Below the pieces are notes generated by a model that was given only the letters and a program-made list of their open reading frames with translations, ran no database searches and had not been told where the DNA came from. Of a stretch of 64,000 nucleotides of DNA, positions 1 through 64,000 are shown in pieces. The stretch comes from Octopus sinensis (taxonomy: Eukaryota), in NCBI RefSeq assembly GCF_006345805.1, contig NC_043011.1, forward strand, positions 14,582,464-14,646,463. Reading direction: 5' to 3'. Positions within the stretch are counted from its first letter, which is position 1. Each line of letters starts with the position of its first letter. Both the position numbers and the translations under genes were made by a program.

Positions 1-150
1 TAAAAGGATATAAATTTCACCAGCCCATCGTTTATGTTCTGTAACTCTATGCATGATACCTGCTGCCACTCACAACACAGGATGTAAATTAATTTCACTA
101 ATACCTTACTCTCACATCTCTGTGATAAACTTCAGAATGGAACAATGTAA

Positions 151-858
151 GGATCTTTTCGGTTTGACTGGCAGTTTTTTAAAAATAAATTCCACGTCAC
201 TAAACACTTTTACACTTCGTATACTAGTAGAATGTGTTTATAAAACATCTTTTACTCTTGGCTTTATTAAGAAAATTCTATAGCTTGTAAGATATTTGTT
301 GTTTTTTTCTTCAATTTCTGCAATTTCAACCAATCAATGACGTCTATTGAGTTAAAAAGTATTCTGTGCCGTATGAATATGTCCCTCGTTTAAGAAACAG
401 ATTGGGTTTATTTACATTTCTGAAGAAAAAAGTACCCTTCCTCCACCCCTAACCCTAACCCTAAGCCTAACTAACCCTAACCCTAAAAGAGATTGAAATG
501 CAATAGATCGATTCTAGGGTCATAATTATGGGTGACAATTTCATATGACTCCGCTAGAAAAAACTGCCGTTCAAACCGAAAAGATCCGTTAGCTCCTCTT
601 AGATTCACCCTATTCCGACTATTGAGGTGAAAACATTCTGTGCCGTATGAATATGTCCCTTGTTTAAGAAACAGATTGGGTTTATTTACATTTGTGAAGA
701 AAAAAGATACCCTTCCCCCACCCATAACCTTAACCCTATCCCTAACCCTAACCCTAAAAGAGATTAAAATGCAATAGATCGATACTAGGGTCATAATTAT
801 GGGTGACAATTTCATATGACACCGCTAGAAAAAACTGCCGTTCAAACCGAAAAGATCC
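151..858. mobile_element. GG...CC MITE with internal (CCCTAA)n; composite of a full copy (151-587), a ~30 bp spacer and a second right half (~620-858)
   Basis: TIR GGATCTTTTCGGTTTGA(A/C)(C/T)GGCAGTTTTT; 8-bp TSD caatgtaa at 143-150 and 859-866 flanks the whole composite. Confidence 0.9.
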
Positions 859-1035
859 CAATGTAATGAATAAAAAAGAAATCAAAAAATTTTGTAAATA
901 AGCCTATGGCAAGTGAAATCTGTATTATGTAAAAAAGAATGTAAAAACACAAAAGCGCTGGCAGGGCCAGTAAAGCTACCCTGAAGTAAAAGAGGCTTTT
1001 TCCATGCACTTTCGAATATCACATTTTAATACTGA

Positions 1036-1398
1036 CTAGCACTATGACCCGGCAACGCCGGGTCATACGGCTAGTGCATGCATATACAGCTGCGTGCGTG
1101 CTCACATACATGCGAGTACTTTCCAAATCTCCGACCAGTCACATACAGCTAGCTGGTATTTAATTGGCGTATCAAGTTTCGGGCATTTTGATTGGGTTTT
1201 GGATAGAAAATTCGCAAAAAAGTCACGTCTATTGATTTTTTAATGGCTTTGTGGGGTGACTGGGGAAATGTAAAGATGTGCACGACCACCCTTGGACGGT
1301 TTGAATGACCATAGAAAGTGCGAGCCCTCTAACTGAAAAATGATGGATTTGTATAAAGGACACACACACAGACATTTTGCCGTTTATATATATAGAGA
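1036..1398 (-). mobile_element. Non-autonomous Helitron
   Basis: On the - strand: 5' TC(TCTATATAT), 3' hairpin tatgacccgg-cgttg-ccgggtcata followed by CTAG, inserted between A and T with no TSD; second copy at 19990. Confidence 0.85.
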
Positions 1399-2215
1399 TT
1401 ATGGAAGTTTTTTCCGTAAAAAATTAAACACGAATAAGGATCTATGTGCCCAGAAGAGGAAGTTGAGGGTGACAGGATGTGGCAAAGACGTTGCAGATAA
1501 TTAGATATTGTTCCAATTATGAATTTTGATTAAAAATTAAATTATTCCATTAAAATTTTTAATTTAAATTAAAGAACAGCAGAATATTAGAATATTTAAA
1601 ATGATTACACTGATAACAATTACAAGATCAATAATGAAAATGACGACGATGATGATGACAATGATGATGACGATGATGATGACGATGATGGCTAAACTTG
1701 TTTTCAATCGAATATAAATATAACGTAGTTATTTTCCCCAAGTTTTGGACACATTTGACAGCTCCTTTCTTTATATAATGTTACATTATAAGTCACGCAT
1801 TCATGCATATAAACACAGTCACACCCACAAGCACAAACATATAAATATGTGTATGTGTGTGTGTGTGTGTATATATGTGTGTATATGTGTGTGTGTATGC
1901 AAGTATGTGAGCGAGCAAACACCTCGCAAATACACAACACAAACAGAACTTACACATTTACACACACTTGTTCAGAAAATGAATTGAGATATGAATTCTT
2001 TTGGGAATACCGAATTTTCTTCCTTCAACTGATGCAAACACATAGCTTTCTCTGTCTGTCTCTCCTTTTCTTTCCCCTCTCTGTGTCTCTCTCTCCTTTT
2101 CTTCCCCCTCTCTGTCTCCCACGCTTTCGCTTTCTCCGCAACAACTCCTTATTTCTGTCATTCCCTGAAGGGGTTTTTCTGTCAGTGAGTGTTGCTTATC
2201 ATGTTCAATACCACA

Positions 2216-2227
2216 TTATATATATAT

Positions 2228-2297
<70 letters not shown>

Positions 2298-2314
2298 ATA
2301 TATATATATATGTG

Positions 2315-2350
<36 letters not shown>

Positions 2351-2361
2351 ATGTATGTATG

Positions 2362-2394
<33 letters not shown>

Positions 2395-2526
2395 ATATGT
2401 ATGTATTTATGTATATATATATATATATATATATACATATGTATATATATTTATATAGCTGCATACATACATATATACATATATATATATATGTATGTAT
2501 ATATGTATATATATATTTGCATGTAC

Positions 2527-2610
<84 letters not shown>

Positions 2611-2771
2611 CATATTCATACATATATGTACACACACATATATATATTTATACATACATGCACACACATATATAGATATATATGTGGTGTCCAGGCAAAC
2701 ATATATATATATATATATTATATATATAATATATATATATATGTATGTATGTATATATATATATATATGTG

Positions 2772-2815
<44 letters not shown>

Positions 2816-2990
2816 ATATATGTATGTATGTATGTATATATATATATGTATGTATGTATGTATATATGTATGTATTTATGTATATATATATATATATATA
2901 CATATGTATATATATTTATATAGCTGCATACATACATATATACATATATATATATATGTATGTATATATGTATATATATATTTGCATGTA

Positions 2991-3022
<32 letters not shown>

Positions 3023-3133
3023 TACATATACATATTCATACATATATGTACACACACATATATATATATATTTATACATACATGCACACACATATATAGA
3101 TATATATGTGTGTCCAGGCAAACATATATATAT

Positions 3134-3175
<42 letters not shown>

Positions 3176-3276
3176 TATATATAATATATAATATATATAT
3201 AATATATATATTATATATATATAATTATATATATATAAGTATATATGTATATATATACACATACATATACACACAC
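2216..3276. repeat. Complex (TA)n/(TATG)n microsatellite containing a ~420-465 bp tandem duplication
   Basis: Anchors atagctgcatac (2455/2920), tttgcatgta (2516/2981) and gtgtccaggcaaac (2687/3110) each occur twice. Confidence 0.9.
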
Positions 3277-3399
3277 AAAATAATGATGTATCCATCTATC
3301 TCATAATGATATGTATTTGACAAGTGTCTCTTACCATAGCTTCGAATTCTGATCGGAAATTGATAAATGTAAACTGTGCAGAAACTCTTCTCTATATAT

Positions 3400-3553
3400 T
3401 GGCGTGGCTGTGTGGTAAGAACCTTTGCTTCACAATCCCACTGCGTGGCACTCTGGGCAAATGTCTTCTGCTAGTCTTTTGCAATATCCTCGGGGCGACC
3501 AAAGCTTTGTGAGTGAATTTGGAAGACGGAAACTACAAGAAACGCGTCGTATA
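3400..3553 (+). mobile_element. 5' part of tRNA/CORE-type SINE (family B)
   Basis: ggcgtggctgtgtggtaaga...ctgggcaaatgtcttct...gacggaaact matches the full copy at 19340-19737. Confidence 0.75.
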
Positions 3554-3572
3554 TAAATAATCCCAGGTGAGT

Positions 3573-3618
3573 GTCACTGATGAGGATTAAACAAATCCGA
3601 AATCATCGATGATCTGGT
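3573..3618 (+). ncRNA. Type I hammerhead ribozyme in a probable PLE pseudo-LTR fragment (~3560-3800)
   Basis: gtca-CTGATGA-ggatt(aaaca)aatcc-GAAA-tcatcgatga-TC-tggt; intact core, palindromic stem III, AUC site; stem I is weak (2 G-U pairs). Confidence 0.75.
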
Positions 3619-3894
3619 TTTGTCTCGCTTGTTGTAGGAAGCTTGTCTCCCATGTCAGTCATTAGATAGGTGCTTCTCCGTGGCTAAGAATTTTCTGGCT
3701 CTTATTTCTAACAATGGTGGTGCTGACTAGTATTCTCTTAGTCACCGTAGTGTCACCTGTACTTGTGGCTTTTCGTTGTAAATTCCGAATAAGTCACCTT
3801 AATAATAATGATAATAATAATAATGATAATAATAATAATAATAATAACAACAACAACAACAACAACAACAATAATAATAATAATATATATATAT

Positions 3895-4204
3895 ATATCA
3901 CGTGATCACGTGACCGACCAGGCTATCAGATGTTGCCACACATCGCTGGTCACAATGCGCTTCGCATTGTTTTAGCCTTCAAATGACGCCACCCTACTGG
4001 CTAAGCGAGCAGGCCAACAGAAGAAAGAGTGAGAGAAATTTGTGGCGAAAGAGTACAGCAGGGATCGCCACTATCCCCTGCCGGAGCCTCGTGGACCTTT
4101 AGATGTTTTCGCTCAATAAACACCACAACGCCCGGTGTGGGAATCGAAACCGCGATCCTACGACCGCGAGTCCACTGCCCTAACCACTGGGCCATTGCGC
4201 CTCC
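3895..4204 (-). mobile_element. tRNA-derived SINE (family C), tail type 1
   Basis: Head ggaggcgcaatggcccagtggttaggg...ggtttcgattccc with A/B boxes; body shared with copies at 21007, 25339, 58281 and 63395. Confidence 0.85.
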
Positions 4205-4244
<40 letters not shown>

Positions 4245-4550
4245 GCCTGTGTGTCTTTGTGTCTGGGTTTGTTTCCCATCAACGTTGACAACCAGTGTTG
4301 GTCCGTTTACGTACCCAAAACCTGGCGTTTTACCACAATGAGACCGATAGAGTACCTGGGTCGTTTCGTTCGACTATACACTCTTCAAGTGCATAGCTGC
4401 GGTCTAACGACCGTAAGAGGTGGCCGATTAAGATATTTTATGCAGGTATTTCCCCTTTCTTCCGTTTTTGCTTTTCTGTATAATTTTTGGAACATTATTT
4501 GATGTAACGCTATGCGTGTTCTTATTTTTTACCCATTCAACACACACACA

Positions 4551-4593
<43 letters not shown>

Positions 4594-4602
4594 AAACACA
4601 CA

Positions 4603-4633
<31 letters not shown>

Positions 4634-5721
4634 TAACTATACTACAATGTTAACCGTCATCTAACAGGTTACTTTGGAAATATACTTTTGCCACGCGGGG
4701 AGAATCAGAATGCACGGCGTACATTTAATAATTGCAATTTTACCTTGTATAAAATATCTTAGCGCTTATACAAAATGACAAGTTAATACTAATTTTTAAA
4801 AGAAAAGTATTTATTAGTTTGAAATAAAATAGAAAAAACAAAAACAAACAAACAGTTCCTTATTTGTATATTTGCAATAAATATATATTAATATTTTTTC
4901 TAAATTTTATAAACGTAAACTCAATCTGTTCCACCGAAAATTTATATCTGCAAAATTTAAACTCCACTCATAACAACTGTATCAATTATCCCTCTTTCTC
5001 CCCCACTCTTCGTCTATCATTGTAATTCTTTCTCTCTCACTGTATGTGTGAAGCATTCGTTTACATATTGCCTGCCACCTAACCTAGTATGTGCACTCAT
5101 CCTGTATCTGTTATATTGTCTTTCGAAATCACTTAGTATTTTTTATATCTTTTACTTATTTCAGTCATTTGACTATGGCCATGCTGGGTCACTGCTTTGA
5201 AATTTTAGTCGAATGAACCGACCCTAGTATTTATTATATTTTAATCCTGGTTCTTACTTTATTGGCCACTTTTGCCGAACCGCTAATTTACGGGTACGTA
5301 AACATACGAGCGCCGATTGTCAAGCGGTGATGAAGAAGACACAAAGACACACACACACACACACACATATGGATGTACTTGCATAGCAAGTGACCTGAAC
5401 TGAGATCGTGTGCTGAAATAAAAACAATTGCAGTGTGGAAGGTGTTTGTAAGCCATTTAAAAACACAGAAAAACCGTTAGATTTACTTCAACATTTCAAT
5501 TTAATTCGCCAAAATATCTTCGTCGCTTTGAGACCGCGACCTGTTCACTGACAGAATTCCGTGCTGAGCACGCTCTGCAGTTCCTTGGGTTTGTGTCTAT
5601 GTTTTCGTTTCTCTTTGTGTTCGACGCCCCTTTGGTGTCCTGTACTCATATATGCGTGTATATGTACATGTAGAGGTAGGTACGTACATATATGTTTATA
5701 TATATGCATATGTTTTATTTA

Positions 5722-5769
<48 letters not shown>

Positions 5770-6287
5770 TCAAAATAGTTTGATTCAAATTCATTGGTAC
5801 TCTTGAGTTTCCAGTGTGATGCCATTTTGAATTTAAATGACAGAAGTTGATTGTTATTACCGTAAGGTGGACTACGACTGGTCGAGGAAGGTCACGTGTT
5901 GTCGGGGTTTGATGTTGGTATATGGGTAACAGCTAGCTGGAAAATATCGCCTGATGGACAAGAAATTGACCACGTGGAGGAGAGGAAATAGACCACGTGG
6001 TGATTAGAAAATCGGTCAGGTTGATGGAGGGGAATTAGGAAGAGGAAGCATGTGCAAGTATATAGTTCTATATGCGGGTGTGTAGATGTGCTCATGTGGT
6101 TTTGCTTGCATGCGTGTATTGAGGCGAGCGTGCGCATCTGTACATGGGCGTGCACGCGCACGTCTACACACCATAAAACACATACGCTTGGACGAACACG
6201 CAGTCACATACACGTACATACGCAAACATGCAGGCGCATACACGCACTCATATGCGTATTCATTCATATGTATATATATATATAATA

Positions 6288-6527
6288 CAGAGTTTGCTAA
6301 AAGTCAGTCGACAGTAAATCAAAAGCATTTAATTCCAAGATTAAAGCAAAAAAAATTATTTTATATGAGATTTCGCTAATAAATAAACTAATGTTGAACA
6401 AAAAACGATGATTTTAACTCACATCATTCGATTATTAAACATTTATAAATGGAATGAATAAATAAAATTGAATATTAAGTACTTATGGAACTTCGATTTA
6501 CTGTCGGGTGACTTTTGGACAACACTG
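6288..6527. mobile_element. Tc1/mariner-type MITE nested in the PLE
   Basis: Imperfect ~31-bp TIR cagagtttgctaaaagtcagtcgacagtaaa / tttactgtcgggtgacttttggacaacactg flanked by TA. Confidence 0.7.
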
Positions 6528-6635
6528 TATATATATTCGCATGCATTTATGCATGCATACCAGTGTTCGCGTATACACGCATGCGTGCACACATATGCAT
6601 TCGCGCGCGTGTGCGTGTATACTCACGCACAAAAC

Positions 6636-6777
6636 AAGCGTTGCAGATTGGTAAGCTTTCGGATTTGATAAGCGTTGGGAATTAATAAGCGTTGGGAATT
6701 GATAAGTCTTGGGAATTGGTATGCGTTGGGGATTGGTAAGCGCTGGGGATTGGTAAGCGTTGGGGATTGGTAATTGG
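6636..6777. repeat. 17-bp minisatellite (aagcgttggggattggt), about 8 copies, in the PLE 3' region
   Basis: Directly visible degenerate tandem repeat. Confidence 0.85.
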
Positions 6778-6892
6778 TGGTCCTGCTAATGAGGTTGGTT
6801 GGTAGCAGTGACCTTGGTGCTGTAGGTGCAGAGTAGTAGTCGGTGTTAAGGTGGTATATCCGGGTTGTCGGCAATCAGATGCCTGAAATTTG

Positions 6893-8040
6893 CTAAAAGG
6901 GCATAGCTCCGTGGCAGCAATACGATAAATCGTATTTGTTGTTGATGGATACTGCATGTTGTTGGAGGGTATGCAGTTTTTCGCGGTGTCAGAGTTGGCA
7001 TTTGGGGATGCCGTGTGAATATGGTGGTGCTCTGTCGACAATAGTTCACTTGATGCTGGGTATTTCATCGCGGAGATCACAGAGTCGCCAGAGAAAACGA
7101 GACAGGGAAGTAGAGTTCTGTCTGTCCCTGGATATGAACGAGTGCATATAATGGGAGTATCTCTCCTTGAAGTCATTAGCTGTCATACCCATAGAGCGCC
7201 TAGTAATGCTATCGGATGGTGTAAGGGTGGCTCTGTATACTACGGCACATAAGAGGCAAGATCCTTCTAGAGAGCACATGGTGGGGTTTTAGAAGTTTCA
7301 GGTTGGGGTTGGGGTGGTGTGGGTGCATTTTTGTCTGTTGGTGCTTGCGAGGTTAGATGCGATGTTGTCTAAGCAGGAGTAGCTCACCTTGACATTATAT
7401 GGGTTGAAGAGTTTGTAATATTTATGGCTTGTGGAGAAGTATTTCTTAATTAGCGACAGGAAGTCCCTAGCTACGTTGGTGGAAACTTCTAGGCTGAATG
7501 GGGCGGGGTGGTTTAAACCATATAATTTTCTTTCTCCTAATCCTTTTGGAGTGAGAAGAGGGTGTTTGGGGTTGTTCACATACGTGAACTTCTCAGTAAA
7601 CCCGTTCCTAGCCAAAGCATCGTTTAGTGGGGGGGGAGGCGCCCCTGAGGTTAGATAGTCATTTCCTAATGCCTGGAACCAGGTTTTTAATTACAGGGGG
7701 GGGGGTGAGATTTTGTGGGTGTATACTGTATCCTCGTTAGACTTCCTGTACGGGTAATAAATGCCTGTACTCAGGTCTAAGGCTACGTCCAAGAAATCGA
7801 CCATAGTCAGATTGGTGGTAACCGTAATGGACAGGCCGAACTCCTTAAATATTTTTGTCAAGTCCTTTCTGAACATGTCTATGGTGTGGCCGTTCATATG
7901 GTTTGAGGTAGTCAGGTCGTCGTTCCTATAGGGGGTCGACCTATGTAGGTCGGTACGTCACTTGAGGGTATCTAAGATGTATAACACTACGAGGTCGGCG
8001 ATTTCAGCCGCGTCAAAGCTCGCTATAGAGACGTCCAACA
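6893..8040 (-). pseudogene. PLE RT/thumb/GIY-YIG ORF remnant
   Basis: LDVSIASFDAAEIADLV (~FDVTMGSxDGAE), YRNDDL (~YRDDGL), VDFLDVALDLSTGIYYPYRK, KVSYSC, (TGA)NF*NPTMCSLEGSCL, VVYRAT..SMGMT..FKERY, STSLSRFLW, KCQL(TGA); stops and frameshifts present. Confidence 0.85.
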
Positions 8041-8294
8041 ATGAGCGCGTCTACACATCCACATATATAACTCTATACTTGCACATGATACCCGTTCCTA
8101 CTCCTCACAACTTGACCGATTTTCTGATCACTACGTGGTCTATTTCCTGTCCTCCACGTGGTCAATTTTCCTGCTCATCATGCGATATTTTCCAGCTAAC
8201 TGTTACCCATATACCAACATCAAACCCCGATACCGCGAGACCTTCCTCGACCATTCGTAGTCCACCTTACGGTAATAACAATCAACTTCTCTCA

Positions 8295-8359
8295 TTCAAG
8301 TTCAAAATGGCTGACGACTAGCATCACGCTGGAAACTCAAGAGTACCAACGAATTTGAA
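8295..8359 (+). ncRNA. Type I hammerhead ribozyme in the inverted pseudo-LTR
   Basis: tgg-CTGACGA-c-tagc(atcac)gctg-GAAA-ctc(aa)gag-TA-cca; stem I extends via ttcaagttc/gaatttgaa; GUA site at 8343-8345. Confidence 0.75.
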
Positions 8360-8433
8360 CCAAACTGTATTGATCCATACATGTAACTCCCAATAAATTT
8401 ATTGGGTGCCCTTCTTTCGTTTGCCCATTCACT

Positions 8434-8480
<47 letters not shown>

Positions 8481-8489
8481 TATATATAT

Positions 8490-8630
8490 ATGACGGGCTT
8501 TTTTCAGTTTCCATCTACCGAATCCACTCAGAAGTCTTTGTCCACTTGAGGCTATAGCAGAAGTCCAAGGTGCCACGCAGTGGGACTGAACCTCGAACCA
8601 TGTGGTTGGGAAACAAGCTTCTTACCACAC
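8490..8630 (-). mobile_element. Family B SINE, 5' part
   Basis: Reverse complement of the gtgtggtaagaagcttg...ggttcagtcccactgcgtggcaccttgg head. Confidence 0.75.
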
Positions 8631-8762
8631 TTTTACTCTCTTCCTCTCTTTCTCTCTATACGGTGTTAAACGTGAATGGGGAAAACCAACCGACTAACGA
8701 ACGAACATTCAACGAACATTTATATAGATACATGCATTTAAACATATGCATTGATTTATGTA

Positions 8763-10036
8763 CGAGGGGCGTTCAATAAGTAATGCCCCTGATCAACTTC
8801 CTATAGGAGTAGAGCAACGAAACTTGGCACAGTCATTAGTCTTTTTCTACATAGGAACCACCCAGAGTTACGCATTTCTCCCATCGTTTGAGGCAGCACT
8901 GGAGACCGTTTTTGTAGAAGAACCCAGCTTGGTCCTCCAACCACGACGTGACTTCAGAAATCAAGGCTGCATCATCTGGGAAACGCTTTCCTTTCAAAAA
9001 CAACTTCATGGCTGGGAAGAGGTGAAACTCAGAGGGTGCAAGGTCAGGAGGAGTTCATAGCCGCACGCCTGTGCTTCTGATCTGGCGACACGCGAGTTGT
9101 GGACCGGAGCGTTGTCCTGCAGGAGGAGGATGCCTTTGCTGATCTTGCCCCGCCTCTTGATTTTTATAGCTTCTCTTAATTTCCTCAAAAGTGAAGCATG
9201 ATAGGCTCCTGTAATTGTGGTACCCTTTGCCAGGAAATCTGTCATCACTACTCCGTCCTGGTCTCAGAAGACTGAGCATGACCTTGCCAGCGGAGGGCTG
9301 CACTCTTGCCTTCTTTGGAGGAGGTGAGTCACGGTGCTTCCACTGCATTGACTGGGCTTTGGTCTCTGAATCATAGTGATGGAGCCAGGTTTCATCCTGT
9401 GTAATCAGTCTTTTGAAAAATTTTGACTCATCTTCTTGGCACATCTCCAAATTCATCCTCGAGCACTCGACGCGTTCTTGCTTCTGGAAAGGTGTGAGCA
9501 ACCTGGAAATCCATCTGGCAGACACCTTGTTGCATATGCAAATGGTCATGAATGATAGTTTCCACAGACCCGGTACTAATCTTGACCTCATGGGCTATTT
9601 GGCGAATAGTTACGCGTCGATCTTCCAAAATGGCAGCCTCAACTTGACGGACAGATGCCTCATCAATGGCAGAAGGGGGACGACCAGATCTGGGAGCTGT
9701 TTCCACAGAGTTCCGACTATATTTGAATTCACGATGCCAGCGTTTTACAAGGTCATATGATGGGGTATCATCACCATAAGTTACTTTCATTTCATAAAAA
9801 GTCTCCCGTGGTGTGCGTCCTTTCAAATACAAAAAACCAGATCACTGCTCGACACTCAACAGGCTCCATTTCACACTTGACTCAGTTCAAACACCTGTAA
9901 ATCAGAAATCACAATTAGTTCAGAGCTGTAATTTGCCACGTAATCTATAGAGATATAAATAATTGCACATGCAAAATTTCAGCTAGATCAAACAAATGCA
10001 AGTGGGTCAGAGGCATTACTTATTGAACGCCCCTCG
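8763..10036 (-). mobile_element. Full-length mariner transposon (1274 bp), inactive
   Basis: TIR cgaggggcgttcaataagtaatgcc at both ends, TA TSD, transposase remnant inside. Confidence 0.95.
8836..9869 (-). pseudogene. Mariner (DD34D-type) transposase pseudogene
   Basis: HTH region and PRSGRP, KVSARWISRLL (WVPxxL-like), ITQDETWLHHYD, LLLQDNAPVH, partly deleted YSPDLAPSD region, ends YVEKD*; several frameshifts. Confidence 0.92.
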
Positions 10037-10429
10037 TATATTGTATATATTTCTATATATTTCCACACGCTTAGTAAGTTTAATTGTGTCTCGAGTGTAC
10101 AGGACGACTGGGCCCGAACCTATCACAATTTCTGTAGGGTTTGAGCGGTTTCGAGTACAGAACTCTCCCAGAACGGTACGCTGATCCGTTTCACTTAGCT
10201 GTCGATGGCACTTATTTCGGTTGAACTAAAACAAAGTAACATGAAATAAAGTCTCTTATTTTAAGGACACAACGCGCCGTCTCGTCCAAGAATCGAACAT
10301 ACGACCTACAGATCGCAAGTCCGACAGCCAAATCAATGAATCACGTGTTTTCATACATATACAATCACATACTTAAATGCATATATAGACATTTGTATAT
10401 ACAATTATATATATTTTTAGACATACAAA

Positions 10430-10497
<68 letters not shown>

Positions 10498-11744
10498 CTG
10501 TGTGTGTATATATATATGTATATACGCATACATGTACTCACACGTACACAAATATACACATATGTGTGTGTGTGTGTGTATACGGAGAGAGAGAGAAAAA
10601 GAGAAAGAAAGAAAGCATGGTTGTGAAAACACAAATATCCAATCCTAACTCTTTCTCTATAGTAATTTTAACAATAGTGTTAATGAACGTGGCGAGAGCT
10701 GAGTTGTCGATCAACTTCCGGTGACAACACGGTCAACTAATTTGTTACGTTCTTTGTTCAGACACAACAAAAATAAACTGCCTCTCATACACGTGAAACC
10801 TGAGGCATTACGACCTTCTGACATCGCTTCCTCTCTATCTTCTCCACCACTTCCCTCTTCCTGAAACGGCAGTTATTCATTCGTTCATATCGAGTTCACT
10901 TTGGAGCTGAGGTAGCTGGAGATTTTTTAAAAATAAATCCGCAGAGTCAGTGCTTCCATTAAGATGAACTGAACACAAATATTTCTCCGTCGAGGTCATT
11001 AACAACATTTGTATAGTTATAGCCATATGTTTAGTACACATTATTATCTCGCGAAATCAGTAAAAGAGCAATGCCATGGTCCATCCAGGACTGTTAGGAG
11101 GCAGGAAAGTATCCACAAACTGAAGACCTGGCTCGGATGCGTCCGTATAGTGGACTCAATTAGTTGAAGACATCTCAAAGCCTTGCAATTATCTTAAACT
11201 GGCAACGTATTAAGTTTACCACTCAAGTAGAACGCCACATCATTTTTGTTGAGAGTGATATGCTACTCCTTTTTCCTATTGAGGTCTTCAAGGAACATAA
11301 AAAATTTAAGGAAGCCTTTCCTCGACCTCAAGTGACTCTTAGCTGGTGTTTAGTTAAACACGAGGTAGTTTTAATCTGGAGGTATCTTTGACTGAAGAGA
11401 CACAACTAGGTCGAGACACTGTGATGTCTGAAAGTGTCATTACTTCATTGAATCGAGTGTGTGGTGAAAACACATCATCTGAAAGGAGAAAGTGTTCTTC
11501 AAGGAAGGGATACAACAGCGATTAGTATATTCATGTTAGAAGCTGTCGAAAGCATTGACAATAAATATTCACGTCTTTCTTTTAAGTCTTGCTCTTCTCC
11601 GTGCACATGACAACTTATCAGTTTTGCAGACATTATCACGCATCAGCAAATAATTTATAGAATTTCATAAACAAGAGCTGCCATTCTTCTTTAAGTTCGT
11701 TAACCCGATGGGAGCTTTGACGAAAAAGACACAATCAGGTCAAA

Positions 11745-12229
11745 ACACAGCAGTTTGCTTGACAACCACATGGTTCCAGTTCAGCCCCACTGCATGGCGT
11801 CTTGGGTATGTCTTCTACTATAGTCCCGGGCTGACCAAAGCATTGTGAGTGAATTTGGTAGACGGAAACTGGAAGAATCCCGTCGTATATATGTATATGT
11901 ACATATCTATGTATGTGCCTTTTCATTTCTGTATTTTCCCTCATCACCGCTTGACGACTGGTGTTAGTTTGTTTCCGTCCCCGTAACTTAGTGGTTCGGC
12001 AAAAAAGGACCGATAGAATAAGTATATTTTATCTTTTACTTGCTTCAGTAATTCTAATCGAACGAATGGATCCCAGTAAAGCCTGGTACTTATTCTATCG
12101 AATTCTTTTGGCGAACTGTTAGGTTACGATGACATAAACACACCAACACCGTTTGCTAAGCGGTGGTGTGGGACAAACACAAAGACAAAGATACACACAG
12201 ATCTATACTCCTCCCCCTCCCCCCACACA

Positions 12230-12275
<46 letters not shown>

Positions 12276-12552
12276 CGTTCTTCTTTCAGTTTCCGTTGAC
12301 CAATCCACTCATAAAGCTTTAGTCGGCCCGAGGCTGTTATAGAAGACACTTGCCCTAGGTGCCACGTAATAGTACTGAACCCGGGAACCATGTGGTTGAG
12401 AAACAAGCTTCTTACCACACAGTCATACTTGCTCCTATGAATCAGGCTTTGGTGTCAGGGGTCGATTTGCTCCACTAAAACATTTCAAGGCGATGCCCTA
12501 GAACTGCCGCAGTCAAATGACTGAAACAAAGAAAGGATAAAAGATAAAGGAT
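11745..12552. mobile_element. Family B SINE (+) interrupted by an opposite-strand family B SINE (~12030-12430)
   Basis: The + copy breaks after gatagaataagta and resumes at ~12458 (ggggtcgatttgctc...ctgaaacaaag). Confidence 0.7.
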
Positions 12553-12566
12553 AGAGATTAACTTAA

Positions 12567-12612
<46 letters not shown>

Positions 12613-12679
12613 TTTACTCACTACTGCAATAAGTCGGTAATTATATATTGAAGCTACTGATTACAGTGTCTGTCTACCT

Positions 12680-13160
12680 ACAGGGACCAATCAACGTGCA
12701 AGAAATGGCAGTCAAATCTCCGGCAGACCGCTGCATGCCGTCTTAAATAAAGAAAGGAAACAATGCAGTCTTTCAGAACTTTAAAAAGAATGGAAGGTCA
12801 TTGCTGGAATGCCTTTGATCATATGTTTCCTCGATGACCTAAGGCTAAAAAAGCAGCGGTAGCGGCAACAACAAGCAACATAATTGCACATGAACCAACA
12901 GAGCAGCTTCGACGCAGTCATTCAACTTATTCAAAATAACAGACAAATCTATATTAAATCACACCCTGTCGTGCTAGATATACAACGTCGGTAAAGAAGA
13001 AAAAAAAAAAAAAAAAAACTAGCAAAATAGACAACAAAAAACAAATAAAACAAACAAACAAAACAAAAACAAACAAAGAAAAAAACGTAATAGTTATGGT
13101 TGCAAAGTCTTTGATCATAGTTCTGCTGGAATAGAAGTGACCTGAGGTTAAACAATATCA
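12680..13160 (-). repeat. Two tandem degenerate copies of an unclassified interspersed repeat; related copies near 21770-22390, 24750-25320 and 39845-40015
   Basis: Shared motifs (t)agaaatagcag..aaatct, (g)gaatgcctttgatcata and gacct.aggctaaa. Confidence 0.55.
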
Positions 13161-13389
13161 ATAACTAAATTACAAGTAGAAAAAGCAAAAAAAGCCGAGT
13201 GTAGCCATGGGCAGAGTACAGCAGCGATAGAAGGATATGTTCCATTGATTTTTGGTCAGGAACAAACTGAACCAGTCGTGAATTTTGAGACTGTAATTTT
13301 TAGAATTTTTATCAAATCAACTGACATTATCGATATTTTAAACTTATATCACCGATTCTTACCGGCGAAGACGACCTAGTATTTAATTC

Positions 13390-13835
13390 GGATTTTTTCG
13401 GTTTGAACGGCAGTTTTTAAAAATAATTTCCACGTAACTAAACACTTTTAAACTTCGTATACTGGTAGAATGTGTTTATAAAACATCGTTTTCTCTTGGC
13501 TTTATTGAGAAAATTCTATAGTTTGTAAGATATTTGTTGTTTTTTTTCTTCAATTTCTGCAATTTCAACCAATCAATGGACGTCTATTGAGGTGAAAACA
13601 TTCTGTGCCGTATGAATATGTCCCTCGTTTAAGAAACAGATTGGATTTATTTACATTTGTGAAGAAAAAAAAGATACCCTTCACCCCACCCTCTAACCCT
13701 ACCCTTAACTAACCTTAACTAACCCAAACCCTAAAACAGATTAAAATGCAATAGATCGATACTAGGGTCATAATTATGGGTGACAATTTCATATGACACC
13801 GCGAGAAAAAACTGCCGTTCAAACCGAAAAGGTCC
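13390..13835. mobile_element. GG...CC telomeric-repeat MITE
   Basis: Family TIRs; TSD tttaattc. Confidence 0.92.
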
Positions 13836-14062
13836 TTTAATTCTATAAAACGAGCGTGGACTTGCAACTTTTTATTTATTTATTTATATATTTTAATATT
13901 TCATGAGAGGGAGAAAGGAAGAAAGAACGTGGCCCCCAAACAACTGTTTCGGGCCTCTGTGACTGCACGGGTCGGGTGAGGGCATTCTTGTCATAATGAT
14001 TGCAAAAGAGTGCAACCCGTTAAATGGTCTCAACATCCATAATGTTAAACACCACAACGAAC

Positions 14063-14063
14063 T

Positions 14064-14138
<75 letters not shown>

Positions 14139-14166
14139 CACCACCACCACCATCACCGCCGCCGCC

Positions 14167-14255
<89 letters not shown>

Positions 14256-14286
14256 TAATAATGATAATAATAATAATAATAATAAT
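14063..14286. repeat. Compound trinucleotide microsatellite (CTA)n(CCA)n(CTA)n(TAA)n
   Basis: Directly visible. Confidence 0.95.
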
Positions 14287-14877
14287 AGTCCTCGTGCTTT
14301 TCATCGCCATATCATCCACTACCACAACCCACCCTCAGTAACAGAGGTTGTTGTTGACTCAGCCTCCTCATCCAGTTCCCTCAGCGTCCTCTAACAATAA
14401 GTTACGAGGCCTGTTTAATCCCCAATGATGTCCGTAGCGGTTCCAGTATGTTACTGTGTATATGCTGACCATGGCTGCTGTTACTGTAGTAGTAGTACTA
14501 CTACTACTACTTCTACTGCTACTGCTGCTGCTGCTGCCGCTCTCTCCTTCCCCTCCCCACTCTCTATATATAAAGAGAGAGAGAGAGAGTACGTGTGAAA
14601 TTGAGGAGAGGCACAGTGCAGATAGCCACATCAAAGCTGATGACGTTTGTCCAGTATCCTCAGTGCATAAAACATTTACGGTGTGCAATGGAAACACTAT
14701 TCACACGTGGTGTACTTCAGTTAGCTTTTATGGAGCATGCACGCCTTTAGTTTTGTGCGAAGCATCAATAATTTATAGAAATTACGATGAAGGCAAGTAA
14801 AAGCTGAGAGATCTTTAAATTCTAATAAGCATAGTGGTAGTAGTTGAGGAAATTTGAGTACAGTAATCACTCGCCAT

Positions 14878-15104
14878 ACCTATTTCTTTGCTACCCAGAA
14901 GGGGCTAAACACAGAGAGGACAAACAAGAACAGATAAACGGATTAAGTTGATTATATCGACCCCAGTGGTACTTATTTAATCTACCCCGAAAGGATGAAA
15001 GGCAAAGTCGACCTCGGTGGAATTTGAACTCAGAACGTAGCGGCAGACGAAATACCTGTAAGCATTCCGCCCAGTGCGCTAACGTTTCTGCCAGCTAGCC
15101 GCCT
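14878..15104 (-). mobile_element. tRNA-derived SINE family A (Meta/MESC-like central domain)
   Basis: aaggcggc.agctggcaga head, gagttcaaattcc B box, gcctttcatcctttcggggt.gat core. Confidence 0.85.
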
Positions 15105-15344
15105 TTTCATTCGCCATATCGCGGTTCACCTATCGCGTCTTTTGTACATCGCGGATTTTTCTGGCTTATATATGTAAATTTATATCGCGGACTTCTCAGT
15201 ATATCGCGGGTTTCTGCGGCCGATGGATATGTATACATTTTTAGATTTAAATTATATCTGTGGTAAACTATGCATTTTCACGCCTATAAATTAATAAATA
15301 AAAATAGAGTACAGTACTGTATAACACATTAATTAAAGTATATA

Positions 15345-15741
15345 CTTTTCTACTCTAGGCACAAGGCCTGAAATTTTGGAGGAGAGGCCAGTCGATTATA
15401 TCGATGCCAGTACGCAACTGGTACTTATTTAATCGACCCCGAAAGGATGAAAGGCAAAGTCGACCTCGGCTGAATTTGAACTCAGAACGTAAAGACAGAC
15501 GAATTACCTATTTCTTTATTACCCACAAGGGGCTAAACACAGAGAGGACAAACAGGGACAGACAAACGGATTAAGTCGATTACATCGACCCCAGTGCGTA
15601 ACTGGTACTTAATTTATCGACCCCGAAAGGATGAAGAGCAAAGTCGACCTCGGCGGAATTTGAACTCAGAACGTAACGGCAGACAAAATACGGCTACGCA
15701 TTTCGCCCGGCGTGCTAACGTTTCTGCCAGCTCGCCGCCTT
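15345..15741 (-). mobile_element. SINE family A dimer
   Basis: One head plus two bodies; flanking duplication ttaattaaagtata. Confidence 0.85.
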
Positions 15742-15927
15742 GTTAATTAATTAAAGTATATTAAAAGAAAATACGTAGTGTGCCGTAGATGAGTAAACAA
15801 AGAATCGCACATTTGTATGGAAAAGGAAACTCGGGAGGCGAGTGTGCGGTGGCGTTTTGCATTTATAATAAAATAAACATATACAAATTATAAAGATAAC
15901 TAAAAAATTATATACAGTACAGTACTG

Positions 15928-16359
15928 GGATCTTTTCGGTTTGAACGGCAGTTTTTTCTAGCGGTGTCATGTGAAGTTGTCACCCATAATTTTGACACTA
16001 GTATCGATCTATTGCATTTTAATCTATTTTAGGGTTAGTGTTAGTTAGTGTTAGGGTTAGGGGTGGAGGAAGGGTATCTTTTTTTTCTTCACAAATGCAA
16101 ATAAACCCAATCTGTTTCTTAAACGAGGGACATATTCATACGGCACAGAATGTTTTCACCTCAATAGACGTCATTGATTGGTTGAAATTGCAGAAATTGA
16201 AGAAAAACAACAACAAATATCTTACAAAGTATAGAATTTTCTCAAGAAAGCCAAGAGAAAAAGATGTTTTATAAACACATTCTACCAGTATACGAAGTTT
16301 AAAATTTTTTAGTTACCTAGAAATTATGTTAAAAACTACCGTTGAAACCGAAAAGATTC
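15928..16359. mobile_element. GG...CC telomeric-repeat MITE (opposite orientation)
   Basis: Family TIRs; TSD cagtactg. Confidence 0.92.
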
Positions 16360-17761
16360 CAGTACTGTTTCTACTTCGAGGATTTTCACCTATCGCGAGG
16401 GTGGTGGTTGGAACGTAACACCCGCGATAGTCGAAGGATTACTGTAATATAAATTATAACGCTATTGAGAATGGAGGGAGACAACGAAGGTGGAGTCTGT
16501 TTTGTCTACTTCTGGCTTCATAATTGTAGATAATAGTGTGAACAAATATTTACGGAAGCTCGTAATCGTAAAATCATTATAATATAAAACTAAGCAAAAC
16601 GACAAACGGTTTATGAAGTAGGGAATCGTGTATTAGGTTTCAAATTAGATGTCTTTATCATAGATACGTGTTCGACTTGATGTTTATCAAGAGGCCTTTC
16701 GTTGATATTTGTTATGCCATCAATTCAGATCAAAGCTGTTGATATTTCATTGACAATTGTTGATTGTGGCCGACCACATTTTATTGAAAATCGGTAACAA
16801 TGAGTGAAGGATAATGAAATCTTTCCAGAAGAAGGTGACACTGTTTGTAAGAAGTGAAGATGAAGGGGATTGGTGGTGGGGGGGATGAGGTGTTATGGTA
16901 AATCGAAATAGTATGTGAAGTTGCATGTAAACAGATTAAAATCGACAAGACAGGGTAAAGTATCAAAATAAGATGTTCGACGGAAAGTTGTCGTTGATTT
17001 TCAAGCTAGAATGCACGATTCACTTTTCTGGAATGATTGACTTATTTAATTCGTTTTAATTCATCTGGCACTCATTTGGAACCCATGCAGAAATCAATAT
17101 CATGTTCTCAGCACACACAACATTATGCCTGCATGTTTGTCGATAAAAGATGTTGACATTAAGCTGGAAAATTCCCATGGCAACTCTCTTGAAAATGGAC
17201 GCTGGATGCTATTTCGTTTAGAAGATTTTCCGGAACAGAGATATTTAAGTGAGGATTATTTATAATTTCAATGCCGTTTTTCAAGATATCTAAAGTGCCT
17301 CTCACAACAAGTAGCAATACAATGCTTTAACATCATCATACACATATGAAAGCATTTACACATCTGACCGTGTGTGCATAGACACTCTAGCTCTTTCTCT
17401 CATTCTCTTTTACTCATTCTTTCTCTCTTTCCCCTCCCCCTCTCTCTCTTTCTATCTCTCTCCATCCATCTTTCTCACACAGAAAGACAAAACACAAACG
17501 CGCACACACAAATTATACAAGAGTTACCATAATTTTCAACACATGACAATGGCAGAAACGATTTTCTAAGTGAGTATAGAAACGAATCTCATTGGTGCCC
17601 TTAAAGTTGACACAAACCATCCACCCCCGCCACTCTCTTGTTTTCTCTCATTCATTTCAAAATAAATCGATGTTTTTACTATAGCAATGCTTTCTCTTTC
17701 ACTAGCTGTAATGCCAGCTGCAAATCGTTGCCGTTTCTTCTTCTGTTTGCCTGTCCGCCAG

Positions 17762-17796
<35 letters not shown>

Positions 17797-18021
17797 TTCT
17801 GTCTCTCCCTCTCTTTCTCTCTTTTCCGCTTCTCTCTTCAGGCTAATAACTTGGATTCTTTTCTTCTATTGGCAAATATACGCCAATAAATGTTGATTAA
17901 AAAGATAAAAACCGCCGAATGATCAAGTGAATGTACAGAGGTGTTCAAATTGTGGCAGGGTCGATTCTTGTATTTTATTCAAAAGGAAATGATAAAATAA
18001 ATGATCATTATATAATACTGA

Positions 18022-18189
18022 TACCTATTTCTTTACTACCCACAAGGGGCTAAACACAGAGAGGACAAACAAGGACAGACAAACGGATTAAGTCGATTAC
18101 ATCGGCCCCAGTGCGTAACTGGTACTTATTTATTCGAGCCCGAAAGGATGAAAGGCAAAGTCGACCTCGGCGGAATTTGAACTCAGAAC
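18022..18189 (-). mobile_element. SINE family A, 5'-truncated
   Basis: Matches the family A body. Confidence 0.85.
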
Positions 18190-18712
18190 CGATACCGGTT
18201 TCCTGATTATCAGCTAACAGTCTGACCAATCTGTTTAATTTTTGCTGTGTCACCATGCTGCTTTTTAGTTGGCAGGTAAAGGTAAACTTTTGATTCGTAC
18301 TATTTAGTTATGGTTGGTTTCTGGCTGCTCTGAAAGTGGCTCTTTCATCCTTTGCTGATTTCTACTTTTAATGTAGATCGATCCTAAAATTCCTGGGATG
18401 ACAACCAGTTTAGTCACCGATCACCCGTATGTTAGAGGGGGTGCAATGACCAACACAGTTTGCCGGCACAATATGACATGACCATATAAGCAGTGCCGTC
18501 TTGAGGCGTGAGGTCATTGAGCAGTCGCCCAGGAGCTCCACAGGTCTAGTGGCCCATTTCTGATCTACGTATATTTTGTCTTGTCAATAAATAAGCACTA
18601 TAGGGCCCAGTACATTGTTTGACCCAGGGGACAACAATGCCGTAACGGCAGCCCTACATAGTAGTTTAAGTATGCTCCAATATTAACTATGTAATATAAC
18701 TACAGTAAGTGA

Positions 18713-19150
18713 AGCGATAAGCTGGCAGAATCGTTAGCACGCCGGGCGAAATGCTTAGCGACATTTCATCTGCAGTTACGTTCTTAGTTCAAATTCCGCC
18801 GAGTCGACTTTGCCTTTCATCCTTTCGGGGTCGATAAATTAAGTACCAGTTACGCATTGGGGTCGATGTAATCGACTTAATTCCTTTGTCTGACCTTGTT
18901 TGTCCCCTCTATGTTTAGCTCCTTGTGGGCAATAAATAAATAAGAATCGTTTGCACAGCGGGTAGGATTCTTAGCGGTATTTCGTCCGTCTTTACGTTTT
19001 GAGTTCAAATTCCGCCGTGGTCGATTTTGCCTTTCATCCTTTCGGGGCCAATAAAATAAATACTAACCAGCTGAGTACTTGGGATCGGTGTAACTGACTT
19101 ACTCCATCCCCCGAACTTGCTGGCCTTGTGCCAAAATTCGAAACCAATAT
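18713..19150 (+). mobile_element. Two tandem family A SINEs
   Basis: Head and body, then aagaatcgtt..., then a second body with the ggccttgtgccaaaatt tail. Confidence 0.8.
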
Positions 19151-19339
19151 TACTACGTTAAGCACACAACGCACACGGTATTGAATACTGCTTAATATTA
19201 CCATATTTAGTATGTAATATTACGCATGGAATGTTAAAGGATTAATAAAATATTATTAAAAGTTAAGTATGTAATATTGCGAGATTAATTTCGTAACATT
19301 ATTGTATCAAGTATATATATTACTGGATTAAGCGTATTA

Positions 19340-19529
19340 CTCTTTTACTCTTTTACTTGTTTCAGTCATTTGACTGTGGCCATGCTGGAGCACTGCCTTT
19401 AGTCGAGCAAATCGACTGCAGGACTTATTCTTTGTAAGCCTAGTACTTATCCTATCGGTCTCTTTTGCCGAACCGCTAAGTTACGGGGACGTAAACACAC
19501 CAGCATCGGTTGTCAAGCGATGTTGGGGG

Positions 19530-19579
<50 letters not shown>

Positions 19580-19737
19580 CGACGGGCTTCTTTCAGTTTC
19601 CGTCTACCAAATCCACTCACAAGGCTTTGGTCGACCCGAGGCTACAGTAGAAGACACTTGCCCAAGGTGCCACGCAGTGGGACTGAACCCTGAACCATGT
19701 GGTTGGTAAGCAAGCTTCTTACCACACAGCCACTCCT
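19340..19737 (-). mobile_element. Full-length family B SINE with internal (TA)/(TG) tract
   Basis: tRNA-like head ggagtggctgtgtggtaag, CORE-like ccttgggcaagtgtctt, (gtaaaaga)n tail; partial copies at ~4255, 5150, 20655, 28490 and 62190. Confidence 0.85.
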
Positions 19738-19989
19738 AGACCTATGATAAAATGATAAAACGTATGACATTAAACATGTAACATTACTAAATTTGATATA
19801 CAATATTATGTAATGCTACTTGAATATTAGTTAAGGTTAAGTATGCAACTTAACAAGATTTAAGAATTAATAGATAAAATATGTATATTACTAAATCAAA
19901 TATTGATATTACTAGAATAAGCATGTAATATTGCTAGATTAAGAATGGAATATTAATGGATTAAAATTATAATATTAGTAGATTATATA

Positions 19990-20349
19990 TCTCTATATAT
20001 ATAAATGGCAAAATGTCTGTGTGTGTGTCCTTTATACAAATCCACAGTTTTTCAGTTAGGGAGCTCGCACTCTGGTCATTCAAAACCGTCCAAAGGTGGT
20101 CGTGCACATCTTTACATTTCCCCAGTCATCCCGCAAAGCCATTAAAAAATCAATAGAAGTGACTTTTTTGTGAATTTTCTATCCCAAACCCTATCAAAAT
20201 GCCCGAAACTTGATACGCCAATTGAATGTCAGCTAGCTGTATGTGATTAGTCGGAGATTTGGACAGTACTCGCGTGTATGTGTGTATGCACACAGCTGTA
20301 TATGCATGCACTAGCACTATGACCTGGCATTGCCGGGTCATAGTGCTGA
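19990..20349 (+). mobile_element. Non-autonomous Helitron (second copy)
   Basis: Reverse complement of 1036-1398; 5' TC, 3' hairpin, degenerate CTAG. Confidence 0.85.
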
Positions 20350-21006
20350 TGTAATAATATACCAAGTATAGACTATTGGTAGACAGTGTGCAATACTGCT
20401 GGATGAAGTAAATAGAATTACTGGAATATGCATCGAATAATACTAGATTAATATGTAACATTATGTATATTAAGTATATGATATTATTGCAATGCAAGTA
20501 TGTAATATTTTGAGATTAAGTTTCTATTATTAATAGATTAAGCTGTCAATGTTACTGGATTAATTAAGGCAGCGAGGTGGTAGGGTCGTTAGAACACCGG
20601 ACAAAATACTTAGTGGTATTTCGTCCGTCTTTACGTTCTGAGTTCAAATTCCTTGTAAGCCTAGTACTTATCCTATCGGTCTCTTTTGGCTAACCGTTAA
20701 GTTATGGTGACATAACCACATCAGCATAGGTTGTCAAGCGATGTTGGGGGGAACAAACACAGACACATACACACATATATATATACATATATATGACGGG
20801 CTTCTTTCAGTTTTCAGTCTTTGACTGTCATCCTTTCGGGGTCGATAAAATATGTACCAGCTGAGCATTGGGGTCGATGTAGTCGACTTAGCCCATCCCC
20901 ACTGAACTTGCTAGCCTTGTGTCAAACTTTCAGACCAATATTACTGGACTAAGTATGTAATATTGGTAAATTAACTATTATGTTGCTAGGTTAAATATGT
21001 GTAAAT

Positions 21007-21325
21007 GGAAGCACTCCGTCGGTTACGACGACGAGGGTTCCGGTTGATCCGATCAACAGAACAGCCTGCTCGTGAAATTAACGTGTAAGTGGCTGAGCAC
21101 TCCACAGATACGTGTACCCTTAACGTAGTTCTCGGGGATATTCAGCGTGACACAGAGAGTGACAAGGCCGGCTCTTTGAAATACAGGTACAACAGAAACA
21201 GGAAGTAAGAGTGAAAGAAAGTTGTGGTGAAAGAGTACAGCAGGGATCACCACCACCCCCTGCCGGAGCCTCGTGGAGCTTTAGGTGTTTTCGCTCAATA
21301 AACACTCACAACACCCGGTCTGGGA
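21007..21325 (-). mobile_element. Family C SINE, 5'-truncated, tail type 2
   Basis: Shared body gagcgaaaacacctaaagctccacgaggctccggcagggg; distinct 3' module. Confidence 0.8.
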
Positions 21326-21806
21326 AATGTGTAAATAATGAAGGCATGGTGCCTGCTGCTATCAAGTCATATGTGATTGTGTTTGACGGTCGAGATATTA
21401 GTAATCTATAATACAATTCTATTTGTTAGAATATGTTTGATTAATGCATATGAACAAGGAAATAAAACAGTTCATATAATGAAGCCAGTTTGATCGTTAC
21501 TTCATGTAATGAAGCAAATTTGATTGTTACTTATTAACCTATTTTGACTATGGAACAGCATCAAAGACATCAACAACATACTTAAGATAATGAAAACAAT
21601 GTTTCGAAGACTCATTAATTTATATATCAAAATACAGTCTCATTTATAAAATGTGGAATTTCCATGGGTCATGCAAGCACAAAAATACCAGGCCATGCAA
21701 CAACCCAAGATTAAGAATGTATTATTATAATATTATGTATATATTATTAATATATTAAACATGGGCTCATGTCTCTGCCTGCCATGCTAGAAATATTTGA
21801 CAGATC

Positions 21807-22230
21807 GGATCTTTTCGGTTTGAACGGCAGTTTTTTCTAGCAGTGTCATATGAAATTGTCACCCATAATTATGACCCTAGTATCGATCTATTGCATTTCA
21901 ATCTATTTTAGGGTTAGGGTTAGTTAGGGTTAGGGGTGGGGGAAGGGTATCTTTTTTTCTTCACAAATGTAAATAAACCCAATCTGTTTCTTAAACGAGG
22001 GACATATTCATACGGCACAGAATGTTGTTTACCTCAATGGACGTCAGTGATTGGTTGAAACTGCAGAAATTGAAGAAAAAACAACAAATATCTTACAAAC
22101 TATAGAATTTTCTCAATAAAGCCAAGAGAAAAAGATGTTTTATAAACACATTCTACCAGTATAGGAAGTTTAAAAGTGTTTAGTTACATGGAACTTATTT
22201 AAAAAACTGCCGTTCAAACCGAAAAGATCC
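21807..22230. mobile_element. GG...CC telomeric-repeat MITE
   Basis: Perfect TIRs; TSD gacagatc. Confidence 0.95.
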
Positions 22231-22666
22231 GACAGATCTCTTTCAAAATACATGATCAGCTTAAAGAATGAAGGATATATTGATGGATTAAGTCCTTTAT
22301 AAATTATAAGACAAGAATGTGATGGTTTGAATATCCTTGATTATGGATTTGCTCGATCTGGGTTGACTTGGATTAAACAACAACAGTTGAATCAAGTATA
22401 CTGTATTGCTGAACTTATATAGACTATATAACTAAATTTGCTGTACATTCGAAGATAATGTATGGACTGATTCCAGACTATACATGCAGCATTAGAAGGT
22501 ATTGTAGACACTCTTAATATATAATGGATGCATTGTTGCTCAAATATTTATGTGACATTAGAAAATAAGATAGGCACTGATTCTAAGCTATATATGTAAC
22601 TAAGCTATACGTAAATATAGAAGCTACATAAATATATAAATCATGAATGCAATATTAGTAGGCAAT

Positions 22667-23102
22667 AAGGCGGCGAACTGGCAAAATTGTTAGCATGCCG
22701 GGCAAAACGCTTGTCTGTTTTTACATTCTGAGTTCAAATCCCGCTGAGGTCGACTTTGACTTTCATCATTTCCGAGTCGATAAAATAAGTACCAGTTGAA
22801 CACTGGGAACGATGTTATTCACTTATTCTCTCCCCCGAACTTGCTGGCTTTGATCCAAAATTTGAAACCAATAATATTAGTAGGCAATATATGCTGTGTT
22901 TAAGGCGGCGAGCTAGCAGAGTCGTTACCACGCGGTTCAAAATGCTTAGCGATGTTTCATCCGTCTTTATGTTTTGAATTCAAATTCGGCCAAGGTCGAC
23001 TTTGGCATTCATCTTTTCGCGGTCAATAAAATAAATACCAATTGGGCATCGACATATCTCTTCTCCTAAACTTCCTGGCTTTGTGCTAACATTTTAAACC
23101 AT
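22667..23102 (+). mobile_element. Two family A SINEs (~22667-22873 and ~22901-23102)
   Basis: aaggcggcga heads, B boxes, tttgaaaccaat tails; aatattagtaggcaata flanks the first. Confidence 0.8.
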
Positions 23103-23340
23103 TGTATACATTGTTTCTAAATTATGCATACAACTATAAAAGGTAAGCATAAAACATTAGCCATCTGATTGATTGGAATAAAGCTGCTCTTCAGTGCACA
23201 ATACCCTCTCTGCTACAGAGTGATGTCTCTTCGTCTTTTTTCTCTGCCTTTTATACTACTACTGGTGTGGCACCTGTTATTCAGAGTTGGCTAGTGTAAT
23301 GTCTCTACGACTCAGGCCCTTATGACCCAATCATTTTTTG

Positions 23341-23782
23341 GGATCTTTTCGGTTTGAACGGCAGTTTTTTCTAGCGGTGTCATATGAAATTGTCACCCAT
23401 AATTATGACTCTAGAATCGATCTATTGCATTTCAATCTGTTTTAGGGTTAGGGTTAGTTGGAGTTAGTTAGGGTTAGGGTTAGGGGTGGGGAGAAGGATA
23501 TCTTTTTTCTTCACAAATGTAAATAAACCCAATCTGTTTCTTAAACGAGGGACATATTCATACGGCACAGAATGCTTTTTACCTCAATGGACGTCATTGA
23601 TTGGTTGAAATTGCAGAAATTGAAGAAAAAACAACAAATATCTTACAAACTATAGAATTTTCTCAATAAAGCCAAGAGAAAAAGATGTTTTATAAACACA
23701 TTCTACCAGTATATGAAGTTTAAAAGTGTTTAGTTACGTGGAAATCATTTAAAAAAAACTGCCGTTCAAACCGAAAAGATCC
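23341..23782. mobile_element. GG...CC telomeric-repeat MITE
   Basis: Perfect TIRs; TSD attttttg/atttcttg. Confidence 0.93.
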
Positions 23783-25338
23783 ATTTCTTGTCCCGTCATC
23801 ACTTGTATTTAGCCCTTCCCCCATGCCCCCCATCCTCCACAGAGAACTTTTACTCCAAGGTCTTCTTTCCCAGATCTTCTCCCATCTGAAGTACTCTCTT
23901 TACTAATGGTTTCGCTAGGGTTGTTAACTTGCAGACTATTCAAGAAGAACATTAACAACTGAAACCAATATTAAAATAAAAATACGTGTGTGCGATATTT
24001 CAAGGTTTCTAAGCTGCGTATACAACATTACATTCTACGTTATGCAATGTTCAACGCTTCTAGATTATGTGTGGCATCACATGATAATGTATGAGGTATT
24101 TCATAATTACGTATGTGACATTTCACGATAATATATGCAACGTCCCTAAATTAAGTGAGCATTACATTTCAAGAGAATGAATTATAGTGTCGCTATATTG
24201 TGTGCTACATCTCAAGATAATATGAAATATTCCTAGATTATGTAGACCATATTTGAAGTTTATATGTTTGTGTTGCTAAATTATGTATACAACATTACAA
24301 AATGATGTAAGTATTATTGCTAGACTCTAGATGGTAATATATGCAGTTTTATAAGGTGATGTAGGCTACATTATAATGTAATGTATGCGGTGTTGCTAGG
24401 TTATGTGTGTAACATTACAATGTAATGAATGCACTGTTGCTAGGTTATGTACGTAAAAGTACAAGCTTGCCATTATCTTGTCTCTTCGATATCACTGTTT
24501 GCTCTTTGTGCTGGGGAAAAAAATGTTTTACTCATATTAGGATGATGCCGGAAGTAGCATATATTTGTTTCTCTGTGTTTGTGTGCGTTTGTGTGTGTGT
24601 GTGTGTGTGGTGTGGTTGTTTTTGCGTTTTGCATGTGTACTTTTTCCTATGTAATCTGTGAGTGCGATTTCCTGGGTTGCTCAAGTCAACCAATGAAATT
24701 CTATCCATTAGTGCTGAGCGTTTAATATTAAATTGTTTGCTGTTGTTTCTCTTATTAACTCCGACTCAGCTCTGTCAGAGAAAACCAATAATTGAAGACG
24801 TTTCAGCTGTGACCATTTCGTAAATTTCTAATGTACAATGCAAACGAGGACCACTGATTTTACTGTAACTTGCAGACTAATACTCAAAGGTGTTCCAACC
24901 GTGGCTATCATGTCTTGTTTCTTACTGGTTGACATATCTTGAGCTATATTATTCAATGTGCTCTTCCATCTTTAAGACGGTAGTGTTTGATATGAATCAA
25001 ATATAGCTGCTATTTCTAGTAGGTTCTATCTCAGGTATGAGTTAGGTGTCTTGGGATGCGGTTTGACAGTAATGAAATACAAAGTAATTAACTTGTTGAA
25101 AGGTCATCATTAAGTTTGTGTTAGCACCATCAAGAGATGCAACACGAACTAGCCATGGAACCATTTTGTGGTCATTTGATCAACTAGAAATAGCAGCGAA
25201 ATCTTCCACCAACGTCTTAAAAAGAAAGGATACTCTGGATAATGTAAACATAGATGGTCACGGCTGGAATATATTTAGTTATAATCGATCAATGTTGACC
25301 AGGAACTAAACGTCAACAACAGTAGTACCAGCAGCAGT

Positions 25339-25720
25339 GGAGGTGCAATGGCCCAGTGGTTAGGGCAGCGGACTCGCGGTCGGAGGATCGCGGTTTCGAT
25401 TCCCAGACCGGGCGTTGTGTGTGTGTTTATTGAGCGAAAACACCTAAAGCTCCACGTGGCTCCGGCAGGGGGTGGTGGCGACCCCTGTTGTACTCTTTCG
25501 CTCCAACTTTCTCTCACTCTTTCTTCCTGTTACTTGTCCCCGACTTCCTACGCAACCGCTGAGCCTGGATGCGCATTCATCCATCCATCGATGCTCTCGG
25601 TGTCGGGGATTGACCTGCTTTCTCTTCTGCGGGTCTTACGAATAGCAAAGGACCACGTTTCGGACTTCTCCCACTACAGACGGGACGAAGACCGCTTCGC
25701 TCAACAAACTAACAAACAAA
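25339..25720 (+). mobile_element. Family C SINE, tail type 3
   Basis: Intact tRNA head and shared body; distinct 3' module ending in (caaa)n. Confidence 0.85.
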
Positions 25721-26669
25721 CAAGCACAACAACAGCAGCAGTAGTAGCAGCAACAACAGCAACAGTAGTAGTAGTAACAGCAGCAGCAATAATGATAGCA
25801 ATAGTAACATAGATAACAACAGCAGTGTATTGCAAGCTGTCTTCGTTTCTACCGTTTCTCATTTAATCCACACCTCACCAAGGATGGATTCAATATAATG
25901 GCCCCCTGGGCGACTGAAAGAAATAAAAATTCTCAGCTATGAAAACTAAGGAAAGTGCATAAAATTCTAACACAATTATTTTTTGTGGTATGGACATTAT
26001 TCATGAAATAATATTGCAAATACATTATTTTTTTGCTACACTTCTTGAATTTTCTTGCATTTATCTTTATTCATTGTACAAGTTTGTTTTTCCTGTTCTT
26101 TCTTTTCAATTTGGCAACTGCAGAATTCTTGTTTCTGTTCCTAACTTTGTAAATTTCATCTTCGATAAAGAAACTTATCTATTTCGTGCACGCAGAACGG
26201 TGTTGTAAGCTTATTTGAGTCGATAGCTAATTAGAGGCAAATCTTAACATGAAGTTTAAATGGCCTCGAGGCAAGTTCATGAAACTGATATGAATGCTTC
26301 GCAAGTATGATTAATCATATGAAAAATGCAAAATTGAATTGGTTTGAACTGTTATAAGGAATATGGGGGTAAGATATAAATACCTTACATCCATATACAA
26401 TTACATTTAGTAACTTCCATATAAGATAGACAGATGCACCAGCATACAATTCCACCACCATATACATAAACAAAAGATAGAATGACATGAAAATTGTATA
26501 TCCCTATGATAATTATATTTAAGTTTATAAGACTGCATAAGGAGATCTGTAACAAGATTTTATGCGTCTTCACGTGCCTTTATCAAACTCTCATTATTAC
26601 AGAGCTGCTTTACTGAAAATTGTAGACAAACGTATAAAGATACACTCCATTACTAATTTAATTCTCTAG

Positions 26670-26686
26670 ATATATATGTATGTATG

Positions 26687-26718
<32 letters not shown>

Positions 26719-26743
26719 TGTATGTTGTATGTATGTATGTATG

Positions 26744-26806
<63 letters not shown>

Positions 26807-26814
26807 TATATATA

Positions 26815-26866
<52 letters not shown>

Positions 26867-26867
26867 G

Positions 26868-26909
<42 letters not shown>

Positions 26910-26933
26910 TATATGTATATATATATATGTATA

Positions 26934-26991
<58 letters not shown>

Positions 26992-27008
26992 GTATATATA
27001 TATATATA
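26670..27008. repeat. (TATG)n/(TA)n microsatellite
   Basis: Directly visible. Confidence 0.95.
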
Positions 27009-27259
27009 TTCCAACCTACGGCTGTTCTCCCGTTTTTATTAAAAATTTGTGCGCATACACTTGTACTGTCTATTGATGCCGTAGATAATCGATGGTTTTT
27101 GAAATATTTTCTATAAAAAAATACTACGATTTCCTATTGTGCAAATAGTATTGCATGGGTTGATAATAGAATACTGAAGTATTCCCAGACAGTTTACGGT
27201 GTATAACGGCGGATTTCTTCTGCTGTATAGTTTGTTTAAGCACGCTCTTTCTCTCCCTA

Positions 27260-27290
<31 letters not shown>

Positions 27291-27373
27291 GTCTCTCTCT
27301 CTCTCTCTATCTACCTATCTATCTATCTATCTATCTATCTTTCTATTTATCTAACTGTTGCATGTTTGTCTAC

Positions 27374-27413
<40 letters not shown>

Positions 27414-27820
27414 ATATCTATCTATCTATCTTTCTATCTTTCTATCTATCTGTCTGTTGCCTGTCTGTCTACCTGTCTGTTGTGAAACATGTACCCAATT
27501 CCTAACAGTCCAAGAGATAATTATACTTTAATGAAATCATATTCAAATTCTTTAGTTATAGGATTTCATTGACTGAATCCAAATGTCGCTCCAATTAACG
27601 TCCTACATACACACTCGCGCGCACACATGCATAGAGTTACATTGATAAACTATGGTATAAAGCAATACACACGCGTACATGATTGCGCGCTTATGTCCTT
27701 ATATCCATGTGCTCACACACATATAACCATTCACACCAGCACCATCATACTCAGATGAAGTATGACGGCACTCACTCGTCTGTTATCTATCGTCCAGATA
27801 TCGATATCTTGCATCAATCA

Positions 27821-28447
27821 AAGGCGGCGAGCTGGCAGAAACGTTAGCATGCCGGAGCGAAATGCGTAGCCGTATTTCATCTGCCGTTACGTTCTGAGTT
27901 CAAATTCCACCGAGGTCGACTTTGCCTTTCATCTTTTCGGGGTCGATAAATTAAGTACCAGTTACGCACTGGGGTCGATATAATCGACTTAATAATCTGT
28001 TTATCTGTACTTGTTTGTCCTCTCTGTGTTTAGCCCCTTGTGGGTAGTAAAGAAATAGGTAATTCGTCTGCGGCTACGTTCTGAGTTCAAATTCCGCCGA
28101 GGTCGACTTTGCCTTTCATCCTTTCGGGGTTGATAAATTAAGTACCAGTTACGCACTGGGGTCGATGTAATCGACTTAATCCCTTTGTCTGTCCTTGTTT
28201 GCCTCTTCTGTGTTTAGCCCCTTGTGGGCAGTAAAGAAATAAGAATCGTTAGCATGCCGGGCAAAATGCTTAGCGGCATTTCCACCGTCTTAACGTTGTG
28301 TGTTTAAATTCTGCTGAGGTCAACTTTACCTTTCATCCCTTTAGGGGTCGATGAAATAAGCAATAGTTAAGCACTGGTGTTGATGTAATCAACCTACTCC
28401 CAAACCCCGAATTTGCAGGCCTTCTACCAAAATTTGAAATCAATATT
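27821..28447 (+). mobile_element. SINE family A multimer (head plus two bodies, then a third copy)
   Basis: Junction aagaaata|ggtaattcgtctg at ~28057. Confidence 0.85.
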
Positions 28448-29059
28448 ACCCCAATCATATACAAATATGATTGCCCTACTCTCTTTTCCTTTTACTCTCT
28501 TTTACTTGTTTCAGTCATTTGATTGCGCCCATGCTAGAACACCACCTTTAGTCGAGCAAATCAACCCCAGGACTTATTCTTTGGAAGCCTAGTACTTATT
28601 CCATTGGCCTCTTTTGCTGAACTGCTAAGTTACGGGGACGTAAACACACCAGCATCGGTTGTCAAGCGATGTTGGGGCGACAAACACAGACACACAAACA
28701 CACACACACACACACATACACACATGCATATATACGTGTTTAGACCCTTGTGGGTAGTAAAGAAATAGGTATTTCGTCTGCCGCTACGTTCCGAGTTCAA
28801 ATTCCACCGAGGTCAACTTTGCCTTTCATCCTTTCGGGGTCGATAAATTAAGTACACGTTATGCACTGGGGTCGATGTAATCGACTTAATCCCTTTATCT
28901 GCCCTTGTTTGTCCCGTTTATGTTTAGCCCCTTGTGGGCAATAAAGAAATAATATAAACAAATGTTATATATAATATAAATATAAAGGAACGTATTTTTT
29001 TCTAGTTTATTCTTAGATGGGAAAAGTGAAATTGTCCTGACCGATTTCAATCGTAGTTA

Positions 29060-29113
29060 TAGTATATCTAGTATATCTAGTATATCTAGTATATCTAGTA
29101 TATCTAGTATATC
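29060..29113. repeat. 9-bp tandem repeat (tagtatatc)x6
   Basis: Directly visible perfect repeat. Confidence 0.95.
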
Positions 29114-30564
29114 CGATTTCTCAACGCAGTAATGGTTAAAGTAGCTTGCACTGCTGCGTAGAGTGTACATTACATTTACAGTATCCAGACTATATAGGGC
29201 AGCAGTAATTTATTACATGTATTGGGTACTCACTCTTTTATAAATGTAAATGCACACACACATACATACACACACACACACGGATGTGTGACCCAACGAG
29301 CAAGTTTAGTCCTCATAGTCGTTGCTTGAAGAGAAATCTGGTTGTACAGAGTGCGGCAAAAACAACGGCTCAGATTCAATTTTTGGCAGTGTGAAATATG
29401 GGAGTTTTTTCTGCCGTACATTGTAGTTATAAGTCTGATTCAGTTATTAGCTTTTTCATTGTGAACTGTTTTGTATATTCAAAGTGATGAGAGCCTTGAG
29501 AAATAGCATTGTTTAAGTGTTATAATGCTAATTCTAATCGGATTAAAAGATTATATGTAGTGATTATATTGATAGCTTTCTTGGGCTTTCTATCAAACAA
29601 ACATATAAAAACTGTTCTGATTCTGCTCTTTGCCCCCATTTCTGTCTCTCTCACTTTCCTTCTTTTCTCTTTATCTCTCTATCTCTATCTCTCTTAAATC
29701 CTTATATGTTCCCGAATATAACTCGTTGTTTCACAATCTCTGAGAGCCGGAATCAAAGTTGCTTTCTGCTATTTACTTTGGATAGTGTAATTCAACTGTT
29801 ATGCGGGAACTATCTTGCTGTTAACTTCCTTTCTACTACACAACACATGATCTCTATTGATTCTAATATTGTCTTCCTACCGGAAAATGTAGTTCTCTGA
29901 ACTTATCCTAATATACATTAATAGCAGCACATATGACTCTTCAATATTTCTCAGTCTTAGGGTGGCGAGCTCGCAGAATCGTTAGCACACCAGGCAAAAT
30001 GTAGCATTTTGTCCGTCTTTATGTTCTGAGTTCAAATTCCACCGAGGTCTATTTTGCCTTTCATCTTTTCGGGGTCGATTAAATAAATACCCGTTGAGCA
30101 CTGGGTTCGATGTAATCAACTTACCCCTTCCCCAGAACTTGCTGGCCTTGCCTTGTTCCCGCATTTGAAACCAATGTTTCTCAATTTTTGATTTTATAAA
30201 ACGGTTGAAATATTTAAGCACTGAACTAAATGCTTTACAGTATTTATATTTTCTGCTGGCTGTGCTTTTGTCTCTAGCGTCTTCCAGGGTCGACTTTGTA
30301 TTTTTTCGTGCCACCTCCGGCTTCATAAATTAGTAAATAAGTAGTAGACACATACTGGAGTCGATTCAGACATTTCTCATTACAACTATCTGAGTTTTTG
30401 CTCATGTAAGAAATCCAAGTAAATCGTACCACTACTGTATAAATCTTTCTGAGATATTTAGAAATGTATTATTTCTATTTCTGTAATCAGTGAATGTATT
30501 TCATTAGAATTCTTATATGTTTGCAAGGGCTAGATGGCCATCTCCAAGTAGCAGGCTATGCTAC

Positions 30565-30607
30565 TCCAGACTGATGACGAGCAAAGACTCAGAAACTAGT
30601 CTCTGGA
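30565..30607 (+). ncRNA. Minimal type I hammerhead ribozyme
   Basis: tccaga-CTGATGA-c-gag(caaaga)ctc-a-GAAA-ctag-TC-tctgga; perfect 6-bp stem I, palindromic stem III, GUC site at 30599-30601. Confidence 0.88.
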
Positions 30608-31344
30608 TGCAGGCTTAGCTGGGTGGAAGTGCTTATCTCCCCCTTGCAAGCATAAGGACACAGGAAATGTGTCAAGGCCGACAGGAAGCGTTGCTGCTTC
30701 CTAGGGTTAAAAAGCAGTAGTATTATTCCCTTCATGGGACTGTCACATTAAGTTGACAATACACAATTACTTTAAGATTTTCAATTTAATATTTTGAGAA
30801 AATTTAAGGTGATAAGCTGGCAGAATTGCTAGTATGCCGGGAAAAAAGCTTCGTGGTATTTTGTCCGTCTTTACGTACTGTGTTGAAATTCTGTCGGGGT
30901 CGACTTCCCTAATTTCGGGGTCGATAAAATAAGCACCGGCTGAGCACTAGGATCGATGTAATCTACCTGCCTCCTCCGCCGAAATTTCTGGCCTTGTACC
31001 AAAATTTGAAACCAATATTTTGAGAAAATTTATCTCAAATCAATTAAATGGCAATCAATTATATTGAATTGTTCAGAGAGCTGACTTAACGGATATATCC
31101 ATGCATTATCTCAAACCTTTAAGACTAATTTTCAAATTTTAAAAGGACTGCGAAAACATTTGCTTATTATTTTGAAATATTTGATAAAATGTAAATATGA
31201 AATATGTTATAGAATAAGCCATAAGCATAAATGCTACATTTAATATTTATAGCAAACAAAACTTGAATGTTTTTCAATGAGTAGTACTAAATGTTATTGG
31301 CTGTACTGGGATATATTTAAAAGAGGATTCGCAGAAAAATATTG

Positions 31345-31756
31345 GGATCTTTTCGGTTTGAACGGCAGTTTTTAACATAATTTCTAGGTAACTAAACACT
31401 TTTAAACTTCGTATACGAGTAGAATGTGTTTATAAAACATCTTTTTCTCTTGGTTTTATGGAGAAAATTCTATAGTTTGTAAGATATTTGTTGTTTTTTT
31501 CTTCAATTTCTGCATTTTCAACCAATCAGTGACGTCTATTGAGGTAAAAACATTCTGTGCCGTATGAATATGCCCTTCGTTTACGAAACAGATTGGGTTT
31601 ATTTACATTTGTGAAGAAAAAAAGATACACTTCCCCCACTCCTAACCCTAACCCTAAAACATTGAAATGCAATAGATCGATTCTAGGGTCATAATTATGG
31701 GTGACAATTTCATATTACACCGCTAGAAAAAAATGCCGTGCAAACCGAAAAGATCC
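31345..31756. mobile_element. GG...CC telomeric-repeat MITE
   Basis: Family TIRs; flanked by ~90-bp direct repeats rather than an 8-bp TSD. Confidence 0.92.
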
Positions 31757-32476
31757 CAAAACTTAAAGAATATTTTTCAATTAGTAGTACTAAATGTTAT
31801 AGGTTGTACTGGGATGTATTTAAAAGAGGGGTCGCAGAAAAATTTTGGTTTGCTAAAAGGGACCACCAGGGAAAAAAATTTGCAACTGCTGTTTAATTAT
31901 ACCCTGTCATTCAAGCTGGATATGTATATAGAAACAGCTTCCGAGTCGAAACCGTTACTTCGTGCTCTACTGCTCAAATGTTCCACTGATTTCTAGAAAC
32001 TTTGGTTCGTGCCAAAAGGCACACATAGAGATAGGATCTAATTATTTGATGAGTAGAATGAAAGTCTTTCTCTCTGAACAATGATCGTTGAGAATATAAG
32101 ATGAAAGGAATATTTATGAAATTAATCTCATTAGATTTTCCATTGTGTAATAAAAGTTCATATAATATTTATAGTATTTCATGTAATCTTTTAATTAATT
32201 CACTAATGGGAGTCTGAGCTAATAAAACACCATGGAAATATCCGGATGTCATCGTCGTCCTATTAACTCCTTCCATTCCACTGGTGGCTACTGAACTCAC
32301 AAAGAACATTTGTCATCTAAACAGAAATTATACTGAAGTACCATGTTTTCAAACAATACGTGCATTCTTTTTCTCCGTTTCTTGTTTTTCTTCACTTTCT
32401 CCTTTTCCTCTTCCTCCTCCTCTTCTTCTTCTTCTTCTTCTTCTTCTTCTTCTTTCCCCAGTAAACTGGTAGTATC

Positions 32477-33445
32477 TGTTTCTTTACTACCCACAAGGGG
32501 CTAAACATAGAGGGGACAAACAAAGACAGACGAACGGATTAAGTCGATTACATCGACCCCAGTGCGTAACTGGTACTTAATTTATCGACCCCGAAAGGAG
32601 GAAAGGCAAAGTCGACCTCGGCTGAATTTGAACTCAGAACGTAGCTGCAGACAAAATACCTATTTCTTTACTACCCACAAGGGGTCAAACACATAGAGGA
32701 CAAACAAGGATAGACAAACGGATTAAGTCGATTACATCGACCCCAGTGCGTAACTGGTACTTATTTAATCGACCCCGAAAGGATGAAAGGCAAAGTCGAC
32801 CTCGGCTGAATTTGAACTCAGAACGTAGCGGCAGACAAAATACCTATTTCTTTACTACCCACAAGGGGTCAAACACATAGAGGACAAACAAGGATAGACA
32901 AACGGATTAAGTCGATTACATCGACCCCAGTGCGTAACTGGTACTTATTTAATCGACCCCGAAAGGATGAAACGCAAAGTCGACCTCGGCTGAATTTGAA
33001 CTCAGAACGTAGCGGCAGACAAAATACCTATTTCTTTATTACCCACAAGGGGTCAAACATAGAGGGGACAAACAAGGACACACAAACGGATTAAGTCGAA
33101 TACATCGACCCCAGTGCGTAACTGGTACTTAATGTATCGACCCCGAAAGGATGAAAGGCAAAGTCGACCTCGGCGGAATTTAAACTCAGAACGTAACGGC
33201 AGACAAAATACCTATTTCTTTATTACCCACAAGGAGCTAAACATATAGGAGACAAACAAGGACAGACATAGGTATTAAGTCGAATACATCGACCCCAGTG
33301 CGTAACTGGTACTTAATTTATCGACCCCGAAAGGATGAAAAGCAAAGTCGACCTCAGCAGAATTTGAACTCAGAACGTAACGGCAGACAAAATACCGCTA
33401 AGTATTTCGTCCGGCGTGCTAACGTTTCTGCCAGCTCGCCGCCTT
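32477..33445 (-). mobile_element. SINE family A pentamer (one head, five 184-bp bodies)
   Basis: Units start at 32477, 32661, 32845, 33029 and 33213; 15-bp TSD taaactggtagtatc at 32462-32476 and 33447-33461. Confidence 0.92.
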
Positions 33446-33776
33446 ATAAACTGGTAGTATCGTTAGAGGTCGGACAACACACTTTGCAACATTTCTTCCG
33501 GTTCCTTATTTCCTGAGTTCGAATCTTTGCGAAGTCAACTTTGCTTCCATCCTTTCAGAATTGACAAAAAGCAAGCAATAGTCAAGGTACTGGTTCGATG
33601 CAATCCACCAATTCTATACCTGCCAAATCGTTGGCTTTGTTAAATATTCTTCGTTTGGCGTATATCACGTAGACAGTTTGAGCAGGAAATATCGTCAACA
33701 AGTCTAAGCAAATAAAATATGAAATGTGTAACGGAAAACAGTTTTTTCTTGTATTTTCGCGGGTATTAGAGGTAGT

Positions 33777-34182
33777 GAATCTTTTCGGTTTGACCGGCAG
33801 TTTTTAACATAATTTCTAGGTAACTAAAAAATTTTAAACTTCGTATACTGGTAGAATGTGTTTATAAAACATCTTTTTCTCTTGGCTGTATTGAGAAAAT
33901 TCTATAATTTGTAAGATATTTGTTTTTTTTTCTTCAATTGCTGCAATTTCAACCAATCACTGACGTCTATTGAGTTAAAAAACATTCTGTGCAGTATGAA
34001 TATGTCCCTCGTTTAAGAAAGAGATTGGGTACATTTGTGAAGAAAAAAAGATACCTTCCCCCCACCCTAACCCTAACCCTAAAACAGATTGAAATGCAAT
34101 AGATCGATACTAGGGTCATAATTATGGGTGATAATTTCATATGACACCGCTAGAAAAACTGCCGTTCAAACCGAATAGATCC
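33777..34182. mobile_element. GG...CC telomeric-repeat MITE
   Basis: Family TIRs; TSD gaggtagt/gaagtagt. Confidence 0.92.
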
Positions 34183-35104
34183 GAAGTAGTCGTCAACAAC
34201 AGGTAACTAAAACTTGAATGGGTAGGTAAGCCAGAAAAAAAAAAAAAACGAAATTTTCGTTTAGTGATCTTTGAAGTGAAGTTATATCTTGGACCGATGA
34301 AAATTACGACTAAATCCTCGGGTAGTCAATAACAAGATGGTGGCATGCATTTTGGGGGTGAATAAGTGCGCAGTATTGCTTAGGAAGAGAGATCGAAAGA
34401 TTAAATCTGATGCGAGGAAAATGACACAAGATATCATTTGATCACTGAAAGAGAAGGAGTGAAATATGCTACTGAATTGAAAGTGTTAGATTGTAGCTGT
34501 GATTAGAAGAGTTACTTGAACTGTGAGAAAATAGAAAGCTCTGATATGAATTTATGTGTCTTTTGTTTTTGCTTTTCAGGTTCTTTGTTGTATCCGGTTG
34601 ACCGATTATTAATAGGTATCGGCTTTTTTTCTCTTGAAAATAACAATTCAAGATCCCCTTGCTTTGATAGTCTCTCGACTTCCTTTCGTAATAACTTTCA
34701 AACGAAATAACTTCCAAAGTACATTGATTTATATTTCTCTCTTTTATTATATCTGAGTGGTTCAATTTGGTCTCCGTGCAAACTGTAGAGGTGTGGTCTA
34801 GATTGTCGTAGTCGGATATTTGTCTTACACCATGTCTCGTGCGTGTTCATGCAATTTATTCTCTTAGTTGGTCACGATAAATTAGGATAGGTATGTCCTA
34901 TATTATTGTAGCCACCTCATTTTTACACACATTTGTGCATGATTAGACAATCTATCGTCTTAGTATTCACCCTCTCAGTTTTCATATCAATTTTCATGTT
35001 GATTTTCTTCCTTGCCCATTATTAGTGATGATGTTTTTTATTTTGTTTTTTATTTCGTATTTTTTTCTTAGTCTCATTTAAAATACACATTCAGTTTCGT
35101 TTTA

Positions 35105-35537
35105 GGATCTTTTCAGTTTGAACGGCAGTTTTTTAAAATAATTTCCACGTAACTAAACACTTTTAAACTTCGTATACTGGTAGAATCTGCTTATAAAACA
35201 TCTTTTTCTCTTGGCTTTATTGAGAAAATTCTATAGTTTGTAAGATATTTGTTGTTTTTTTCTTCAATTTCTGCAATTTCAACCAATCAATGACGTCTAT
35301 TGAGTTGAAAACATTCTGTGCCGTATGAATATGTCCCTCGTTTATGAAACAGATTGGGTTTATTTACATTTGTGAAGAAAAATAGATACCCTTCTCTCCA
35401 CCCCTAACCCTAACCCTAACTAACCCTAACCCTAAAACAGATTGAAATGCAATAGATCGATACTAGGTCATAATTATGGGTGACAATTTCATATGACACC
35501 GCTAAAAAAAAAACTGCCGTTCAAGCCGAAAAGATTC
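35105..35537. mobile_element. GG...CC telomeric-repeat MITE
   Basis: Family TIRs; TSD tcgtttta. Confidence 0.92.
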
Positions 35538-35865
35538 TCGTTTTATTCTTTGTACTGTTTTGTCTATATCGATAAAAGACAAAACCCTTTCTTCATCGTG
35601 ATCAGCTTTTCATTAGCTTTTACTCTGTTCTTTATAGTTTCCTTATTTACAGCAGGAAGGTTTTTCTATCGTTTTCTCAATGTCTTCTTATTGAACCAGG
35701 TAATTTCGCTTCAGTCAATTTGTAACGCTTCTCTGTTTATATCAAGTCCAACCCTCCTTGTATACTGGGGTAAATATATTCTATCTGTAACAACTGTATG
35801 ATGATGAGTAGTTTTAGTTTCTTTTATGAGTTCTTCAATTCCCTTAACTCCTAATTTAATTATAT

Positions 35866-36790
35866 TTATTTCTTTATTGCCCACAGGGAGCTAAATATAG
35901 AGGGGACAAACAAGGACAGACAAAGAGATTAAGTTGATTATATCGACCCCAGTGCGTAACTGGTACTTATTTAATCGATTCCGAAAGAATGAGATGGCAA
36001 AGTCGACCTCGACGAAACTTGAACTCAGACCGGCGTCCTGACGATTCTGCCAACTCGCTGCCCTTCTAATTTAATTATATATTCCTTTATTGCCCAGAAG
36101 GGGCTAAACATAGAGGGTACAAACAAGGACAGACAAAGGAATTAAGTCGATTATATCGACCCCAGTGTGTAACTGGTACTTATTTAATCGACCCCGAAAG
36201 GATGAAAGGCAAAGTCGACCGGTGAAACTTGAACTCAGGCCGGCGACCTGACGATTCTGCCAGCTCACCGCCCTTCTAATTTAATTATATTGAAGCAGTA
36301 GTTTTTGATTGGAATAAATATGGTATTTATAGCTATTATCTTATTTATCGTGTTGAGTTTAGTTTTTAATATTACTATTTAGTAAGGCAGCGTGCTGACA
36401 GAATCATTGGCACACCGGACAAATTACTTAGCGGCATTTCGTCCGTCTTTACGTTCTGAGTTCAAATTCTGTCGTGGTCAACTATGCCTGTCATCTCTTC
36501 GGGGTCGATAAAGTAAGTACCAGTTGAACACAAGGGTCGATGTAATCGATTTAACCTCCCCCGAAATTTGAAACTAACATTAGTTTTTAGGAAGGCAGAG
36601 TGCTGGCAGAATCGTCAGCACGCCAGGCGAAAAGCTTAGCAAAATTTCGTTCTGAGTTCAAATTCCACAGAAGTCGACTTCGCCTTTCGTCCTTTCGAGA
36701 TCGATAAAATAAGTACTAGTTGAGCACTGGGGTTGATGTAATCGACTAGCTTCTTTCTTCAAAATTGCTGGCCTTGTGTCAAAATTTGAA
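35866..36790. mobile_element. Cluster of four family A SINEs (two -, two +)
   Basis: - copies at ~35866-36065 and ~36082-36275; + copies at ~36384-36580 and ~36591-36797. Confidence 0.8.
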
Positions 36791-37649
36791 GTCAATATTT
36801 CTTTTTGGTGTAACTCTTCTGTAATAATCTTTATAAATTTTATCCTTCATTTCTACTTGTTGCTGTTAATATGGGTGTTTCTCATTTTTTGCTAGAATTT
36901 AACCCTGTTTCTCGTTTAGTACAATCCGCTCTTCTTAAAGTAGTTTTAGTGCATTTGTCAAATGTTAGCCATATTATCCTAATTCTGGTGCAGATTTTAA
37001 TAGGTTCTCCTGCTGGGCGTTGTTTCTTGCAACATCAAATTAGAGATTATTTATAATTATTCCACAGTATTGTTGGTGCTAATGTGCAACTTCAAGTCAT
37101 CTCTGATAAAGCAGATCTATAGCACAAAAGTCATCAATTGAACGAATTGTCACTAGTTGATGTAACTGGTAGATCTATTGATCTAGTTATATCAATAGTT
37201 CATTTAGCAGAGGGCCAAACTATACACACCCGACATGCAATGAAGAAATCTATGTGGTGCTGTATGACCGTCTGAATATGCCCTACTCTCTTCACCATGC
37301 ATTTTATCTCTGTACTCTTGCAGATTCTGGTAGTGGTCCAGCAGAGGCAGGCAAGAGGGCCACGGTCGGAGCTGCGACAGTAGTTGTTCCTCCATATTTA
37401 TTATTGATTATGTGTATCCCAGTACAATGTTTGGAGCTAACGATGCTATTTGTGTCGAAGCTATTTCTGTATTTTTCCGTCCTTGTTTTCGTATACATTC
37501 GCTACTTTCTTCCAAGGGATCTAGTGTTCTCAGCGTGTGTATGTATGTGTGTACGTGTCTGTTTGCGTGTGTGCGTGCGTGGGTTGTGTTATATTTGTAT
37601 CTGTGTGTGTGTGTATCGGCGTATATGTCTGTGTGTGTGTGTGTGTGCG

Positions 37650-37930
37650 TGAATGTACATTATCGTAAGTTGGGACAATTTTTGTACCCATCGTAGTCCC
37701 GATATCTGTTTACAAGTGTTATCATTAAAGTTGAAAACGTTGTTTTGAAAAATGAACTTAAGTCCTGCGATGATAAAATCTTTTTCTATTCTTTCTGGGA
37801 TCTCATTGGACATTTTCTATCCGTATTGGTGTAATCATAGTATAGAGGTTTATCACATCAATGGAGGCGATGAAAATGTCCTGTTGGAGTGTTTGGGGAG
37901 GTGGTTTAGGAGGTCCATGCCATGCTTAAC
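37650..37930 (-). pseudogene. Penelope-like (Neptune-type) RT fragment
   Basis: MDLLNHLPK, FDVINLYTMI (motif A), LKFIFQNNVFNFNDNTCKQISG (motif B'). Confidence 0.8.
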
Positions 37931-37979
37931 TGCTAAATCTACAGTTTTTTTCATTTACTCTCTGTTTTTTCCCCTTATT

Positions 37980-38017
37980 TCTTTCTGTTGAAGAGTGTAG
38001 GCTCGAAACGTAAAATA
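37980..38017 (+). ncRNA. Hammerhead-like variant (CUGUUGA core) in an inverted pseudo-LTR (~37935-38110)
   Basis: tcttt-CTGTTGA-a-gagt(gtag)gctc-GAAA-cg-TA-aaata, abutting the truncated RT in opposite orientation. Confidence 0.5.
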
Positions 38018-39239
38018 CTTTTTCATTTTTCATTTTTCCGGCGTCAAACTAATGCACCTACTTGTTGTTCATACACCGTTTTCGTCTTTTGTTTTTCTAT
38101 AAATCATTCCTCTCCATGCTTCTCTTTCTGCATACGTACATACATAATACATACATGTACGTAACTCAGAAATTATTTAATTACACATTCTATGTTCTGA
38201 GTTCAAATCCTGACGATGACAATTGTGCAGGGTTTCAAACTGGAAAGCCTTTTATTCTATGATGAAATCCTAGTGATAAAATAATGCGCCAGTCAACCAC
38301 TCGGGTAGACATATTCGACTATAGCCCTCCCTCAGGTTTCAGGACTTGTTAAAGGTTACTAGACTTTGAAATTTCGTTGTAGTTAACATTGCTATTTACC
38401 CACTCGGGGTCGGATAACATAAACGATATTCAATTAGTCGGGACGATTAAATCGTCTGTGCCCTCCTCCATAATTTGTGGTCATCTGATAATAATGTTAA
38501 AAATTATTACTATAGTGTCTTTAACCATGGAAATGCTGATGCTTATAATGTTTTTTAGAAACAATAGTATTAATAGGATGCAATTATTAAAAACAGTTAT
38601 GAAGAAAAAGAATTATGGTTTTAGAGAAACAATTTACATTAACGATAAATATATACACAAAAACAGGAAAGGACTTTAGATTGTTATGTGATGGTTTCTC
38701 AAAGATTACTATTATTTGTTTACGAAGTAGAATTTGTGCCATATAAAAAATTTCCCATCGAACAGAAAATAGTTTTCATTTAAAATATTCTGAAAAATAA
38801 TAAAATAAAAATAAATGATTAACAATAACAAAAAAAAAATACTAATTCAGGCGCAACAATAACAAAAGAATTTCAATTAGACTTTAACCGAAAATTACGA
38901 CGTCTAATCTATTTTCTATATTGGATTATATCTCAGAACTAGACAAGTGTCCTCATATACTTTGCAAAGAATATTTTTTCAAAACTTTTGGTTGCTGATG
39001 CAAAAATCAGAACAAAAACAAAACAAAACAAAAATTATCATTATTTACTTTTACATTATTTATTTCTCTTTAAAGCGATAGACGTGTAGAATCATTAGAG
39101 CGTCGAGCAAAATACCTTTCGGTATTTGTCCAGGCTCTTACTATTCTGAGTTCAAATCTCACCGCGGTCAAATTCGCCTTTCATGCCTTCCGAGTCTGCA
39201 ATACTAAGCAGTAAAAGCAGCCGCTTATAATCGCCCTTG

Positions 39240-39665
39240 GGATCTTTTCGGTTTGAACGGCAGTTTTTAACATAATTTCTAGGTAACTAAAAAATTTTTA
39301 ACTTCGTATACTGGTAGAATCTGTTTATAAAACATCTTTTTCTCTTGGCTTTATTGAGAAAATTCTATAGTTTGTAAGATATTTGTTGTTGTTTTTCTTC
39401 AATTTCTGCAATTTCAACTAATCAATGACCGTCTATTGAGGTGAAAGCATTCTGTGCCGTATGAATATGTCCCTCGTTTTAGAAACAGATTGGGTTTATT
39501 TACATTTGTGAAGAAAAAAAGATACCCTTCCCCCCACCCCTAACCCTAACTAACCCTAACTCTAAAACAGATTGAAATTCAATAGATCGATACTAGGGTC
39601 ATAATTATGGGTGACAATTTCATATGACACAGCTAGAAAAACTGCCGTTTAAACCGAAAAGATCC
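39240..39665. mobile_element. GG...CC telomeric-repeat MITE
   Basis: Family TIRs; TSD cgcccttg. Confidence 0.95.
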
Positions 39666-40564
39666 CGCCCTTGCACCAGTGATATACTGCGGTATATCAC
39701 TGGTCTTGTACCTATGTATGAAAGCATTTATTTCTAGAAATTATCTCAGAAAAAACATCCTCTGTCGATTCTCTTTAATGTTGCTTAGCAAATTTCAGCT
39801 AAATTATACCACGAGTGATTGATCATAATCATATAACAGTTATTGTTTTTGTTTAGCTTCAGGTTATCCCTGATCAAGCGGACCTATGATCAAAAGCATT
39901 TCAGTTGTGACAGTTCAACAATTTTCCCTCGGGCGTAACCCATCTAAAATAACATTATAAACTATGTCAATATTTCTGCAAAGAGGAGGATTTTAAAGTT
40001 GCTATCTTTTGCAGATCTTGTGTTCGAAACATTTTCATTTTAACATGTGGAAAGCCACCCTCCCCCACCGAAAAGAAAACTATTTTCAAAAAGATATTAT
40101 TCCATATATTTCATATACATATGCATTAAATTTACATTGTATATATGTGTGTGTGTGTGTTATATTATATTAATAATTTTATATTTATAGACATAAGTTA
40201 CGTAAGAACATAGTTTTTGTAAATTTTTATTTTCATTCGTATTTTTATTTTCATCTTTATTTCATTTTTTATTTTTGTATTTGAATTAAATTGTGGCTTG
40301 TACAGTAGGGTCCGGCGAACCTATTTTACACATACTTATTTGTTTAAAAAATTAAATTATAGTTTATAGTATCAAACTATGAGAAAGTGATATAGAGGCC
40401 TGATGATTGGGGTTATAATTCAAGAATGGTTCCAGCAAAACACGGCGTGCTCAAGGAACCGAGAAATGTACCTCATGAAACACGTGTAGCCAAGTTATAA
40501 AATAGTAAGTATTTAAATTAAAATTCTTTTATAAGGTGGGATGAAGGGCCCTACTATCTCTAAA

Positions 40565-40632
<68 letters not shown>

Positions 40633-40765
40633 TGCTATCTGTTCTGTTTACAATAGTTGCACTGTAAATTTCATATTCTATATGCGAATTTATTGCATTC
40701 CATCATGCTCTCCCATATGAAATTACATTTTCGCATTATTTTGTTAATACATGGATGAATTTCTA

Positions 40766-40802
<37 letters not shown>

Positions 40803-40807
<5 letters not shown>

Positions 40808-41008
40808 TATATAAAAGGGCTTAGTAAAATAAATTACTTTGCCGCATACTGAACTCATTAGAAATAGTAGCTAAAAAAACTTTTTAAAACTATTTCTAAT
40901 ACTTTAAGTATTAGAAATAGTTTTAAAAAAGTTTTTTTAGCTACTATTTCTAATGAGTTCAGTATGCGGCAAAGTAATTTATTTTACTAAGCCTTTTTAT
41001 ATAATGTA
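40803..41008. repeat. Near-perfect fold-back palindrome (102/103-bp arms, 1-nt loop at 40905) of PLE pseudo-LTR sequence
   Basis: Arms are reverse complements with 1 mismatch and 1 homopolymer indel. Confidence 0.95.
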
Positions 41009-41222
41009 ATAATTTGAATTCGCCTTAAATGGTCCCTTTGCATACTGAATACTTGGTGAAATTGATTAATAATTAATTAATTTTACCCTCAATTGTTGAA
41101 ATATATATATATATATATACGTAATAATGAAGGGTGAAATTAATTAATTTGGAATAATTATCAATTACACCAAGTAGTCTTCGGCATGTAAAAGCCTCAT
41201 TCGAGGAAAATTTAAGTAATAC

Positions 41223-41462
41223 TAAGCAATAAAGGGTTTAGCAACGAATTGCCTTACCACATACCGAATTTAGAAATAGCAGTCAAAGAGTTATAGCTAT
41301 TTCTTCTACTAAAAAGGGAGATCTCAGTAAAAACAGCAATTGGAATTGCTGTTTTTACTGAGATCTCCCTTTTTAGTAGAAGAAATAGCTATAACTCTTT
41401 GACTGCTATTTCTAAATTCGGTATGTGGTAAGGCAATTCGTTGCTAAACCCTTTATTGCTTA
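41223..41462. repeat. Fold-back palindrome (119-bp arms, GG loop at 41342-41343) of PLE pseudo-LTR sequence
   Basis: Arms read as exact reverse complements; homologous to 42250-42302. Confidence 0.95.
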
Positions 41463-41489
41463 TATATATATATATATATATACATAAAG

Positions 41490-41808
41490 GAGGACCTCTT
41501 TCGGTCATGAATGACCTTGGGATTGCACCTAGAAAGTTCCCCTCTGAGGCACAAGTCCGGGCAAGTTTGTTTTAAGGAAGACCAGTTGTCGCCCGTGCAT
41601 ACCAGCCTCCCCTCTCCAACGCCACCGATTTTATCCAAGGGAAAGGCATCATTGACATCGCAACACCTTTCTATAGCTGAGTGAACTGGAACAACATGAA
41701 ATAAAGTGCCTTGCTCAAGAACACAATACACAACTCGGTCTGAGAATCGAACTCACTACCTCATGAGTGTGTGTCCGACGCTCCAGCCACTGAGCTATGC
41801 GCCTTCAC
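41490..41808 (-). mobile_element. CORE-type tRNA SINE (family D)
   Basis: gtgaaggcgcatagctcagtgg...gagttcgattctc head; cttgagcaaggcactttatttc core. Confidence 0.75.
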
Positions 41809-42117
41809 ATATATATTTATAGAGAGTTCGTTCGATAAACTGTAAATTTTACGCATATTATTGCATCTATTTGAAACATATGGAACATTATCTCTTTAAA
41901 AATAATGTTTTTGATTTCTGTTTAATTATTATTCATATTATTAAAATTTTTTTTTTCACTTGGCAATATGAAGAAATAAGTGTCTCGAAAGACAGATCTC
42001 AAAGATAGCAACAAATCCCTTCTTGCCTTAAAATGTATCCCGTATCAAGAAATAATGACAATATATATATATATATACATACATATATATATGTATGTAT
42101 TTATGTATATATATATA

Positions 42118-43750
42118 ATCAATAATGAACAAAGGGGAAAAATAATTAATCAATTAATAATAATAATTTTAACAGGTAGTTCGGTATGTTAAAAGAACCA
42201 TTATTGGTAAACTTTAACAAAAATCCTATAATTATAAGCATAATTATAACTAGGGTTCAGCAAAAATTGCTTCACCACATACCGAAATTTAGAAATAGCA
42301 GTTAAATACTATTCCACTATCATAAGATATCTCACAGACAGTAATACTCTCAACTCACGCAGGTAAAGAGAAAAAATAACGAATCCACCGGACTTTGATT
42401 AACTGTATACGCGTTTCTGGGTTAAAGAGATGTAAAAAGATCTAAAATCATATTTCTACTCACTTATTCCCGTCGTCAGTATAGTATTTCAATTTTGAAT
42501 TTGAGAGCACTGATAATTAATATACGTATTCGATCAAGCGCCATCGGACAGCATATATCTAAAAAGCAGTACTTCCGAATTCAAAACAGAATACGATATC
42601 TTTAACTTACACGTGTTTCAAATAGCTTACCACATTACAATATTTGTACAAGGTGGTTTGCATATGTAATCGATTTTTCATTTGATCGATTATTTTGCCG
42701 GATTTACAGAGCTTCTGACAACCAAACTATCCTTCTCAAAGCTAGCATGCTTTTGCTAAATGTTGTGCACATACATCACATCCATCACATGTGTACAGAC
42801 ACACACACATACACACACATATGTATGCATCTAAAATTGCTTTGTCATAGGAATCTGCTTTGCCATAGCATTGCATTAAGTCAAAATGTTTATATTGTTT
42901 GATATCGATAAGTTCTGTTTGTTAATGCATCGATTATGTATTCTGATGCACAGACGAAGTAATTTTTTATTGAGAAAAATTTTACTTTCTTGAAACGAGT
43001 CACAAATCCTTCCATCAGGCTGAAACATAATAGAATTGGGTCTTCTGCATTTTCTTACTCTTGTGTTTTGTTGTTATTGTGTGAAATATGTGCTTTGTAA
43101 GTATTTATTTTCTATGATTTGAGTTGTCTTTTACTCATTATGGGTGGTGTGTGTCTGGAGGACTTGGCTCAACCCAGAAATGTTTTCATCAGTAACGCTA
43201 TGTTTTGGAAAATGATGCTGTAGGCCTCATTATTTTGGGGATTATAGATGGAGACATATGGTAGGACCTTCAATTTCAATTAATTTCTTTCTTTATTTCT
43301 TTGTCTTATTTCCTGGATACCAAATTTCGTGGTTTGTTCTATTCCATTATCGATCAAGAAAATGAGCATTTCCAGTAAGGGGGTGCATCCTTCATTTCTT
43401 GGAGTCTTATGTCACAGATGTTTGTATAGGAAACTATTTTACAAATCCTTTCGGCTTGGTTATAATGGTAGTTTATTCTGGTGTGTCTCGGATGGCAGAA
43501 ATTGAAACGAAGATATTGTTTGGAGTCCGTAGGTTTATAGTAAATATCCGGCTTTATTTGGTTGTTCACTTTCTTTATGAGAACGTCTAAAAATTGAAGT
43601 TGGTTATGGTAATATTCCATGGTGACTTGAATATTCTTCTAAGTTTCTCTGTGCTTGAATGAAGCAATCGTTTAACAATCTTTTCCATTTTTCTTGTATG
43701 TGCATGGAGAAAGAATTCCCATATTTTCCTCGTGTTTATTTCTTATATAA
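42118..43750 (-). mobile_element. Decayed Penelope-like element (Neptune-type): RT thumb, GIY-YIG remnant and 3' pseudo-LTR
   Basis: LQFLDVLIKK...DIYYKPTDSKQYLRFNFCHPRHT (43354-43620); FVCASEYII (~42950); hammerhead-bearing pseudo-LTR at 42118-42490 ending at a TA-rich tract. Confidence 0.82.
42402..42485 (-). ncRNA. Type I hammerhead ribozyme with long stem II insert
   Basis: actata-CTGACGA-c-ggg...ccc-a-GAAA-cgcg-TA-tacagt; palindromic stem III; same sense as the upstream PLE ORF. Confidence 0.72.
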
Positions 43751-44169
43751 GGTAATCCCTAGGTATCCCTTACTAGATTCGGACGCTGTGTTTGTTGTTT
43801 TATTCATTAACAGCCGGCTACGGCTTCTGTTAACTGATATCAGGCAAGAATAACAAGAAGGAAGCGAAATATTGTACCATGTGATTTCTATAGGAAAATC
43901 ATGTGAACTTCCAGAAGTGATATTATGAAAGATTAATTTAACTGAATTTATTTCAATTTATATTATCTATTATTTCAGTATGACTAGAATACCTCTTCAA
44001 ATTGGTCGAAGTCGGTTGCTGGTTAGTTAAATATATATATATACTCTTTTTATTTTTATGCATGGTAGTTTTTGAAGCATTGTCTTTTTATATTTTAATA
44101 CGCTCGCACAAACAAACACACGTATACATAAAATTATTTTCTATATCCTATTATATATGTAAACTCATC

Positions 44170-44200
<31 letters not shown>

Positions 44201-44941
44201 CTGTTGCATAATTTTGCATTAGTGTATATATAATCTTTACATATGTGCATACAGAATAACTTTTGTACACGTGCATGCAATATTACTCAAACTAAGACAC
44301 ACATTTCATCTATAGAGATATTTGTATTTTTGTTAATAAATAGAAAGATAATGAAAGCAGTTTCCTTATAAAACAAAATAAATGTAATCGAACGCACGCG
44401 CACACACACACACACACTTCTTTGCATCTCAATGTAAATTCTATGATAAATTATAATACCAACCGACTAATTAAGCTGATGAAATGATCTTTTAAGCTCA
44501 CTATACTGACATTAATAACGGCACATATCAATGAAATATCCTCATTCAGTAGAATATGTTTACTCAAAGAATAGTTAAATCGGTCGTTAAATATTCATGT
44601 AAACAGATATCATGGCCCCCAGAAATTATTTTTCAGATCTTTCTATTTGTATTGTTTTAGCTTTACAATAGTTGGCGGACTTTCAAGTGAAACGACATTT
44701 CATATGATATTTGTCTAGAGTTTTCATCTGATCGTTACTTTCATGACATTCGCAAAGTATTCGACGAAGTTTTGGCACAACCAAGAGAGAATTTATTATT
44801 TAGTCTTCCAATATCCGATTCTGATCTTGTTTATAGAAGTTTGCTTCCTTATACGAACTAATTCACTTCACCTCGCCATCCGTTTTTAAAGTAATTATAC
44901 TTTACTATATTGAATTTTCATTAATAAGGGTTATAAACCCT

Positions 44942-45339
44942 GGATCTTTTCGGTTTGAACGGCAGTTTTTTCTAGCGGTGTCATATGAAATTTTCACCCA
45001 TAATTATGACCCTAGTATCGATCTATTGTATTTCACTCTATTTTAGGGTTAGGGGTGGGGGGAAGGGTATTTTTTTCTTCAGAAATGTAAATAAACCCAA
45101 TCTGTTTCTTAAACGAGGGAATATTCATACGGCACAGAATGTTTTCACCTCAATAGACGTCATTGATTGGTTGAAATTGCAGAAATTGAAGAAAAAAACA
45201 ACAACAAATATCTTACAAACTATAGAATTTTCTCAATAAAGCCAAGAGAAAAATATGTTTTATAAACACATTCTACCAGTATACGAAGTTTAAAAGTGGA
45301 AATTATTTTAAAAAACTGCCGTTCAAACTGAAAAGATCC
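44942..45339. mobile_element. GG...CC telomeric-repeat MITE
   Basis: Family TIRs; TSD taaaccct. Confidence 0.93.
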
Positions 45340-46388
45340 TAAACCCTCCTAGTATAAGCGTATAGTATTGTCATGGATATAGCAAACAATATATTGGAAA
45401 GTTTGTCGTTAATGTTGATACTTATAGATTGGTATCCAATAGTAGAGTCTCTGCTTCGTACATTAGTTACTATTCTCATACCTCCGACAATATAAAATAT
45501 GTACCAGCGAAATGCATCAATCTGATTGGCTGTATTTCTCTTCTAACATGTGTGGCCTGGTGCCTATTTTAGAAATCATAGTTATTTCTCATACTAGTTT
45601 TACAACGATCAAAGAAATATTTTTGTCAGAAAAATAACCACTGTGTTTTAAATTTTTTTTTCTTTTTTACTATACGATATTCGCCTGTCATTTTTAGTTT
45701 TGATCATGAAAAATAAGTCGGTAGTTTTAAATATAAATTTACTAAATATATAAGCAGACTATTCAGCCTCTAAGATCGATGAGTGGCTTGTCACTGCACA
45801 GTTCACTCTCAAAGGTCACTGGAAAATGGTAAATCAAGTTATGTGGGTTGGTTGGTGCATGGTCTAGTCAAGACATTATATATTGAAATAGTAACAATAG
45901 ATGAACAATTTTCAGGCGAGCTGTTTAGTGGTCGAGTGAAGAAAAGCCACAACAGGAAAATAACCTGATTTGATTAATGATAAAACAAACAAACAATATT
46001 GGTTGGAAATATATTTTGCTGTAATCGTACTGACCCCCTACCCATATAGACAGAAACTCGCAGAAATACTCGAGTGGAATACTTTCATCTATATATACTA
46101 GTCAAATCTCTCTCTAATCATCCCATAATATTTGGTTACTTGCCTTAATAACCCGAGATCAAATCCTGTCCACGTTAAAGAACATTAAGCAGATTAAGTT
46201 GGGCGACTAAAGGCTTGCTAGAGATGTTCCAACTTGGCAGCGTCCCATACGTTTCAATCAAATATTTTATATTTTAATTTACTAGTTTACTATAAAATAA
46301 AACAATTCGAATGACAGTTAGTGAATCCGGAAGGATAAAAGGAAAAGTTGGCCTGGACATGAATGATTTATCTCAGAAAGTAACGACC

Positions 46389-46422
<34 letters not shown>

Positions 46423-46614
46423 CTCTCTCTCTCTCACACACACACACACATGTCTAAACATATATATAATTTTGTAATATAAAAGATGCCTAGAGGAAAA
46501 GCGCGTGTTAGAATGATGCTAAATTCACTTTATCGGAGCCGGGAACAAATTATACGATAGAGCATCTTGCAGCACACACACTACACACCACATTAAAGGA
46601 CCACAGCAGGTTTA

Positions 46615-48032
46615 TTATCACTGGTTTCAAATTTTGGCACAAGGCCTGCAATTTCGGAGGAAGGAAGCAGGTTATTACATCGACCCCAGTATTCAACCGA
46701 TTCTTATTTTATCGACCCCAAAAGGAAGAAAGGTAAAGTCGACCTCGGCTGAATTTGAACTCAAGTCGTAAAAACGGACGAAATGCCGCTAAGCATTCTG
46801 TCAGTTCACCCCCTTTAGGTTTATTATTATTGTACGTGCGGCAAAGGCGGGAGAGCTGGCCGAGCCACTAGTATATCAGGAAAAATACTCGGTGTCATTT
46901 CGTCCGTCTTTAGGTTCTGGGTTCAAATTCCGCGATGGTCGACTTTGCCATTCGCTCCTTCTGGGGTCGATAAAATAAGTACCAGTTGAGTACTGGAGTC
47001 GATGTCATCGACTTACTTCGTTCCCCGAAAGTGCTGGCTTTGTGCCAAAATTTGAAACCATTGTTATAAAGGCGGGGGGTTGGCAGAATCGTTTGGACGT
47101 CGCACAAAATGTGTAGCGACATTTCACCCGTTTGAATTCCACCGAGATCTACTTTAACCTTTCATCATTTCCGGGACGATAAAATAAGTACCAGTTGAAC
47201 ACTGGGCTTGATGTAAAGGACTTGTCTCCTCCCGACAAAATTCCGGGTGTTATACCTTTTGCAGAAAGAATTATTATTTTGTTCAAACGGTCTTCAGATT
47301 TCGAAGCTTTGAATATCGGAGATTCTGTGTTGTACATTACATGTTGTAATTTATATCTGACAGTTTTGATCTTGCTTAAGACTTCTCGTGGGACGACCTT
47401 ACATCTACAATCATAAATTTCTCTCCTGGAAACTTTCATATAATCGAATTTTATTTATTTTTCGTAAACATGACCTTTGGTCATTACCAGTGTTGGCCGA
47501 AAATATGCCTCAGTCGAATAAAATCAACACGCAAATTTTTCTAGAAAAATCAATATAATTTTAATGTTTGTTTCGTATAAGACTGTGAGCTCGCAGAATC
47601 GTTAACACGTCGAGCAAAATGTTCGGCGGCATTTCGTCCGTCGTTATATTCTGAGTTCAAATTTCGCCGAAGCCGACTTTGCTTTGTTCCAAAGTTTGGA
47701 ACTAATACTGGTTTCAAAATTTGGCACAAGGCCAGTAATTTTAGGGTAGGGTTTAACTCGACCCCACTGTTCAACTAGTACTTATTAGATACTGAAAGAA
47801 TGAAAGGAAAATTTGAACTTGACAGAATTTGAACTCAGAACGTAAAGACGGACGTAATATCGCAAAGCATTTTGCCCGACGTGCTAACGATTCTGCCAGC
47901 CCACCGGCTTACAATATGATTTTAATATTGGCTTTAAATTTTGGCACAAGGCCAACAATTTTGGGGGATGAGGTAAATCTATTACATCGACTCCAGTGCA
48001 CAGCTGGTACTTATATTACCGAGCCCGAAAGT
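46615..48032. mobile_element. Dense cluster of ~6 family A SINE copies in both orientations
   Basis: Repeated gagttcaaattcc B box, gtcgataaaataagtaccag core and ttgtgccaaaatttgaaacc tail motifs. Confidence 0.75.
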
Positions 48033-48058
48033 ATTGTATGATTTTAATATTAAATTTG

Positions 48059-48515
48059 GGATCTTTTCGGTTTGAACGGCAGTTTTTAACATAATTTCTA
48101 GGTAACTAAAAAAATGTAAAACTTCGTATACTGGTAGAATGTGTTTATAAAACATATTTTTCTCTTGGCTTTATTGAGAAAATTCTATAGTTTGTAAGAT
48201 ATTTGTTGTTTTTTTACTTCAATTTCTGCAATTTCAACCAATCAAGGACGTCCATTGAAGTAAAAAAACATTGTGCCGTATGAATATGTCCCTCGTTTAA
48301 GAAACAGATTGGATTTATTTACATTTGTGAAGAAAAAAATACCCTTCCCCCCACCCCTAACCCTAACCCTAACTCTAACTAACCGTAACCAACCGTAACT
48401 AACCCTAACCCTAAAACAGATTGAAATGCAATAGATCGATACTAGGGTCATAATTATGGGTGACAATTTCATATGACACCGCTAGAAAAAACTGCCGTTC
48501 AAACCGAAAAGATCC
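48059..48515. mobile_element. GG...CC telomeric-repeat MITE
   Basis: Perfect TIRs; TSD taaatttg/taaattta. Confidence 0.93.
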
Positions 48516-49109
48516 TAAATTTATTTTTACAAATGTTGTCACTGGCAACAGGGCAACAGGTGAAACTATTTTTTATTATTCGATCTTTTTTAAATAACTA
48601 AAAGAATATAAATGACTAGATTAAGGAAAATATAATTAGTTTGGGGATTTTTGTGTGAACATCAGTCGCTAACGATCTGGCATTTTAAAAATTAGATTAA
48701 AAAGAAATTGGGCAAGATATATTGATTAATTTAATGTTTAAAGCCCTTTAGTGATATAAAAGGAAAAAATATTATATAAATTCTAACTATCTTTAAACGA
48801 TGCTAACGTATTAAACTATATCACAGTGTCGATCAGACTATCAGATGTTATACACCGATGGCCACATTTGTGCTTCGCATTCTTTTTAGCTCTCGAATGA
48901 ATTCCACGCAAATAGCCAACGGGTAGGCCGACAATTTCCTTGAAAGGAACCCCCAGTCCGTCACAGTGATCCATTTACGGCTGAGTGGACTGGAGCAACA
49001 GGAAATGCAATAGTTTGCTCAAGAATACAAGAGATCGAAACCGCGATTTTCGTGCAACAATCTAAACTTAGGCCATGAGCCTTCATATTAAACTAGATAT
49101 TTTTTTTAA

Positions 49110-49350
49110 TAAAGAATTTTTTTTTTTATTACCCACAAAGGGCTAAACATAGCCGGGACAAACAAGGACAGACAAATGGATTAAGTCGATTACATCAACC
49201 CCAGTGTGTAACTGGTACTTAATTTATCGACCCCGAAATGATGAAAGGTAAAGTCGACCTCGGCGGAATTTGAACTCAGAACGTAACGGCAGACGAAATA
49301 CGGCTACGCATTTCGCCCGGCGGGCTAACGATTCTGCCAGCTCGCCGCCT
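49110..49350 (-). mobile_element. SINE family A monomer with A-rich tail
   Basis: TSD atattaaactagatatt on both sides. Confidence 0.9.
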
Positions 49351-49648
49351 ATATTAAACTAGATATTGACTAAAAAATTCCCAGAGACAATGACTGTGAG
49401 GTATATTACTAATTATGGAAGGTTAACGACTCACAAATAAAAATTTAAGCAGTTCCGGAGCAGTGTACGAACAAGAACTAAGTACGTTATTTTGTTGTTT
49501 CCGTTTCGGAATAGATTCGTTAGAGAAATAGAAAGCAAAATTCAACCACCCGATGTTATTTGGCGCACCTACGAGATATAATGAACATATTCATTTTCAT
49601 GACTATATAAAAATGTAACATTTTCCTATAACATTTATTATAGTAATT

Positions 49649-50094
49649 GGATCTTTTCGGTTTGACCGGCAGTATTTTAAAATAATTTCCACGTAACTAA
49701 ACACTTTTAAACTTCGTATACCGGTAAAATGTCTTTATAAAGCATCTTTTTTTCTTGGCTTTATTGAGAAAATTCTATAGTTTGTAAGATGTTTGTTGGG
49801 TTTTTTTTTCGATTTCTGCAATTTCAACCAATCAATGACGTCTATTGAGTTGAAAACATTCTGTGCCATATGAATATGTCCCTCGTTTAAGAAACCGATT
49901 GGGTTTATTTACATTTCTAAAAAAAAGATACCCTTCCCCCCACCGCTAACCCTAACTACTTAACCCTAACCCTTACTCTAACCCTAACCCTAAAACAGAT
50001 TGAAATGCAATAGATCGATACTAGGGTCATAATTATGGGTGACAATTTCATATGACACTGCTAGAAAAAACAGCCGTTCAAACCGAAAAGATCC
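49649..50094. mobile_element. GG...CC telomeric-repeat MITE
   Basis: Family TIRs; flanked by a ~17-19 bp duplication cat(ta)ttattatagtaatt. Confidence 0.92.
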
Positions 50095-51039
50095 CATTAT
50101 TATTATAGTAATTTAAACATTTAATTACATTTCAGTTAGCTTGGACAATTGGTATTACCTATGGCATTCCGATCTTCTATTTCCTTTAGCTGCCATCACC
50201 AAGATACGTTACACTAACTAACACCAGAAATTTCTATCTGCTCTTAATTTTGGTAGATTTTTCGGTTTCATGCTGTGTATCTCAACCATTAATTCAATGT
50301 AACTGAATGTCTTTGTCTTGTAATAGGGTATGAAAATCTCCGAAATAAAATGTTCAATAAAAATAACTTCCGATAGGACCTGATTTACAATACTGCGCTG
50401 AGATGGGTGTAGAAAAGAAACATTATCTTAGTGATTTAAATGTAATTCTGCACAACTATGAGCTTCGAGAATAAATGTAACATATGCGAGCACAAATCTG
50501 GCTACACAAAAATGTGTTCTGTGTAGTCATGTGTAAGGTACACCAATAATAGTTAGATTTAAATATCTGGGAAGTGACTCATTATACACGAAATATTATA
50601 TACACACACGCAATATTTATGTATATATGTATGTATTTATGTTGTATTTAGGAATGGTCATTTTGCCATTTTAGCCAATAAAAACACATGCACTATATAT
50701 TTGGTGTTACTTTGCTTCAGCGTTATTTATTTTTTACATTAATCTTAATCTTATTTCGGTCAGAGTTCTTTCGTTACACTCCTGTGACCGCATCAGTGGT
50801 CCTTTGCTTTCTTCTTTCTTATTTGTGTGTCTCTTCTTAGTATTTAAGTATAGTACGATGCGCAATATATGATTACATACTTTGGAAATGCTGCAGCCAA
50901 GGCTATTCGGTTTTGAGATACTTTGAGACTTTACAAGAAACGTGGTATTCGCATGCTTAAAGTGATTTTAAAGTTCTTTCTTCACAGAAAAAAATACTCT
51001 TTATACACACCCTGAAGAAGGTTGACTTTTTAGGAGTCG

Positions 51040-51275
51040 ATTGCCAGACGTTAAGAAGCTTGTAACTTCTTGCAGTTTCCAAGAAGTCTTTCTTATATCA
51101 GTAACATAGATCCCAAGACACTTAAAGTCAACGATGGCACATTATTCTTGGGTCGTGTACCATTGTTGGAACAAACTGTCTGGTGGTTTTCATCCTCATT
51201 GATGGCCATCTACTTAGTCTTCTTGCATTGAGAATCCGATTAATCTTGGCTGCAGCATTCTCAAAGGATGTTATC
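51040..51275 (-). pseudogene. RTE-like LINE RT remnant
   Basis: ENAAAKINRILN..KTK and VDFKCLGIYV (~FKYLGSxI). Confidence 0.45.
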
Positions 51276-51551
51276 ATACGTGGCGCGTGGTACTATGCAT
51301 ACACACACATATAACGCATGTTCATGTATGTACATGCGTGTGTATAATCTATATTTCTTATATTATAATCTATAATGAGTCGTGTTACCCAAATATTTCA
51401 ATCTAAAAATTATTAACACACCTTTCACGTGACTAAATAGAAACGCTTTTTCTGAAGCCGTATTCATGCCAGCATAAGTTACATTTATTCTCCAAGCTAA
51501 CCGATGTGCAGAGAAACGTTTAACTCACTCGGATAATGGTTTCTTTCCCTA

Positions 51552-54500
51552 TGATAATGCATTGAATGTTCATTAAATGAACAGTGGTAATGCATTGAAT
51601 GTTCATTAAATGAACAGTGGTAATGCATTGAATGTTCATTAAATGAACAGTGGTAATGCATTAAATGTTCATTAAATGAACAGTGGTAATGCATTGAATG
51701 TTCATTAAATGAACAGTGGTAATGCATTGAATGTTCATTAAATGAACGGTGGTAATGCATTGAATGTTCATTAAATGAACGGTGGTAATGCATTGAATGT
51801 TCATTAAATGAACGGTGGTAATGCATTGAATATTCATTAAATGAACGGTGGTAATGCATTGAATGTTCATTAAATGAACGGTGGTAATGCATTGAATGTT
51901 CATTAAATGAACGGTGGTAATGCATTGATTGTTCATTAAATGAACGGTGGTAATGCATTGATTGTTCATTAAATGAACAGTGGTAATGCATTGAATGTTC
52001 ATTAAATGAACGGTGGTAATGCATTGAATGTTCATTAAATGAACGGTGGTAATGCATTGAATGTTCATTAAATGAACGGTGGTAATGCATTGAATGTTCA
52101 TTAAATGAACGGTGGTAATGCATTGAATGTTCATTAAATGAACGGTGGTAATGCATTGAATGTTCATTAAATGAACGGTGGTAATGCATTGATTGTTCAT
52201 TAAATGAACGGTGGTAATGCATTGAATGTTCATTAAATGAACGGTGGTAATGCATTGAATGTTCATTAAATGAACAGTGGTAATGCATTGAATGTTCATT
52301 AAATGAACAGTGGTAATGCATTGAATGTTCATTAAATGAACAGTGGTAATGCATTGAATGTTCATTAAATAAACAGTGGTAATGCATTGAATGTTCATTA
52401 AATGAACAGTGGTAACGCATTGAATGTTCATTAAATGAACAGTGGTAACGCATTGAATGTTCATTAAATGAACAGTGGTAACGCATTGAATGTTCATTAA
52501 ATGAACAGTGGTAACGCATTGAATGTTCATTAAATGAACAGTGGTAACGCATTGAATGATCATTAAATGAACAGTGGTAACGCATTGAATGTTCATTAAA
52601 TGAACAGTGGTAACGCATTAGATGTTCATTAAATGAACAGTGGTAACGCATTGAATGTTCATAAATGAACAGTCGTAACGCATTGAATGTTCATTAAATG
52701 AACAGTGGTAATGCATTGAATGTTCATTAAATGAACAGTGGTAATGCATTAAATGTTCATTAAATGAACAGTGGTAATGCATTGAATGTTCATTAAATGA
52801 ACAGTGGTAATGCATTGAATGTTCATTAAATGAACAGTCGTAACGCATTGAATGTTCATTAAATGAACAGTGGTAATGCATTGAATGTTCATTAAATGAA
52901 CAGTGGTAATGCATTAAATGTTCATTAAATGAACAGTGGTAATGCATTGAATGTTCATTAAATGAACAGTGGTAATGCATTGAATGTTCATTAAATGAAC
53001 AGTGGTAATGCATTGAATGTTCATTAAATGAACAGTGGTAATGCATTGAATGTTCATTAAATGAACAGTGGTAATGCATTAAATGTTCATTAAATGAACA
53101 GTGGTAATGCATTGAATGTTCATTAAATGAACAGTGGTAATGCATTGAATGTTCATTAAATGAACAGTGGTAATGCATTGAATGTTCATTAAATGAACAG
53201 TGGTAATGCATTGAATGTTCATTAAATGAACAGTGGTAATGCATTGAATGTTCATTAAATGAACAGTGGTAATGCATTGAATGTTCATTAAATGAACAGT
53301 GGTAACGCATTGAATGTTCATTAAATGAACAGTGGTAACGCATTGAATGTTCATTAAATGAACAGTGGTAACGCATTGAATGTTCATTAAATGAACAGTG
53401 GTAACGCATTGAATGTTCATTAAATGATCAGTGGTAACGCATTGAATGTTCATTAAATGAACAGTGGTAACGCATTAAATGTTCATTAAATGAACAGTGG
53501 TAACGCATTAAATGTTCATTAAATGAAAAGTGGTAACGCATTGAATGTTCATTAAATGAACAGTGGTAACGCATTGAACGTTCATTAAATGAACAGTGGT
53601 AACGCATTGAACGTTCATTAAATGAACAGTGGTAATGCATTGAATGTTCATTAAATGAACAGTGGTAACGCATTGAATGTTCATAAATGAACAGTGGTAA
53701 CGCATTGAATGTTCATTAAATGAACAGTGGTAATGCATTGAATGTTCATTAAATGAACAGTGGTAATGCATTGAATGTTCATTAAATGAACAGTGGTAAT
53801 GCATTAAATGTTCATTAAATGAACAGTGGTAATGCATTAAATGTTCATTAAATGAACAGTGGTAATGCATTAATGTTCATTAAATGAACAGTGGTAATCC
53901 ATTGAATGTTCATTAAATGAACAGTGGTAATGCATTAAATGTTCATTAAATGAACAGTGGTAATGCATTGAATGTTCATTAAATGAACAGTGGTAACGCA
54001 TTGAATGTTCATTAAATGAACAGTGGTAACGCATTGAATGTTCATAAATGAACAGTGGTAATGCATTGAATGTTCATTAAATGAACAGTGGTAATGCATT
54101 AAATGTTCATTAAATGAACAGTGGTAATGCATTGAATGTTCATTAAATGAACAGTGGTAATGCATTAATGTTCATTAAATGACAGTGGTAATGCATTAAA
54201 TGTTCATTAAATGAACAGTGGTAATGCATTAAATGTTCATTAAATGAACAGTGGTAATCCATTGAATGTTCATTAAATGAACAGTGGTAATGCATTAAAT
54301 GTTCATTAAATGATCAGTGGTAACGCATTGAATGTTCATTAAATGAACAGTGGTAACGCATTGAATGTTCATTAAATGAACAGTGGTAATGCATTAAATG
54401 TTCATTAAATGATCAGTGGTAACGCATTGAATGTTCATTAAATGAACAGTGGTAACGCATTAAATGTTCATTAAATGAACAGTGGTAACGCATTAAATGT

Positions 54501-56119
54501 TCATTAAATGAACAGTGGTAACGCATTGAATGTTCATTAAATGAACAGTGGTAACGCATTGAACGTTCATTAAATGAACAGTGGTAACGCATTGAACGTT
54601 CATTAAATGAACAGTGGTAATGCATTGAATGTTCATTAAATGAACAGTGGTAACGCATTGAATGTTCATTAAATGAACAGTGGTAACGCATTGAATGTTC
54701 ATAAATGAACAGTGGTAATGCATTGAATGTTCATTAAATGAACAGTGGTAATGCATTAAATGTTCATTAAATGAACAGTGGTAATGCATTGAATGTTTAT
54801 TAAATGAACAGTGGTAATGCATTAAATGTTCATTAAATGAACAGTGGTAATGCATTAAATGTTCATTAAATGAACAGTGGTAATGCATTAAATGTTCATT
54901 AAATGAACAGTGGTAATCCATTGAATGTTCATTAAATGAACAGTGGTAATGCATTAAATGTTCATTAAATGAACAGTGGTAATGCATTGAATGTTCATTA
55001 AATGAACAGTGGTAACGCATTGAATGTTCATTAAATGAACAGTGGTAACGCATTGAATGTTCATAAATGAACAGTGGTAATGCATTGAATGTTCATTAAA
55101 TGAACAGTGGTAATGCATTAAATGTTCATTAAATGAACAGTGGTAATGCATTGAATGTTCATTAAATGAACAGTGGTAATGCATTAAATGTTCATTAAAT
55201 GAACAGTGGTAATGCATTAATGTTCATTAAATGAACAGTGGTAATGCATTAAATGTTCATTAAATGAACAGTGGTAATCCATTGAATGTTCATTAAATGA
55301 ACAGTGGTAATGCATTAAATGTTCATTAAATGAACAGTGGTAATGCATTGAATGTTCATTAAATGAACAGTGGTAACGCATTGAATGTTCATTAAATGAA
55401 CAGTGGTAACGCATTGAATGTTCATAAATGAACAGTGGTAATGCATTGAATGTTCATTAAATGAACAGTGGTAATGCATTAAATGTTCATTAAATGAACA
55501 GTGGTAATGCATTGAATGTTCATTAAATGAACAGTGGTAATGCATTAAATGTTCATTAAATGAACAGTGGTAATGCATTAAATGTTCATTAAATGAACAG
55601 TGGTAACGCATTGAATGTTCATTAAATGAACAGTGGTAATGCATTGAATGTTCATTAAATGAACAGTGGTAATGCATTAAATGTTCATTAAATGAACAGT
55701 GGTAATGCATTGAATGTTCATTAAATGAACAGTGGTAATGCATTGAATGTTCATTAAATGAACAGTGGTAATGCATTGAATGTTCATTAATTGAACAGTG
55801 GTAATGCATTGAATGTTCATTAAATGAACAGTGGTAATGCATTGAATGTTCATTAAATGAACAGTGGTAATGCATTGAATGTTCATTAAATGAACAGTGG
55901 TAATGCATTAAATGTTCATTAAATGAACAGTGGTAATGCATTGAATGTTCATTAAATGAACAGTGGTAATGCATTGAATGTTCATTAAATGAACAGTGGT
56001 AATGCATTGAATGTTCATTAAATGAACAGTGGTAATGCATTAAATGTTCATTAAATGAACAGTGGTAATGCATTGAATGTTCATTAAATGAACAGTGGTA
56101 ATGCATTAAATGTTCATTA
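51552..56119. repeat. 33-bp minisatellite, ~138 units (aatgcattgaatgttcattaaatgaacagtggt)
   Basis: Homogeneous tandem array with clustered point variants and occasional 32-bp units. Confidence 0.98.
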
Positions 56120-56179
56120 TATTTCGTAAGGCCGTTCAGAAAGTTTGTATCCTTTAATGCTGTTTACTAACACATCCAG

Positions 56180-56277
<98 letters not shown>
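56180..56277. repeat. (TCTA)n microsatellite
   Basis: Directly visible. Confidence 0.95.
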
Positions 56278-56679
56278 CTTGTAAATATGTGGATATGCAT
56301 ATATATATATATACATATATGTATGTATATTTCGTTTTTGGATTTGCTTTGCAAGATTCTTTATATGAGTTCGTGTGTTGAAGCATATTCTGTTGTGTCT
56401 GGCAAGACATTGAGAAACACCGTGTTCTGCTATCTGAAAATCAAGATAGCTACGCGACAGCTCCACTTCATAAAAGAGAGTCAAGACTATTGAAAAGGTT
56501 GCAACACGCAACGAAAATTTTAGAAAATAAAAATAAGAAATAAGTGGAAATTTTACCGGTGAGTGTGTTAAATAATAAGGCACTAAAAGAGAATGACTCT
56601 CCCCAGGCACAACAGTATATACATACACACACACACAAACACACACACAGACACACACACACACACACACAACACACAT

Positions 56680-56712
<33 letters not shown>

Positions 56713-57069
56713 AATACCCGCAAACACTCACATATTCATAAACATATTGCGTTGAAGCAAAATTTCGTACAGTTTTCTAGTTGGTGGTGTAAACGCCACC
56801 AACACATGATTTCCCTGTTAACGTAACAGAAGCACATCAAATATATACATATATGTTCTGAAAGTTGATATTTCTCTATAATTGCCCTGTGGATAATTTA
56901 TATGGTTTATTTCAACTGTTGTTATGTTAACAGTAAAAATTGGTGGAAATGAGATATATCTTTGTCATTTGATGTTCTTATATTTCCGGAAAATAAAAAA
57001 ATACATAAAACGAGGGAAAATATTTGTGAAGCTTATGGAGATTTTTGCCATAGTTGGGAGGATTGTATG

Positions 57070-57257
57070 TCATCATCATCATCATTGTTCGACCGTGGTC
57101 GAGACAATGGAATTCACCATGCTACGCCAGACTTCACGGTCCATCATAGCATTACGGAGGTCCTGTTGCTGGAAGCCTGTATCCCTGGAGATTACATCAG
57201 GTCAGGAGAGTGTGCGCCCTCTGGTACTGCGAGTAGATGGCTTCCAGAGGAGATGAG
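57070..57257 (-). mobile_element. 3' end of an RTE/RTE-X-like LINE
   Basis: LWKPSTRSTRGRTLS*PDVISRDTGFQQQDLRNAMMDREVWRSMV followed by a (TGA)n tail. Confidence 0.7.
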
Positions 57258-57269
57258 TAGCAACGATTC

Positions 57270-57492
57270 TTATTTCTTTATTGCCCACAAGGGGCTAAAC
57301 ATAGAGGGGACAAACAAGGGGATTAAATCGATTACATCGACCCCAGTGCGTAACTGGTACTTAATTTATCGAACCCGAAAGGATGAAAGGGAAAGTCGAC
57401 CTCGGCGCAATTTGAACTCAGAACGTAGCGGCAGGCGAAATACCGCTAAGCATTTTGCCCGGCGTGCTAACGATTCTGCCAGCTCGCCACTT
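57270..57492 (-). mobile_element. SINE family A
   Basis: Full head and body. Confidence 0.85.
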
Positions 57493-58280
57493 TAGCTATG
57501 AGCATAATATTAGGAATGGGTACTGTTAGTTTCGACTGTACGATTCTACGTTTTAGGAGAAAATTGGTTGAGATATATGGTACTTAAGAGTCTTTTGGAG
57601 ATTTGTCAGTAAGCAAAGTTAAATATTTTCTTTTCAAATAAGAATTCAACTTCGCTGTTTATTTTGGAAATTACTTATACATACACTGATACATACACAA
57701 ATTGAAGGGCAGACACACACACACGCGCGCGCGCACACACACACACACGCACGCACACACACACATGCATACACACACACACACACACATACACAAACTC
57801 TCCCATACAACACGTACGCAAGTCTAATTAATATTTTCTATTCCTGATAATTTCAGACAACTTGAAATAGAAACCTCGCAGGGGTTAATAAAAATTAAAT
57901 GACATTAAGATCTTTGTAGTTTCCAGTGTGCTGGAAATAGTACCAAGTTTTAAGAAATTTAATTAATTTCAACTTTTTATTATTAATGTTATTTTTGATT
58001 CAATCATAAGTTGGTATCATTTTATAACCTGTCGTCTTTGTGGTGTCCTCTATTTCATCTTCAAAAATTATCTTAATTTCAATTAACTGACTGAATATAC
58101 ATACATATATATATATATATATATAATATATATATATATGCGTGTGCTTGTGTGTGTGTGTGTGTGCGTGTGTGTGTGTATGGGTGTGTGTGTAAATGTA
58201 TATATAAATATACACTCATATACAACAACATATACATATATATGTGTGTGTGCGCGCGCGTGTCAATATATGTATGCTGT

Positions 58281-58580
58281 TGTTCGTTCCTTCTCGAGCC
58301 ATGCCTGGCTCATAAGGGCCGGTTTCCCGGTTTTAAGGCGTATAGGTTCCCCACCTGGACGGGACGCCGGTCCATCGCAGGTGAGCTGCAGGATGCAGGA
58401 AGAAAGAGTGAGAGAAAGTTGTGGCGAAAGAGTCAGCAGAAGTTTCGCCATAACCTTCTGCCGGAGCCGCGTGGAGCTTAGGTGTTTCGCTCATAAACAC
58501 ACATTGTCCGGTCTGAGATTCGAACCCGCGATCCCTCGACCGCGAGTCCGCTGCTCTAACCACTAGGCCATGTGCCTCCA
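58281..58580 (-). mobile_element. Family C SINE, tail type 4 (V-domain-like)
   Basis: tRNA head ggaggcacatggcctagtggttagagc; cctgcgatggaccggcgtcccgtccagg resembles the V-SINE domain; near-identical copy at 63395. Confidence 0.85.
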
Positions 58581-59523
58581 CGTGTCTATGTATGTATGCA
58601 TGTAAGTATGTATGAATTGGAAACTTATGTAAAACATTATATATGATGAAGCCGCCTACTGCTTAAATCTAAATGCTTTCTTACCTACCTTGGCACGTTT
58701 GCTTACAATCGGAAGGCAGTTTATCTCTGTGTTAGTTCAGCTAGTTGGACAATTAGAAAACTGTGTGTGGCTCAAAGTATTATATGACAACTAATACTCA
58801 GATTTATAAAGACAATACGAAAAGCTAACGTATATATCGCTCGGAAAAGAAATAAGCCTTCAAATATAGAGAGAGATTATAAGAAACATGTTCCGATTCA
58901 TTATTCGTAGATAATAGAATGCATAAAGTCGATAAGTATTGCAAGAAGCTGTGAAAATCGATATTAAGAAACAGAAAGAAAAAAAAGAGAGAGAGAGAGA
59001 ATTATGCTTTCTGGGAAATTTTAAAGTATGTATTAATGGGAAACCGATCCCAAACGACTTGCTTTCAAAGTAAGGAAGCTATTCACTAATCCGTAAGTGA
59101 TCACAGAGAAGCTTTAGTTAGAGATAAACGGGTTAAGCAGACGGTAGCTCGAGAAACACAACTACACAGACTCCATAACGAAAGTGTGTAATCCTAGAAA
59201 TACTCTATATGCGTATGAGAGAAGTAAACATATTTCAATGGAATGTTAACAGAATATCATGGTCTAATATGTATGCCCGGTTTAAAATATCTCACGTCAG
59301 TTTCACTTTCACTTCTAATACTGTGGCATGAATGTCACATATATATATATGCATGAGCGTCATATATATTCACACCAACTCACAGACACAGTACTTACAC
59401 ATATACACGCGCAAACGTACACACAACGTACTCACATGTGCATGCTATTTTCTTTTCTCTAAAGTACGCGTTGTGTGTATTTATGTAAGTAATTATATAT
59501 TGTAGACAATAATAACTTGGTAC

Positions 59524-59564
<41 letters not shown>

Positions 59565-59620
59565 AAGAGACAAATAGATAGACAGACAGATAGACAGGTA
59601 GATAACTATACATACATGTC

Positions 59621-59668
<48 letters not shown>

Positions 59669-59793
59669 GCTATTACAATGTATATGTAAATATACAGCCA
59701 GACAGTCAGCCAGCCAGAAAGAAAGATAGGTAACTATACATACATGTCTACACACACACACATACACACACACTCACACCTACACACACACAC

Positions 59794-59826
<33 letters not shown>

Positions 59827-60774
59827 TAACTATCTATCACACATGTAGATGTAAATATCTATTGATATATTTTCATACATACTCGTTGCATGGTCTGTCG
59901 TTAAAATGGTAATTTAATTCTCCACAAGAAACTACCCCTATTTTCCGTTCATGAATCAAAGGCATGTTTTTTCTATATTCAATAATTAGTGTAGATCATT
60001 AAGTTAGTTCATTAATGTTTGGAGTGACCGAACGTAGCAACTTTGAAGTATAATCAAATTTTTTGTGTAATATAACTGGTTGAACTATTTAGAAAATATC
60101 GAGGAGCATGACAAAGAGACTTCAAGTATATATATAAAAAAAAGAAGGTTTGCCGAGTTTAAAAAGAAATATCAAATAGTCGATTTGTATAGAGGGAAAA
60201 TTACTTTTTCTCATCTCCAATAAATTGGTTTTGAATATCAAGACTTGTTCAAAGTTGATTGCAAGTGACGAACATAGCTCTACGACTCCCTTCTTCACAT
60301 CGTCTCTCAAAGATAAATTAACTGATGAAGACCAAGGTTTCCAAGTAACAGTCGTTGAAAATGTAGAATTCAGACCTGCTAGTTAACCAACATGTCAACA
60401 ATATTTGTTTCAGTGTATCAGGCAGCGTAGAGATTTATTGTAACCTTGGCTATTTGAGAATTAAGTGTATTAGCCATGGACTTAGCATAGCGCAAATAAC
60501 TGAAAATATACTACAAAGAATTCGTAACTGACCGCCATTCTATCGATTTTACAGATGAAGAGTTTTAAATCTCAAATATATACATATATCTACAATAATA
60601 AATTTCTGGACGAGGTATATTTGCCATCTCAATATGGCTAACCACTAAGGGTGGATGTTACTATAACTTGTAGCCCCAGGAGAACATCTTCTCCCGCTGG
60701 CTATTGACACACTTTCTGTGCCCTATCGGTATTTGCAAAGGGAACTCATCCTTCCCTCGTCAACCCAAGTGATA

Positions 60775-60817
60775 CGCACGGACTGTAGTATCTGGGTATT
60801 GACCCGTCATCAGCGCA

Positions 60818-60819
<2 letters not shown>
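60775..60819 (-). ncRNA. Type I hammerhead with one core substitution (GAAA to GATA)
   Basis: gtgcg-CTGATGA-c-ggg(tcaata)ccc-a-GATA-ctacag-TC-cgtgc; downstream sequence is homologous to that of the 30565 ribozyme. Confidence 0.7.
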
Positions 60820-60857
<38 letters not shown>

Positions 60858-60859
<2 letters not shown>

Positions 60860-60950
60860 CAACAATTGATGGTAAAATTAATTAATCAATTTCACCAAGT
60901 GTTCAGTATGTAAAAGGACCATTTACGGCGAATTCATTTTACTAAGCCCT
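60858..60950 (-). mobile_element. Short PLE pseudo-LTR 3'-end fragment between (TA)n tracts
   Basis: Diverged reverse complement of 40981-41100. Confidence 0.75.
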
Positions 60951-60953
60951 AAT

Positions 60954-61069
<116 letters not shown>

Positions 61070-61096
61070 AATATATATATATATATAGCTAGTATA

Positions 61097-61285
61097 AAGG
61101 CGGCGATTTGGCTGAATCGTCAGCACGCCGAGCAAAATGGTTAGCGGCAATTCGTCCATCTTTACGTTCTGAGTTCAAATTCCGCCAGGGTCGACTTTAC
61201 CTCTCATCCTTTCGGAGTACTGGGGTCCATGTAAGAGACATGCCCCTCCCTTGAAATTGCTGACCTTGTACCAAAAATTGAAAGT
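61097..61285 (+). mobile_element. SINE family A
   Basis: aaggcggcga head, B box and tail. Confidence 0.8.
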
Positions 61286-62405
61286 TTTATATTTTTAACA
61301 GTACGTGAAGATACGTGTTTAGCAGAGTTAGCTATGAACGGTACTATCGTAGCACAGTCCACCCAACGATATAGTCAAAGGTTGCTTGCAAACGAAAGTC
61401 TTACAAATCGGAGATTTGTGTCTGACCTTATTGAGCATAAAATAAATATACACAAGACAAACAAGAAAAAAGAAACAAATTCTAATAATATGACAAATAA
61501 TTCTCTTTCAGAAATACTTTAACCATAAAATGTCGAGTAAATAAAAATACAGATATGACATCTGAAAGCTCATCAATTCTTTATTTCGTAGCAAAACTTT
61601 AATATGAATTTTAACACTTGTATATAACAACGAATTTGGGGGGAAAAAATTATTGGCGAGTTGAACCCAATTTGTGATTGACGAATGGTTTATCGAAGCT
61701 GAGTCGATAAAAGATAAAGTTGGACCGTAGGAAGAATTTAAAATTTAAAAGCCCTCTGTCCTTAACAGCATTAATACTGGTAATGGCCGACCGGTTATAA
61801 AGTTGGGTTAATGATCACGTGAATTGGGATTTGATCCCAATGCAAAATAATTTTGATAAGTGACTTCTGTCATGTTCCCAGGGGGACCGGCTCAAAGGAG
61901 TGTGAGTGGAATTGAGTAGACGGAAAGAGTAGAGGTGCCCAAAGGACAGATTGTATTTGTTCATTATTAATAGACTTTATTCTCACTTGTTTACCTGTAT
62001 CAGATATACCAGGTATCTCACCTGAGATTTGACTGATACAATAATTCGCTGCTTCATACTGCAGAAACCTGTGAATCCCGTTTTCGTCCCTTTACGAAAC
62101 AGCCTCTAACACCACATCTGTCTTGGGGGCTATTCAAGTGTCATATGCACACACCTTCTGGCTCTGTTTGTATGTATGCATGTGTGTGTATGTCTATGTA
62201 AGTATGTCAGTGTTTGTCCCTCACCACAACTTGACAAACGGTGTTGGCGTGTGGGTTCCCATAACTTAGCGGTTTGGCTAAAGAGTCCGATACGATAAGT
62301 ACTAGGCTTTAAAAATAAGTCCCGAGGTCGATTTTTTCAACTAAAACTCTTGAAGGCGGTGCCCCACCATAGCCAGTTAAATGAGTGAAATAAATAAGAT
62401 AAAAA

Positions 62406-62621
62406 TACTTTTTCTACTCTAGGCACAAGGCCCGAAATCTTTGGGGAGAGGGCCAGTCCATTAGATCGACCCCGGTACGCAACTGGTTCTTAATTTATTG
62501 ACCCCAAATGGATGAAAGGCAAAGTTGATCTTGGCGGAATTTGAATTCGGAACGTAACGGCAGACGAAATACGGCTACGCATTTCGCCCGGCGTGCTAAC
62601 GACTCTGCCTGCTCGCCGCCT
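62406..62621 (-). mobile_element. SINE family A (tacttttctactctagg tail variant)
   Basis: Same tail as the 15345 copy; aagataaaaat flanks both sides. Confidence 0.85.
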
Positions 62622-63394
62622 AGCAAAAGATAAAAATTACAATGGAAATGGTTTCGCACTTACATAAACTAACAAGCAGACAACTTTAGACAGTCAAGCT
62701 GTCTTTCTATCTTTTGACAAACTTTCTGTTTACAGGATTCTTGTTTCAAATCTAACAATAATTGTTTCCAAGTAAATTTCTTATCATCTTCCTTAGACCT
62801 ACATCTTTTTGAAAAAATTTCAATTCTTCAAAATTCCTATAAAATTTCTTAGACATAAACTTGTTAATTCCATATGTCGTTGGAAGTAACAGATTGCCGA
62901 TCATTTGCTATTTCAACCGTTAACATTTCTTCAAAACTTCCTTCAACAAATTAGCGTTCTACAGAAAAGTAACCGTAAATTCGATATATTGAAAAATAAT
63001 AAGCTTCATTTTATGTAGAATGTTGTATTCCAATTAACATACATTTGAACTTTTAGATTATATGGCTTGTCACGTATCTGCAACAGATACGATAGGATGG
63101 AGAGGCTAAAAATATACAAGTGATCAACAAAGATAGAAAAACACATTGGAGATGGGCTAACATAATGAAGTTAAGTAAACATATCCGTGCGTGTGTGTTA
63201 ATTATAGACAGACAAACATATAGATATGTATGTATGTATATATGTGTCAATGTATGTATGTATGTATGCTACTATTCAGTTTTATTTCAAGATATCTTGC
63301 TAATAGAGAAAGAGCCGGTTTCTAACCTAGATCAAAGGCTCCTTCGTTGGAATTTCAACCATACCAACAGAGTACTTGTGTTGTTTTGTTGTCT

Positions 63395-63692
63395 GTTCCT
63401 TCTCGAGCCATGCCTGGCTCATAAGGGCTGGTTTCCCGGTTTCCTTGGTGTATAGGTTCCCCACCTGGACGGGACGCCGGTCCATCGCAGGTGAGCTGCA
63501 AGATGCAGGAGGAAAGACTGAGAGAAAGTTGTGGCGAAAGAGTCAGCAGAAGTTTCGCCATAACCTTCTGCCGGAGCCGCGTGGAGCTTAGGTGTTTTCG
63601 CTCATAAACACACACATCGCCCGGTCTGAGATTCGAACCCGCGGTCCCTCGACTGCAAGTCCGCTGCTCTAACAACTAGGCCATGTGCCTCC
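63395..63692 (-). mobile_element. Family C SINE, tail type 4
   Basis: Homologous to 58281-58580; TSD cagagtacttgtg. Confidence 0.88.
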
Positions 63693-63966
63693 AGAGTACT
63701 TGTGCATGTTTGTGTGCATGTGTGCAAAGTTTGGAGTCAGTGCGTTGCAGATCTGTATGTTTTGTTTTATGTATGTATTTTCATGCATATAGCTGCATGT
63801 CTAGATGTGCACATACATAGGGTAAGTGGAAAATAACTAGGCATTAGAAATTGCTCATAGAACTTGTAGTATCACTGAAGTCATGACGTAAAGATTTAAA
63901 AAAAAAACAACACTAATGGGGATTTCTTATTTTCTAATTGTCGTATTTCTTCTTTCCTATTTTCAG

Positions 63967-64000
63967 GATTTTCAGGAGCGAGCTAAGATAGCAGCACGCT
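63967..64000 (+). CDS. Possible start of a host-gene exon, truncated by the window end (DFQERAKIAAR...)
   Basis: Branch-like ttctaat, long pyrimidine tract, ttttcag|G acceptor, then GC-richer sequence with only one open frame; protein not identified. Confidence 0.4.

Follow-up and report, generated by a model that had tools for sequence, protein, structure and literature searches.

Non-LTR retrozymes are an already known class of animal retroelement, and their origin from Penelope-like elements (PLEs) has already been proposed. In the accessible parts of the two accounts closest to the present case (Cervera & de la Pena 2020, PMC7229834; Li et al., bioRxiv 10.64898/2026.07.22.740005), they are non-coding units of 150-400 nt (350-390 bp in mussel), with a GC content below 45% and one type I hammerhead ribozyme each, they range from monomers to short arrays, and a dependence on PLEs is proposed; the octopus element analysed here is alike in these features. 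It differs in that the same accounts give single-sequence folds or phylogeny, without a covariation-supported domain, and describe no two-site tail, inversions, target signature or cephalopod member, and in that the octopus unit is known by sequence alone.

A second close parallel is provided by PLE pseudo-LTRs with a tail (PAc Poseidon, PMC11167929; Craig 2021, PMC8557442), in which, so far as the available portions of these papers describe them, a hammerhead is followed by RNA that is required and by two internal reverse transcription starts, with AT-rich or (TA)n targets and inverted 5'-truncated partners, again as in the octopus element. For the one PLE analysed in vitro, synthesis by the reverse transcriptase (RT) begins at a pair of neighbouring AC-rich sites inside the RNA, which define the tail; the RNA just behind the hammerhead is required, AT-rich DNA is cut and ribozyme cleavage is dispensable (Frangieh 2024, PMC11167929). 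The marks of PLEs, in the sections of PMC8557442 available, include partial tandems, an inverted 5'-truncated partner, a tail and microsatellite targets. Whereas the required stretch in PAc is the start of an ORF and the tail is 30-40 nt, the octopus element has ~170 nt of non-coding, covarying hairpins, a tail of ~45-50 nt and neither an ORF nor a partner attached.

The minimal dimeric hammerheads of PLEs, as the available part of PMC4209133 presents them, are likewise similar in having a CUGANGA core and a very short palindromic stem III; the octopus element is unlike them in having an extra nucleotide before GAAA and a stem I extended into a long rod. A short palindromic stem III is the form of hammerhead that depends on dimerization (PMC4209133; PMC6765202, in the parts accessible), and of nine Xenopus retrozyme dimers assayed in vitro, eight did not cleave (bioRxiv 10.64898/2026.07.22.740005, as far as its accessible sections report). 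The original prediction had supposed the RNA domain behind the octopus hammerhead to be possibly undescribed, and so it is in the literature searched (Repbase, Dfam and subscription papers lying outside its scope), where we found no account of a domain supported by covariation behind the hammerheads of retrozymes or PLEs, of a retrozyme tail signature or of a Tx1 element targeting retrozymes. Ribozymes are absent, by word search, from a 2026 octopus repeat annotation (PMC13282606).

Two loci of an abundant non-coding element

The window, i.e. the whole stretch of 64,000 nt of Octopus sinensis DNA analysed (NC_043011.1, positions 14,582,464 to 14,646,463), contains the pattern of a hammerhead followed by a module of four hairpins (a-d) at two loci only, and every sequence string quoted for them in the original prediction is present where it was placed. 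Judged from their sequence features, both are copies of an abundant non-coding hammerhead retroelement, a non-LTR retrozyme: there is a type I hammerhead in each unit, unit length falls within 150-400 nt, the GC content is 0.405-0.439 and hence below 45%, head-to-tail tandems occur and no coding capacity is apparent.

Copy A, which belongs to clade A, is exactly one 351-nt unit on the forward strand (30423-30773), circularly permuted such that it starts with the tail of the previous unit and ends at the first of two 3' end sites (site 1). Read 5' to 3', its first helical feature is the 3' strand of a long-range helix, P5 (30431-30438), which is part of the preceding unit's tail and which in the monomer fold has its partner at 30714-30721. 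There follow two small tail hairpins, f and g (30443-30477), where many copies have 3' end site 2 (counted along the previous unit, about +250 to +260), the spacer hairpin e (30488-30507) and a rod (30515-30654; arms at 30521/30641), which is stem I in extended form, with the hammerhead at its tip. The type I hammerhead (30565-30607) has its core, CTGATGA, at 30571, where C3 lies; stem I pairs 30565-30570 with 30602-30607, a C.A mismatch closes stem II, stem III is the palindrome ACUAGU, and the predicted cut is after 30601. Behind the rod are hairpin a (30657-30673), hairpin b (30676-30708, two helices and an internal loop), the 5' strand of P5 (30714-30721), hairpin c (30727-30739), which is the weakest helix, and hairpin d (30741-30758). 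The unit closes with an AC-rich stretch running up to site 1 at +203 (30759-30773), which, by analogy with the PLE studied in PMC11167929, may be the first reverse transcription start.

Copy B, of clade B, lies on the reverse strand (60593-60820), is 5'-truncated, stands behind a (TA)n run and ends at site 2. Its hammerhead (60775-60818, core at 60813) is damaged, with GAUA for GAAA and a non-palindromic stem III insert. Its four hairpins occupy 60623-60722 (a, 60722-60706; b, 60703-60671; c, 60654-60642; d, 60638-60623), and the 5' strand of P5 is at 60664-60657; a 30-nt tail deletion, sitting between two TATACCTC repeats, has removed the 3' strand of P5. The extents originally proposed for both elements were thus too short, A being 30423-30773 and B running from 60820 to about 60593. 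The modules of the two copies are 60% identical (z 7.2, 0/2000 dinucleotide shuffles), and the copies are therefore homologues rather than convergent. The original prediction had described them as diverged copies that covary: pairing is indeed kept, but part of the likeness is, at this identity, plain descent.

In the genome, first-look searches gave 2,740 candidates for A and 3,484 for B. The exact pattern of hairpins a and b has at least 4,644 matches (0 for the reversed pattern), and that of the hammerhead plus hairpin a has 1,644 (control 1), inverted and tandem pieces each being counted separately in these figures. A third, younger clade, C (360-nt unit, copies 95-98% alike), surfaced through the covariance model described below; identity between the three clades is 47-54%, and more distant families may be missed by this census. 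From 270 anchored candidates, 88 without a full module and one identical copy were dropped, leaving 181 distinct full-module copies in 27 clusters, of which 15 hold at least two copies; duplicates (L027, L053, L061, L071 and L221) had been removed before counting. Most copies are 0.6-1.7 units long. Head-to-tail tandems include a 2.3-mer (L014), two dimers (L136 and L158) and one four-site array, and unit lengths taken from tandem copies are 351 nt (A), 352-354 nt (B), about 356 nt and 360 nt (C).

As had been predicted, no ORF accompanies the element, the longest Met-started frame in natural dimers being of 24-48 aa. LTR features are absent from the units, in a test that covered features other than PBS and PPT. 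Neither window locus matched Rfam at E<=1, Rfam returned only microsatellite-driven matches on five multi-unit loci, and a tRNA scan of nine loci found 0 tRNAs. Of the runs that contain the unit, none is recorded as RNA. In contigs of public runs, 30773 is followed by 30423; in those from four presumed-RNA runs, of four organisms, the unit is covered and its end is joined to its start, a result which tandem DNA gives as well, and the depth relative to a common neighbouring repeat is lower in presumed-RNA runs than in two large runs of unspecified kind. Contigs carry no information on ends, strand or level, and these observations speak neither for nor against expression.

Covariation in a whole-unit fold

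RNAfold returns all four predicted hairpins in both modules (z about -2.9), and the fold is stable relative to shuffles for the 351-nt copy A (z -5.4, 0/100 shuffles) and for copy B (z -2.3, 2/200 shuffles). The hairpins do not form a domain of four separate elements, as first envisaged, but are part of a fold of the whole unit, which beyond a-d includes the long rod, further hairpins and helix P5, enclosing c, d and end site 1. The pairing initially assigned to hairpin c of copy B (ccac/gtgg) is slipped relative to accc/gggt, the register homologous with that of A; in the window's B subfamily the latter is itself imperfect.

A covariance model built from 52 family-B copies only, with the structure supplied by hand, gives copy A a score of 46.9 bits (E 1.2e-8), the next chance match scoring 14 bits. 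A sequence-only profile gives 25.1 bits for copy A and 23.0 for clade C, as against 46.9 and 45.6 with the covariance model, although the two kinds of score are only roughly comparable. Among 15 subfamilies (the 12 single-copy clusters being left out), 9 of the 27 pairs in hairpins a-d show a compensatory swap and 370/403 cells pair. In six contrasts, with no subfamily entering more than one, pairing survives at 14 of the 15 a-d pairs that changed, at nine of them because both bases changed (null 0.50 and 2.4; P 2e-4, the lowest value that 5,000 permutations allow), and the window's own two subfamilies keep 7 of 9 changed a-d pairs paired; private changes in single copies preserve a-d pairing in 46/131. 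When all helices are taken, pairing is kept in 41 of 47 between-subfamily changes, 32 of them double (null mean 5.9), and in 95 of 283 private changes. These are tip-to-tip contrasts in which relatedness is only partly corrected, and the cross-clade registers in the subfamily table and contrasts were chosen manually, in knowledge of the structure. In an alignment of 69 distinct copies, fitted to the model itself, 92.4% of pairs are formed (0/500 shuffles; slid controls 32-49%).

The compensatory changes are spread over much of the unit, occurring in 6/6 pairs of stem I, in 8 of the outer 13 pairs of the rod, in 3/7 of hairpin e, 5/12 of b, 2/4 of c and 2/5 of d; P5 has a swap in 6/8 pairs, which is not significant on its own (P 0.11). 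Hairpin a is conserved in sequence and has none (0/6 pairs among subfamilies), such that the proposed four-hairpin covariation holds for b, c and d, but not for a, where the conservation of sequence suggests a specific contact. With covariation significant across many copies, the proposal of a selected cis-RNA structure is borne out: hairpins b, c and d are kept paired by selection, which acts at each transposition, while after insertion copies decay neutrally. Applied to family B alone, RNAalifold settles on another consensus, whose covariation term is weak (-0.52).

Two further features were considered and rejected, i.e. a promoter of the octamer or snRNA type within the rod, where the octamer-like letters vary while pairing persists, and a tRNA-like cloverleaf in the P5 domain, which is seen by eye in clade B only and is unsupported in A and C.

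The covariation of stem I, the replacement of C3-G8 by U3-A8 in clade C, and the keeping of palindromes in stem III (in 141 of the 171 copies parsed, and in six different versions) argue that the ribozyme is under selection; U3-A8 cores occur in several subfamilies. The pair closing stem II is C.A, U.U, A-U or G-C, depending on the subfamily. One of the two mismatches, C.A or U.U, is found in most subfamilies and C.A in those of the window, where an extra nucleotide stands before GAAA and the G10.1-C11.1 pair that directly precedes GAAA in the PLE minimal consensus (CUGANGAH G..C GAAA) is absent; the G-C closing pair is found in one other subfamily. Given these mismatches, and the U3.G8 and GUU site of subfamily E, cleavage may be weak; the C.A closing mismatch and the damaged core of copy B likewise make ribozyme activity uncertain.

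Insertion marks and LINEs in front of the hammerhead

The 3' ends of copies lie about 170 and 220 nt beyond the cut site, rather than at it. Among 114 pattern-found copies, with ends measured from C3 and short copies excluded by filter, 58 end at +190-215 and 40 at +240-275, with three between these bins, 11 earlier and two later. The same two-site ends are seen in 28 copies found by the hammerhead alone, and they are common to all three clades (site 1 at ~+204, site 2 at ~+250). Poly(A) is absent from unit ends; the 20 nt behind them are 82% A/T, with (TA)n in 100 of 182 cases. An inverted 5'-truncated piece lies upstream at 69 of 179 loci (28/85 in another count), some copies have target duplications of 9-17 nt, and 15 of 57 non-inverted copies have at least 8 non-simple bases in common between their two flanks (control mean 3.9, max 10). 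Copies cross the cut site and often extend past one unit, through the spacer, into the previous unit; the fact that they run across the cut site implies that the template was uncut or re-ligated.

Several copies stand directly behind the 3' end of a LINE, with 40 exact junctions (control 0). The LINE domains scoring over cut-off are PF03372, PF00078 and PF13966 (APE, RT and zf-RVT), with a zinc knuckle (PF00098) just below it, and from the domain order and the features of the clade we take these LINEs to be Tx1-like. They insert site-specifically just upstream of the hammerhead, 4-26 nt from the core, with a target duplication of 11-18 nt. Of 25 junction loci taken, two were without a junction match, and at 11 of the other 23 the unit's upstream half is there as well, with the target duplicated; at all 11 of the subfamily-E loci fetched, the 14-nt target flanks a full 5.5-kb LINE on both sides. 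In a search with the LINE's own end the unit follows in 22 of 30 copies (21/29 without the query), above the 20% of copies used as the threshold for a target-specific Tx1 element, whereas other ends among the 30 lead into the beginning of the target, after which comes LINE or other sequence (six), or into U2 snRNA (one). Counted by eye, 78 of the first 100 E sites listed are empty targets, and the LINEs have diverged by 0.4%, compared with 3.3% for the host copies. Since most E sites are empty and the LINEs are far less diverged, they are later insertions, and the same two observations rule out the movement of LINE and unit as one composite in subfamily E. Tx1-clade LINEs which target other repeats, e.g. 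Tx1L, Keno and Tx1-Mar, are known (Kojima 2015, PMC4494074), and those presented in the accessible part of that paper are alike in the zinc knuckle of ORF1, the APE-RT-zf order of ORF2, fixed-site insertion and target duplication. The octopus LINE is unlike them in its target, a hammerhead retroelement, which is absent from the targets named there.

In one inverted pair (L267/L268, 98.8% identical over 674 nt), ~450 nt of a LINE 3' end is fused to a unit, and the two members terminate at site 2 and at site 1. This suggests that hammerhead, module and tail are enough to carry a passenger. No other such junction-spanning inversion lies within reach in 50 LINE junction loci.

Copying of the element and alternative readings

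The octopus genome holds intact PLEs of 781 and 775 aa with RVT_1 and GIY-YIG domains, which, from their domain features, are presumably Neptune-like. The hammerhead of the main family of this type is U3-A8/ACAUGU, as in clade C, and its copies likewise end at two sites on (TA)n; these lie only ~100-135 nt behind the hammerhead, and the module is absent. A resemblance of its tail to that of the retrozyme was considered and is not significant (z -1.4 to 2.3). No autonomous partner bearing the module was found with models R1 and R2, which were run on 30 GIY-YIG loci, in their 3' regions, and on 10 wider PLE loci; of 5,029 GIY-YIG candidates, 150 had been scored. Module matches near PLEs (L113/L175, L123/L174, L172 and L173) proved to be separate insertions, and two copies with PLE fragments downstream are taken as such. 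At one locus a second hammerhead-like motif (L167:6519) lies beyond the 3' end of the element concerned.

The element is very probably a retrozyme mobilized by PLEs. The module, for its part, is on balance likely to be a binding scaffold, which positions a borrowed Penelope-like RT, probably of Neptune type, so as to start inside the RNA: it sits where the PAc PLE needs RNA, directly 5' of the putative reverse transcription starts, and hairpins a-d are thus likely candidates for RT binding. Under this proposal, a tandem or read-through transcript would fold into the rod, hairpins a and b, and the P5-closed domain of c, d and tail; the protein of an autonomous PLE would bind this domain in trans, nick AT-rich DNA and start cDNA at site 1 or 2. 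Synthesis then runs back through the module, across an uncut or re-ligated hammerhead and often past one unit, as the copies themselves show: they are 1-2.3-mers or longer arrays, with truncation at the 5' end, an inverted partner or, in some cases, a target duplication. The hammerhead, which would be active only as a dimer via its palindromic stem III, may finally cut multimers to monomers; these may circularize, and cutting would be unnecessary for insertion.

It is unlikely, though to be taken seriously, that the module instead serves the persistence of the RNA, by stabilizing circular forms, binding a host protein or ligase, or keeping the hammerhead folded, with the RT recognizing the tail only. 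The covariation of the whole unit (8/13 pairs in the rod, 3/7 in hairpin e) and its compact fold are as such a role would have it, retrozyme circular RNAs show extensive self-pairing and are plentiful in mussel, coral and axolotl (PMC7229834, in its accessible part), and the autonomous Neptune-like family transposes without a module of this kind. By contrast, the module adjoins end site 1 at a fixed distance in all clades, the sequence of hairpin a is kept across clades that are 47-54% identical, which fits a specific protein contact, and subfamily E keeps a, b, d and P5 despite its deviating ribozyme core, observations that a host protein would, however, fit equally. That the pairing is unselected, and the likeness no more than neutral descent from a structured ancestor, is very improbable: the 60% identity of the modules, the lack of compensatory change in hairpin a and the weak consensus folding within B agree with it, but private changes retain pairing far less often (95/283) than those between subfamilies (41/47).

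As regards the type of element, the original prediction left a choice between a solo pseudo-LTR and a retrozyme-like element, of which the latter stands. For the unit to be the pseudo-LTR of an unsampled autonomous PLE family, with solo or truncated pseudo-LTRs in the window, is improbable, even though Xenopus retrozymes are homologous to PLE pseudo-LTRs (bioRxiv 10.64898/2026.07.22.740005, in the sections available), all the insertion signatures are PLE-like and the PLE loci examined are a small share of the total. Copies that extend upstream enter the previous unit through the spacer, head to tail, and a sense PLE ORF, searched for by tblastn with seven PLE pieces, lies directly upstream of 0/201 anchored copies (112 of them with at least 1.4 kb of sequence) and in 0/20 further, wider loci of 8.5 kb. 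The chance that the Tx1-like LINE is itself the mobilizing enzyme appears slighter than for any of the above; the exact junctions between LINE 3' ends and units, and the resemblance of filled loci to a repeat-ORFs-repeat arrangement, might be read in this way, but the LINEs lie inside pre-existing copies with target duplication, are much younger than their hosts and leave most sites empty, and the unit ends are without poly(A) and on (TA)n.

The preferred reading, i.e. a PLE-mobilized retrozyme with an RT-binding module, addresses two open questions, namely how animal retrozymes are copied and which RNA is recognized by PLE RTs. The earlier link between retrozymes and PLEs consisted of co-occurrence and pseudo-LTR homology, and one in vitro study mapped the RNA needed by truncation inside an ORF; the present family, which is non-coding, shows the PLE tail signature directly. 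Its structure is also backed by covariation, and with the compensatory variants that occur naturally, recognition by the RT becomes testable. The LINEs homing in front of the hammerhead represent a target class that is new to the literature searched. PLE RTs are the sister group of telomerase, and a structured PLE RNA partner would therefore bear on the origin of telomerase RNA. It may be, and we raise this only tentatively, that hairpins a-d and P5 are a dedicated scaffold for a telomerase-related PLE RT, corresponding to the domain of telomerase RNA that binds protein and sets the template boundary; such a scaffold would be a portable cis module of ~260 nt, fixing two RT starts independently of cleavage, able to carry upstream passengers, and itself the target of several LINE families, in a three-tier chain of PLE, retrozyme and Tx1.

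Hammerhead variation among subfamilies and in a Neptune-like PLE family

The hammerhead core differs among the subfamilies of the retrozyme, a non-coding hammerhead retroelement of ~350 nt. In subfamily E (loci L308-L319), for which a pattern search gave 218 target-site matches, including one four-site array, the core has a U3.G8 pair and a GUU site. Despite this, hairpins a, b and d and the long-range helix P5 of the module behind the hammerhead are kept, with full-length copies scoring 68-81 bits against R2, a covariance model of the module; hairpin c is degenerate. U3-A8 cores are recurrent in B-like subfamilies, and in one subfamily a G-C pair closes stem II (L347, L354, L345).

A U3-A8 hammerhead is also present in a young PLE family (L167-L170; G000 contigs C1, C3, C6 and C19), termed Neptune-like from its domain features. 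The 781-aa RT-GIY-YIG frame is intact; a second frame, 479 aa long in both L167 and L170, lies upstream and overlaps it, and the 3' region carries CCAAT-rich repeats. Copies have two end sites, at ~+103 and ~+135 downstream of the hammerhead, both on (TA)n. In L167, beyond the element, a different dispersed repeat contains a further hammerhead-like motif (6519-6790) whose stem II is long.

Repeats and mobile-element remnants in the window

Copy A of the retrozyme (30423-30773, + strand) is flanked by copies of a short dispersed repeat that is very common (29960-30180 and 30810-31020), and a 184-bp unit is present five times at 32479-33396. The window also includes a 33-bp minisatellite (51555-56119; 138.6 copies, 97% matches), a long, near-perfect inverted repeat (41282-41403), and a dispersed repeat with short (CCCTAA)n runs (344-858, 16029, 35402, 48355 and 49946), which is found once as a 271-bp dimer.

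A weak Rfam Hammerhead_1 match at 11386-11434 (+) scores 25.6 bits, below the gathering threshold of 34, and no covariance-model match to the module is found there. A broken mariner-type transposase lies at 9055-9841 (-; PF01359, PF17906 below cut-off). A frame at 7298-7690 (-), which has no Pfam match, resembles the linker of a Naiad-type PLE.

LINEs at the hammerhead and at U2 snRNA

Several families of Tx1-like LINEs are inserted 4-26 nt in front of the hammerhead core, in the sense orientation and with target duplications of 11-18 nt (L093:3540-9538, at G000:C11:55.34 Mb; L271-L290; L321-L340); they comprise full 5.5-kb ORF1 plus APE-RT-zf forms and ORF1-only derivatives. Exact LINE 3' junctions with the unit number 40, compared with none in the control, and the upstream half of the unit is present at 11 of 23 junction loci. 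A search with the 3' end of the LINE itself gave 30 copies: 22 are followed by a unit, and in six more the first target bases come after the LINE, with the 5' end of the same LINE confirmed as next in three of these six. An identical junction occurs in one clade A unit (L134).

One copy of this LINE is located at the first position of a full-length U2 snRNA sequence (L307:1818-2011, G000:C3:19.73 Mb; U2 by Rfam, 183.6 bits), the first bases of which resemble the retrozyme target. It is possible that the hammerhead-targeting LINE is linked to the U2-targeting Keno elements.
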